A DNA stretch of 64,000 nt from Podarcis vaucheri (taxonomy: Eukaryota). A program made the translations under genes and the position numbers. Where the stretch lies: NCBI GenBank assembly GCA_965113315.1, contig OZ220366.1; one strand, 5' to 3'. Below the pieces are notes generated by a model. It did not search any database and was not told the DNA's origin. It saw nothing but the letters and a program-made list of their open reading frames with translations. How positions within the stretch are numbered: position 1 is the stretch's first letter; each line of letters begins with the position of its first letter. Shown one piece after another: positions 1 through 64,000 of this stretch.

Positions 1-193
1 AAGGTAGTGTGGACGAGCAGCTATTTCTGGCTTAGAGCAAACCCAACATGGAGTGTGGTACTTTTAAAGCAAACATGTTTATTGTGGCACAAGCTTTTGT
101 ATTCTAGAGTCCATATTATCAGATCAGACTCAGGAAGTGTTATCCTAAACTGGCAGGTGTGTGTGTTTGAAATAAATCTCTATCTGTAAATAA

Positions 194-221
<28 letters not shown>
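194..221. repeat. (CA)n microsatellite
   Basis: direct read. Confidence 0.95.
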
Positions 222-225
<4 letters not shown>

Positions 226-2575
226 GAAGTGAGGTCAGGAGGAAATGAATGCAACAAACAAGGCTCTGATAATCATGTGTAAAGCTTAAATGTATGTAAA
301 ATGTAAATGATTACAGTGACCACCCTAAATCTACATTGATAACACAAACATCCACGTAATAACCCACCAGCTAATTTACAGGGCTCAGAAGACACTTTCT
401 GTATGAACTTGTTTGCTACCTTGGAGCCTCTGTCTCAGAGAATTCTGGGAACTGCTGTGCTGGCTCTTCAGGAAGCTGGTACCCTCCAGATGTTTTGTAC
501 TGCAGCATCCATCAGGCTAGCAAAGGCTGTGCCGCACCATAACTCTACTAGCACCCCAGGATAGCAACAGGGGAGAAAAGTCTATCTACTGCACATGGGC
601 AAGCCCACCACTGGACCAGTTAATGGGTTGAGGGCCCACTTCCATCTCTGGGTTCCTCTGAGCCATCCTTAATGGAGAGAGATACTGGAGCTTGGGGAAG
701 TAGGTGCTATTTTCCTCCTGCATCCTAGTCCAGACAATGCTTAATGCTGAGAGGGTCCTGGAGAAAGATGACTTTGCTTCTGCTGACACCAACATAACCA
801 ACTTGCCATTCCTGTTTTGCTTGGAGAGAGACAAACCAGGAAGCTTGAGCTCATACTTGCTTCCCTGTAGTAAGAATCAGTATGGCATGGGGTGGAGTGG
901 CAAAATCAGAGAGTTCTGAGTTTTGTTGCAGCTGCAGAGCTGGCCTCGGCACCATGGGGTGAGTTATAGAGCTGATAGAAATTTGGACAGAATATAGATA
1001 GAGCTGATAGAAATTTGGTGGCCTCAGTTGCCATCAGCAAGTTGACATGCTTTGCTGTCTCTCTAAAGAAAGGGTCTGTTTTTCTGTGTGCTTTCTTTTA
1101 TATATGTCTTATGAATATGAATGAGAGAGTTACTCTATGTCCTTTGCTTTCAATTTCTTTTTTGCTTCTCCTTCTTTTACCAAACCAATAAACATATTCA
1201 GAACACGAAAAATCCTCTTTACTGTACAAAGGGAGACAGCAGGCTTCCATTGAAATCAACTTAATATGTCAGAAGTTTTGAGAAATATTAACAAAGTTAA
1301 AATTTTCCAGTTTTGAAAACTACTTTGTGTTTAACTTTAGTTATTCCAGAAGAAAATAATTAACTGTTTATGGGCTTTTGTATTACCATTCTGACCAGCA
1401 CTATATTCAGCAAAGGATTATTGAATGTTTGAACACAGGTAAAATGCATAGTTGATTTTGTTCTCAGCTTTATATTACTTCAGCAGAAACGATGTGCTGC
1501 AGTTCCTGCTGAGATTCATTTCATTCCTCTGATCCTAGATTTTAAACTGAGTATTCCCACTGCATTTTTGTGGGATTTAAAAAGAGCAGTGCATTAACTA
1601 CAGTGTAGGTTTATCCAGGAACAAAGTCAAACAATGCAATCCTATACCTGCTTAGAAAAAAGCCCAACTGAGTTCAATGAGACTTACTCCCAGGTAAATG
1701 TATATAGGATTGCTACCTAACTTATTTTCTGCTGTTTGATGAGTTCAGTTCAGTTTTAAGAAATGAATTCAAGATAATAGTTCAGTTTCAAGAAATAAAT
1801 TCCTGATTACATTTAATTCTCGAACTTCTTTGCCGCACGCTTTAGAATCAAGAAGAGAAATGTGAAAATCAGTATTGAAAATCATAATGTGCCTGCTTTA
1901 TTTCATACACATTTTCTTGTCTTTAGCTAATTTTTTGAAATTGGAGATATCATATGTCATGTCACCAGCTAGTCAATGCTTCGTTTGGAAAAATGGCCAG
2001 CTAAATGACTTTGGAAACCTTAGAAACTGAGGACACGTCAACAGTGTTTTTGTGTTGTTTTCCTCTCCATCATCTTGTACTAAGAGAAAGATTGCAGGGG
2101 AAAGGGTATATGTTATGTATGGTTTTGTTTTGTTTAAATTTTTTACATTTATACCCAGTCTTTCTTCCAAAGAGCTCAAGGTCGTTGACATGGTGTCTCA
2201 CTCCCCACCACACACCACTATACTGTACCACACTGGTTGTAGTAGGGAAGTAGGGGAAAAGTGAGTGATTATCTTATCCATTGTTTGTGTTTGTGTGGGT
2301 CCTTTGGTTGTACCAGCCCTATATTTGTGATTGACAGTTGAGTTATTTGTTCCGCATGCTGGTTATGTCCTGCTTTTAGATTGTAACAGAATTGTGGTGT
2401 TGGTTGTGTTGTGCTATGTGGGGATGTGCCTGATATCAAGCATATTGTTATGAGGTTGTGGGGTTTTTTGGAAGGGGGTCTGACTCCCCTAAATCTCTGG
2501 ATTCAGTAAAGCATTCAAATTTAAGCATACCTCTGAATTCTTGGTGTCAAAAATAACACAGACCAGCTTCTTCAT

Positions 2576-2938
2576 TTTTTTAAAAAATATATATTTTATT
2601 CAGGATTTTCTTGTTTTACAGAAGTGTAGTGCCTCGGGTTTTTTTTTTATGTAACATTTTTACACGTTTCATTTGTTGAGGCATTAGGGGGAGAAGAAAA
2701 GAAAAAAGATAGGGGGGTGCAGAGAGGGAAGATGGCAGTGGCGTAGTGTGGGTGGTGCAGGGGGGGCCGGCCGCACCGGGCGCAACATCTGGGGGTTAGG
2801 GTTAGGGGGCGCAAATCCATGGGTTAGGGGGCGCAAATTACTTGCCTTGCCCCGGGTGCTGACAACCCACGCTATGCCACTGGAAGATGGATAGGGGTGG
2901 GGTCGGGTGGCGGTGTTTCTATTATGTTTAATGTATGT
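2576..2938 (-). mobile_element. LINE (L1/Tx1-like) 3' end with 16-bp TSD
   Basis: Exact TSD AGACCAGCTTCTTCAT at 2560-2575 and 2939-2954; T-rich tail and TTTATT at the left end. Confidence 0.7.
2736..2882. mobile_element. hAT-type MITE (CAGTGGCGTAG termini) nested in the LINE fragment
   Basis: TIRs cagtggcgtag / ctatgccactg; 8-bp TSD GAAGATGG at 2728-2735 and 2883-2890. Confidence 0.88.
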
Positions 2939-4473
2939 AGACCAGCTTCTTCATGAGGTCATTACTTAGTAATGGCCAAGTTGCTGACCTAACCAATGGC
3001 AGGATGATGGGCCATTCAGCTAGATGGCTCTTGGAAGCAGCCCCTGCCTGAGCTCAGAGGGAGATAGTTGGCAGAGACAAGGAGAGTTTAGTTTTAGGAT
3101 TGATGTGGGCTGGAGGAAAATTGTTTTGGTCTTTTAAACACAGCAGGATGGAGAACCGGGAGGGGTGGGGATGGTCACAACACAATGTGGGCTGACAGTT
3201 CGACTCCAACATTGCAGGACCCACATGGAGTGTAATGATAGGAACCTCTCTATACCAGGCTCAGGTTATATATGTGTGAGTGTAAATAAACCCTATATCA
3301 TAAAGATACCACAGTCTCCGCTGTGCCTCATTTCCAAGGAAAGCATGAATCCTGGGTAAGTGCCTGGACCCCTGAAATCTTGCACCGTTTGGAGATTTGG
3401 GTAGCATGTAACAATGCAATCCATGGACAGAATCATTTTCAAATGGAAACGAAGGGTTCCCATTAGTGGCTTAAAATGCAGCGAGGTGACCCCCCCCCCC
3501 TGCGTTTCAGGTTGCATTTGCATGGAGTCATTTCACATCAGAGAGGGGACAGGAATTTCTCCACCTGATACACAGGACATTTTTTGTTTCTCCACCTCTG
3601 CAACCCCACAAACTTCTACTCATTAAACTGTACTCTGTGCCTGTGTGATGGCTGCTGGGTATGTTCACTTTGCTGCTTCCACTGCTTCCAAGTTTTCTAA
3701 TCGGAGTGAACCTGGTTTGAGGGGGAAAATAGCAGTATTTGTCAAGAAACTGCAGGATCAGTATGGATTGTGGCTAACATTGTGTGAATGTTAGCTGTAG
3801 GAGTGCACTGGATGTGGAGCCAGCGATCATTTGAAAGCCACTCATTTAAATTTAGGGGCAGGCAACCCAGACAACTGCCTAGGGTGCTGAGCAGACGGGG
3901 TGCCTGTCATGGCCTAGCTGCTCAATAGCTGAAACAATAATACAGACAGTTCACTGTTATAAAGCTGACAACACAAACCTGCACGGTCATGATTTCATTA
4001 CAACTCTTTTTTGTTTCAATCCATGAGAAATGTACATCTATGCCCATTTAAAAAAAAAACCTGTGTGAGTCATCTGTGATCAGATCCTTTCCTTCAAATT
4101 TTATTGTCAATGATAAATGTTGTCTACAAATGGTGCATCAAATTTATTAAACAGGCAACAAATGCATTGAAAGAAGGTATTCAGAAAGGCACACCAAATC
4201 TGTTTCTATCCCCGGGTACCATTTAGTCTAGGACTGGCCCAGTCTGTGGATGGAATGGCTTGGTGGCAGTAAACTTGCAAAAACCACAAATACTAGCTCA
4301 TCAGGGTGCAAAGAACTTTTGCACATAAGCAGAATGAGGTGGTAGATGTGTCCTTTGGGTCTCAGGGTCTGAGCTGCAGATGACCTGGCAATCCTAAGGC
4401 ATGAATGTTTTTCAGAAGAACTTGTTCAACACTCTTGATCTTCCCTGTGAAGAACTCCTGATTAGCCTCCTTG

Positions 4474-4890
4474 GAGTGAGCTGGACCATAAAGAAGGCTG
4501 ATCGCCGAAGAATTGATGCTTTTGAATTATGGTGCTGGAGGAGACTCTTGAGAGTCCCATGGACTGCAAGAAGATCAAACCTCTCCATTCTGAAGGAAAT
4601 CAGCCCTGAGTGCTCACTGGAAGGACAGATCATGAAGCTGAGGCTCCAATACTTTGGCCACCTCATGAGAAGAGAGGACTCCCTGGAAAAGACCCTGATG
4701 TTGGGAAAGATGGAGGGCACAAGGAGAAGGGGACGACAGAGAATGAGATGGTTGGATGGTGTTCTTGAAGCCACTAGCATGAGTTTGATCAAACTGCGGG
4801 AGGCAGTGGAGGACAGAAGTGCCTGGCGTGCTCTGGTCCATGGGGTCACGAAGAGTCGGACACGACTAAACGACTAAACAACAACAACAA
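4474..4890 (+). mobile_element. BovB (RTE clade) LINE 3' fragment
   Basis: ORF SWTIKKADRRRIDAFELWCWRRLLRVPWTARRSN...WRALVHGVTKSRTRLND* and (CAA)n tail. Confidence 0.93.
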
Positions 4891-5590
4891 GTTTAAACTT
4901 CACTGTGTAATCTGCATGGGGATATTATTACAATTGAATTACATGGTGTACTTAGGGAGATTTTCCTCCCACTGTCACCTTCCTTGCACTGAGAGGAGAA
5001 GAAAGAGGAGGAAGTTTTGTTTTTTATCATTGCATGTAAATGCGAGGTTTCATATCATTGCAGGAGATGAATGAGCCAGTGAGGTAATGATGTTACAGTG
5101 TATTGCACACAGACTAAAATAAACCCATAGGAAAACCTGGCATGGAATTTGAGAAGAGATGGCATTTGACATGGCATGCTTGAGCAGTCTTGTCTATTAC
5201 TGCCCAGGAGATTAAATCAATGTCTTTTCCTGTTTTGTTTTGGTGTTGTTGTTTTTTGCTTCTAATGAACATATGTTAGTTCATGCACATTAGGCTCTTG
5301 AGTAATTCCATGCACATGAAATAATAAAAAGAAAAGTATTGATTTCTTGCTGAATAAAATGTTATTTTGAAGAGGACAAATGGCCTGGCATTTTGATAGA
5401 TCTAAAAATGTGTGTCATGTGGACATGATAGCTCAAGATGGAGTTAAAAGATTTTAACTCAATTTGGTATGCAGGAGAAGGAAAAGCAACTTCATTTTTG
5501 GCAGAAAAGACACAGTGGGAAAGGTGTGGTGGTGTTTATTAAGATAATTTGGGGGGGGGGTAAATTTCTCTGAAACTAATGCTCTGATTG

Positions 5591-6127
5591 TCCCCAAAGC
5601 TCAATGATGTGTCTCAAACACTTGGTAAGTTAGGGTCTTCCTCTGCATGCAAAGTCAGGCTCCAGCAGATTGAGCAGACGAGACCAATTGTGGGTCCAAT
5701 GGTCGAGAAGGCGGTTTCTGCATGTGCTATAGAGGGAAAGTGAGGGCAGATAGGGTTCTCTAACTTGGGAAAGTAGCCCATCTAAGAGAAGGAAAACTCT
5801 GATCCTAAACCTCTGCTGCCTTGTGGGCTATCTTCAGGAGAAGAAAAGGCTAAGGAGTAAATCCTACACAAATCTGGACGGTTAGATGGTGACTTGTTTG
5901 CTCCTTCTGGCAATTCCTGCAGCCAAGCTGGTGCCAAACATATTGCTCTGCTTTCCTTTGGACCACATCAGGGAGTTGTAGAGACTTGTTGTCTGGGCAG
6001 CCCAGGACCTCCATAGACACCACCCAGGCTTGCACCCCCGGGAGGTCACTTGGGTGTTGCTAACGCAGCTGTTTGACCTCACCCCGGAAGGCACACTCCA
6101 TTGTCTCTTGAGACAGATGGATACCAA
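5591..6127 (+). mobile_element. Non-autonomous retroposon (RTE-related) with 14-bp TSD
   Basis: Exact TSD TAATGCTCTGATTG at 5577-5590 and 6128-6141; internal agaaggaaaactctgatcctaaacctc resembles RTE 5' regions. Confidence 0.65.
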
Positions 6128-8484
6128 TAATGCTCTGATTGAGATGAAATGTCATACGCAGTATGATGTGCCGTACAAAGCTCTGTAAAGATGAAATAAA
6201 TCAGCTGTTCTGCTATGGCATTGTACTGTTTGCATCAAAATGCTGTAATTGACAATGAAACTTCCTGATTTCCCAAAACGAAAAAGAGAAACAAAGATCC
6301 AGTCATTGCATTGTTTAGGGAAGTGTTGATGTTGCCATGGAGAAACTAGCTTTTTAACTGGGAAATTATTTTAATTTCTTAAACGATAAGCCTGGGGTAT
6401 CATAAAAAGTTTTCCAAGCAAATATACAATAGTTCAATACATCACAAAATCTCCATTATAAATGCAGTTTTATCAACATAAACAACAGAGACACTTGTGG
6501 CACCTAGAAGACTGATGACTAATGTTGTATGGCATATGTTTTTGTGGACTACAGTCCATTTCTACAGTTGCACGAACCCCTGATGTTGTGGGTGATATTA
6601 GGTCCTGTAACAGTGCTGCCAGAATAGACATGGAGACAGAATTGGCCTGCTCTTCCTGATGAGTAGCCATTTTAGTTTGGAGGGCCAAGGGGGCTATCTG
6701 TAAACGTCTGCCAGTGCAATCCTATGTTTATTCAGAAGCAAGTCCCACTGAATCCTGGGAGACTTAGTCCTTATTGCATATTGTTATGCTCACTCTCAAC
6801 AACAAATTTCTGGGGTGCAGTACTCACCCAGGATTGTTTTTTAGGGGGAGGAGATCACTGGAGGCTTACACTGTTGTATAATATTTGAGTTTATTTTCAA
6901 ATATACATATTGAGTAGATTAAATATTCCAACGAACAGCCAAATCCACTGCCTCATATCAGATCTCTGGTGGAAGGTAGCCAGTACCCCAAAATGCTGTT
7001 GGCTTAAAGAACCAGAAAAAAAATCTGCTTTTTCTCTTAGTCTGTGTCACACTTGGAATCTGCAGAAAATTGGCCAGCTTTCCTCCTTGCCCTGATTAAA
7101 GGGAACAAGGATAAGTCATCTTCTTCAGTCTTCTCTTAGCCTTCCTGGGCCATTTATCAGTCAACAGTCAGCTCCCATAGAGACAGACATCGCCTGTAAT
7201 TTCCTGAACAAAAAATGTGCCTGACAACTTTCCCAGAACTTTTAAGAGAGTAGCCAGCAGTATGTTCTGCTCCATTAACTCTATTCTGTACAAACTTCCA
7301 ATCTTACACCAATTCAATATATTTGTGTGACACGCCTTGAGGTCAACTCAGAAGGCTGGTAGATGGCACAAAGATGGACCCGCCATTTTGTCTAGAACAG
7401 CACAGTAGGTCATTTTTTTGCCCATATTCCACAGTCCCTTTATGCCCCAGAGGATGTCTTCTTCCATGCAGGTTAGATACCAGAACTCAAAGTTGAAGCT
7501 ATGTCATCAAGCCTAGACATTAGAGACTCACCATGGTTATTTAATGGTGAGGGAAATTCATCATGTCCCTGCCCAAAGGTCTTCTGTGTTGGTGCTATTT
7601 CACATCATGCAGGATAGAAAGTGGCACTGGAAAAAGCCCCAGAGCCAAGACATGGTTGCAATGAAACACTGCTATCATGACAGAACAGTCCCTTCACAAT
7701 CATTGCCCCCCCCCCCCGGTGACACTTGTGCAAAATCACGGCCAGCTTTATGATAGCCTAATGCCATATGCCTCTGAATACCATAAGAAGAGCCTGATGG
7801 ATTAGGCTAAAGCCATCTGTTCCACCATTCTGTTCTCACAGTAGCCAGCCAGATGTCTTTGGGAAGCCCACAAGCCGTATTTAAGTCCAGCAGCACTCAC
7901 CCCTCTTGCACCGGTATTTGGAGACAAACTCCCTCAGTACTGGAGGTAATTCATAGCCATCATGGCTAGTAGCCATAGACAGACTTATACTCCATGAATC
8001 TCTAAACTGTTTAAAAACCATTTAGGTTTGTGGCTTATAATTTCCTGGGTTCCTTTTTTAAAAAATTGGTTTTACATTAGCCCCTTTCTAATTCTTAGGC
8101 ATGGAGGACAACTGTAGGGATAAGTTCCATATCAGTCATTTCACATTAGAACACTTGGGTAGATGCCATGTAGACCCGGTAATGTTAGTTTATCATTGGA
8201 AGCACATTACACATAGGTGAATGCCCTCAAAGCCTCTCCATTCTTTTCCCAGACATGCTATGAATCATGTGGGTGTTGATTTGTTGCTTATCATTTACTG
8301 ATTCGATTCTCCTTCCTAGAAGGAAGCCTGCTGTTGGCATGAATATGTTCCGGTTGTTGCAACAGTTTTGGCTGCCCTAGACAGGTGGCTTGAGGCAGAT
8401 GTGACCATTAATATGTATTACAGGGTTTGCTAAGGCAACTGGTGGCTTCCCTCAAACTGAATTGGAATTCATTTTAAAAGCTGA

Positions 8485-8529
8485 TCTTCTTCTTCTTCTT
8501 CTTCTTCTTCTTCTTCTTCTTCTTCTTCT
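8485..8529. repeat. (TTC)n microsatellite
   Basis: direct read. Confidence 0.95.
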
Positions 8530-9399
8530 ACTATAGCAATGGATTTGATGTGGGGTTACTTACTTGCTCCTACAGTAGGGATGAACTGAGGAGATATGCT
8601 AGGTCTCCTTGGGGCCTCTTTCTTGCAACTGTTGCTGGGCTCTTCCCTTAGAAAACATCCTTAAACTGTCCTCTAGAAATGCTACCTACAAAACTGCAGT
8701 TTGATATATGGCGCCATCCTTGTAAAATCAAGCTGTACAGAAAAAGGATCACCATCATATTCATATTTCAAACTTCCACAGAGTAGTAGTATTGATGACG
8801 ACAAAAATCCCAAAAAGCATCTCGGGACACTTTAAAGTCTAATAGTTTTATCGCCAACACACCCGAGAAGACTTGAGACAATAAAGATGAGTAACAGGTT
8901 ATATTTATTAAAATACAACAACGAAAGAATCTCCCAATCAGGACAATTAAACCAAATTAACCAAAACTGATGAGGTCTGGGTGGTTAGGTGGATTGATGG
9001 GATGACTTCAACTATCCCCTCACCTAAGCCAACTGCCAGCCACACATGAGATTATGCAGCAAGGCTTGAAGAAACTCCTTCCTCTTCAATGTGTGCTGTT
9101 TGGGTATATGAACCTGGCATGTACATTGTGGTTCCATTGGCCAATATTAACCTCAATGAGAAGAGGGGAGAGTGTGGTGCGGAGTGGGCTTAAATAGCCT
9201 ATTCTCCCTGATAGGGCAAATTGCCCCCATATTGTTGCCCATGTTGCCCCTGGGTCCCATCTATTCTCTTCTTGCATTGTGTTTTGTAGCTCCATGAGAA
9301 CTTGTGACAGAACAAAAATTAGTATTTGATGTGCAAAAAAGGACTTGTTGTACTTCATACTGGCAATCTCACTAGCCAATGGATGCTAATTCCAATGAA

Positions 9400-10525
9400 A
9401 AAAACTATCCTCACTTTTTTGGAAGAGAGATGAAAAGAGCACTAGGCCCTATAACAGTTATAGAAGGTTCTATCCTGTCTCCCATGTTATTTGATATCTA
9501 CATGAAACCACTGGGAGGTGTCATCTGGTAATTCGAAGTGTGGCATTACCAGTATGTGTATTATGCTCAACTCTCTTGCTCCACACTGTCCGATTCAGGA
9601 GAGCCTGTGCAAGTGCTCAGCTGCTGTCTGGAGGCAGTGATTGGCAGGATCAAGGTAATTAAACAGAAGCTGAATCCTAATAAAGGTAGCAACTTTGTGG
9701 GTTAGTGATTCCCATGTCTTAGAATTTGATATATGACATATTAATAACAGGGAGGCAGTTTCCCTTGGAGAACAGGTGCATAGTCTAGGAGTACTCCTAG
9801 ATTTCAAATTGCCACAGGAAGTGCATGTGGCCTCAGTGGCAAGAAGTCTATATCCAGCTGCTGCTGGTTCATCTGCTAAAACCAGTCTTGGACTGGGATA
9901 ACTTGGTTGCAGTAGTGTATGCTCTGATAACTTCCTGATTGGATTATTGCAATTCACTCTATGGGGAACTTTCTTTGAATACTGTCTGGAAGCGGCAGCA
10001 GTACCGAATGCTTCTGCCCAATTTCTGAATAGGTCATCTAAATGGAACCCCAGAACACCAGTCCTGAAAGCAATGCACAGGCTGCCAGCGAGCTACCAGG
10101 CCCAATTCAAGATGCTGGTACTGATCTACAAGGCTGCAAATGGCTCAGGAGGACCCAATTACCTGAAGGAGTGCCTTCCCCAGTACCAATCAACTTGGAT
10201 TTTAAGAAGTGTAGTTGACACCCGGTCAACACAGCATGGGAGCTGCTATACAAGGCAAGGCCTTCATAATGGTGGCACCCTGACTTTGGAAATCCCTCCC
10301 TGTTGAGATCACGGACACGTTCCTCCACATTATTTTCACTCATGCAACACCTTAAGATTCATTTGCTCCAGCAAGCCTTTTGATCATAAAGGGAGAGTCA
10401 ACATGCATAATTTAAAGTTGGCTCTTATATTTTACCTTATACTGTATGGTGTTTTGTGCTGTGGTTTCATTTGTGTGTGTGAATTTTTCATGTTAGCTGC
10501 CTTAAGTTCTCAAAGGAGGAAAGGC
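9400..10525 (+). mobile_element. Degenerate L2 LINE fragment
   Basis: L2-like remnants (aagctgaatcct; PVLKAMHRLP...QAQFKMLVLIYKA.NG.GP.YLKE). Confidence 0.75.
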
Positions 10526-10851
10526 AAAGAACGGAAACAACAAAATCAACAACATCACTTTTATTATTAGTCGGCACTGAGGCCATTCTCTAGTGATAAG
10601 GATAGGGCAGCTGCTTTTGTGTAAATTAACCTGGACTTCTGCAGTGTTACTTTATTCCTGTTCGTGGAGCAGGGAAGAGTGGATTGACATCAGTGGCAAT
10701 CACTTTGGTACAGCAAATATTTGTGTAGATAATGCAATGTTTGCTAATTATAAACTGTCTACTTTGTGAATGTTCTTGCAACTAGCTTCCTGTATGGTGT
10801 CAATAAAAGAGTCTTATCAGTTAATTTATTTAGCTGTTTTTCTGTTAGTTC

Positions 10852-11200
10852 AGTGATAGTCATCTTCAAATATCTAAAGGGCTGTCACATGGAAGATGGA
10901 GCAAGTTTGTTTTCTCCTGCTTCAAAGGCTAGGACCCGAACCAATGGCTTCCAACCAAGCCAAAGAAACTAAGGGGCATTCTGACTAAACATCTGGAAGA
11001 ACTTTCTGACACTAAGAGCTTTTCAACAGTGGAACAGACTTCTTTAGAAGGCGATGGATTCTTCTTCATTGGAATTTTTAAAGTAGAGGTTGGATGACCA
11101 CCTGTCATGGATGCTTCAGTTGAAATTATTGCATTGCAGAGGGTTGGACTAGATGGCCCTCGGGGTCTCTTCCAAATCAACAGTTCTTTGATTCTATGAC
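10852..11200 (+). mobile_element. CR1 LINE 3' end
   Basis: FKYLKGCHMEDG peptide, CR1 3'UTR ggttggactagatg...ttctatga. Confidence 0.85.
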
Positions 11201-11361
11201 AACCTTCATTGAGGAGAGGAAATGTAGCACATGCTGTTCAAAGGGGCAGACTGAGTAAAGTTAACTGTTATCCTTCTGCTGTGCCTCTTTGACACCAAAG
11301 TTGCAATCCTATGCAGCTACTTGTGTTGCAGCTAGATGTGATGTTAGTCCTTTAGATGCAG

Positions 11362-11832
11362 TTTGTTGTTGTTGTTTAGTCGTTTAGTCGTGTCTGACTC
11401 TTCGTGACCCCATGGACCAGAGCACGCCAGGCACTCCTGTCTTCCACTGCCTCCCGCAGTTTGATCAAACTCATGCTGGTAGCTTCGAGAACACTGTCCA
11501 ACCATCTCGTCCTCTGTCGTCCCCTTCTCCTTGTGCCCTCCATCTTTCTCAACATCAGGGTCTTTTCCAGGGAGTCTTCTCTTCTCATGAGGTGGCCAAA
11601 GTATTGGAGCCTCAGCTTCACGATCTGTCCTTCCAGTGAGCACTCAGGGCTGATTTCCTTAAGAATGGAGAGGTTTGATCTTCTTGCAGTCCATGGGACT
11701 CTCAAGAGTCTCCTCCAGCACCATAATTCAAAAGCATCAATTCTTCGGCGATCAGCCTTCTTTATGGTCCAGCTCTCACTTCCATATATCACTACTGGGA
11801 AAACCATAGCTTTAAGTATATGGATCTTTGTT
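11362..11832 (-). mobile_element. BovB (RTE clade) LINE 3' fragment
   Basis: Same peptide on the minus strand (KAMVFPVVIYGSESWTIKKA...) with (TTG)n tail at 11362. Confidence 0.93.
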
Positions 11833-12119
11833 AATGTACATATATTTTTGGGAGTCGTATGAGCAACAATCTGAACTATCTCCATAGTGAGTGGTGAGGA
11901 GAGGCAGTTGTTTCTCTATTTTTCTCTCTGCCAGGTTCTTGAGGAAAACCCCCCTCTTCAAGGCTATCTGCATTTCAAATGAAGCCTCCATTGGCACCAA
12001 TGGGAGCTTCCCTTGAAATGAAAATAATAACTTCAAAGGGGTGATTTTGCTGGGAACCCGACAAAGAGAGAAATAGTTGAACTTTGCCTCTCCACCCACA
12101 TTCTTGGGGATCCTGCCAT

Positions 12120-12350
12120 ATCAGCATCTTCTTCTTCATCACCATCCATTCTATGTACATGACCAAGTCAGCGTAATACTCGCTGGAGACATGCTGGGAA
12201 TGTGGGCTTGGACGATCACATCTTTGAGAGTGTCTTGATGCAGGACATATGGAAGGCATTGAGGTGTTGTTCCTGGCAGGTGTAAGTTGCCTCTGTCTCA
12301 CTTCCATAAAGCAGCATGCTCAGCACGCAAGCTGAGCATCCTATCTTGCT
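12120..12350 (-). mobile_element. Degenerate RTE-clade LINE fragment
   Basis: ACVLSMLLYGSETEATYTCQEQHLNAFHMSCIK peptide on the minus strand. Confidence 0.7.
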
Positions 12351-14736
12351 GAGCAGGGTGAAGAGTCTATTTCTGCTGATGAGTTCAAGGTCTATGAAGG
12401 GGCATTTCTGCTCTCGACATTCCTTCTGCAGCAGGCACAGAGAGAAAATCCTGTTGACACCTGAGCTATAAACAGTCCCCATAGAAACACAAGTTTGTAG
12501 TTTTCTGGACTGAACATTATCCTTGGCTGTTCAGCTAATGGCTGTTATCCAATGCATCTTTGCCCAAATTAGACTTATGTGCCAGTTACACCCATTCCTG
12601 AAAACTGCAGATTTGGCTGTGATGACACGTTCTAGTTACATCCTGTCTGGATGTAACCACACACAATTGTTTTATTAAATAAAAACAAATCCGATCAGGC
12701 TGCTCAGCTGCTTCTGCGTGGACACTTTTCTAAGAACCTAAACCCTAGGGTCCACACAGCGTTGCTGTTTCACAGTTACTGGTCCCTTCCCCATTTACAT
12801 ATCAAACAATGGTTTAGCATGAACAGCATCACCTGCACAACTGTCTCAAGGTCTCTTTCTCTTCTGTGCTCTCCCACACACCTGGTCGAGCACTAAAGTG
12901 TACAGTGGTGAGCATGGGAACCTCCTATGCTGTTCTGCTCATGAAATTGAAAAGGTACCATTTTTTATTGGACAAATGTGTATTGCAAGCACGGTCATTT
13001 TTGTGATGCTCCCATTTCAGTAAGACTTAAAATTTGCAGGCAAATGTCCTTTTAAGTTATGGCCTTGATTAATCATTAATCATTTCCACAAACAACTGTC
13101 ACCTTTGATTCCTTGCTGCGTTATGCACGGTGATCTATTAATGCCAGGTTTTTCCGCTCTGGGAATTTTCTCCTGGCCTTAGAGAATCTATAAAATGTTG
13201 ATGGTCAAAAAATGTTTAATTGGCACTTTTAAAAGTTATTTTGTAATACAAGAAATGAATGGTTAACTTGAGAGGCACAGCTATAGTGGTTTTAAGTTTC
13301 ACTTTCTCTTGTGCAGATGATTTCTTTTCTTTACCAGTTTTTGTGGATATCTGCTTGTATAAGGTGGTTTTGTGCTTTGTATGCATACAGGGCTGGGCAT
13401 CTGGCTTTCATCCATTGCAACCCCCTGATGGTTGGGAGACCCTCCAAAACAGTATGCGCAGAAGGCTGTAGCAGGGGCTAGGATTGGTAAAAATTGGATG
13501 CTCCACCTTGCACAAGTGCAAGTACTTTCTGCTTCCAAAGCCACCGCTGGATAAAACCTTAAATTACTCTTCCATTAAGAAGAGCCCTGCTGGTTCACAC
13601 CAAATCCTCATCTACTCCAGCATCCTGTTTTCAGAGTGGCTAACCAGATGTTTATGGGTTCCTGATAAAGCAGGGCATGAAAGCAACAATACTTTCCCCA
13701 TTCATGCTAATGGGTTACATTTGTGATATGAGCAGCATAGTTACCACACTTTCATAGGACCCACAGGCACATAACTTTGCACAATATGACAGCCTTTGTT
13801 TTTTAGGTCTCAGTTGGTCATAGTAATTCCTTTTTAAACAAGAATGATTAGCGACTGCTGTATGTTTTTTGCCAGCCACATTTATAGCTAGTGAAATGTG
13901 CAAAAAGCTCCGAGGACTGATGTGAGCAAAAATCTGTTTATATCGTCTTCCTTTCTTGAAGAAGTTTTGTGTGACATAAACATCATACCTCTGCCCTATT
14001 TGGCAGGTTGGGCCTGAGAGACAGGGACTGGTCTGTTGTCATCTGGGAACTTCTTTGCTAAGGATGGATTTAAAGCCAGCAGTTCTCCCTGGGCAAAGCC
14101 CCACTGCTCTATCCACTACAGCACTTTGGCTTAATGTGTGGCTTTAATTAATTCCTCTTTGGCAAACCAGCATACAGAGCTGGACTGATTATCAGCTAAG
14201 GTCTCACTAGGCATTATGTTAATGCCTTAAGAGGGGTGTGTGGGTAGATGAGCGTGCTCCCTCTTCATCACCATTTAAGCCACCCAATTCATGGCGGGGG
14301 ACCTACTGAAGTGGGGGGGGGCTCCTGTACTCACAGAGGCTCCCTGCACATGAGAAACACATCAGGGTTTTAAAATCAGAATCTGGGGGTGAGTGGAATA
14401 GTTATACTACTGTGCTTGTCCCTTGGCTCCTCTCATATGGTGACATGCTATTTGGCTGCCTGAAGAAGGCTTTGATTAAAAAACAACAACAACAACCCTG
14501 GCCAAAGAGACCCCCCACCACCACCTCATAACCAACACATGCAATGCTGTTTGGATATTTGCAGGACGCTCAATGAAATAATATCACTCAGTTCCTTTAG
14601 ATAACAATGTCTGGTATTTATACAGAACTTTTTCTAGAAGCTACATGTGTTTCATATATATTATCTGAGTATTCCTCACAGCAACCTTGCTATAGTGGCC
14701 AGGTTCATTAACTCATGTCCATAGTACAGATGGCAG

Positions 14737-15110
14737 AGGTAAAGGTAAAGGTAAGGTAAAGGACTCCTGGATGGTTAAGTCCAGTCAAAGGTGACTATGG
14801 GGTTGCAGCACTCGTCTCGCTTTCAGGCTAAGGGAGCCGGCGTTTGTCCAGACAGCTTTCCAGATCATGTGGCTAGTATGACTAAACAGGCACAATAGAA
14901 CACCACGACAGAAGTCACAGCACATGGAAACGCCATTTACCTTCCTGCTGCAGTGGTACCTATTTATCTACTTGTGCTGGTGTGCTTTCAAATTGCTAGG
15001 CTAGCAGGAGCTGGGACAGAGCAGCAGGAGCTCACCCCAGATTCGAACTACCGACCTTCTGATCGGCAAGCCCAAGAAGCTCAGTGGTTTAGACCACAGC
15101 GCCACCCGTT
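14737..15110 (-). mobile_element. Sauria SINE
   Basis: (ACCTTT)n tail, ggaaacgcc.tttaccttcc core, tRNA-like head. Confidence 0.88.
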
Positions 15111-17029
15111 TACCTTGATGGCAAAATGAAGTGTTAAGGCTGGGAAACTGGTCTTTGGCTAGGCACCAATGAATGAGTACATGCTGTGATTTCAACTGGG
15201 GACTTCCAGCTCATGCTTCAACTACTACAGTTCCATTCCTCTGAATGACTCAGTGGGAATAACTACATGTTACATAGGGATGGGAAAAACAGCAAAATTC
15301 CAGTTTATGATTATATCCATAACTAAATTTTTGTAATTAACCACAGAAGCATTCACACACAGCAGGAATATATTTGCTTATGTGCCATCCACAATGAAAT
15401 AAAGCCAGTATTTGAGAATCTAGTACATAACAACTTATTTGGTGCTAGCGGTGGCATTAGGAGAAAGACAGGAAAAACCCCCGGAGAGCTTTAAAATTTA
15501 GATGGTAGCTGAGATTTCTGGTAAAATAATCAGATAAAACAATCCTATTAGAGATCTGATGAAACACTGTAGGGCCATATTATTTTGGCAAACCACTTGG
15601 AGATGGGTCTCCACCTTTTCAATCTAAGGTTGAGTCAACTACTCTGAATTGCCCAGCTCTGTAATCCCTCCCACTCATCTCACATCATGTTAAGAACCTG
15701 ATTAATAAAGCAAATTCAGAAGTGCTTTGGAAACCTTGATAATGTCCACTAGGCCCAACTGTTGAAGAGGAAATAGGTTTTGTCCAAGAAGCAGGTGGCA
15801 GGGGGAACAACCTAGCTTCTCATCTCCTTAAACTGGAAAAAGAGAATTGGTTGATCCATTCCCAATGGGTGTTAAGGTTACTAGACTAAAACGTCAAAAT
15901 GAGAGGGGGGGGGAAGCAAAAGCTTGCACTGACAGAACAATCAAATTACCAAGACACTGCATTCTATGATCCACATTTATATATACCTCAAAGTTAATGA
16001 GATTTAAAAGTTCTTTTAACTCTACCTTGGAAATCACGGAACTTTAATATTCCTATCTCTGGCTTAACTAGGCTGTCTGTGTGTCTGCATGACCGAATCA
16101 CCAGTACTATTTAATTAAGCTGGTGTTCCTTGTCAAAATGGGATAGTTGGAGCATTTCTTTCAGAAAGCTGTCATTTTAGCTTGAAAAAAATTCCATATA
16201 GAGGCCCATAGATCTGGAATATCAATGATAATACAGTACCTAAAGTTTTTTTTGTGTGTGTGTGGGGGGGGATTCTCTGTTTAGTGCCATCAGTTTCAAA
16301 GCTCAAAAAGTTGTGCAATTAACTGACAAATCATGATGCAGATTAAAACCTTGAGCATGACTGTTTAGTTTCCTCACACTTGGAAAACACTTTCACTTTT
16401 AAAAACTCCTCCATTTAGTGTTTCACTAGTGTTTCATTCCATGAATTCATGGAATGAAAGGAAAACAGAAAAAGAGCACTCTATTTGACACAGCAAGCTA
16501 TGTGAACAGATACTATGTGCAATTTCAACTGAAACTACTACTACTGATACTGATACTACTACTACTGCAGTACTGCTTTTTATCCAGAGTATCTCGTGAT
16601 CTACTGGTCGATCGCGAGACCCCCATCTCTCCCCCCCAAAAAAGCTCAATGACTTTGGCTCATCCTCCCCCCTGCAAAAGCTCAACAGAAGTTTGGCCTC
16701 AGTAGATTTGAATTGTGAAGTAAATGTTGAGCATACTGGTGGGTTTAAGTTGGGGTGTTTAGGACTTCAGGGTGGAAGATCCTGTTTCTGTGATACACCG
16801 GTCTTCATTTGGTAGCACTTCAGTGGTATTTGAGTTCTGCTTGTAGTTCTGCTGAAGATGTCCATGCCACACAGAATTTCTGTTGGTAACTGTAGTAATA
16901 AATGGAGTATTCATTTCAGGTTATTCCCTCCTACTCAATTTTTTTAGACTTCATTTACATTTTTTCTGTCCAGATGAAGAGTTGTACATTTTAGAGGGGT
17001 TTCTGCATGTGACTGTAGGATATGTTAAT

Positions 17030-17370
17030 TAAAGGTAAAGGTAAAGGGACCCCTGACCATTAGGTCCAGTGGTGGCCGACTCTGGGGTTGCGGCGCTCAT
17101 CTCGCTTTTATTGGCCGAGGGAGCCGGCGTACAGATTCTGGGTCATGTGGCCAGCATGACTAAGCCGCTTCTGGCGAACCAGAGCAGCGCACAGAAACGC
17201 CGTTTACCTTACCTTCTACTTGCACTTTGATGTGCTTTTGAACTGCTAGGTTGGCAGGAGCAGGGATCAAGCAACGGGAGCTCACCCCGTCGCGGGGATT
17301 CAAACCGCCGACCTTCTGATTGGCAAGCCCTAGGCTCTGTCGTTTAACCCACAGCGCCACCCGTGTCCCT
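17030..17370 (-). mobile_element. Sauria SINE (lacertid-type) with TSD TATGTTAAT
   Basis: Near-complete consensus; TSD at 17021-17029 and 17371-17379. Confidence 0.92.
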
Positions 17371-17987
17371 TATGTTAATATAAGTAACATAATTAATCAC
17401 CTAATATGTTAATTAGGTGATCACTTTAGGCTCTCCTGGAGGAGGGACTATCTTGCCTCTTCATTCCCTTCAAATAAATTCTCAGCTGTAGGAGTCTGAG
17501 AGAGCAGTGCACAAGTAAAAGAAATCTTGGCTTGTGTAGACCTTCTGAAGGAATGTTAAACAATTCTTGTTCCTGGAAAGGCTACTAAGGGCCTTTCTAT
17601 GACAGCAGCACATCAGAATGCACAAAGTGGAATCACTTCTTCAGAAACACATCCATGTTTAAAAATCCCCACAGTGGAGTAAGACGATTCCATCTTGCTC
17701 TTTTTCTGGTTTCCAGAAGACCACCTATGCTGCAACAACAGCCTATGATCAGCAATAATGTTGTGAAATCCTACAAATAATGATTCCTTACAATTTCACC
17801 CCCCATGCACCTACACTTTCCCTTGGTCTTTTAAGCCCAAATCCGGAACAGGGTGATATTTTTCCCTCTTCTAAATACTTGAACTCTCGTGCCATTTAGT
17901 CTTGCTGTAGTGCTATACAGCCTTCACTGGATACTGTAGTGCCATCCAGCCTTCACTGGATTCACAGTTTCTGAGTGTTGGTGTTTA

Positions 17988-18577
17988 CCGTATTTTTCGC
18001 CCTATAGGACGCACTTTTTCCCCTCCAAAAATGAAGGGGAAATCTGGGTGTGTCCTATGGGGCAAATGGAAGCTTTTGCTGAAGCTTGGAGAGCGAGAGG
18101 GATCGGTGCGCACCAACCCCTCTCACTCTCCAGGCTTCAGGAACACATCCGCAGCCTAGGCAGCCCTGCGGGAGGTCCCGCAGGGATGTCTAGGCTGCGG
18201 ATAGCAGCCTGCTGCCCAGCGCGAGGGGCGCCCTGAAGCAGAACGCCCCCCTCACCAGGCAGACATCCGCAGCGTGGGGAGCCTTGCAGGAGTTCCCAGC
18301 AAAGCTCCCCATGCTGCGGATAGCAGCCTGCCGCCCGGCGGGCGAAGCGCCCTGATGCAGAGCGCCCCTTGCGCCGGGCAGACATGGGCCAGCCCCACAA
18401 GCTCGGGGGACAGCAAGGAGGCGCAGCGCCGCCATCCCGCTGTTCCTCGACCTGGTTCGGTTTCCCCGACCTGCTTTTGGGGGGGAAATAAAGGACATTT
18501 CCCCCCCCCTTTATTCCCCTCCAAAAAAACTAGGTGTGTCCTATGGGACGGAGCGTCCTATGGGACGAAAAATACGG
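17988..18577. mobile_element. Tc1/mariner-pogo type MITE (GC-rich interior)
   Basis: TA|CCGTATTTTTCG...CGAAAAATACGG|TA. Confidence 0.88.
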
Positions 18578-20280
18578 TAGCTTCTCTTGACAGGTTCAGG
18601 ATACAACACAAGCTCTGCTGTTGCTTTCAGAAACCCCAAAGGGGAACAAGCACATAAGGATCTTTTTGTGTTTGTATTGGTTGCTGCTTGGGCAGAAATA
18701 TCAGTACGTATAAGGATTGGTTTCCCAAGGTCTCACAGCTCCTGTTACTCAAGAAACTTATGGAACACCACAGTTTTAGCAGAGGACCTAGAGTGAAGGA
18801 CAAATTCAGAGATTCTTGGATGCTTTTCATAAAGTACATAAAGTACTCCAGCATCAATCCTGCTTTTGGTGCATGGGGAGACATAGAGCTGTAGATTTGG
18901 CAATGTTTTAACGTCTTGCAGCGGAAGTGCGAAATCAGAGAGGAAATTGGGTAATGTGGTAAGAATACTAGTACTCCAGTGTTTCTTAAAACTGTCGGTT
19001 TATTATCGTTGTAATGGAAAACAAAACACTTCTTTTAAAAAAGTGGTGAACCAGCATAACAATGATTAAAAGTGCTAGAAGAGGGATCCCTCCCAGTGTT
19101 TAACAATGGAAACAACAAACACACATGGGCCAACTCACAGAAGGATTCATCTAATAATATAGTAAGGCTCAGATACTTCATAAGGAGAGAGGACCAGGAC
19201 AATGCAAGGAATATTTGATGGTCCCAGGCACTCTATATTCCCCATATGGAAAAGGTGTCGCACACAGTATCCACTAGGTTGTCCCCTCCACAAATGTTCA
19301 TGCAGTGGCAAAATTCTTGCTTCAAAATTTAAACTGAATGAACAGTTTTATTTTAGTTGCTAAAATGAATAATTCGCAACTGTGAAGCAGGAAGACCTTG
19401 CTAACCTTTAGAATGCTGCCCAGAACTTTAGTAAACCAATGAAAATGTGCCTTCTTCAACAACCTTGAATAATATATATATGCAGTTTGTTTGTTTTCCT
19501 AAAAATTAGGAAAATACATGCCTATATTAAAGGGATAATGTATTAGTTTTCAGCATTTTAAAATTTGGTGTCCCTTTGGCAATTTATATTTTATCAATTA
19601 GGAACATTCATAACCCTCATTAGGTAGATCATCTACATCATGTTTCAGTTTATTAGCTTAATAAATTGAATATTTATTTATAAGGTATAGCGTTTGGAAG
19701 CTTGTAATGGTGGAGGCTTTTTTTGTTACCTTCGCTAAAGGGGCAATCCTGTACCCTTTTAATTATGGCATGTCAGGGATGGGGAACCTGTGGCCCTCAA
19801 GACGTTCCTGGACTTCAATTCCCATCACCCATGACCTTCCCATCATCCATGGCCTTGATGGTTGGGATTGATGGGAGTTGTAGGCCAACAATATTGGGAG
19901 GCTACCAAGTTGGAGAAGCCTGGTTCATGCCATAATATATTTGGAAACAGGGTGATAACAGATAACCAAACTAAGGGTTGACAGTGAGAGCTGCAGTGGA
20001 GTTTCATCATCTGAATGGGATTGCTTGGGTTAATAGTGCTAATTTATTATTATTATTAACAATAAATGCAGGTAGGAATTGCAGACAAGTGGAAGTAGTC
20101 ACGCCTTCTATGAAGACAGATTAATTCCCAGCTCCGACCATACCAATGCAAAATCTCATTGCCATCTATCTTGCGGAAATAAATTCCATAGTTCGACTAC
20201 GAGAGGTACATTCTTTGTTCCATAATTTCCCACTGTTCAGCTTCATAGGCACACTCCCAAATGTTAGAACTGATCTAGAG

Positions 20281-20415
20281 CAGTGGTGGCCAAACTTGGC
20301 CCTCCAGCTGTTTTGGGACTACAATTCCCATCATCCCTGACCAATGGTCCTGTTAGCTAGGGATGATGGGAGTTGTAGTCCAAAACATCTGGAGGGCCAA
20401 GTTTGGCCGCCACTG
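20281..20415. mobile_element. Palindromic hAT MITE upstream of the NFKBIZ promoter
   Basis: Long inverted arms; exact 8-bp TSD ATCTAGAG at 20273-20280 and 20416-20423; older relatives at ~19774-19922 and ~39311-39445. Confidence 0.9.
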
Positions 20416-20499
20416 ATCTAGAGGGAGAAGCAGCCACGCTTAATTTTCATACATCTCGGTCATATCTCTTGGTTTAGGAAAATGTTAACTGGAGCAACA

Positions 20500-21720
20500 G
20501 GGGCACGGGTATCACCGCCAACTTCATCGGACAGAGTTGCGTCGCCTAGCCGCCTGGTCACGCACAGGGCATATGTGAAGAGAGACCACCCTAGCTGCCG
20601 AGGTCTTCCCCCGCGGCCCTTCTCCTCAGCGGGACACGGCGCCGAAGAACGCGAAGCGGCGGCAAGCCGCCTCTCTCTGAGCGCCGGGTAAATTCTCCAA
20701 ACCGTTCCCTTTCCATGCTCCCGCTGCTGCAGCAGCCGCCGCCAGGTGCCCAATGGCGCGCCACGGCGGGCGAGGCTCCTTCGGGTTGCTTGGAGGCAAC
20801 TCCTGAGCCCACCCCGCCTGCCATGCAGTCAGGCGGCGAGTCACGAGAGAGCCGGGAGGGCTGTTGACAGAGGCCGGCGACCTACTTACTGGAAGTGCCG
20901 CTTGCAGAGACGCAGCCGCGCCCCGCCCCGCCTCCTCCCCCCGCCTCGTCGCCGGGGCGTGGAGGCGCTATAAGAGCCGTCGCAACCGCCTCCGCCTGCC
21001 GAGCCCTTTCCCGTCCCCGTCAGCGCACCGGCTGAGCCCAAGCAGCCGCCTGCCTCTTCCTCGCCATCCGCGCGACACCAGCCGTCATGATTGTGGACAG
21101 CAGCCGCGACGAGCTGCCGGACGGCGGCGGCGGCGGCGTCGACGGTTCCATCAGCAGCCCTTTTAACCTGGCCTTTTTTTACGGAGCTTCTCCCCATTCC
21201 AGCGAGGGGAGCTGCTCGCCCACGCACTCCTCGCCGGGGTCCCCGGGGTCCGACTCGGGCCACAGTAGCGGAGGCGGAGGCGGCGGTGACTTCGGCGCGA
21301 GGCGCTATTCCCGGCGCGGCGCGCGCTCAGCCGGGGAAGGTATACAGATTTCATACATCCGTCGCGCGCGCAGCCTCAAAAACAAAACCTCGGGGCGGAG
21401 GGATTTCTACGCCGCTTCTTCTACGAAGCGGTCTGAGGCGAGGGGGCCGTTCAGAGGGTGGTGTCGTCGGCCCGTCGCGTTTAGTGTCCCGCCGCTTTTC
21501 CTTTCTTTTTTTTATGTGGTATATAAAGTCTCCTTTGCGCCTTGGCAAGCCGCTCTGGGCGGTGAGAGCGCGCTCACGCTCCGCGGCACTTCGGTTGTTT
21601 GGATAGGTTTTGGGCAAGGAGAGGATAAGGGGGCTGCTGCTGTCAGTGAAAGACGACCGGGGGGGGGGGTCCCGGCGGCACTTAAAATCCCAGAAGGGTC
21701 GTTCAGGTACCACCCACGGG
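20500..21720. promoter_or_regulatory. CpG island / proximal promoter of NFKBIZ
   Basis: Very GC- and CpG-dense; CCAAT 20750-20754, STAT-like TTACTGGAA 20886-20894 overlapping ETS GGAAGT, GC boxes 20921-20945, TATAAG 20969-20974, kB-like GGGTAAATTCTCC 20686-20698. Confidence 0.85.
21087..21339 (+). CDS. NFKBIZ: NFKBIZ coding exon 1 (long-isoform N-terminus MIVDSSRDEL...GARSAGE)
   Basis: ATG at 21087 in the CpG island; SPFNLAFFYGASP and PGSPGSDS motifs; donor AAG|gtatac, phase 1. Confidence 0.93.
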
Positions 21721-24700
21721 ACTCTGGCAACAGGATGCTCTTTTAAATCTTGACAAATATTTCTTGGAAAGGGTGAATCCGGATTAAATGACGGACGAGA
21801 GAGAGTTTGTGTGTATGCGTATGCATATGCATATGCATGCATATCGCACCAGGTCCCAATAAAACAAAGACTGTTACAAAAAATACAATTCCACCCTCAA
21901 AACTGTATAGATGTTGATGCCAATTGCGTTGCGTGGCCGCTTTGGAAAACTTGGAACAGTTGAGTTTCCAGCATTGCAGGGGGTTGGACTAGATGACGCT
22001 CGGGTTCCAGGGTCATTCCAACTATACAGTTCTATGATTGTATGAGCTCGGATCCTGCAGTGCACGCCTGTCTGGAAACCCAGGATCATAGTCTCCTTCA
22101 GGGGGATTTCTTCTGAGTTCTTTTCCCTGCCACCGTGTAGCTTTACTCTCAGCGTTGTTGAAAAGGATGGCTTCTTTGGTTAGGCACTAATTCGCCCTTC
22201 CGAACTGCATGGGTTCCTGTTTGTATGTTGCTGCAACATATGCCATAGCTGTCAGCTTTCAGATTTGAAAATAAGGGATCAGCAGCCTCACCTGTCCCGG
22301 GGACAGTCTACGGGATATCTAACTATCCGGGATAGCAGCGAGAAACGGCACTGGAATAAGGGAATTTCCAATAAAAAAAGGGGAAGCTTGACAGCTATGA
22401 ACATATGCAGCCGCACAGCTCAAAGTGCCTCATTCCGATTTGCAAGTTAGTGCAGAGTTGTTTGTTATTGGTAGGCAAGGGGAGCGCTTTGCACGCGAGT
22501 GTGCACACAGACACACACACATCAGTGGCTGAAAAGGTGAAATACACACAAGTATTTCAGTATGCCCAAGTATAACGTGGGAAGTGAACGTTACTGTAAA
22601 CCAGCCTCGGCTCCACCAAGTGCATTGAATGTGTTCTCGGCTCCATAATGAAAAAGGTCTGTGGATTTTGAGTACAGTATGGTAAACATATGTCTAAAGT
22701 CACCTTGAGTTTCCTATCTCAAGTTGCAATACACTTTGCACCTGCACATCCCCCAGTGCTGCTCTGTTGGTGAAAGGGTTTTATGAAGGTTGTGGAAGTT
22801 GCTCTCGGTGCTTATTGTGAGATCAGTCCCGCTCATTCTTGAGTGAATGGGCATCAAAATGCAACTCCCCCCCCATTGGTCTAGATTCACCCTTTGCATG
22901 GAATATCCCAATAGATGAAAGAAACTTGTTGCCGTCAACCTGTTTGCAATATCTGAACGATGCAGCTGTAAAAGCCGCCTCAAGAAGCACTCTTTCCCCA
23001 AGTGCACAACACGGCAGGCTGCTGAAGTGCCAGCAGTTTGTATCCATTTCGTGAAGAAACTGAAAAATTGTAGTTAAGGTGTCTTATATCAGTTAGTTTG
23101 GAATTCACCAGCATTTTCAGGTAGGAAATGTCCTTAAGCTTTTAGGTTAAATTAAGCAGCGTCTAAGCAGGATACTACAGTCATGCCAATTAATGTGGGT
23201 CTGAGGGGAGTTTATCCTACTGACCCTTTCCAGTGAGTTAGAATCTTCTGTCAATTATTTCTCGTGTGTGTTTGTGTTCAGGAAGTGCAAATTTGCAAAA
23301 TTCTGGCTTGTATTGACTTTTTGTTATAGTTGTTTAAATCTTAATAATATTTGCCGTATTACTGAGGGAGAAATCAAATAATTTGTTAAGCACATTAGCT
23401 ATCTAATACCAAATATAAATAGGCAGAGAGGCACAATTTATTTAAACAATGTAATATTTTTTATTTCCAAATAGTGCTTCTTATAGCTGAAATGGCTTTT
23501 GTTTCTTATGCACCTGTTGCAGTTGAAATGGTACACAGTTAAGAACCTCAGTTGTCTTTTTATATAATTTCATGGTGTTTTTAGTGCTGAAGTTGCTTCC
23601 ACAAATTTTCTTTCATTCAGGAATTATCTTAAAAGGTAGCATAACAATATTGGTTGTGTGTATCTTCATAATATTAATATAGTGTGATGATTTTATTTCT
23701 CTGGCCAGTTTGATCTTTTTCCATAAGAAAACTATTGTTGTACTATATTTTTTATTTTACATTGGTTTGTATTTTCTACAAGTAATAATCTGAAGTAGTT
23801 TATTAATTGAAATATTTTGTTTTGTTTTTGGTTGCTTTCACAATATTTTCTCAAGTAGACACCAGTTCTGTCTTGAAGGATACAATATAAGGCAATTTAA
23901 TGAAGGACAATTAATTGCTTTGACTAGGCATACCTGTAAAGAGGAAATCATTTGCCCATAAATTGGGGTGGTGTTTTTTTTTTTCTAGACAGAAATTCCA
24001 GTTCTCCAGCAATGGTTTTTCAGATTATTTAAATGTAGTGTAAACTGCAGTGCTTCTATATATAAAGTTGGAAGGGTTTGTACTTTTTAAAATGAAGTCA
24101 CAACTTCTCTCTTGGATAGTATTACAGTACATTGTTGTTTCCGCTTTTCACTTCTGTTTTTTCACCTTCAGAGTAGACTATGTTAAAAGGAATAATGACA
24201 TAAGAGAATGACTGTAATATTTGCAGTTCATCTCTTTGGTTGCACATTTTCTTGGACAAGTGGATTCATTATGGAGGTGACAGGCACAAGTAATTCTGAA
24301 AATTCATTCATGTAAAGCCATGTTAATGCTAACATATCCTTTATATGGGACTGGTGTCTCCCCGCTTCTAACCTTCCTTTCAAATTGGGGGGGGGAGAGA
24401 AGTTTCTTTTGTGTTTGTGACAACAAAGTTGACAAAATATCTTTTGTACATACTTTTAAGGTTTTGTGTAATTAATTTAGGATTAGCTATGCTTCTTGGC
24501 TAAAATTATTTACAAATCCACTCTCTCTATCCAAATCCAACTCAATATTCAGTTTAATTGTTATCAGTGTTTTTATTTTATTTCTCATTGTTTGTGTCTC
24601 AACAGTTGAGCAACGTATGGGGGGAGGAAAGCAACAAAGAGGACCTTTTCAAGGTGTTCGTGTGAAAAACTCGGTGAAAGAGCTGTTGCTGCACCTCAGA

Positions 24701-27700
24701 AACAGCAAGCAGATGTCCTCGGACCATGGTGCAGATGAATTAAAGGTGCGGAACTTTACTTTTCTTTTAAAATAATCTTATTCAGAATCATAAATGGCAC
24801 AGTCTCTCATCTTTTAAAATGTCACTAGCGTACAACTGTATACAGGGCATAATTAGCATATGGAATTCATTCCTGTTAGATAGGGTAATTAATGGCAGCT
24901 AGCTTGCCTACCTTTGAAAAAAAGAAATTTGTTGCGCTTCAATTTGTCGGTGAATATAAGATTTGATAGCTAAAAATGGAATATTCATAAATTCAAAGAA
25001 GTATGGCAGATGCTGGAATCATAAAACTAACACTTTCTGCAGATGTATAGTCTGTTGGTGAGCAAACGTTCTGCTTGGTAGAGCTTCGGTCTGATCTAAA
25101 ATGGCAATTCTTATTTTCATAATCAGCGATTCTGTGTTTTGTTTTCCCTGAGAACTTTACCCCTCCCCCTTCTACATAGTTAAACTTTAAATTTTATATC
25201 ATTTGTTTTAGTCCTTTAAAATTGTAAATCAGCCTTGGCAGAAAGTCAGCATATAAATGCTGCTTGTTGTTGTTGTTGTTGTTGTTGTTATGGCTTGTGC
25301 TGTTTTAGCTACATAAGGGCCAGCAGTTGCACAGTAAATTCATTATTGATATATAGGAAAAAAGCTTTAGAAAACAGCTATATAAAAATTTCATTATTTA
25401 GGGTCCTCTTGATACAGCAGTTCTGTGTACCAGTTTAAGCATGTGTCTGCAGGTGCTACAGATTTTTTAATTAGCAAGTTCTACAAACTTATTCATACAT
25501 TCCTTGAATTGTCTTGCAAATATATAACTGTATGATTAAGCTATAATGACAAAACAACATCATCTGGAAATATTTAAGATTCTGAAAATGCATATACTTT
25601 TGTGATATTAGTGGCTCGTTCACAGAGGTAATGCTTTCCAAACAAAGTAAGAATCAGAAATCAGTTTGAATAACAATATTTTCAGAAATTACCTGCACAC
25701 ATGCAAATTTTTCAGTCAGCTACTCTTCACATTTATGAGTAATATGTTGAAATGCTTGGAAGATTAACTGTAAAAGCTATTTTCCCACCACATTTTGTTT
25801 TGTTAAAATTATTCCGGAACCATACTAGAGTAGTAGATAACATAGCAGGTTGAAACTCCTAGTGAGTTTGCTTGGCTTTGTTTGGATGAATCAGAATACA
25901 TTGTAAAAGCTGTAACTAATAATGGAGTTTTAGGACAGTGCAGTCCTATGCATATCTACTTAGCTCATTGAGTTCCATGGGTCTTACTTCCAGGTAAAGT
26001 TGTAAAGGATTGCAGTCTACATCTGATGGGCTTCTTCTCAAAACATTCCTGAAAATATCTAGAGTGTACTGATTTTTCACAACATTTTAATGTGATTTTA
26101 GAACTTAATTAATATAACATTAGAAAAAGTTAGCATGGTTCCTCTTGTCATTAGAGCTGCCTTAAGACTTGGAGAGAATGTTTTCACTATATTATAAATA
26201 ATTCCATTTTTTAATTTTAAAAAACAGGTACAAGGAGGATTACCAAATTATGACCCATACACAGGTACAGTGTTTTACTTATATCCTTTAAGTACTTTAG
26301 ATGTGTTAGTATTTAGAAAAGCATACTTGAAAAGCAGGGTACAAACTGAAACTTAGCATTTTTTCTTCTTTTTTTCATTAGAGTTGAAGAACATATTAAC
26401 TAATGGTCGAAAAAGAAAAGCTCAGGACTCATTTTCAGATGTATCCTGTTATAAAAGAACAGCTCCTTTCCAACCTCACCTCCTGGTATGTATTTTTCTA
26501 GTCATTGCTCACGTTGAGACACATTTCTCACCTGCGCAGGATCATTCAAAATTTGCATGCTCTTATTTTACAGACACCTCCACAGACACCAACATCAATG
26601 GATAGCAACATGGAGGACACCCATATGAATGATCCCAAACAAGACGGCAGTTGTGATATGCTGCAGAACATTATGAATATTAAGAATGAATCCTGCCCAG
26701 TTTCTTTGAACACAGTGCAAGTGAGCTGGCTTCACACCATGACTAATCCTAACTCTCCAGGGGAACAGTATCAAGAGATGGTTGGAGCACAAACTTTGTC
26801 ACCTCCTCAAAGGTACCAAGCATTTCAAGCAAGCAGCCCCTCACAGATGATGGAGCTACCCCAGAATTATCAGTTTTCTTCCACACAGACCCAGAACTTG
26901 TCCCAGCATTACAATCCCCTTATGGATTGCAGGCCGCACTCCACTAGCAGCCAGTCCTCTGACTATCAGCATGTTTTTGAAAGCCAAGAACTGCAGTACT
27001 GCCCTACTCAAAGCTTTGCTTCTCTCTTAAGTGATTCAGAAGGGTCGGACATCTCTGCCCCCCTCCCTCAACCACTTCCTCAGCAAGCTGATGTCAGCAG
27101 CCACCCTCAGAATTTCAGTCAGCTACCCAGTAATTTCTGTGGTGCTCTTGAAGAACATGGCGTACCATTGGCTACTTCAAATATGTCTGTGCAACATCAG
27201 GGTATCGCCAGGAACACAGCGCAGCTGGGCAAATCCTTCTTCCAGTGGCAAGTGGAACAGGAAGAAAGCAAACTGGCCAACATCTCTCAAGATCAAATTC
27301 TTGCCAAAGATGCTGATGGTGACACGTGAGTATTGTTCATATTGTTAACCAGTACTAAAATGGAGATAATATGCTTGCAATAAGACACCTCTCTCGTTAA
27401 TTGTCAATTATTGTATTGTGCATTAAAAATAATATGTCACACAGACTTCTATGGCTGCCCTTCAAAATGGGATTAAATTGAGGTGTGCATTCAACAGTGT
27501 AATGATTTGTGGTATCCCTTGCAGTCTACAAGTTACATAAGTTGTTTGGGGTTTAGGATATTTTTAAGGGAAGGGATTTTCATAACACCTTAAACACATG
27601 TGCTTTTTCAGTATTAAAAAGGAAACAAACACACTATTTATTCCCCACAGGTTTCTCCACATTGCAGTTGCCCAGGGGCGCCGAGCAGTTTCCTATGTGT

Positions 27701-30700
27701 TGGCAAGAAAGATGGTAGCCCTACACATGCTGGATATTAAAGAACACAATGGCCAGGTGAGGCTCTCAGCGTAACAGGCTCCCACTGCACGACTCCAAGA
27801 CTTAATGCAAAACACCTTTGAACGCCTGTTAATATTAACTTCAAAGGTTAACATGGCGGCTAATTTATAACGGTGGCCTTAGAAGTACATTGGGCAAGCT
27901 GCACTCTGAAATGGTTGTAGCTTATTGGGAATATTTCATTCTACTTCGGTGATTGCTATTTTCTGGTAGGATTTTGGTGAACATCTTGTTTTTCGTTCTT
28001 ATAGAGTGCCCTGCAGGTGGCTGTGGCTGCAAACCAGCACCTCATTGTACAGGACTTGGTTAGCCTTGGGGCGCAAGTGAATACAACAGATTGCTGGGGT
28101 AGGACGCCTTTGCATGTGTGCGCTGAAAAGGGGCATGCACAAGTCCTTCAGGTAAGCGGCCAGAGCTGAATCTTCCAACTATCTCCCTTTCTCCTGACAT
28201 GTAGCATGTACAGTAAAGATCCAAAAAAAATATGCCTTTCCTTTGGTGCCTCTAGTACTTGGGGGTTATACTAATACTAATGCTTTGGAATCTTGTAAAT
28301 GACTGCTAAGGAGCTAGTATTCCATTACATGTTATGACCTGTGGAACATGCCACTCCCCAACTCACACAGCAGCTAAGTTCTCACCACATCCTGTTCTCC
28401 CCACAATAGGAGGAGTGTAGCTGAATGCAGAAGGGTAGTTTTTACCCCTAGAAGTGACTGTGTGTGGTAATACTATGTGGATCCTGTAGCACAGTTCTGT
28501 CCACACCCCAAAAGTAAGGAAATTGAGCAAAGAAAGAGCATTCAAGAAATTTAATTGGAGGTAGCTGTTTCTGCAGAATGCTAAGAAAGATGTAGGCTTC
28601 ACTATAATTAATACCGTTTACAAAAAGACTGAATATTTTTAAAAAATCTGTGAGCCTTAGTTCTAATATTCTGCATGACTGTGGAATGCCATCTCAGTAG
28701 ATTTAGTGAGTGAATGATATTGGTTAAAATAATCTAAATAATCTAGAATAATATGTGGAGGTTTCAGTTACCACTGTGCGTAGTTGTACAGGATTAACGT
28801 ATGCTCTCATTTCGCACCTACAGGCAATTGAGAAAGGAGCCATTGTGAGCAACCAATACGTAGACTGGGAGGCAACAAATTATGATGGTGAGTAGCCAAG
28901 AATCCCTTTTCTGTGTTGTGTTAGGCAAAGAACCTAATAAAAACATGCTGAATTTGTTGTTGTTGCTGCTGCTTCGGCCCTTGGATTTCATATGGAATAT
29001 GTTACAGGAATATTTTATTATTGACATCCACTTCAAAATAGAAAAATGCAAAGCAACATTTGGAGCAGGGGAAGGCAATCAGGGCCTCTACTAAATACTT
29101 TTAAGCTGGTGAAATACTCATTAATATTTCATCCTACACTTGATGCTCTCCAGTTCATCGATATACAAATCAGAGCCTGCTCCACTGCGTTGAGAATGCA
29201 AGGCAGCTGGACATGATGGTAGCAGGATGACTGCCCCATGTAACTTAAGTCAAAAATTTGGTGTGCCACTGCCAGGAGAGGAATAAAAAATCATAACAAC
29301 CCATTGAAACCTGTGGATATCTTTTATTCTTTTCTTATTTGGGACAGCGGTATCTGCTAAACCTGAACTATATTTTTGTTAAGGGTATCTACACATGGAA
29401 AGGCTTTTCAAAAATATGTATACTTAATTTCACATCTTCCAGTTGCCAAGCAACTTTACCTTAGTTCTTTCTCTAAAGTGATGTAGGAAAGAGGTTAAAA
29501 ATCCTGTAAGGGTTTGCATTGCAAACAAACAAACAGCAGTTGAAACCTGGCTTACTGGTATTTGGGTTGACTAAAGTTTCTGAGTCAGTCATTAGAGAAG
29601 GGAGTCATTCAAAACAGTGTTGTTGTTTTTTTAAAAAATTGCTCACTTGTTGTGTTTCATTATTAGGTTTGACAGCATTGCACTGTGCAGTGGTGGCCCA
29701 TAATGCGGTGGTACATGACATAGAGAGCCAGCAGTCACCTCACACTCCTGAGGTCCAGGAATTAAGGTTGAAAGGCAAAAGGTTGGCAGACACCATCAAA
29801 TTCCTCATTGAGATGCGGGCCTCTGTTGAAGCCAGAGTAAGTACAGCAAGAAAATCATGATAACAAGCCCAGATTTGTGTCTGTGAGTTGAGTCACATAC
29901 TATTTTTTAGCGTCTGTTTCAGTGTCACATTTAACAGTTGATCTGCACCAGCTTCAGACAGTCTTCCTCAGCCTTCAGATGTTTTGGACTATTATCAGCC
30001 CTTGTAGACATGTCTGTAGGATAAGGGGTAGACATTCCACTAAATTTAATGGAACTAACGTTGAACTGAATTCTAAGCATACTTGGAAGTAAACCACATT
30101 GAAATCACTGGGGCTTATTTCTGAGTAAACATGCTTGAATTGTTTTGCGTCTCATTAATTTAATTGGGATTTCATCATGGGTGACTCTTGCTGGGTTGTG
30201 CAAACACTGATCAGTCCAGCAGTAGACTGAAAGTTCTCTTGGGAGTCGAAGCTTGGAATTACTTCGTCTTAATTATTCTAGAGTCATTGTGTCCCAATAG
30301 ATACCACTGTTAGACTCGGACAAGAGGAGATAAAGGTTCCAAACTTCAAAGCCCACCCCAGCCTTGAATCGTTAGGTGCCCCTGTTATCCCCTAGATTCA
30401 TCTCCTGTCTGTAAAATGGAAATATTAGTGGCGACCTCCGAAGTTGTAGGGACAAATAAAAGAAACTATGTAGGGCAGTTTATGTTTTCATGCAATTTGT
30501 TATTATTTTTGGCATTTTGTAAGTGGTTCAGTGCTTATTGTGCAAAATTAACTGGGCTTCTCCCCATCCCCTTGGACAGGATCGTAAAAGTGGCCGTTCT
30601 GCCCTTCACTTAGCAGCGGAAGAAGCAAATGTGGAACTCCTTCGTTTGTTTTTAGAGCTGCCTACTTGCCTTTCCTTTATCAATGCCAAGGTACGTTACT

Positions 30701-32471
30701 GTTGAGCCAGCACTAGAGATTAGCATAAAGCACTATGTCTAATCCAGCATGTAGCTGCTTGAAGGAACAAAGCATCCTGCGTATACATTTTTAAAAAAGA
30801 ATAATGGTGTTTCTTTCATACCTCATCCAGGCATATAATGGTAATACCGCACTCCATGTAGCTGCCAGTTTGCAGCATCGGGTGAGTCAGCTGGATGCAG
30901 TTCGCTTGTTGATGCGGAAGGGAGCTGATCCCAGTGCCAGGAACTTGGAAAATGAGCAGCCGGTTCACCTAGTACCTGATGGCCCTGTAGGAGTTGAGGT
31001 AAGAGATCCAACTAACTGGAGCTCTTTTGAAGTGTAGTGGGTGGTAATCAGGATGGACACCTCTGTCAGTTTGGGCATCTTTCAGTTTCTCTCCCCACCC
31101 CCACCCCCCAGTCTTAAGTTCAGTCTTCACATTTCCATATCTGTTTGCCTTACAAAAATAAAAATCTGCATCAAAACTCATCACCATTTTAGTGCAAATT
31201 TCTCCTAATATGAACATTTGTGCCATGAATTTTTCCATTTTTCCTGGTTATATATATTTCAACAATGCATGCATTTTATGAATTTCAGAGGATAACTGTG
31301 TTTCAATTTGCACACTGCAAATTAGGTGGGTTCACATTAAAATCCAAACTGAGCTGAATTCCTCCCTTATTCCTAGATAGTAAGTTCATACTTTATTTTT
31401 AAGAAGAGACTCTTGCTTTGAGAGTGTAATGTTCGGTTCTTTCCAATTATTGAGTTCTGTTGCTTATTTCCCTAAATGCCAAATATGCAACTTTTGAAAG
31501 TGAACATTTTTTTCTTTTACGTTACAGAGCATGGGTAATTTTAGCAGACTGCAAAAAAGATGTCGAGCAACTAAAAATAAAAATATGTGTGGCATCAGCA
31601 TAATTATGCACATAGAATCATATAGTTGGAAGGGAGTATGAGGGTCATCTAGTCCAACCCCCTGTAGTACAGGAATCTTTTGTCCAGTGTGGGGCTCAAA
31701 CCCGTGACCTTTAGATTAAGAGTCTCATGCTCTACTGACTGAGCTATTCCAGTCTGTAAAGCTACGGATGTAAACATCAGTCTTTTGAGCTTGGGTTGAT
31801 TATTTACCTTAATAATCCTTTACCTGAATAATCCTTGATGCCCTGTACGTTTTTTAGAAACTGCGTCATGGGCAGGTCAGTAAACAGCTAAACTATCGCA
31901 ATCCTGTTGACTTGACTGACTGTACAGCTGTGGTGATGAAATCTGGCTTTTATACTATCAGAATTTATCTGGAAACCTAGTTGGATAGATAGCTTTGTTC
32001 ATTTCAGTTGATGTGTAACTGTCAGCCTAGTACAGTCATACCTCGGGGTGAATACACTTCAGCTTAAATATTAAATATTTCAAATATTTCAGAGTGTGTT
32101 ACTTCCGGGTTTCGTCGCTCGTGCATGCGCAGACGCTCAAAATGATGTCACGCACATGCACGAAAGCGGCAAAACGCGACCCGCGCAGACACGCAGTCGT
32201 GTCTTACGTTCGCTTCAGGATGTGAACGGGGCTCTGGAACGGATCCCTTTCGCATCCAGAGGTACCACTGTACTAGGCAGGTTTCCTTGGAAGTTAAGTC
32301 TCCTCACATTCAATGAGAGTTAGGTGTTAGTAGATGTATTTGGAACTGTAATGTATTTTTTCATAACGTCAGAATTGGTGAACGTTGATAACCCATTGCT
32401 TCTCTTTTGTTCTCCAGATAAGACGGGTCTTGAAAGGAAAAACGACTCAGCAGAGATCACCAGTCTATTAA
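21087..32471 (+). CDS. NFKBIZ: NF-kappa-B inhibitor zeta (IkappaB-zeta), 12 coding exons: join(21087-21339,24606-24745,26228-26264,26382-26485,26574-27325,27651-27756,28005-28151,28824-28887,29667-29836,30580-30690,30831-30998,32418-32471); 701 aa
   Basis: Translated exons give MIVD..., FQGVRVKNSVKELLLH, PVSLNTVQVSW, FQWQVEQEESKLANISQDQ, ankyrin repeats (DGDTFLHIAVAQGRRA, WGRTPLHVCAEKGH, KSGRSALHLAAEEAN, YNGNTALHVAASL) and the C-terminus IRRVLKGKTTQQRSPVY*, all recognisable from IkappaB-zeta. All introns are GT-AG with compatible phases; total 2106 nt. Confidence 0.97.
21966..22045 (+). mobile_element. CR1 3'-tail fragment in NFKBIZ intron 1
   Basis: gcagggggttggactagatgac...ttctatgattgtatga. 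Confidence 0.7.
22244..22399. mobile_element. Non-autonomous DNA transposon with 9-bp TSD, NFKBIZ intron 1
   Basis: TIR CATAGCTGTCA / TGACAGCTATG; TSD AACATATGC at 22235-22243 and 22400-22408. Confidence 0.88.
24606..24745 (+). CDS. NFKBIZ: NFKBIZ coding exon 2 (contains OCA/POU-binding motif and short-isoform Met)
   Basis: acag|TT GAG CAA CGT ATG...; VEQRMGGGKQQRGPFQGVRVKNSVKELLLHLRNSKQMSSDHGADELK; donor AAG|gtgcgg. Confidence 0.95.
26228..26264 (+). CDS. NFKBIZ: NFKBIZ coding exon 3 (37-nt micro-exon, VQGGLPNYDPYT)
   Basis: cag|GTACAA...ACAG|gtacag. It supplies the phase 0 to phase 1 bridge needed between exons 2 and 4. Confidence 0.82.
26382..26485 (+). CDS. NFKBIZ: NFKBIZ coding exon 4 (NLS RKRK)
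   Basis: Long pyrimidine tract + tag|AG; ELKNILTNGRKRKAQDSFSDVSCYKRTAPFQPHLL; donor CTG|gtatgt. Confidence 0.94.
26574..27325 (+). CDS. NFKBIZ: NFKBIZ coding exon 5 (transactivation region)
   Basis: ttttacag|ACACCTCCA (TPPQTP...) to ...KDADGD(T); donor AC|gtgagt, phase 2. Confidence 0.96.
27651..27756 (+). CDS. NFKBIZ: NFKBIZ coding exon 6 (ankyrin repeat 1)
   Basis: ccccacag|G TTT CTC CAC; FLHIAVAQGRRAVSYVLARKMVALHMLDIKEHNGQ; CAG|gtgagg. Confidence 0.96.
28005..28151 (+). CDS. NFKBIZ: NFKBIZ coding exon 7 (ankyrin repeats)
   Basis: SALQVAVAANQHLIVQDLVSLGAQVNTTDCWGRTPLHVCAEKGHAQVLQ; tag| and |gtaagc. Confidence 0.96.
28824..28887 (+). CDS. NFKBIZ: NFKBIZ coding exon 8
   Basis: AIEKGAIVSNQYVDWEATNYD(G); cag| and |gtgagt. 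Confidence 0.95.
29667..29836 (+). CDS. NFKBIZ: NFKBIZ coding exon 9 (ankyrin repeat with insertion)
   Basis: GLTALHCAVVAHNAVVHD...DTIKFLIEMRASVEAR; tag| and |gtaagt. Confidence 0.95.
30580..30690 (+). CDS. NFKBIZ: NFKBIZ coding exon 10
   Basis: DRKSGRSALHLAAEEANVELLRLFLELPTCLSFINAK; cag| and |gtacgt. Confidence 0.96.
30831..30998 (+). CDS. NFKBIZ: NFKBIZ coding exon 11
   Basis: AYNGNTALHVAASLQHRVSQLDAVRLLMRKGADPSARNLENEQPVHLVPDGPVGVE; cag| and |gtaaga. Confidence 0.96.
31611..31752 (-). mobile_element. tRNA-Lys(CTT)-derived SINE with CR1 3' tail (NFKBIZ intron 11)
   Basis: Minus strand reads tagctcagtcagtagagcatgagactcttaatc...gggtttgagcccca (tRNA-Lys-like) fused to gggggttggactagatgaccc...attctatg. 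Confidence 0.85.
32033..32270. mobile_element. Tigger-like MITE in NFKBIZ intron 11
   Basis: TA|CAGTCATACCTC...GAGGTACCACTG|TA. Confidence 0.82.
32418..32471 (+). CDS. NFKBIZ: NFKBIZ last coding exon (IRRVLKGKTTQQRSPVY*)
   Basis: ttgttctccag|ATA AGA CGG...TAT TAA. Confidence 0.95.
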   Translation: MRRVLKGKTTQQRSPVY

Positions 32472-32500
32472 GCTCCATGAGTGAACGATGACCTACGCTC

Positions 32501-32610
32501 GCTGTCAGTTAGGCAGCCGATGTTACTGTAAATAGACCATTTGTCCAGTGGAGGCAAATGTTAGTTGTTTCTATGAAACAAAAATATCTTGTTTACTATT
32601 ATATAGTGGG
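32501..32610 (+). promoter_or_regulatory. NFKBIZ 3'UTR stem-loop cassette (Regnase-1/Roquin CDE-type decay and translational silencing elements)
   Basis: Four hairpins: 32501-32517, 32538-32560, 32565-32581 (UUGUUUC-UAU-GAAACAA) and 32592-32610 (UAU triloop). They closely match the mammalian NFKBIZ proximal 3'UTR as recalled. Confidence 0.85.
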
Positions 32611-34178
32611 TTAATGGCAACACTTCTGAACCAGATGGGAATATTTCATACCCAGGTAGTTTGGATCAGTCTGAGCTGGTCCATTTAACTGACTTTACAA
32701 CAGTAGTGTAACAAATATCAGGCAAGAATAATTGTTACTTTTCAAAAAGAAACTTAAACACTCTAGAGCTGTTGTTCATTACATGAAACATAAGCTTTTT
32801 AAGAATACTAACATAACATTTTGCAAGTAAACATTTATATCATACGTGTTTTATGCAGTACTATGTATAGGATGCTTTGTGATTTTCGAATTGTAATAGT
32901 TTGTTGCAGTTTGATACAGGACAAAACAATTTTTTAACTTTTAAATTTGAGAATTCTGTGTAGAATTCAGTAAAGTTTTTATAAGCATTTAATGGCTTTT
33001 ATAGGTATGTTTTTGTTGAGGGAGTTGATACCTGTGTTAGTCACCTTGCAGACTAAAGTATGAAGGGAACATTTATCATCTCCAGTTTTCCAGCAACAGT
33101 TTATGAAAACTAAAAAAAGAAAAGAAAACATTTTGGACTATTCCCCCCCCCCATTTTTAAGTTATTCTCTTTACATTTAATTGGAGTAACATTTGATTTT
33201 CACACCATTATATATTTTCCCACTTCTCATTTCAGAGTTTCTAACTTAATAAGAAGCATTTATAGAGAGGTTAAAGTTGCTTCTTCATCTGTGCGTTTCA
33301 GATAAGGGATTAAGCATGTTCTTGAGTATATTAGTAACTGGATTTCCAAATGACACCAAATTAGTTTGAATAAAGAGCTCCAAACAGGCAAGAAAATGAC
33401 AAATGAGATTCAGTGTAATTGTCAAGTGATTTACATTTCACATATACCCTGATGGGATCTAAATTTGCTGACCTCAGAGTAAATTGTAAAGGAAATCTTG
33501 GCATTGTGATGGATAGCTCAGTAAAAATGTCCCATCAGCCTTTGCAGACACCATGTCCAGTGGTCAGGGATGATGGGAGGTGGAAACCTCATCTTCAGAA
33601 TGTCAGTTGCCTGGAAAGAAACAGGGTGTGGGTATCATTGCTTCATGCCCTGCATATGACATTCCCAGAGGCATATGTCTGACCATGGTTAGAAATAGGG
33701 TGCTGGACTACATGAACCCTTGGGAAGATCCATCAGGGTTTGTCTTATGTTCATATGCTGAATTTGTCTCTCTGTTTTTGAATTGAGAAAAGTATTTCTC
33801 AGGGCTTTGCAGAAATTTAATTCTATTGTATTGTTTTTACCTCATAGGTATCGTAGGCAGTCAAGTATTAATGTTTTAAGAATGGTAGTAACTATTTTTG
33901 TTGTTGTTGACAATTTTCAAATTAGTATTTCAGATAATGTAGCTAAAGCATATTAAATACATTTATATAGTTATTTGCTTATACAATTATGCAGCATGCT
34001 TTTAAGTCTACTCCCTCTGTACATTTACTGTTTCCTGAGTGACTATTCTGCATTGCATATCTTTTCCATAGTTATTCTGATCATATTGTTTGACCAAGTA
34101 TGTCTTGTAGACAAATAATTGGAGCAATGTTATCTCCAAAGCAGAGCTTATTCTTGTAATATCTGATATACATTTTGG

Positions 34179-34184
34179 AATAAA
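34179..34184 (+). terminator. Probable NFKBIZ polyadenylation signal (AATAAA); alternative at 33369-33374
   Basis: AATAAA about 1.7 kb after the stop, followed by GU/U-rich sequence. Confidence 0.55.
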
Positions 34185-37100
34185 GTTGTTTAATCAATAG
34201 CATTGGCGTCTCATGATTTGGCCGACTGTTTTGCTGATATCCAGGCCTTCTTAAGGGTACAAGTTCAATAATCTGGGCTTTTTGACATAACATTGAACAA
34301 ATAACTTTTCCTTTTCCAAGTGATAACAAATGTTGTCTATAACCTGGTAGATGAACACAGCATTTAGGAATTGGTACAAAACAGCACCTTGAGAGTCTCA
34401 GTGTTCCCCTACCTTCCCCTTCTTAAATTCCAAAATTGTAGTCCTTGAGGATGTATCTTGAAAATATGTAGTCAATGCTTCACAAAATCTTAAAAACCTA
34501 CGGTTGCCAAGCATGATTCCTGCTGGCTAGTCGGCAGAGTTATTGTATATATGCAGACATTTGTCTCTTTGCATGATTAACAGGATGAATTATGCAAAAT
34601 CAGTAAGTACATATACATTTGTTCAGTTTGATGAACGTATTTCAATCATATCAATTTACAACAGCTTTGCACTGTTTCAATAACTAGAGAAGCTCCTTTA
34701 GTGCCATTTAACTGGCAGTGCGACAACTGTTTTATACTATTGCACAGGTCCATTGTTTTGATCTCAGGCTGGAGACTTTGGCCCCTCTTCCACCAAAGAG
34801 GCACCTTCCTACCAATCAGCTACTCTTACAATGCAGCATTTTTCTCATCATACACAGGAAGTTATCTTTAAGCATCGTCAGATCCAATCCCTCACCCTGA
34901 AAAAATATTTACCACACCAATACCAGAATATGTATCCAGCTGACCTTTCTGGGAAAACCTTCCCATGAAGAAAATGCTACAATGTCCCTTTGTTCCATTG
35001 TCTAAGGATAAAATAGGATTTAAAAGTTTCCCTAATGTCTAACATAAAGATACTTTCCTATAATAAAAACCTCTTACCCTATTCTTTGTGTCAACAGAGC
35101 ACAAAACATTTCATCTGGAAAGCAACTGTTTAAATATTTACACTCTTATTATGCCTCCCTTTAACCTTTATTTCTGTAGGCTTAATTCACTTCTGACCTA
35201 TGTCCCAGTTAAACTAAAATATTTGAACAAAAGAACCTAAGAAGAGCCTTCTGGATGATGCTAATGGTCCATCTTGTTTAGTGTTCCATTTTTCACAGTG
35301 GCCAACCAGATGTCCGTGGGAAACCTGCAAGCAGTTTCCCTTGCAGAACTACAATTCCCAGCATTCTTAACAAACTAGAGTTCCCAGGATTCCATGCAGG
35401 TGGGGCGGGATAAGTGCTTTAAATGTATGATGCGGATGCGAAAGCACAATTTGAATAGTTTTTCACAGTGGAGCCTTGTTAGAGCTATCTATCTACCTGT
35501 TACAGTTCCATACCTTGTTCATAATATTATTCTGATAAATTAATTGTTTCAGATTCTGATGTCTTCAGGTGTGGCAGAGCAGGCTGAGCCCTATAAGGAA
35601 ACAGCAGCTTTTGATCTTATTTATTAGATTTCTTGCCTGTCCTCTGGGTGGGTAAGAAATGTACGATAATAAATAATAATATGACAGTTTCCCAAATAAT
35701 GAGGACATGGCCTGAAGAAAAATTGTGCAGTTGGATGTCAGTGACCAAATGGCAGGCCACCTGGAAATTCCATAGGCACTGCTGTGTATTCCATTGTGTA
35801 GTAATAGATGTGAACAAATATATATATGTGTCTTTTGCAAAATAAAGCATCCCTCCCTTTCCCCCCTTTTTTTGCATGCACAGTTCCATTTAATGCATAA
35901 AATCCAAATCTGCAATCCCATGCCCTCTTTCCTCACTTGCACATGCATAAATTGAACTAACATTCCAGGGAAGGTTGCCGAATCATAAATGTAAAGAAAA
36001 AAAACCTTGTATAGAGAAACAGTAGGCTCCCCCCCGTCTTTTACACCAAATGAAGTCTTCTCTGAAGTTCAAACCTTAACAACCTTGCAGTTGGATCCAT
36101 TCCGCAGCTTGTGATCTCATCTTTTCTAGCACGTGCCTGTACATTAGTCCAAATTAAGCTCTAATTAACAGGAGTATCTCTGCTTCTTAGTGGCGGCATA
36201 GGAGGGTTATCGGTAGGCGAAGTGCTTTTGCACTCAGCGCCTCCCTGCCCCCCACATTCCATGCTGGAGCGAGAGCCAGGTATTGAGATGAACTGCGAGT
36301 GAAGCCCGTTCCTCTCTGTCCCGGGGGGGGGGGGGACTAGCTAAGATAATGACCCTTAATCATCCTTGTTTTTCCTTTGCCAAGGATCTGCTGTCGTGGG
36401 AGCTGCCTCCATTAAGGAAGACTGGAACCGGAAAGCCAATGGCAGGCCCGTTTTAATCAGTGGTAGAAAATACTGTCAGGATTGAATTCCCCAAACTGAA
36501 AATCATAGTGTTTTGGAGGACCAGAAGGTAGGGTGAATAATGGGCCAGGAGCAGACTCCAGTTGAGCTCCAGCAGAGGCAGAACTATTATGTGTTCCTAA
36601 GCTCATGGCAGTGGAAAAAAACATGGGTGGAACCAGTGCTTGTATTCCCTCACAGAGGGCAAAAGAGCTCCACAGAGACATGGGTGTTCCGGCAATTCTC
36701 ACAGGTATTCCCACCACCACCACCACAGAATTTCCACATCACCCGCCTTGCCCAATGAAGCTTATGTGGGACAAGTATGGAGGAAGCACCTTTCTGCACA
36801 CACACCATATCTGCACCATACATCTAAAGCACTCTTATATGAGTTTGAACAGTCAATGCTTCCTCCAAAGAATCCTGGGAACAATAGTTAAGGGTGCTTA
36901 CAATTTTTAGGAGACCCCCATCCCCCTCACAGAGCTATGGGTCTCAGAATTCCCTGGGAAGAGGGATTGGTTGTTAAGCTCAGTTCAGTGCTTTTTTCCC
37001 CTTAAAAAATGTTTAGCGGCACTCTCATTTTTCTACTCATATTGAAATTCTGCCCCTCAGTGAGGCCAAACCTAAATTCATAAAATGTTTAGGGGTATGC

Positions 37101-40100
37101 GTACCCCTGGTCATCTACCCCCCAATAAAAAAGGACTGGTTAAGCTACTTTGAGAACCATAGCTATATGTGGGGAATAGGGGTCTCCTAATAACTCTCAA
37201 CAAGCTACAGTCCCCAAGATTCTTTGAGGGAAGTAGTGAATGTTTAAAGTAGTATAAGAGTGCTTTAACTGTATGGTGTAAATGTGGCCTCTGCCCCCAA
37301 TGCATTAGCACGTGAAATGGCACTCCGAGGCAAAATTTGGGAACATGTAAGTGTGCACTTTGAGTTAAAATGCTGCGGGCGCAAATTAAAATTTTGGCAA
37401 CCCGTCCTACATTCTGTCTCATACTCAAAGCATTCTGGGAACTGACTGAAAAGTCAGAAAATTAATAGTTCTTTTCTGGTATTGGCATATCTAGAGGAAC
37501 TAGAAATAAGCATATTTTATGGTTTTGGTTCTAGGGTGCTAATGTAATAGGAAGCTTAGAAAGGAAATATTAAGGATGACATTTCCTTCTAACAATGAGT
37601 GAGAATATTTTTATTAAAATTGTAAGTTAATTTTATTTGTCTTACAAATATTATTTTAAACACTTCAACATTGATTGACTAAAATGGAAATGATTGGTCA
37701 TAATTCTTTTTAATAGGTTGATAGCTCTAAAATTCACATGATTGTTTTGATTTTGAATCATGAAATCACTTTTGCACTATAATTTCACAATCTGGGAATA
37801 TTACTTCAAGTCCTTCCCATATTTTTACATCTCACATGGAAAAGATTAATGTGAGAGCTGCAGGCTTTAATTGGAAGTTCAGTCACCCCTAAAGCTTAAA
37901 CTTAAGTTTTTGGAGTGATATCCAAATGGTAGTCATATTCATGGTAAACCCACCTGTCTTCATGGACTTAAGTAACTTATCTACTGATTTCAAAATGTCC
38001 ACTTGGATACCACCCTAGTTTGAGCCTATTCGATTTGCGAGAGCCAATGTATTTGGTAAAGCATAAAGGAAAATACATTTATGTATATGCCAAGGGTACT
38101 TTGAGTGTGGTTATCTACTCTAATGGGAAATAAATTCTCATTAGAAATCAATTCCTATGTCTAAAGCACCACAGGAAAATAATTAATGTCCATTGCTAAA
38201 GATGTAGCTATGCTAAAGATCCGTGAACATGTAAAATTGATGGCATCTGTTTTGGTTGATTCAATGTTCGTGTTGATGTCATATTTCATTTAAAGGGCCC
38301 CCAGGCTCTTTGCTAGTTATGGCCTAGTTTACTGCCTGCAAATTACCTCTCCCCTTCTTGTCATCCTTAATTATAGCCACTTACAGCTCTTTAATTAACT
38401 GGCAGTTTTCCTAGCGCTTGCCACCCCAGTCAATTTCTTCTCCCACTCTTCTCTTTAGATTGGTCAATTCCTCTGTTGGAACAGTCATTATCTGCTATTA
38501 TCTTCTCTCATGATTATTCTTTATATGGCCCATCAGAGTATGGTACAGCTGATCTTATCCAAGTCTTTGTAGTTAGCATCTATAACACTCAGTAAATCCC
38601 TGTGTTACACCCTATCACTTAATAAGGTTACTCTGAAGTCCCATTGATTTTCCATTGATTTCAGTGTCTTAACTTTCAAATAAGCAAGTATGCTAAGGAT
38701 TGCAGCTAAAGAACATGGCACATGAGCTATGATCAAACGAAGTGATAGCTCAATTAACTTAGAAAGCAAGAGGAACCAACACCCACTGATGCTATTGCTT
38801 CAGTGGTACCTAAAAGGCAATTCTTAAATGCGGTTGGATTAGTTTATGGCTCCTCCAAATGACCTATTTATTGAGTGTTCAACCTTATTTGTTTGCACGC
38901 AACTTACATGGAGGTTATATTATATACAATATTTGTTGAGCATTTGTTCTGATTAGGTTAACATTCATCCTAATTTGCTTGTGGGGTGTTTCGATGTATT
39001 CCCTTTAATCATTTGTTCATTCATTCCGCACTTCTCAATACAGTTCCCCATTACTTTCCTAACTGCAAAAAGTCAAGTTTCCTTTTAAAAGTGTTGAGAG
39101 TTGCAACAGGCATGGCTCAGTTCAGGGCCCATGTGGATTATGGACAAGAGTCTAGGAGCTATGCTCCATTAATCGTCAGTGTCTGGATCCTCAGGAGAAA
39201 CAATATCTTCTACAACTTGTACTCTTGCAGACTGTCTCCTCCCTTTGATTCTAATCTCCACATCATATTTCAGTGCTTGTCCAACTGATTAGAAGATGAA
39301 GCCTTTATGTCAGGAATGGGAACCTATGGCATTCCAAATGTTGTTGGGTTACATCTCTCATCATCACTGACCATTGGCCATGTGGGTGGGGCTGATGGGA
39401 GCGGACTCCATCAAGATCTGGCATGCCACAAGTTACCCATTTTTGCTGCTTTATGATGTGGAATGCTCATGGTTTTGTTGCATACACCACAATTTAAATC
39501 TTCCCTCAAAACAGCATGTCTCCAACTTTTACATAAACTCTTTTATTTGAAGACCAACATTAACTATATCACAGTTGGCTAATTTGCTGCCTTCCAGGGG
39601 TCTTTGGACTCCAGCTCCCACCAGTCCCAGCCAGCATGACAGATGGTCAATAATGATCAGACTTGAAGTCCAGCAGCACGATGAGGAACAGAGGTTCACC
39701 AGCCGAGGTCTACATATTCAACAAGAAATACACAAAGTAGAATGCAAAGTATCCCTGTGATTGAACTTGTCAAAACCAAGAGACTTGGCATGAATTACAT
39801 ATTTAGCTATCACCTAAGCCTACGGACTTTTAAAATCTCTTCAAAGCCTTCTCTGAAGACCATTTGGAAATCTTTGGCAAGGTGATACAGTAATGGCACT
39901 CATATTATCATTGATTTATTCAGTATGGCTTAAAAGTTGTCTTTTGTAACAACTACCCACGTAGTACATGTTTAAATGAGTGAAAGAAAACAGACCATTT
40001 CCAACATAACCGTTGAAACTTATTTATTTGCAGGAGTAGATAACGGCTACAAATGTTGCCCAGAATGACAAACATCACACAATCTCTTTGAATGTGTGGT

Positions 40101-40306
40101 GGCCTCATTTCAGTTTTCTAAACAGTTGACATCATCTTTGGCGAAGAGCTCAAAGGCTGACTATGAACAAAACTGTTTCCTCTTAAGATGCTTCCTCAAG
40201 GCTAAGGCAATGATCAGAACTCTGGTAGGCTTATTCTCTAAGTAAATACAATTCCATTGCCTGCAGCATTTTATGTTCTTCCAGAATCAAATTTTGAAAG
40301 AGATAA

Positions 40307-40832
40307 TGTTGCATGCCACCACAATCTCTGAGTGGTGCAAGTTTCCAAGGGATCCAGGTGCCTACCCAGGGTTCAGTTTCCTTGGAAGGAGGGAAAGCAG
40401 AGACTGTGGTGTCTTTTATATATGGTTTATTTACACATATATACAACCTGAGCCTATGCTGTAGCGGCTCACACCATTAACACTCCAAGAGGGTCTTGCT
40501 TTCCCCATAGCCACAGCCTTACTTTCCAAAAGAAATCAGGCACGGCTCTGTCTCCCAGCTGCCCAGCCTTCTTCCAGCGCCTAGCTTCTAGCTCACACAT
40601 CTTGACTCTGGCTTTTGTCTTTCTAACTACCAGAGAGTTGAGGAAGGCCCACCCATTTGTCTTCTACACACAGCCACTTCCTTTGTTACCTTAATCATTG
40701 GCTCCTACTTAGGCCATTATCACGAAACTTGCCTGGCTAGTCCAACACTTGAATCCTTGTTGGATTTGGAAATTAGAAGGGACTCAGGAATACAGCCTAC
40801 CCCACTAGAAAAATAAAAACCCTCACTTTACT
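40307..40832 (-). mobile_element. Probable solo LTR, same family as 2446-3413
   Basis: Shared segment (ccacagtctc, aataaacc, caggttatatatg) in inverted orientation. Confidence 0.5.
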
Positions 40833-41798
40833 AACTCGTGTGCCTTAGTCCCCAACTACAATACTGATTTATTTCTTGTAAGGTTTACCAAGATAATGTG
40901 TCACAGGAAGTGCCTTGAATGTTCTAAAACCCATTATTACATTACCATCAGTACATTAATGAACACAATGAGGGTTCTTATTCAACAAATGCATAAATTG
41001 TGCCCCCATGCACTATACGCCTGGTATATTTCAATCACGTTCTCCATTTGGTGGCCCATCAGATCAAAACTCAAAGACTCTTCATGTATGCCAAAACTCC
41101 TATGAATCACTCTTCTATTGCATGCGGAGGTGGAAGAAAGCAGGTTGTGAAGCAGCATAGACTGGCACAGTGAGTCACTAAGGTGGAGTGCTGGCCAGAG
41201 AACAGAGGAGATGGGTGAAGTATGCAAAGCTTGGATGTAGCCCAATGCCTTTCTCTGCCTTGGCATGTTGTGCATGTGATGAGGAAAGGGCTGAGGGAAG
41301 CTTTTCTTCGCTTTGGATCTGTTTCTCCACCGCCGTGGGATCGTTTTTTGGTGGAGCTCGCTTTGCCAGCAGTGCCATGAGGAAAGCAACCTAAATGCCA
41401 AAAGTTCTCTGCAACGAGGCTCAGCTTGTTTTGCCCTCCGAGGCGTGCTTTGTGTATCCCTCCATTTTGCCTTGCTCTCACGCAAGGTGATCATTACAAA
41501 TAAAAGCAAACGTTTTAGTACCTGAACTTTATTGCCGTTCTTATCTCATTCATACTTACAAAGTCTGAGCGAGGCTAATCTTCCGGGTTCTCTATACATG
41601 GAGAACTGAGGTTGAAAGGTAACGAAGTCCCCAGGGGCAGGGAAGCTTGCTAAAATGGAGTTACAACCATAATTTCCTACTTGTAGTCTAATTCTCAAGC
41701 TGCCAGATTTCTAGAGTTCTTAGCATGGCATTATGTCCACACAGACATATGTTAAGTTCTTCTGCTGAGACCCTCCATCATTAAGTGTGAAGTCACAC

Positions 41799-41950
41799 CC
41801 ACACCATATATTTAAAGCACATGGTTTTCCTCAAAGAAACCTGGGAATTGTAGTTTATATCTGACAGAGCGATAATTCTTAACACCCTCAACAAACTACA
41901 GTTCCCAGGATTCTTTGGGAGAAGTCATGTGCTTTAAATATATGGTGTGG
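41799..41950. mobile_element. Palindromic MITE (ccacaccatatatttaaagcac...gtgctttaaatatatggtgtgg); relatives at ~36805-37290 (interrupted by a hAT at ~36986-37138), ~35340-35440, ~61395-61505
   Basis: Long terminal inverted repeats visible directly. Confidence 0.72.
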
Positions 41951-43467
41951 AGATGGTGAAGTGATGCCTGCTAGGGATTGTTCCTTTTCTGTGATTGGAC
42001 TTCATCTATGGAATTGCCTCCCCTGGTACATTTGTCAGGCTTCCACTCTCTTTATCTTAGATGCCCTGTTCAAAGCCTTTTTGTTTTGCCCATTTCCAGT
42101 TGATTGGCCAAGTGATTTATACAGTGGCATCAGGTTCATTGCCTGTAGTTGAACCCTTATTTATATTAATTTCCTGAGTCCAAAGTGAAAACACCATGTT
42201 TTGAAATAACACCCTGTATTATCCTTGATCAAGCAGTTGCCTCCTATTAATCTAACACTTCAAGCAGAAATCCTGATAGCACCCAATACAGCCACAAAGC
42301 TCTAGACTTACAATCTCTAGGATGCAATCAATCATTTCTTTCAGGAGCTGTGTTACACTGATAGCTCTGAGAGCTCATATTGCAGTGACGTTGCAATGGA
42401 GTTTGGCCTTCTGCCCTTTGTCCTCTCCTTTCTTCCTCTTGTCTCATACATGCTCGAAATATGCAAGGCTCTGAGTGATTCCACATGATCTGTTTATTGA
42501 ACATTTGCTCTGATTTATTTGCAAGAAGATTAGACAACAGTTGGCTACTTAATGAGCATTTATTCTGATTTGTTTGCAGAGAAGATAGGTGACATTGCAA
42601 GTGGTATCCCGCACTTTCCTTATCTCAAAAAGTCCAATCGTTTGGGGAAGCATATTTGTTATGCAATACCGCTCAATTATAAGTGCGCATTCTGAATTTG
42701 CTGATACATGTTTCAATCCCACTCAAAAAACAGTGACAATCTGGAAGCTCTCTAGATATGGGACTGTTTACTTAACTGCTGTAGCAAGAGGATTAGGAAA
42801 GGGAAATGTACTCTCCACTGATTCCTCCCCTGGGTGCATTTAATAAAAACGAACCACTTTGTGATTGTCAGGTAAGGTTATTAGAGTCCCATCCTATCAG
42901 CCTATCCTGTAAGAGTTTTATAGAAAATTGTTTTATAGAAAACAGCTTGTGTATGGCTATGCAGATCCCAAAGTAAATTGTAAGTAGAGGCTTCGTTTAA
43001 TATAGAAAAAGACAGAGGACACCACTAGCATCAGCTGCTGTCACATAAATCCCCTGACTGGGTGAAAATTTTCAAACTATTTTCGATGCCCCCCATCACC
43101 TCCAGGTTTCAGGGCTTAAATGAACACCACCAACCCGTAATTACCAAAAGTTTTCACCTCTCACACAGGTTTATCATCTCAAGTGAGCAATCAAGGCCCC
43201 AGTTCTTCTGTTCTATTTCAGTTCCCTCTCCACCTCCTGACCACATCCTCTGTTTCTTTAACATGCAGCTAAAGGATTTACAGCACTGTAGTTCATTGTG
43301 GTCAATCATGCAAGGTTCTCATACTCATTATGATGTAATAGCAGCAGGAGAGCTTCCTCACTTTGATCCTTGATTTGAGTCGAGGTGTGGCATAGTCTCC
43401 TCTCTCCCGCCCCAAAGAACACATAGATTATCTGACTACACTGTTCAAGGGCAGATTTCATTAGAAG

Positions 43468-43806
43468 CATGCCCTCCTACATTTGTCTGATGAAAATAGG
43501 GACATCCCATTCCATCATGATAATTTTACCATTTATACCCCACACATGCTGAACTCAGCCACTCAAGGCAGCTTCCACCATATAAAAAACATAATAAAAC
43601 ATTAAACATTAAAAAAACCCCTTCACTATACAGGATTGTCTTCAGATGACTTAGGGGGTCAGAAAACTCCATACCCTCAAATATTTCTCCCATGAAAATA
43701 GGGACATCCTAAGGAAAAGCAGGACATTCTGGGATGAAATCAGAAACCAGTACGGCTTCTCTAAATCAGGAACATCCCTGGAAAACAGGGACACTTGGAG
43801 GGTCTG
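43468..43806. mobile_element. Non-autonomous DNA transposon (CAT/GACCCTCC termini); inverted copy at ~59927-60279, related termini at 51091-51369
   Basis: The two copies are reverse complements over ~340 bp; the 59927 copy is flanked by AGGTACAC direct repeats. Confidence 0.72.
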
Positions 43807-44180
43807 CAGAAGGCAAAGGAGAAATCTAGGCTATGCTGCTATTGGCTTGTGAATATTCCATGTTTAAAAAGCATCTGTCAAGCTACTCTACTCAGGGGAC
43901 CTTACACAAAAACATTGCATTTCACGGAGCCATGTAGGTGTTGTGTTTCAGGGTGTGAAAGCTACAGCCTACTTGTGGCCCATGACACACTGATCACATG
44001 TAACAGAATATCAAAACGGATCAATATTATTCTGCATAAACTCTGTGTGGCTGCCCTTGAGGAAACTAGAATGTGACTACTTGGGTGGCATATTTCAGTT
44101 CCACAGTGTGCCATTTGTATCCCTACCATAATTTGTAATTTGCACTCTCCCAGAAGTGACCTCCTCAAGAGTTCTTAAAC

Positions 44181-44317
44181 TCAGTGCTATTTTTCTAGAA
44201 AAAGAGGTGCCAGAACTCACCATGAACACCTCCCTTGTTCTCTTATGATGGCAATGGTGTCCACCTGAGAGGTGCCGGAACTGAGTTCCGTCTAGTTCTG
44301 GCTGAAAAAAAGCTTTG
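44181..44317. mobile_element. hAT-like MITE; inverted relative at ~61818-61935
   Basis: tttttctagaaaaagaggtgcc...gaactcaccatg shared in opposite orientation. Confidence 0.6.
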
Positions 44318-44878
44318 CTCCATGGAACATTTGGAGCTGCCTTATACTGAGAGAGGAAGCAGCTCCTGGTTAATGTCAGGAGGAGGAAGAGGAGGCTGAA
44401 CATGGAGCCAAGAGTGGTGCAGTGCAGCTTCAGTGGCCAGCAGCTCCTCCTCTCCCCCCTTCTGTGTAAGGGAAAGATGGGAAAAGCAGCCCCTGCTGGT
44501 GGGGGTGGCAGGAAGAGGAGGTTGAGCGAGAGAGAGGAGGAGCCACCAGCCACTGAGGCCATGCTGCCGCTGCATTCGGCTCCACACCCTGGCTCCTTCT
44601 TATGTGCCTCATGCCACATCCCGATGTCACACGTGCGCCATCGGCCCCCTCAGACCTCTGCACAAGTTGGCACCTCTACCCCAATGGATGGGCTAAAGAG
44701 CTGGGCACACCAGCCATACTCTTCTATCCCTGCTTCGAGCAGGAAGCTTTGAAGTTGGATGGTAAGTGTGTTAGGAGAGGTGGGTTAGAAATCTGTTAAA
44801 TAAATGCACAAATAATGATGCACGCCTGACTCAGCCCTTTGTTCTCATTAATTCTACAGCTACACGGGTTAGTTAGAG

Positions 44879-45306
44879 CAGCGGCGTAGCGTGAGTTGTC
44901 AGCACCCGGGGTGAGGCAAGTAATTTGTGCCCCCCCTAACCCCTAACCTGCCGATCTGAGGCGACTTGCCGCTGGCGCTGCCGCCCAAACCACGCCGCTT
45001 GCCTGGAGGAGGAGGGGGGCAGAGAGGCGAGGAAAATGCAACATGGCCCAGCAGCTGCTGCAGCAGCAGCAGAGGCGGGGCTGTGAGGAGGGGCTGCCTG
45101 GCGCGTCCTCCGCGGCCCTGAGAGCCGCTGCCTGCCGGACGCCTTCAGCCCGGGCGCGCGCACAGCTCGTCGGTTCCACGAGACATGGGGCTCTGCTACA
45201 GCCTGAGCCGGAGACTCTTCGGCGACTCCGAAGGCAGCGAGCGCCCCCCCCAGATGTTGCGCCCGGTGCGGCCGGGCCCCCTGGCACCCCCCACGCTACG
45301 CCACTG
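44879..45306. mobile_element. hAT-type MITE (same termini as 2736-2882)
   Basis: cagcggcgtagcgtg...cacgctacgccactg; TSD AGTTAGAG. Confidence 0.88.
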
Positions 45307-45314
45307 AGTTAGAG

Positions 45315-45662
45315 CAGTGTTTTTCAACCATTTTTGGGCAAAGGCACAATTGTTTCATGAAAAAAATCACGAGGCACACCACCACTGTGTGCGGAGAGGG
45401 AGATGTCAGAGCCCCGCTGCTCTCTATGGGGAATCGGATGAGAGCGGACCGCCTGTCCGCTCTCATCCGATCCCATCCAATCTGATCCCCACCCAGGACA
45501 GATGGAAAATAGGGTGGACACAGTCCGGTGCCCGCCTAGTGGGCGAAAAATTGACTTTTTTAAAAAAATATATCTTTCGAATCTTTCAATTTTTCCCACG
45601 GCACACCAGGCAACATCTCGCGGCACACTAGTGTGCTGCGGAACAGTGGTTGAAAAACACTG
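45315..45662. mobile_element. hAT/Charlie-type MITE
   Basis: TIR CAGTGTTTTTCAACC / GGTTGAAAAACACTG; TSD AGTTAGAG. Confidence 0.9.
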
Positions 45663-46609
45663 AGTTAGAGACAGACAGACTTTCACACATACTCAATTGT
45701 TCTCTATTGACCTTCTCCCTCTGGGCAAATCTAAAAAAGATTGTGTGTGCATCTGGGAAAAGTATGGAGCAAAGGCTCCAGATAACTCTTATCTGACATG
45801 CTAATAAATGTAAACGTCTGTCATGTGCCATAATTTTTAATACATGCATGTTTATCTTTCAGATATTGTTAGCACTTGTTACTGCAAATATTGCCTTTCC
45901 ATGTAAAGACAATATTGTGTATTATGCCAAAGCACATTATGACTGTCCTAAATTAATGATTGTCTATAATTTTGTAAATAAAAGCTGGAGAAGTTCTGTT
46001 AGGCTTTTATTTTTATTAATTTCAGTGGGTGTACTCTGAATAAAAGCTAGTTGAATACAAACTGTGGATGGATTTTAGGAAAGTGAAATAACATGTTTTA
46101 AGATTAATTAAAGTCTCATGAACTAAAAAGTGAAAAGTTGAATACATTCTGTGACATGAGTCTGTCATGGTTCCCAGTAAAAGGAAGTTCAATGTGGTCC
46201 TAAACAAGTTACACTTCTGTTTTGTGTAGAACTGCACTGGAGCAGCTCTGTTGCTGAAGCTTTGAGGTAAAATAACTTCATCTTGATCTCCTTATGAGCT
46301 TTTAGATGGGCTCATTCTTGGTCTGGAAGAGTAACAGATGTGCACAGGATCTCTCCAATCAAAAGCAAAGTCTGTGGACAAACAGGCAACAACTTTCCTT
46401 TCACATTTCATTCATATTTTTTGGACATGCACGGGCTTCATTTTTAAATCCATCCACTGCAACATTTAAAGAAACAACTCACACAATAAAACTTCAGCCA
46501 TAATAGTGTTCAGTCAACCAAAAAGGGAGATAGCCAATATGTATATAGCAGATTAGGATTGCATCCATTGGCCTCACCCCTGACTGCTACTCAGTGAAAT
46601 GGCAGTTTT

Positions 46610-47976
46610 CATAGAATAGAATCATAGAATCATAGAAGAATCATAGAATCATAGAGTTGGAAGAGACCACAAGGGCCATCGAGTCCAACCCCCTGCCAAG
46701 CAGGAAACACCATCAGAGCACTCCTGACATATGGTTGTCAAGCCTCTGCTTAAAGACCTCCAAAGTAGGAGACTCCACCACACTCCTTGGCAGCAAATTC
46801 CACTGTCGAACAGCTCTTATTGTCAGGAAGTTCTTCCTAATGTTTAGGTGGAATCTTCTTTCTTGTAGTTTGGATCCATTGCTCTGTGTCCGCTTCTCTG
46901 GAGCAGCAGAAAACAATCTTTCTCCTTCCTCTATGTGACATCCTTTTATATATTTGAACATGGCTATCATATCACCCCTTAACCTCCTCTTCTCTAGGCT
47001 AAACATGCCCATCTCCCTTAGCCGTTCCTCATAAGGCATCGTTTCCAGGCCTTTGACCATTTTGGTTGCCCTCCTCTGGACACGTTCTAGTTTGTCAGTG
47101 TCCTTCTTGAACTGTGGTGCCCAGAACTGGACACAGTACTCCAGGTGAGGTCTGACCAGAGCAGAATACAGTGGCACTATTACTTCCCTTGATCTAGATG
47201 CTATACTCCTATTGATGCAGCCCAGAATTGCATTGGCTTTTTTAGCTGCCGCGTCACACTGTTGGCTCATGTCTTTCATGCATAATTTTTTATTAATTTG
47301 CGTAGTACAAAATACAAGTCAAGTTTGTGGTCAACCAAGACTCCTAGATCCTTTTCACATGTACTGCTCTCAAGCCAGGTGTCACCCATCTTGTATTTGT
47401 GCCTCTCATTTTTTTTTTGCCCAAGTGCAATACTTTACATTTCTCCCTGTTAAAATTCATCTTGTTTGTTTTGGCCCAGTTCTCTAATCTGTCAAGGTCA
47501 TTTTGAAGTGTGATCCTGTCCTCTGGGGTGTTAGCCACCCCTCCCAGTTTGGTGTCATCTGCAAATTTGATCAGGATGCCCTTGAGTCCATCATCCAAGT
47601 CGTTGATGAAGATGTTGAATAAGACCGGGCCCAAGACAGAACCCTGTGGTACCCCGCTAGTCACTCTTCTCCAGGATGAAGAGGAACCATTGATGAGCAC
47701 CCTTTGGGTTCGGTCAGTCAGCCAGTTACAAATCCACTGAGTGGTAGCATAGTCAAGACCGCATTTTACCAGCTTCTTTACAAGAATATCATGGGGTACC
47801 TTGTCAAATGCCTTGCTGAAATCAAGGTAGGCTACATCCACTGTGTTCCCCTCATCTACCAGGCTTGTAATTCTGTCAAAAAACGAGATCAGGTTAGTCT
47901 GACATGACTTATTTTTCAGAAATCCATGCTGACTATTGGTGATCACAGCATTCCTTTCTAGGTGCTCACAGACTGT
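46610..47976 (-). mobile_element. CR1 LINE, 5'-truncated; RT ORF2 disrupted
   Basis: [58 protein letters not shown]; (ATTCTATG)n-type tail; ~47-bp insertion near 47274-47320. Confidence 0.95.
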
Positions 47977-48048
47977 TTTGGATGATTGAAGCCAGTACAT
48001 TTCTATTCCCGTGCTGTACGTGCTTGATTTGTACCAAAACATGGAAAT

Positions 48049-48123
48049 TAGAATCATATAATTGTAGAGTTGAAAGGGTCCCTGAGGGTCATCAAGTTCA
48101 ATCAACCCTTTGCACTGCAGGAA
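48049..48123 (-). mobile_element. CR1 3'-tail fragment
   Basis: tagaatcata...gagttgaaagggtccctgagggtcatc. Confidence 0.65.
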
Positions 48124-49663
48124 ACTCGTGGTTTCCCATCCAATTTGAAACCATACCAGACCCTGCTTAGCTTTGCAAATGTGCTAGCAGTTTTCTTGCT
48201 GCACCACTTGGGACTGAAAATGGTGAATAGAAGCATCTGCTTCCCAGTATTCAATGTCTGTACATGCATGTCCATCATTTGACAATTGCAACTTTTGCAA
48301 GTGATGACCTGTGAATGTCAAACAGCTTAGTGGTTCCAGGTACATATTTTTCTTTGAAAGGAATGCTTTAGTTAAATTCCCAAAAGTTGCTTTTCAGGGT
48401 GCATTTAGGTTTTATAATCTGTGGGTGGAGTTTGGCACATTACTGAACTGCATGTTTCATGTTTAAATTTATACACACAAACACATACTCCACTTTTCTC
48501 TATAAATCTTCTCTTCATGCTTTAGCACACACGAACTCTTTAACCTTACCATCTTGCAATTTGCATGAGCAATTAATTGGCATGCCTAGATTTACTGTAG
48601 CCGCCTCTTCAGGTGAGTCACATGAACATTACATGCTTTCCAAACCCTCTCTCTGTTTATTAAGGCCATGGGGTAGTTTCGATTGACAGGCCCATAAAGG
48701 AAATATGCAAAAGGAAACAGAGCCAGGGGATGTTTCATAGCCACATAATATAGTGTGATATAGGTAAATCAGAAAACGGGTTTGAATCTACTTACTATGG
48801 TTTGCTTTAAAAATATGTAAAAAAGGAAACCCTGGAAAGTTTCCTTGTTACAGTACCTGTTAAGGAAAATGTCAGAAAAGATCTGGTGTGAGGGCATTTG
48901 TACCTATGCACTTTTCAATTGTAAGCTGCTTTGAGTTTGCTTTTTGTTAAAACAAAACAAAACAAAACAAAAAAAGACTAATGGCAATGATAATAATGCC
49001 ATTCTGTTGCAGAATCAGTGCAGCCAAACACCCAATTGCTGCAGAGCTACAGTTGCACTGATCAAGGTATTGGCATGAGTTGATATGGAAAGAAAGGGGC
49101 TGTAAGGGAGCAGGAAGATGTAGTGTCCTAAGAGAATGGCAGTGTCAGTCCGAGACATTTTGCAGAGCAAAATGGAGTCCAAATGGTGCTTGCTCCCTGC
49201 TAGGGAAAAGTCTGCTGCAACATTCAGACATCAGTTCCTGCTTTCATCTCTCTCACCCACCCCCATTTTAAAGTGCTACCTAAAGCAAATTGCTTCATGC
49301 CGCTACATGGTAGGACTGGCCCTGGACAATGGTGGAAATGCAGCACTTCCCAACATTGTTGATTGCCAGTGATGGGAAGTGCTGCATGGAAGGCTTTGTG
49401 GGCACCACTGCTCAGCCGATCAGTTGTGCCGCAACGCCCCATTTGTCCAAGCCCTGTTTTTACCCGATCCACATTGAATGTCAAGTGTAAGGAAGCTAAT
49501 GTATATGTAGCTCATACGTGGTCACTTTCACAAGAGAAGAAGAGATGGCTGATGGCTGATTTATTGCTGCTTCCCAATCTGTCTTCTAGTATAAGTTATC
49601 TGCTAGGGCAGCCAAGGCAGTTTCTGAACCATACTGAAAGCAAGAATGTAAGGAATTAATATA

Positions 49664-49921
49664 CCGTATCTTTTGCTCTATAAGACTCACTTTTTCCCTC
49701 CTAAAAAGTAAGGGGAAATGTGTGTGCGTCTTATGGAGCGAATGCAGGCTGCGCAGCTATCCCAGAAGCCAGAACAGCAAGAGGGGTTGCTGCTTTCACT
49801 GCGCAGCGATCCCTATTGCTGTTCTGGCTTTGAGATTCAGAATATTTTTTTCCTTGTTTTCCTCCTCCAAAAACTAGGTGCGTCTTGTGGTCTGGTGCGT
49901 CTTATAGAGCGAAAAATACGG
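49664..49921. mobile_element. Tc1/mariner-pogo type MITE
   Basis: TA TSD, CCGTAT termini, internal hairpin; near-identical to 57171-57421. Confidence 0.88.
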
Positions 49922-52030
49922 TAACTGACTTTCTCCAGGAAAGCATTGAGGAGGGTTGCTACCATGCACCTTCATACTTCACACAAGAGTGGAATAGCAA
50001 ACACTATTTGCTAAAATACCCCCCCCCCCAAAAAAAAAAGATCCCTTCTTTAGTATAAATGGACTATGGCCATCTTGCAGAGAGGCATTAACAACTTCTA
50101 CCATATATTTAGATAGCAACATGTAATTTTTTAATTAGAGAAGAATGCCAGGAGTTGCAAGTGCATGTGGTCAGTCTTGTTCCTCCAGAGCTCCTGTGTC
50201 CACATCCTAAGGCTGAACAAACTGAAAGGCATCCATAACAACCTGATAAGATGGTGCAGTAGATGCCTCCACAGTAACCTCAGACAACCAGTTCAACTTG
50301 GAAAAGATGCAAGCAATTTAATCTACAAAATGCTTTGCGAACTAGTCCCAGTCTCTCCCAGGGACTAGGTTGTGAACATCCCCATGTAACTTGGAACAGC
50401 TGTGTTGGAGATATTGAGAATATGAAATGGTGATGGAATTCAGTGGTGTGCAGTGAATTTTTGTGTGCATAGGGGACCAGTTAGGGTCAGAGGCGCCAAC
50501 TTGCAAGGGCGATGGGCGGGGGCAACACCCCGTGCGTGAGGTCCTGCCATCCTGCCATGAGCATTGCACCTCCTTCCCGAAGCCAGGCAAAAGCTTCCTG
50601 GGCTTTGAGAACGAGGCACCATGCTTTAATACTTTAATATGCTAATTTACCAAAAACATTTAGGAGACTAGCCTAGTCCCCCTACTGACTACACGCCACT
50701 GGTGAAAGTCTAATTGTTTCCCTGCCACCATCATCGTAAAGTAGTCACTAAAATGGGTTTTGGTTCACGAGTCTTATATTAAAAGCCAACACTGAAACCA
50801 TTAGCACTGTAGAGAAAGGCACAGTGTGTTGTGTGAGCACATCTCCTTGTATTTTAAATACACTCCATGCTGATTCACCCATGCTTAGTTAGTTAAAGTG
50901 AGTTCTTTCCAGTTTGATAATCATACTAAATTAGGAAGATCATCTATGCCAAACTATTGTCCTCAGTGACACTTACGAAGCATTGGATTCCCATAAGTGT
51001 GAGTGTAAGGAGCTCTGTTGAAGCCAATTAGATGTGGATTCATAATTTTCTTTTTTACTTAGCTTAGGTGTCTGCTAGGACAACTTAGAACATACCCTCC
51101 AACATGGTGAAGCAAAAAAACCAGGCCACTGTCTTACGGGGCTGCATTCCTGTGTGAGTGACTCACATGAAATTGCGGCCTCGAAAGACATGCTTTTTAA
51201 AGGCCTGCCACCCAAAAATGCACATTTGGGGGTGCCACATGGGATTGTGGCCCCGGGGAAAAGTGCTTTTTTCAGGACGAGATGGTGGTGTGAGATTGTG
51301 GCGCCCAATATGGCCACCATGCTCTCGCATTGTGGTGTTCTAGTTTTCTTGGGACAGTTGAGGGGCATGCTACTGAAATTTAAGACCCCCAAGGCCCACC
51401 ATTGAGCTCGTATGGCACTCTTGCCACTGCATTTGCCCAGTGCTGACCTTCCTGCTGTGTTCTTTCCCACTCTTCCTTTCAGTAAGTGACGGTGAGGTAA
51501 ATGCTTCTTCCCTATCCCAGCATATGCTATTGCTTCAGCTCCTGGAGCTGGCTCTGCTCATTTAGGCAAGTTGTTAGATGGCCCTGTGGAGGAAGCAGTA
51601 CACAAGATCTTCCATGTGTCAGTTAGGCAATATTATTCAATATTCAATAATGACAGCGCAGTTCCCTTTTAAAAAATGACCTAATGGATTCCCATTGTGT
51701 AATCAGTATTTGAAACGATGTTTCCAGGCTAGTTGGTTCTTCACTTGCGTGGGTGGGGATGTCTCTGCTAGGGCCCCTGACATTTCCCTCTTATTCTCCC
51801 ACATGCGTGCATTTTGGTAGAATTTCTGCCCGACAGTTTCTCTTCCCTAATACAAGTAACACATGAAGGGGCTCATCTTTTTCTTTTTGTGGTGCCTACA
51901 AAGCTTCCCTTGCACACTTTGGCCACTTAGTGCCCTGCCCAGAGACTTACTTGTTTTATCGATTTGCAATTTCAGCATATTCATATGCATGGATACTTAG
52001 AAGTAAGTCCCACTGAGTTCATGCTTCTTT

Positions 52031-52034
<4 letters not shown>

Positions 52035-52077
<43 letters not shown>
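52035..52077. repeat. (TG)n microsatellite
   Basis: direct read. Confidence 0.95.
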
Positions 52078-52080
<3 letters not shown>

Positions 52081-52126
52081 AAGAGACAGACAGAGAGAGA
52101 CAGAGAGAATATCAAGAAAAAAAGTG

Positions 52127-52545
52127 GTGCACCTTTGAAGGTGACCTGGAAACTACAACTAATCCAGAATGTGGCAGCTAGACTGGTGACTGAGAGTGGC
52201 CACCGAGACCACATAACACTGGTCCTGAAAGACCTACATTGGCTCCCAGTACATTTCCAAGCACAATTCAAAGTGTTGGTGCTGACCTTTAAAGCCCTAA
52301 ACGGCCTTGGCCCAGTTTACCTGAAGGAGTGTCTCCACCCCCATCCTTCAGCACTGAGGTCCAGCACTGAGGGCCTTTAGGTGGTTCCCCCACTGCAAGA
52401 AGTGAGGTTACAGGGAACCAGGCAGAGGGCCTTCTCAGTAGTGGCGCCCACCATGTGGAACACCCTCCCATCAGATGTCAAGGAAATAAACAACTCTCTG
52501 ACTTTTAGAAGACATCTGAAGGCAGTTTTTAATGTTTGATATTTT
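52127..52545 (+). mobile_element. L2 LINE 3' fragment
   Basis: KLQLIQNVAARLVT...HITLVLKDLHWLPVHFQAQFKVLVLTFKALNGLGPVYLKE. Confidence 0.88.
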
Positions 52546-52623
52546 GTCGCTTTGGGGGAAGACTTCTATTTACTGAAGAAAGTTCCACACAAAGAAGGAA
52601 AACTTATGAATGGATGATAAATA

Positions 52624-52657
52624 AGAATCAGAATCAGAATCAGAATCAGAATCAGAA
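52624..52657. repeat. (AGAATC)n microsatellite
   Basis: direct read. Confidence 0.9.
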
Positions 52658-53861
52658 TAAGAATACATAATAAAAGCTGCATAAATACAGTCATTTGCCA
52701 ATCCCATTCTAATCACAGCAAAAAGGGCCAGTCAATTGCTTTTTCTGTGAATGGACGTTTGCTCCTAGTCAGCATTAAATGGCGGGTTTCCCCAGGAAAA
52801 TCAGCTGGGCTGCATTCCCTCTGAATAGGCCTCCCCATCCCAAACCTTGGAGTCAGCCCTTCTGCTGTTGCCAATGACAAATGTGATGCATTTTTCTGTG
52901 CAGGAAATTGCATCATTAAAGGTATGTTTTCAGCCAAGAGTTGAAATCCTTCTAATGCTCCCATAATCTCTAAGCAGCTCTGCTGTTTACTTTATCTGCT
53001 GTTATTTCTTCATCAGCTGTACTGCTGGTATCTTGCAAGCTTCTTTAAGAATCCAGGGGAAGGCTTGATTTCTGACACCCATTGTACGACAAATCCTTTC
53101 ATTTGACGTATTTCCCCCCAGCCCCATCAGATAAACTATATGAAGCCATTAATCATGGTCAAATGATGCAAATGCTTCAGTCCAGTTTCTTTCTGTCTCA
53201 CTACCTTGCATGGAAGAACTACAGCTCTTCAAATGCTTTTTTAAAAATTCAGTGGAGCAGAACAGATCGATATTTTCCAAAGCTGTATAATGATTATGCT
53301 GTATAGTAGATGCAGGACTTTTTGAAAAAAAATCATACTTGCCAAATAACAGCTGTAGCAAACTTCATCCATTCATAGGTTTTTCTTTGTTGTGTGGAAC
53401 TTTCTTCAGAAAATGGAAGTCTTCCCCAAAAGAGGAAAGATAAACTTGAGCACACACACACCAGGCCCATGCAGAACTTGTCTGAGGCCTGGGGTGGGAG
53501 TCCCCGGTCAGCTAGGAGGAACCAGACATTTGGGGCATGACAATGTGAGTCCAGCAGACACCTGGCAGTCTTAGCCCTCCGAGGCCTGCGGCAAGTTCAC
53601 CCAACTGCCCCCCTGGCACGGGCATGACGGACACACATACAGTGCACAAACAGGCAATAAGGATGCAAACAACAACAACAAAAATATCCAGGAAATTCAT
53701 GTAAGGGTAGCTCAGTGCAGAAAAAAATGAAAATGAAAATGAATTTACAGGAATTAGGAAGGAGACTTTAGGGCAGGAGTAAGTATGATTTGTGTTTGCG
53801 TGTGTGGTGAGGGGCACTACAGCTGTGAACCTTGAGTTACAAATGTACAAGCATTACTAGG

Positions 53862-53969
53862 TCAAGGTAAAGGGACTCCTGACCGTTAGGTCCAGTCACA
53901 GAAGACTCTGGGGTTGCGGCGCTCATCTCGCTTTATTGGTCGGGGGAGCTGGCGTACAGCTTCCGGGTT
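53862..53969 (-). mobile_element. Sauria SINE 3' fragment
   Basis: aggtaaagggactcctgaccgttaggtccagtc...ggggttgcggcgctcatctcgc. Confidence 0.85.
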
Positions 53970-55254
53970 ACTAGCTTTCTTCAAAGAAATATTGATGTGT
54001 ACGCATTGTACTGGTTCTAACTAAACCGTTTCAGTTTAGATACAATCTGCATACAATACTATTTGCTCTGACTCCAGTGTGCTCTCACTGTTGATGTTGG
54101 AAGCAGAGTACACATGGTGCTAGCCACTGATAAAGGGTTCCCTGTTTCCTTTTACTTCACCACGATCCATATCTATCCTGTAGTTTTTCAAGAAACTCAA
54201 CTGTTTGATATGTTTCCCCTCAAAGTGGCTTCCATCCAATTTGAATACGTAAGCTGTGATTATGTATACATTTTAGAGAGCCTTTGCATGTGTATAGTTG
54301 ACAGCGCATGTGCAGATCACAGCATCATTTAATAGGAGTTCAGGAGGCGTGGGGTTTGCAGGCATGGGGAAACAGATCAGGTAATGTGCATCTTGTAAAG
54401 CTATCCCCACCCTTTCTCTGGTATGTACAGCCATGTGAAAATGTGACTCTAAACACTTCAAGGAAAAACGACCTTGCTCTGTCCCAAGCTGCTAGTATGT
54501 ACATAGCCACAGATTCTAGTTTAGATTTCGACGGCGATGCTACAACAGCAAAGATATTTTGAAAGCAGAATGATAATTTTTACTTTGGATATGGAGTGGG
54601 TCACTCACATTGTAAAAGGAAGACGTCATGTTGAAATACACCATCTTGCTAAACATTACGAACACCAGTTTAAATGGGGATTTGAGGTCTGGTGGTAAGT
54701 CCGTAAACTGGACGTCACAAAATGACCAAGACTGACATTTGAGATAAAGACTTTGACATAAAGAAGCAGGTGCGATTGGGACAGGCCAGAATGAACATAC
54801 CTTTGAATGTCAGAAAATGCTTTATCTGGTATGGACATCAGCTATCTCATGGGAACCTATGCAAACAAGTATTTGTCCACAGGGCTAGCAAAATATGTGG
54901 CATAGCATGTTATCAGAAAAACAATAAAAGGCTACAGTTGTGAGACAATGCTGTTTAGGCATGCCTAGAGCACATCCTAAGCTTTCTGTGCAGTGAACTG
55001 CTCTTGGCATTGTGAATCAAGGTGGCCACAGCCAACTTGGCACTGCTAATGAACAGGACAAGACATGATCTGGAATCTGGCATTTCTCTTGGCGATGTTA
55101 AATGGATAGAATTTACCCTTGAAAGGGATGTTGCGTCAATTTAATGAAATTTGGGCAAGTTGTCCTTTTTGTTTATTGACACAACTTGCCTGTTGCGTTT
55201 TTTGTTATTGCAGCGAATAAATTAAAACTAGCACCATTACCAATAAACAGAAAT

Positions 55255-55353
55255 AAATATAATTATAATATAGTATAATAATTATAATATAATATAATAT
55301 AATATAATATAATATAATATAATATAATATAATATAATATAATATAATATAAT
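55255..55353. repeat. (AATAT)n microsatellite
   Basis: direct read. Confidence 0.95.
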
Positions 55354-57170
55354 AGCAATCTTTGTAACCAGCCCTTTCTCTATGCACAGCATTCTTGGAG
55401 TTGCAATATATACACTTACCTTGGAGTAAATCCCAGTGAACTCGGTAGGACTTGGTAGACCCAGGATTGTGCTTTAAATGATGTGTCTACTTGAACATCT
55501 GCTATTTTTAATCTACCCTCTAATACTGAATATGGATGGTTTCTCATGGACTGCTCTATAATTGGGGGACCATTCCCCAAGCATCGCCCCCTGGATCTTT
55601 GCTGTTACTAGTACCCACCTGGTGGGTGATTTTATCGCAGAAAGGTAGATTGTATAAATAAATGAAACACTGGAGTATCTCATCAATCTGTCTACTATTC
55701 TTGACAAGTAGGCTGGTATCCACAGCCCCAGTTGCAGAGAGGGACTGAGGCTGCTGCTGCTGGTGATGGTTAATGGCTTGCCAAAGGCAACTTAGTGAGT
55801 TCATGGTTGAGATTACGGACTTCTGGTTTGCAGTTGTTCATAGAGTTTAAATTGCCTTTGTGCATCGCTTTCACTAGGCAATCGCTGTTAAAGCAGAGGA
55901 TGAAATGGAACAGGGTAAGTGTACCATGGGGGGAGGGCACAGGGGTGGTTGCCCTGGGCACAAAACTGTTAAGGGTGCAAAATTTCAACACCCGGTGCTT
56001 CCTCAATATAGATGTGTTCTTCCATTGGTGGACTTCGTTGATAACAGCTTCTCCATGCACACCCGGAAATGACCTCTCCAGACAACGGAATGACTCTTCT
56101 TTTCTTATCTCTGCAGCTGCGATCTCCTGGGTGATGTGGATGCCATTAGGCAGTTGAATGCACATGTGTACTCTGACCATTTCCCCTCCCTCCCACTCAC
56201 CTACCCATCTGCATGGCCCCGGGCACTGACAAACCACGCTACGCCACTGGTGCATAGGCTTGTAGACTAAAGGTAGGAATGGATGATACAGTCCTGATTA
56301 TTCCCCTCCCTATAGTAGGGAATGGTAATGAGGATTGTGCCGTACCTTTCCATCCAACCGATGCACCTGTCCTACCTCTGATGCCACTGGCCATTCATAT
56401 AGGGGTGTATAGCAATGGAGGTTTGTAGCATTGTGACTTTCAGGACTACCTGTGAAGGGTCCTCAGAGGCATTGCAAAAGGGCTACACTGTCCACTGGCA
56501 TATTGATTTTTTAAAAAACTGAAATGCAGCCCAAGGGGGTTGCTATTTTGTCTAGAGCCGCTGGAGGTGGGGAAACATTTGCACTGCTATTTGCCCCTTG
56601 GGGAGAAAGTATAGTTACCTATTTTTAACACATTCCCCTGTGCTATCCCCCCCCAGTCAAAACTGGGCCCCAAGCTGTTATTTTATACTGATTACAGGTA
56701 TCTTTTTCATGTTTTGTTTCCACCCCCACTTCAGATCAGAGTGGGGGTGGAAACAAATTTCCAAAACAAACAAAATTTCTCCTTGCTTCTGTCTTTTCTT
56801 GGAAGAGATTAGTGTTGTTCATACCTTCCAACACATGTTTCAATGCAGTGGTCAACACAGACAGTTCCTGGTAGACTGTTTACATATAGCTGATTTAATG
56901 CCTCTTAAGCCTAGTTAGATAACATTAATGACACTGCAATGGTGATTCAGCAGCCTTAATCAAGCTGTTTTTTTTTAAAAAAATGCATGAACTTAAGAAC
57001 TGCTTTGCTGGAACAAGCTGAAAAGTACATCTAGTACAGCACTCAGTCTTCAACAGGAACAGTTCAGGCAGACGAGGAAAACAGGAAGAACAAAGGTGGT
57101 CTAGTTATTCACATAATATTCTGTTCATGCTTTGGGTGGTCACTTATTCATTTCACATCTTTGCTTTATA

Positions 57171-57421
57171 CCGTATTTTTTGCCCTATAAGACTCACTTT
57201 TTCCCTCCTAAAAAGTAAGGGGAAATGTGTGTGCGTCTTATGGAGTGAATGCAGGCTGCACAGCTATCCCAGAAGCCAGAACAGCAAGAGGGATTGCTGC
57301 TTTCACTGCGCAGCGATCCCTCTTGCTGTTCTGGCTTCTGAGATCCAGAATATTTTTTTTCTTGTTTTCCTCCTCCAAAAACTAGGTGTGTCTTGTGCAT
57401 CTTATAGAGTGAAAAATATGG
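57171..57421. mobile_element. Tc1/mariner-pogo type MITE
   Basis: TA TSD, CCGTATTTTT termini, internal 31-bp stem. Confidence 0.88.
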
Positions 57422-57699
57422 TATATCCTGTGAAATACAGTGTTTTTATGCATTTTTCCCCAAACCAACTTCACTGTGAATTGAGAACAAGAATGACCTG
57501 ACTACATTTTGAACCAGGGATGTGTATGCAGCTATAGTACAGTTAGCATGTAAGCTTTGAGAAAGCAAACAAATGCTGAATAAACAGGTTATTGGAAAGA
57601 GCCCTGAGATTCAAAGGCCCACTCAGCCATGAAGTTCAAATCCGCACTAGGCAATATGCAGTAAAATGAAGCCTGAGCCTCAATCAATCAATTTATTTA

Positions 57700-57859
57700 C
57701 CATACTTTTCCATGCATAAGACTAGTTTCTTTTAACTAAAAAATAATGCTAAAAGGGGGGGGTAGTCTTATACACAGGGGGAATCTCCACCCCCCATTTT
57801 CTTAATTTTGAGTTCCCCAAAATAGGGGGCATCTTATTGTTATACACGGAAAAATACGG
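57700..57859. mobile_element. Short Tc1/mariner-pogo type MITE
   Basis: TA|CCATACTTTTCC...GGAAAAATACGG|TA. Confidence 0.75.
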
Positions 57860-58940
57860 TATATGTCAGCTGTCCAAAGTTAAAACCATGCCCAAGGTGG
57901 CTTACAGAATATAAAAAATTACAGAACTACAAACATAGCAAAAGTAGTAATAAACAATAAACAAAACACCAAAATGTATACAACCAAATGGAACAAATTT
58001 TACCTAAGCACAGAAGGAGGAATCAATTTTATTTCCCCATTCAGAATGAAGAGAGGGATTCTCTTTATCGGGTTCGGTACTATGTTGGTTGCTGAACTGG
58101 GTCAACTTTTACGTTTCCTTGAGAAGAATGTAACTTCGCCATTACACGTAAAGATATGTCAAAAATATTGACTCTAAAGTTTGCTATGACTCTAGCAAAG
58201 TTATGTTGAAAACGCAGCAGACACAAGGGCGTTCTGCAGGGCTAGATCAAAATTGCAGATAAAGAGCGAGAGAGATGGTGGTTTGCCTTTCGCAAAAACA
58301 AGAAGTGGGAACCTTTAACCTTGAGAGCATCAGTGTAAGATCAGCTTCTGTCAGCTTTTTTGTCTGTTCCTTGTTATGCTGCAATAGTCAAGCCCAGTGG
58401 TTTTTTCTTCTTCCCTGGGGGGACGTAGAGGTACACATACCCCTAAACATTTTGTGAATCTAAGTTTGGCCTCATTGAGAGGCAGTATTTCAATATGAGG
58501 AAAATGAGGAAAATGAGAGTACCCCTAAACATTTTTTTTAAAGAAAAAAAGCACATATCGGCTTATTTTCTCCTGGGCTATTCTAGAATGAGGAGAAGAG
58601 TCTAATGACCATTGTGATTCTTTTTCATTCCTTTTGAAAATGTGTGATTCTGTGTCTTTGATCAACTTTCTTGTCTGGCTGGGGAGTGGTGTGTGTGTGT
58701 GTGTGTGTGCGCACGCGTGCTGAAATAAGCCTATTGTACAACGGTAAAATGAACATTTGTTGTCCCACGCACTTTTGCTTCTGGCATTGCTCACCACTGT
58801 CATTTGGCCTTCAGAAGGTTGCTTTGAAAGAAATGCAAGCTTTGGGTTGAAAAGGATTCCCCTCTCCTGTTTTATTGTATGACTTTATCAGGCCATATAC
58901 TGCTTTGAATTTAAGCGGTCTATAAGCGGTTTGGTTTTTT

Positions 58941-59006
58941 AATAAAATAAAATAAAATAAAATAAAATAAAATAAAATAAAATAAAATAAAATAAAATAA
59001 AATAAT
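58941..59006. repeat. (AAAAT)n microsatellite
   Basis: direct read. Confidence 0.95.
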
Positions 59007-61250
59007 GAAGAAAGGAAAGCCTACCAGATCTCCCCAAGAGGGGTGTCCTGCAGTTGTGGCATTACTACCAAAACAACTCCATCTTCACCACATCTCCACT
59101 GTATATCTGGCGGAAAGTAGTATCTCTTGAGACCAGTGTTTATTGACTAAAAGTCCAACACTGAAAAGTCCAACGCCAGCCTATTCCTGTGCTGGAGTGG
59201 TAGAACAGGGGAGCACGCCAACCTCTAAAGGTGTTAAACATAAAAATAAGTGCGAACTCAGTGGGCAGGAGTTATGTTGCTCATATTTAGTCACCACGAC
59301 ACTTGCAATACCACATTCCATGCAGCGCCAATGGAAGTGTGTGCTGGAAGAAAATAAGCATGTTCCCTCACTGGGAAAGACTGTGATTTGCATGCTGGGA
59401 AAATGCAGTATCTCTGCAACAGAAGTTCTACCTAGAGAGAGCGAGAGAGCATGCCTGGGTCTTCTGCAACAGAAATGAGTCATGGTACATTTATTGTATA
59501 AAGAACAGGCTGCGTGGAAAAGCCCTTAAAAAAGCACTAGAGGAAGAAGAAAAATACTGAAGAGAAGTTCAGATGCAGATGTTCATATCACATGAGGAAA
59601 TGGCAACCAGATTTGTAATAGAATTTATTCTAAAGATAGTGGAATTGTGGTGTTCTGCCTGGCTGATCAACATGTCTCAGTGAGCTATTATTACAGACGG
59701 GGAAGACCATCTTTTTTTCCACCCTGCTTGGGATAGATTAGCTGTTGGGTGCTGGAAGTTCCTGATCTTTAGGCCGTGGTAGGGTTGGTTGCAAGAGGAA
59801 TCTCTTGAGTTTAGCCTGAGTCATTACATAGATGTGCCTGACAGTACAAGAGAGATTCCCTTACGCATCATTTGTGGGGTTCCAGTGAGTTGCTCACTAG
59901 GTTAACTGTGTGGGCCTCAGGTACACTACACCCTCCAAGTGCCCCTGTTTTCCAGGGACGTCCCTGATTTAGAAAAGCCATCCCAGTTTCTTATTTGATC
60001 CCAGAATGCCCCACTTTCCCTTAGGATCTCCCTATTTTCATTGCAGAAATGTTGGAGGGTATGGAGATATCTGAGCCCCGAGTCGTCTGAAGGTAATCCT
60101 GTATAGGGAAGTTTTTTTAAAAAAATGTTTAATGTCTTATTATATTTTTACACTGTATATGTTGGAAGCTGCCCAGAGTGGCAGGGGCAACCCAGTAAGA
60201 TGTGTGGGGCATAAATAGTAAAATTATCATTATGGAATGGGAAATCCATATTTTCATTGGAGAAATGTTGAATGGTATGAGGTACACTACTGCCAGAGTT
60301 ACAAAAGTCTGAGAAGCATTGACTGAGTATGTCTACAAATGCTAAACAACTCCTGCATTATTAATTTAATTCTGATATTTGCACACTGCCCAACAGTAAA
60401 ACATTAAAGTTCAGTAACTGTCAATCAGCAATCATTAAAACAATAAAAGCAACATTACTGCTGAAATTGCCTGGGCTACTGAGAGGAATGATATCACATT
60501 TCAGAGCCTAGTGATACAGGAAAGAAACATGGTTCAGTCCTCACAAATCTGTATCACTTGGGAATGTTAGTGGGAGGTTGCATGTTGGAACACTTCCCCC
60601 CACGTGAAAAAGCTTCTGCATGTGGAGAGCTATCCTTATTTCATTTATCACGTACATTTATATCTCACTGTCCTTCCACGAAGGAACTCCATCACAGAAC
60701 TCTGTGGAGCTTTCAAGTGGCCTTTCGCCCAGGCAGCAGAAGCACTGCATGAAGGACGGGGGGGGGGGGAGGCAGAATGGCAGTGCTGGGCTCCCCAGGA
60801 TGGACAGAGTGGAGGTGAGCTCTGGGTTGTGGCAGCACCACAAGTGCACACACACCTGCATTTCCACTACCACCAATCCAGAGTTGTGGGAGAGCATCAA
60901 CCTACACCGAGTGGATTTGTATCCAGTTTTAGTGCTTGTACCTAAGTAAAAAAATGTCAAGTGGAAAGTCACCCTCAGATGAGCAAAGGATTGTGGAGGA
61001 GCCATTAATACAGCCTTTACCAAAGGTGCCATGGGCTTTGAAGACACTCGAACTCAGAACGCAAGGGAGAAACATGCTAATAGGAAGGCACGCTTGGCAA
61101 ATCCACACTGTGATCAACTCCTGCCCGGAAACCAATGTCCCCACTGTGGAAGGACGTGTGGATCCAGAACTGGGCTTCACAGTCACTTACGGACTCATTG
61201 TTAAAACCATGTTTATGGAAGACAATCTTACTTGGCTACAAGTGATCACT

Positions 61251-61292
61251 GAAGAAGAAGAGGAGGAGGAGGAGGAGGAGGAGGAGGAGGAG
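61251..61292. repeat. (GAA)n(GAG)n microsatellite
   Basis: direct read. Confidence 0.93.
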
Positions 61293-63812
61293 TTAGGAAT
61301 TCAATCAGGATTAATTACATTAAGCAATTACCTCCATCCCCAGAAGTTTTGTTGTACCAGACCACCATCCTGTTAAAACACACAGGCCTCACACACTCCA
61401 TACATTTACCGCCCCCCATACGGGAAACTGTAGTTTACCTCAGACAAAGCTACAATCCACACCACAGTTTCCAATATTCTTGGGATGTGTTTGTGCTTTA
61501 AATGAGTCTGCCCAGACTTCGCAGAAGGATTAGACAGTGGAGCAATTTACAAAAGGCAGATGCCATGTCACTGGCAGTTTTAAATTGTTATGCTTTTGTG
61601 TATCACTTTAGGTGATTTCACATTGGTGTAAGATTGGAGCCTTGATAAGCTCTGTTTGTGGAAGGTTTCCATGCATGGGGCTCACAATCACCGGATCTGA
61701 CCCACATTAATTCATCTCCACACATTATATGCACATAGGCTTTCTCCAGGTTTACATGTGGAGGCTGGGGGCAGAACCAGTGGCCCAGTCCGGTTTTCTC
61801 TTTCACATATTTGTACCCAGGGCTTTCCCCCCCAGCAGGAACTCACTGGAACTCAGGTGGGCACCACTGCCATTATAAGGGAACAAGGGAAGCGTCCATG
61901 GTGAATTCGGGCACCTCTTTTTCTAGAAACAAGCAATAATTGTACCCATGATTCAAAGAAAACTGTACCGCCTTGTATTCTTTTCCAGTTGTAACATTAT
62001 TTGGAATTTTTATGGACTCGTGGATTCTTAAGGAGGTTTGTGACTCATGAAGTGAATGCTGGTGGCTTGCACAAGCTTGTCTTAACACCAACCCTCTTCT
62101 ACAGGTAAAGTTTGGCTTGGAAGTTATATCTTACATGCCAGAAGGTCTTGTGGCAGAACTGTAGCTTTTGGCTAAAAAGCCTCTTTCATAGTAGAAAGTA
62201 AATTTACTCTTTGTAGATGGGTCCATTCTATTTTCCCTTTTTAAATATAGGCACTGTCTAAAAAGGCTGCAGAAGAAACTCTACTGAGGAAGTGAAAGGG
62301 GCTAAGAGGAAGCTTATAAAAAACAGAATGAATAGGTCAGCATTTATGGGCATCTTTCATGTCTAAAGTTACTGTCCAAACTGCTGACGACACTTAATGT
62401 AATATTAGAAAAGGGATGCATTCTGCTAGCATCATAATACAAAATGGAATGGTGTGTTCAAAGGAGGCTATTTTTACTGTAAACCACCAACAGAGGAATT
62501 TCTTAGGAGAAGTGGTATATTTAAAATAGAGAAATGTTTAGTCTAGCTCCTATGGCTAAATGCCTTCTTAACAAAATTTCAGAAACATGTCACTGTATAC
62601 ATAGGCTTATTCCACATAAATATGTTGCAAAAACCACACCAATGACTGTGATGAATTTGGAGGGCATTCCACATACTATGGACACAATTTCTATTTCTTG
62701 TGTTTCCCCTGGGTTAGATGCCATCTTTCTCCTCTTTAAACTAGCAGTCCAGTCTGCACTCATTTCCACTGGATTCCTGTTTCAAAACACAAGAATTGCC
62801 ATAATGGATTACACCAAGGTCCATCTTTCTTAGCATTCCTTTCTGACAGAGTCCAGCAAGATACCTTTGTAAAGTTCACAGGGAAGGCACAATGGCGACA
62901 ATTACTGTTAGGGTTTTTTTGCCCAGCATCTGATAAATATACAAGCTTCCTCTGAACACAGAGGTCCTATTTAACAATGATTTCTAAGTTCAGAAGTGAG
63001 TGTAGATCCTTAGGTAGCCAAAACTGCAGCATCCATGCACAAGAGGGAGGTATCAGGTTGGGGGGTAACGAAAAGCTTTCCAGAAGTACACACAAACACA
63101 TATAGCTTTAGGAAGAAAACCCCTGAGAGTAGACCTCAAAAAAGCCAGGTGAGGCCTGAATGTGCTCAGTGGCTGATTCATTGTTGGGTTGGGAGAGGGT
63201 GGAAAACCAAGTCAGAGGAAGAATGGAATGAAGTATCCTAACAGAGGACATGGCTGACAGAATGGAACCATGAACTCTGCACTGCAGTGGTTTGTTGCAG
63301 AGCTCACTTGTCATAGGAAATCTTCATTAATCATGTTTACATCCAATAAATTATTTTTAGCAATTGATTGACTGATATTTTAGAATATGTTCTGTATTTT
63401 ACTGAATGTTATTTCACTGTTGATTGTATTTTTTCTGGACGTTGGCAATATATATATTTTGCAGATTAAAAAAAATGTGGACGAAGAAGATGAGGAAGAT
63501 ATGTTGAAGTGCCCTTCCCTTTCAGAGTATTTGAAACAAAAGTGGTTTGTCCTACCAAATGTTGAAACAGGAACTGAAAAGAAAAGCTCTGAGCTTAAAA
63601 GTACGCAGAGAACACCTGGAATCTACTTTTCACTCAAGATGTCAGAAATGCCCTGGGCAATTTTATGTTTTGAATGGTTAAAATGATATAACATGGGGCA
63701 TAAAATGGAAAACAACAGGCATCAAATAGTAAAAAACAAAAACAAATATAACACATGGTAGTAGGAGCATGAGACAGGCAAAAATGTGTACTGGGTGTGC
63801 CATTTCAGATTC

Positions 63813-63848
<36 letters not shown>

Positions 63849-63870
63849 CGTGTGCGTACGCTTGCGTGTG
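63813..63870. repeat. (TG)n / alternating purine-pyrimidine tract
   Basis: direct read. Confidence 0.9.
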
Positions 63871-64000
63871 ATGATTTTTAGCAAGGCTCAACAGCCTCAA
63901 CAGCCTACTCTTGAATATGTTTGATACTAGTAAAGCAAATTACCGTATTTTATTTCAAGAGCAATGTTATTTTTATACATTCATCCTTCACCCTACCTTC

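Follow-up and report, generated by a model that had tools for sequence, protein, structure and literature searches.

Candidate exon remains of a probable dead coiled-coil-like gene behind NFKBIZ in Podarcis vaucheri

What may the DNA behind NFKBIZ once have encoded in Podarcis vaucheri? The window considered here is the whole stretch of DNA that was analysed, 64,000 nucleotides of contig OZ220366.1 (assembly GCA_965113315.1), in which an original prediction had read seven short islands as exon relics of a fossil gene lying downstream of NFKBIZ. The identity of this upstream gene was borne out, since the best match of the exon at 30834-30995 is NF-kappa-B inhibitor zeta (PDB 9bor, E 1.1e-29); this exon is a synteny anchor and lies outside the relic. 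On the + strand between 55.6 and 63.7 kb, we consider it probable that the AG-to-GT segments listed below, broken by stops and frameshifts, are what is left of the exons of a dead gene with introns, whose predicted product would have been a helical, coiled-coil-like protein rich in E, K, Q, L and A.

30834..30995, + strand: NFKBIZ ankyrin-repeat exon (Pfam Ank, E 4.9e-09; PDB 9bor)
55641..55715, + strand: island 1, AG/GT ends, coding score -4.5, missed by the exon scan, single-copy depth at 55685
55878..55914, + strand: 37-nt segment added by the scan, a candidate exon relic (AIAVKAEDEMEQ); second best in the whole window, score 12.2
56951..57095, + strand: island 2, candidate relic of an exon, broken by a stop and frameshift(s); the scan finds donor 57095, as 57057-57095, rank 12
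58045..58076, + strand: island 3, 32-nt candidate exon relic; the scan finds the acceptor, low total score 5.2
58196..58304, + strand: island 4, candidate exon relic, frame uncertain; the scan finds the acceptor, as 58196-58277, rank 26
59509..59679, + strand: island 5, 171-nt candidate exon relic, overlapping the rank-3 scan segment 59473-59649
60733..60814, + strand: new weaker candidate exon, rank 8, coding 3.7 (low), acceptor 5.0, donor 6.5 (strong)
62251..62335, + strand: island 6, frameshifted candidate exon relic, exact ends found by the scan, rank 10
63465..63600, + strand: island 7, best-scoring candidate exon, scan rank 1, exact ends

All seven islands are preceded by AG and followed by GT (7/7), and the peptides quoted for them are present in their frames. 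Island 7 is open as predicted, with one frame running as far as a stop at 63684-63686, whereas the frameshift claimed for island 5 proved unneeded, because one frame runs through it with a single TGA. The description of purine-rich islands in AT-rich DNA survived in part: purines make up only 0.55-0.71 of their bases, and the surroundings (GC 0.38-0.46 per kb) do not exceed most of the window in AT content. Judged singly, the islands are ordinary. Just two of the seven (5 and 7) pass a threshold for stop-free coiled-coil composition, which is also passed by 32 segments on the two strands of 33-64 kb. The 14 island flanks lie between the 47th and the 98th percentile of an approximate splice matrix, the acceptor of island 3 being the one at the 98th, in DNA where AG occurs 67 times and GT 55 times per kb. 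Island 1 is the weakest of the seven. These figures suit an explanation by chance, in which purine-rich, slippage-prone neutral DNA yields E/K-rich peptides, AG and GT stand everywhere and the best cluster was picked from many windows. We judge this explanation unlikely, for reasons that come from the islands taken together.

As a set, the islands were assessed with a frameshift-aware search for coiled-coil-like exons, covering all unmasked DNA of the window on both strands. The seven best segments of this + strand summed to 71.7, against 29.5-47.1 in all 13 control strand-windows, with an excess of z 4.3-6.1 in each of eight parameter sets; the controls are a pool of 65,596 bases from one window, with repeats masked within the window only and frequency tables that are approximate. 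The signal is directional, reversed sequence giving 31.7 and the reverse complement 47.1. None of 300 block shuffles reached 71.7, including 60 with 12-nt blocks that preserve the purine islands, nor did any of the 2000 bootstraps drawn from real flanking DNA, which came to 60.0 at most. Given no coordinates, the scan returned both ends of two islands (6 and 7) and one end of three more; islands 2-5 were partly recovered, island 1 was missed, and 55878-55914 and 60733-60814 were added. The first addition has a consensus GTAAGT donor (donor score 6.3) and single-copy depth at 55905; the second may touch a repeat, because its depth is 44-59x against about 30x. A share of 8.3% of the unmasked bases holds six of the 12 best segments (P 2e-4; 2.4e-3 once 12 possible locations are allowed for). 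All these figures are uncorrected for selection over the whole survey of windows, with a model chosen after the finding had been read and a region picked for this very property. By scan, shuffles, bootstraps and clustering, the islands as a set go beyond chance. Further relics foreseen at 54.4-55.2 kb were rejected, no candidate exon there being among the eight best + strand segments of 33.5-55.6 kb.

Some results of the same analysis sit more easily with chance. The signal is carried by about three segments: once the best was removed no bootstrap in 2000 reached the remainder, with two removed four did, and with three removed 159 of 2000 did and the signal was gone. In favour of a gene, a generic protein model likewise puts this strand at the top (50.0; the highest control gave 41.4); against it, the reversed sequence surpasses the controls under that model as well (43.3). 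Splice sites alone give 78.1 against 66.0 +/- 6.5, a marginal lead (control maximum 77.1). As to exon-intron layout, AG-GT-bounded coding-like segments are in excess, yet splice phases show no continuity above chance (of the 729 phase offsets, 343 and 312 were equally good) and no junction reads between islands stand among the joints listed; heptad periodicity over nine peptides was not significant either (p 0.12 and 0.46).

Does the decay belong to the DNA itself? The same islands, broken and single-copy, are present in organisms B and C, two relatives with 98-99% identity. Stops occur in all three frames of four of the seven islands. The stops and frameshifts are not assembly errors, and contigs of both relatives span island 5 gap-free; one disabling stop, the TAG at 57032 in island 2, is missing from both, where it reads CAG. 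Organism B shows a 3-nt deletion at 58300 in island 4 and 11 extra bases after 62261 in island 6, and in both relatives the acceptor AG of island 5 is AC. Across islands 1-5, organism B differs from the window by eight listed substitutions in 532 nt (at least 1.5%), against an overall 1.3% in the eight listed contig pieces (76 substitutions in 5816 nt); one of the eight is synonymous, six change the residue and one turns a stop into Gln. Within this comparison, made on small numbers (40 of 315 substitutions and 12 of 30 indels), islands were no more conserved than flanks in B and C and gave no sign of constraint; this and the acceptor of island 5, not kept in either relative, would also suit chance. 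Island divergence close to the overall value, the indels in islands 4 and 6 and the changed acceptor of island 5 are consistent with neutral evolution. The original reading, by which a coding gene with introns decayed on the + strand, draws support from the scan statistics and from lesions common to two relatives in DNA under no visible constraint.

Under the dead-gene reading, the gene would have lain in tandem behind NFKBIZ and would have been spliced at GT-AG introns. Its function would have been lost before the three sampled organisms split, with neutral drift since then and repeats filling the former introns, and presumably no protein is made from the relic today.

We give little credence to a further explanation, by which the segments are coding pieces of a very old transposon or else exons of a non-coding transcript from an unsampled tissue. 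LINE-derived frames in the window are indeed also coiled-coil-like (46854-47108). Against a transposon, the islands lie kilobases apart, all on one strand, and are single-copy at 88% likeness, whereas neighbouring repeats reach depths of 10^4-10^6. Islands 5-7 stand at single-copy depth, 26-52x, in B and C, and read depth there gives no further copy at 88% likeness or more. A non-coding transcript would accord with the strong splice sites of the two new segments, and a long non-coding RNA, RDUR, lies behind NFKBIZ in human (3q12.3) and mouse (chr16; PMC8160526). Nevertheless, RNA runs X9 and X13 (tissues unspecified; two of 16 RNA-type runs and four of 22 runs in all were mapped, X9 sampled to 12%) had depth 0 wherever islands 1, 2, 4, 5, 6 and 7 were sampled, by site or by bin, though organism D maps to the region at 98% (piece 60396-60588). 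Junction reads linking the islands, which the original prediction had looked to, did not appear: there was no GT..AG joint between islands among 15 of the 260 joints. RNA depth at 55642-55923 was rejected as expression of island 1, depth being 0 at 55685, and no RNA holder was found among the sequencing runs listed.

If a gene died here, do living relatives of its protein exist? The suggestion that it may be intact in other sauropsids gained no support from four protein searches of modest power, none of which returned an intact relative; this absence also accords with chance. At E<=10, the ORF at 63384-63683 had no match among 60 candidate longer proteins, a stacked profile of six island pieces none among 939 candidates and a profile of five pieces none among 158. 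Against 1.84 billion representatives, the ORF at 63465-63683 gave two matches, the near-identical ORF P0001 and the repeat protein P0002. P0001, a 69-aa ORF on a 900-nt contig, is 96% identical to the island 7 frame; it was rejected as an expressed orthologue, being on a single contig with the same stop, and probably represents this very DNA from a relative. In simulations that assume the chosen frames, with the database size set to 5.8e9 and a threshold of three words, the 1.84-billion search recovered 42/50 targets at 60% identity and 19/50 at 50% with 45 real residues, and 6/50 and 2/50 with 33. The corresponding figures were 33/50 and 4/50 for the six-piece profile (11/50 and 0/50 if the open frame of island 7 is wrong), and the five-piece profile gave 23/30 and 5/30, or 12/30 and 0/30. 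The blanks are weak evidence, the presence of annotated reptile and bird proteins in the collection having no positive control. Pfam gave no family for any of 15 island frames or four further relic queries, and one PDB query had no match; seven weak helical PDB matches, the best to designed TPR proteins (E 0.001), were rejected as composition. ESM Atlas best scores, with islands 1-6 left out, were 0.83 and 0.89, below lead level. In the literature, nothing relevant links NFKBIZ with CCDC91 (the sole match was unrelated), neither 'CCDC91-like' nor 'coiled-coil domain-containing protein 91-like' occurs in the papers listed, and at listing level no gene is described at this place.

To which family might the dead gene have belonged? 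CCDC91, or p56, encoded at 12p11.22 in human, is a GGA accessory protein of the trans-Golgi network. The original prediction proposed collinear matches of the islands to it, which look plausible. CCDC91 is our leading guess, held with about half the confidence given to the dead gene itself: within that reading it is possible, if doubtful, that the gene was a CCDC91 paralogue and that islands 4-7 are its last four exons. Human CCDC91 has 13 exons, of which exon 11 (177 nt, in frame, L309-Q367) is followed by two; exon 10 ends EALVSAAK and exon 12 starts ETVKAAII (PMC11153616). Island 5, with 171 nt and with islands 6 and 7 after it, fits exon 11 loosely, a fit that is not independent because its ends were chosen with CCDC91 in mind. 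Moved by one base, island 5 reads L...Q in 57 codons and in phase 0-0, but its flanks are then GG and TG in place of AG and GT, and at its given ends the phase is 2-2, not 0-0. The segment at 60733-60814 would be a third candidate exon after island 5, making two or three against two after human exon 11. At the junctions, island 4 ends CLSQKQE or FRKNK and island 6 starts ALSKKAAEE, in which KAA recalls exon 12; this match is shifted in register by one residue, such a tripeptide is not above chance, and the 11-base insertion of organism B falls just before this KAA and shifts its frame. The coiled-coil-like composition of the islands agrees with CCDC91, whereas no protein search returned a protein of that name. 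A loose pattern for the N-terminal GGA/gamma-ear binding motif matched four times on the + strand of 33.5-55.6 kb, never on the other strand and once in 0-20 kb; none of the matches lies inside the eight best segments of 33.5-55.6 kb.

If the dead-gene reading is true, a lost vertebrate gene has been missed by annotation and is invisible to human-anchored gene-loss screens, and a dated gene loss sits beside a conserved immune regulator; were the gene related to CCDC91, a Golgi sorting factor would have had a hidden paralogue. The finding stays modest, because pseudogene relics are common and no living orthologue was found. Descent of RDUR from a protein-coding gene would also become testable. 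One could imagine, at very long odds in our view, an uncatalogued vertebrate paralogue of CCDC91 behind NFKBIZ, lost in lizards and in mammals on separate occasions, with the islands as its fossil and the antiviral RDUR as its recycled remnant.

How does this locus compare with known systems? RDUR likewise has NFKBIZ as its upstream neighbour, but it is transcribed and virus-induced (PMC8160526), whereas runs X9 and X13 put no RNA on the six islands sampled. CCDC91 would share with the putative gene a multi-exon structure and a predicted coiled-coil region, and it has a 177-nt third-from-last exon (PMC11153616) to set beside the 171 nt of island 5, after which two more islands come. Unlike CCDC91, the putative gene here is broken, stands beside NFKBIZ, has an island 5 whose phase is unmatched at its given ends and has no N-terminal part found in this DNA. 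Unitary pseudogenes and genes that lost their coding potential (Hezroni et al. 2017, PMC5577775; Wen et al. 2023, PMC10195156; no row for NFKBIZ, ZPLD1 or CCDC91 in the supplementary tables covered) are recognised by an orthologue that is intact at the syntenic place; the protein searches gave none here. In anatomy the islands would be like them, with exon relics kept in place together with introns, stops and frameshifts and with no visible constraint.

The gene upstream of the segments considered here is NFKBIZ on the + strand, since exon 30834-30995 has its best match in NF-kappa-B inhibitor zeta (PDB 9bor, E 1.1e-29); Pfam Ank also matches this exon, and the DNA is vertebrate, presumably of a lizard. 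Near the 3′ end of NFKBIZ, 31501-33000 has a CpG observed/expected ratio of 0.77-0.85 despite a GC content of only 38-42%, which may mark an unmethylated regulatory element.

Behind this gene, seven islands had been proposed as exon relics. Each stretch of 30-200 nt running from an AG to a GT, on either strand, received a score that added splice-site strength to a frameshift-aware model of coiled-coil composition. No coordinates were supplied, and 36% of the window was masked (NFKBIZ, LINE frames, tandem repeats and repeats within the window). The three best segments window-wide, 63465-63600, 55878-55914 and 59473-59649, all lay on the + strand of 55.6-63.7 kb, where the top seven summed to 71.7; the corresponding sums of 13 control strand-windows were 29.5-47.1. 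Islands and scan compare as follows:

55641-55715, + strand, island 1; not recovered
56951-57095, + strand, island 2; donor recovered
58045-58076, + strand, island 3; acceptor recovered
58196-58304, + strand, island 4; acceptor recovered
59509-59679, + strand, island 5; overlapped
62251-62335, + strand, island 6; both ends recovered
63465-63600, + strand, island 7; both ends recovered
55878-55914, + strand, extra candidate from the scan
60733-60814, second extra candidate from the scan

In this window alone, uncorrected for selection across a wider scan, with a model picked after the finding was read and controls all from one window, the excess was stable in 8/8 parameter sets (z 4.3-6.1), lay above 300/300 block shuffles, 12-nt blocks among them, and was matched by 0/2000 bootstraps of real control sequence, a pool of 65,596 bases. 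When one, two or three top segments were removed, the remainder was matched by 0, 4 and 159 of 2000 bootstraps. A stretch with 8.3% of the bases contained six of the best 12 segments (P 2.4e-3, possible locations allowed for), and the reversed sequence reached 31.7. A generic protein model also placed the region first (50.0 versus a control maximum of 41.4; reversed sequence 43.3), and splice sites only gave it a marginal lead (78.1 versus a maximum of 77.1). Elsewhere on the + strand, 44380-44416 and 44743-44779 scored 10.2 and 9.4; they adjoin CpG-rich DNA at 44.5-46 kb, which has short repeats in common with 2.7-2.9 kb, and are possibly upstream exons or of repeat origin.

Taken singly, the islands are unremarkable, because 2/7 pass a stop-free coiled-coil composition threshold also met by 32 segments in 33-64 kb. 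All seven are preceded by AG and followed by GT and hold the peptides quoted for them; each kb has 67 AG and 55 GT dinucleotides, and on splice matrices the 14 flanks fall between the 47th and 98th percentiles, ranks that a free choice of ends could yield. Chance as the source of the set would accord with this ordinariness, and beside the scan controls we judge it unlikely. The description as purine-rich held in part (purine fractions 0.55-0.71). The frameshifts read in island 5 are optional, since one frame runs through it with a single TGA. Island 7 contains, within its part 63526-63600, a far stronger acceptor (score 8.0) and a second reading frame, QMLKQELKRKALSLK, so that its true frame and start are uncertain; this second frame had no Atlas match at or above 0.9.

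The original observation was right for the most part. The segments are single-copy, same-strand and coding-like, with splice-like ends and lesions; together they exceed the controls, and they lack visible constraint. The scan excess makes a fossil gene on the + strand likely, and neither the continuity of splice phases (equalled at 343 and 312 of the 729 offsets) nor heptad periodicity (p 0.12 and 0.46) added support. Probably, a spliced gene encoding a helical rod protein was once located behind NFKBIZ; its death would predate the split of the three sampled organisms (A, B and C), and its remains would since have been in neutral decay.

At least half of the words of 55360-63800 are present in six sequencing runs from three organisms, with no RNA run listed among them; four of the 22 runs listed were compared against the islands. 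In contigs of organisms B and C (runs X3 and X4), relatives at 98-99% identity, the islands have single-copy depth and the intervening repeats 10^4-10^6, island 5 being covered gap-free in both. The differences listed cover 40 of 315 substitutions and 12 of 30 indels. Among them, both relatives read CAG in place of the island 2 stop at 57032 and AC at the island 5 acceptor; B lacks 3 nt of island 4 and carries 11 additional bases in island 6. Conservation above the surroundings did not appear: islands 1-5 in B carry eight listed substitutions (at least 1.5%, versus 1.3% over 8 listed pieces), in the proposed frames one synonymous, six residue-replacing and one stop-to-Gln. This is the behaviour of neutral DNA, whether fossil or not. 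An old transposon or non-coding exons as the source of the segments we consider very improbable.

Several repeats lie in the window. Two copies, 92% identical, of a 260-nt element that contains an inverted repeat are at 57167-57423 and 49660-49923; the element has a depth >10^6 in relatives and is a MITE-like repeat, young and high in copy number. The frame at 60983-61204 (depth ~9x10^5) closes with a zinc finger of C2H2-like type, which Pfam scores at E 2e-4, short of the cut-off; this is likely a LINE 3′ end. LINE fragments at 4478-4890 and 11363-11775 (97% identical) and a longer reverse-transcriptase-like fragment at 46700-48200, which we take to be of RTE and CR1 type, were masked in the scans.

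RNA data came from organism D, tissues unspecified, as raw reads (X9, 12% read) and contigs (X13, RNA by guess). In both, islands 1, 2, 4, 5, 6 and 7 had depth 0 at the sampled sites or bins, and island 3 is uninformative, falling in a bin with repeat depth. Joints that link islands were absent among the 15 listed of 260. In RNA of unspecified tissue, these results do not imply silence. Separately, 55642-55923 had depth 30.5 in X9, with first mates on the + strand only (0 on -), and 88.7 in X13; RNA depth was zero at 55685, 55864, 55905 and 55923 and DNA depth about double. Their likely origin is another transcript, with reads that match a short repeat near 55.75-55.85 kb.

The collinear alignment of the islands to CCDC91, a human GGA accessory protein with a predicted coiled-coil region, is treated here as an assumption. 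Word-seeded protein searches with island queries gave 0 matches among 60, 939 and 158 candidates; when the island 7 ORF was run against the full collection, two matches resulted, a 96%-identical 69-residue ORF on a single 900-nt contig and a repeat protein. Pfam, PDB and the Atlas yielded no usable match. Simulated power for a 60%-identical orthologue was ~65-85% with frames right and 10-40% with frames partly wrong; for one of 50% identity it was 0-38%. At this modest power, the empty searches make an intact orthologue less probable, though one may still exist.

Literature searches on NFKBIZ with CCDC91 or ZPLD1, NFKBIZ synteny, CCDC91-like genes, paralogy or exons, and squamate unitary pseudogenes brought up no description of a gene at this place. 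The supplements searched of PMC5577775 (where one table has Ensembl identifiers only, so that a row could escape) and PMC10195156 contain no NFKBIZ, ZPLD1 or CCDC91 row; PMC10299181 and PMC9850194 were uninformative. A gene table of PMC13005343, taken to be human-anchored, has CCDC91 and NFKBIZ as bare rows without text.

In human and mouse, the lncRNA RDUR has NFKBIZ as its upstream neighbour (PMC8160526). Kinship of the probable fossil gene to CCDC91 is possible but less likely than not, the family being unproven. According to PMC11153616, the human CCDC91 gene comprises 13 exons and its product 441 residues; exon 11 is in frame, 177 nt long, encoding L309-Q367. Island 5, third from last of the islands, measures 171 nt; moved by one base, it runs from L to Q like exon 11, yet its flanks become GG and TG. 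The fit of island 5 to CCDC91 exon 11 depends on the choice of ends and is suggestive at most.
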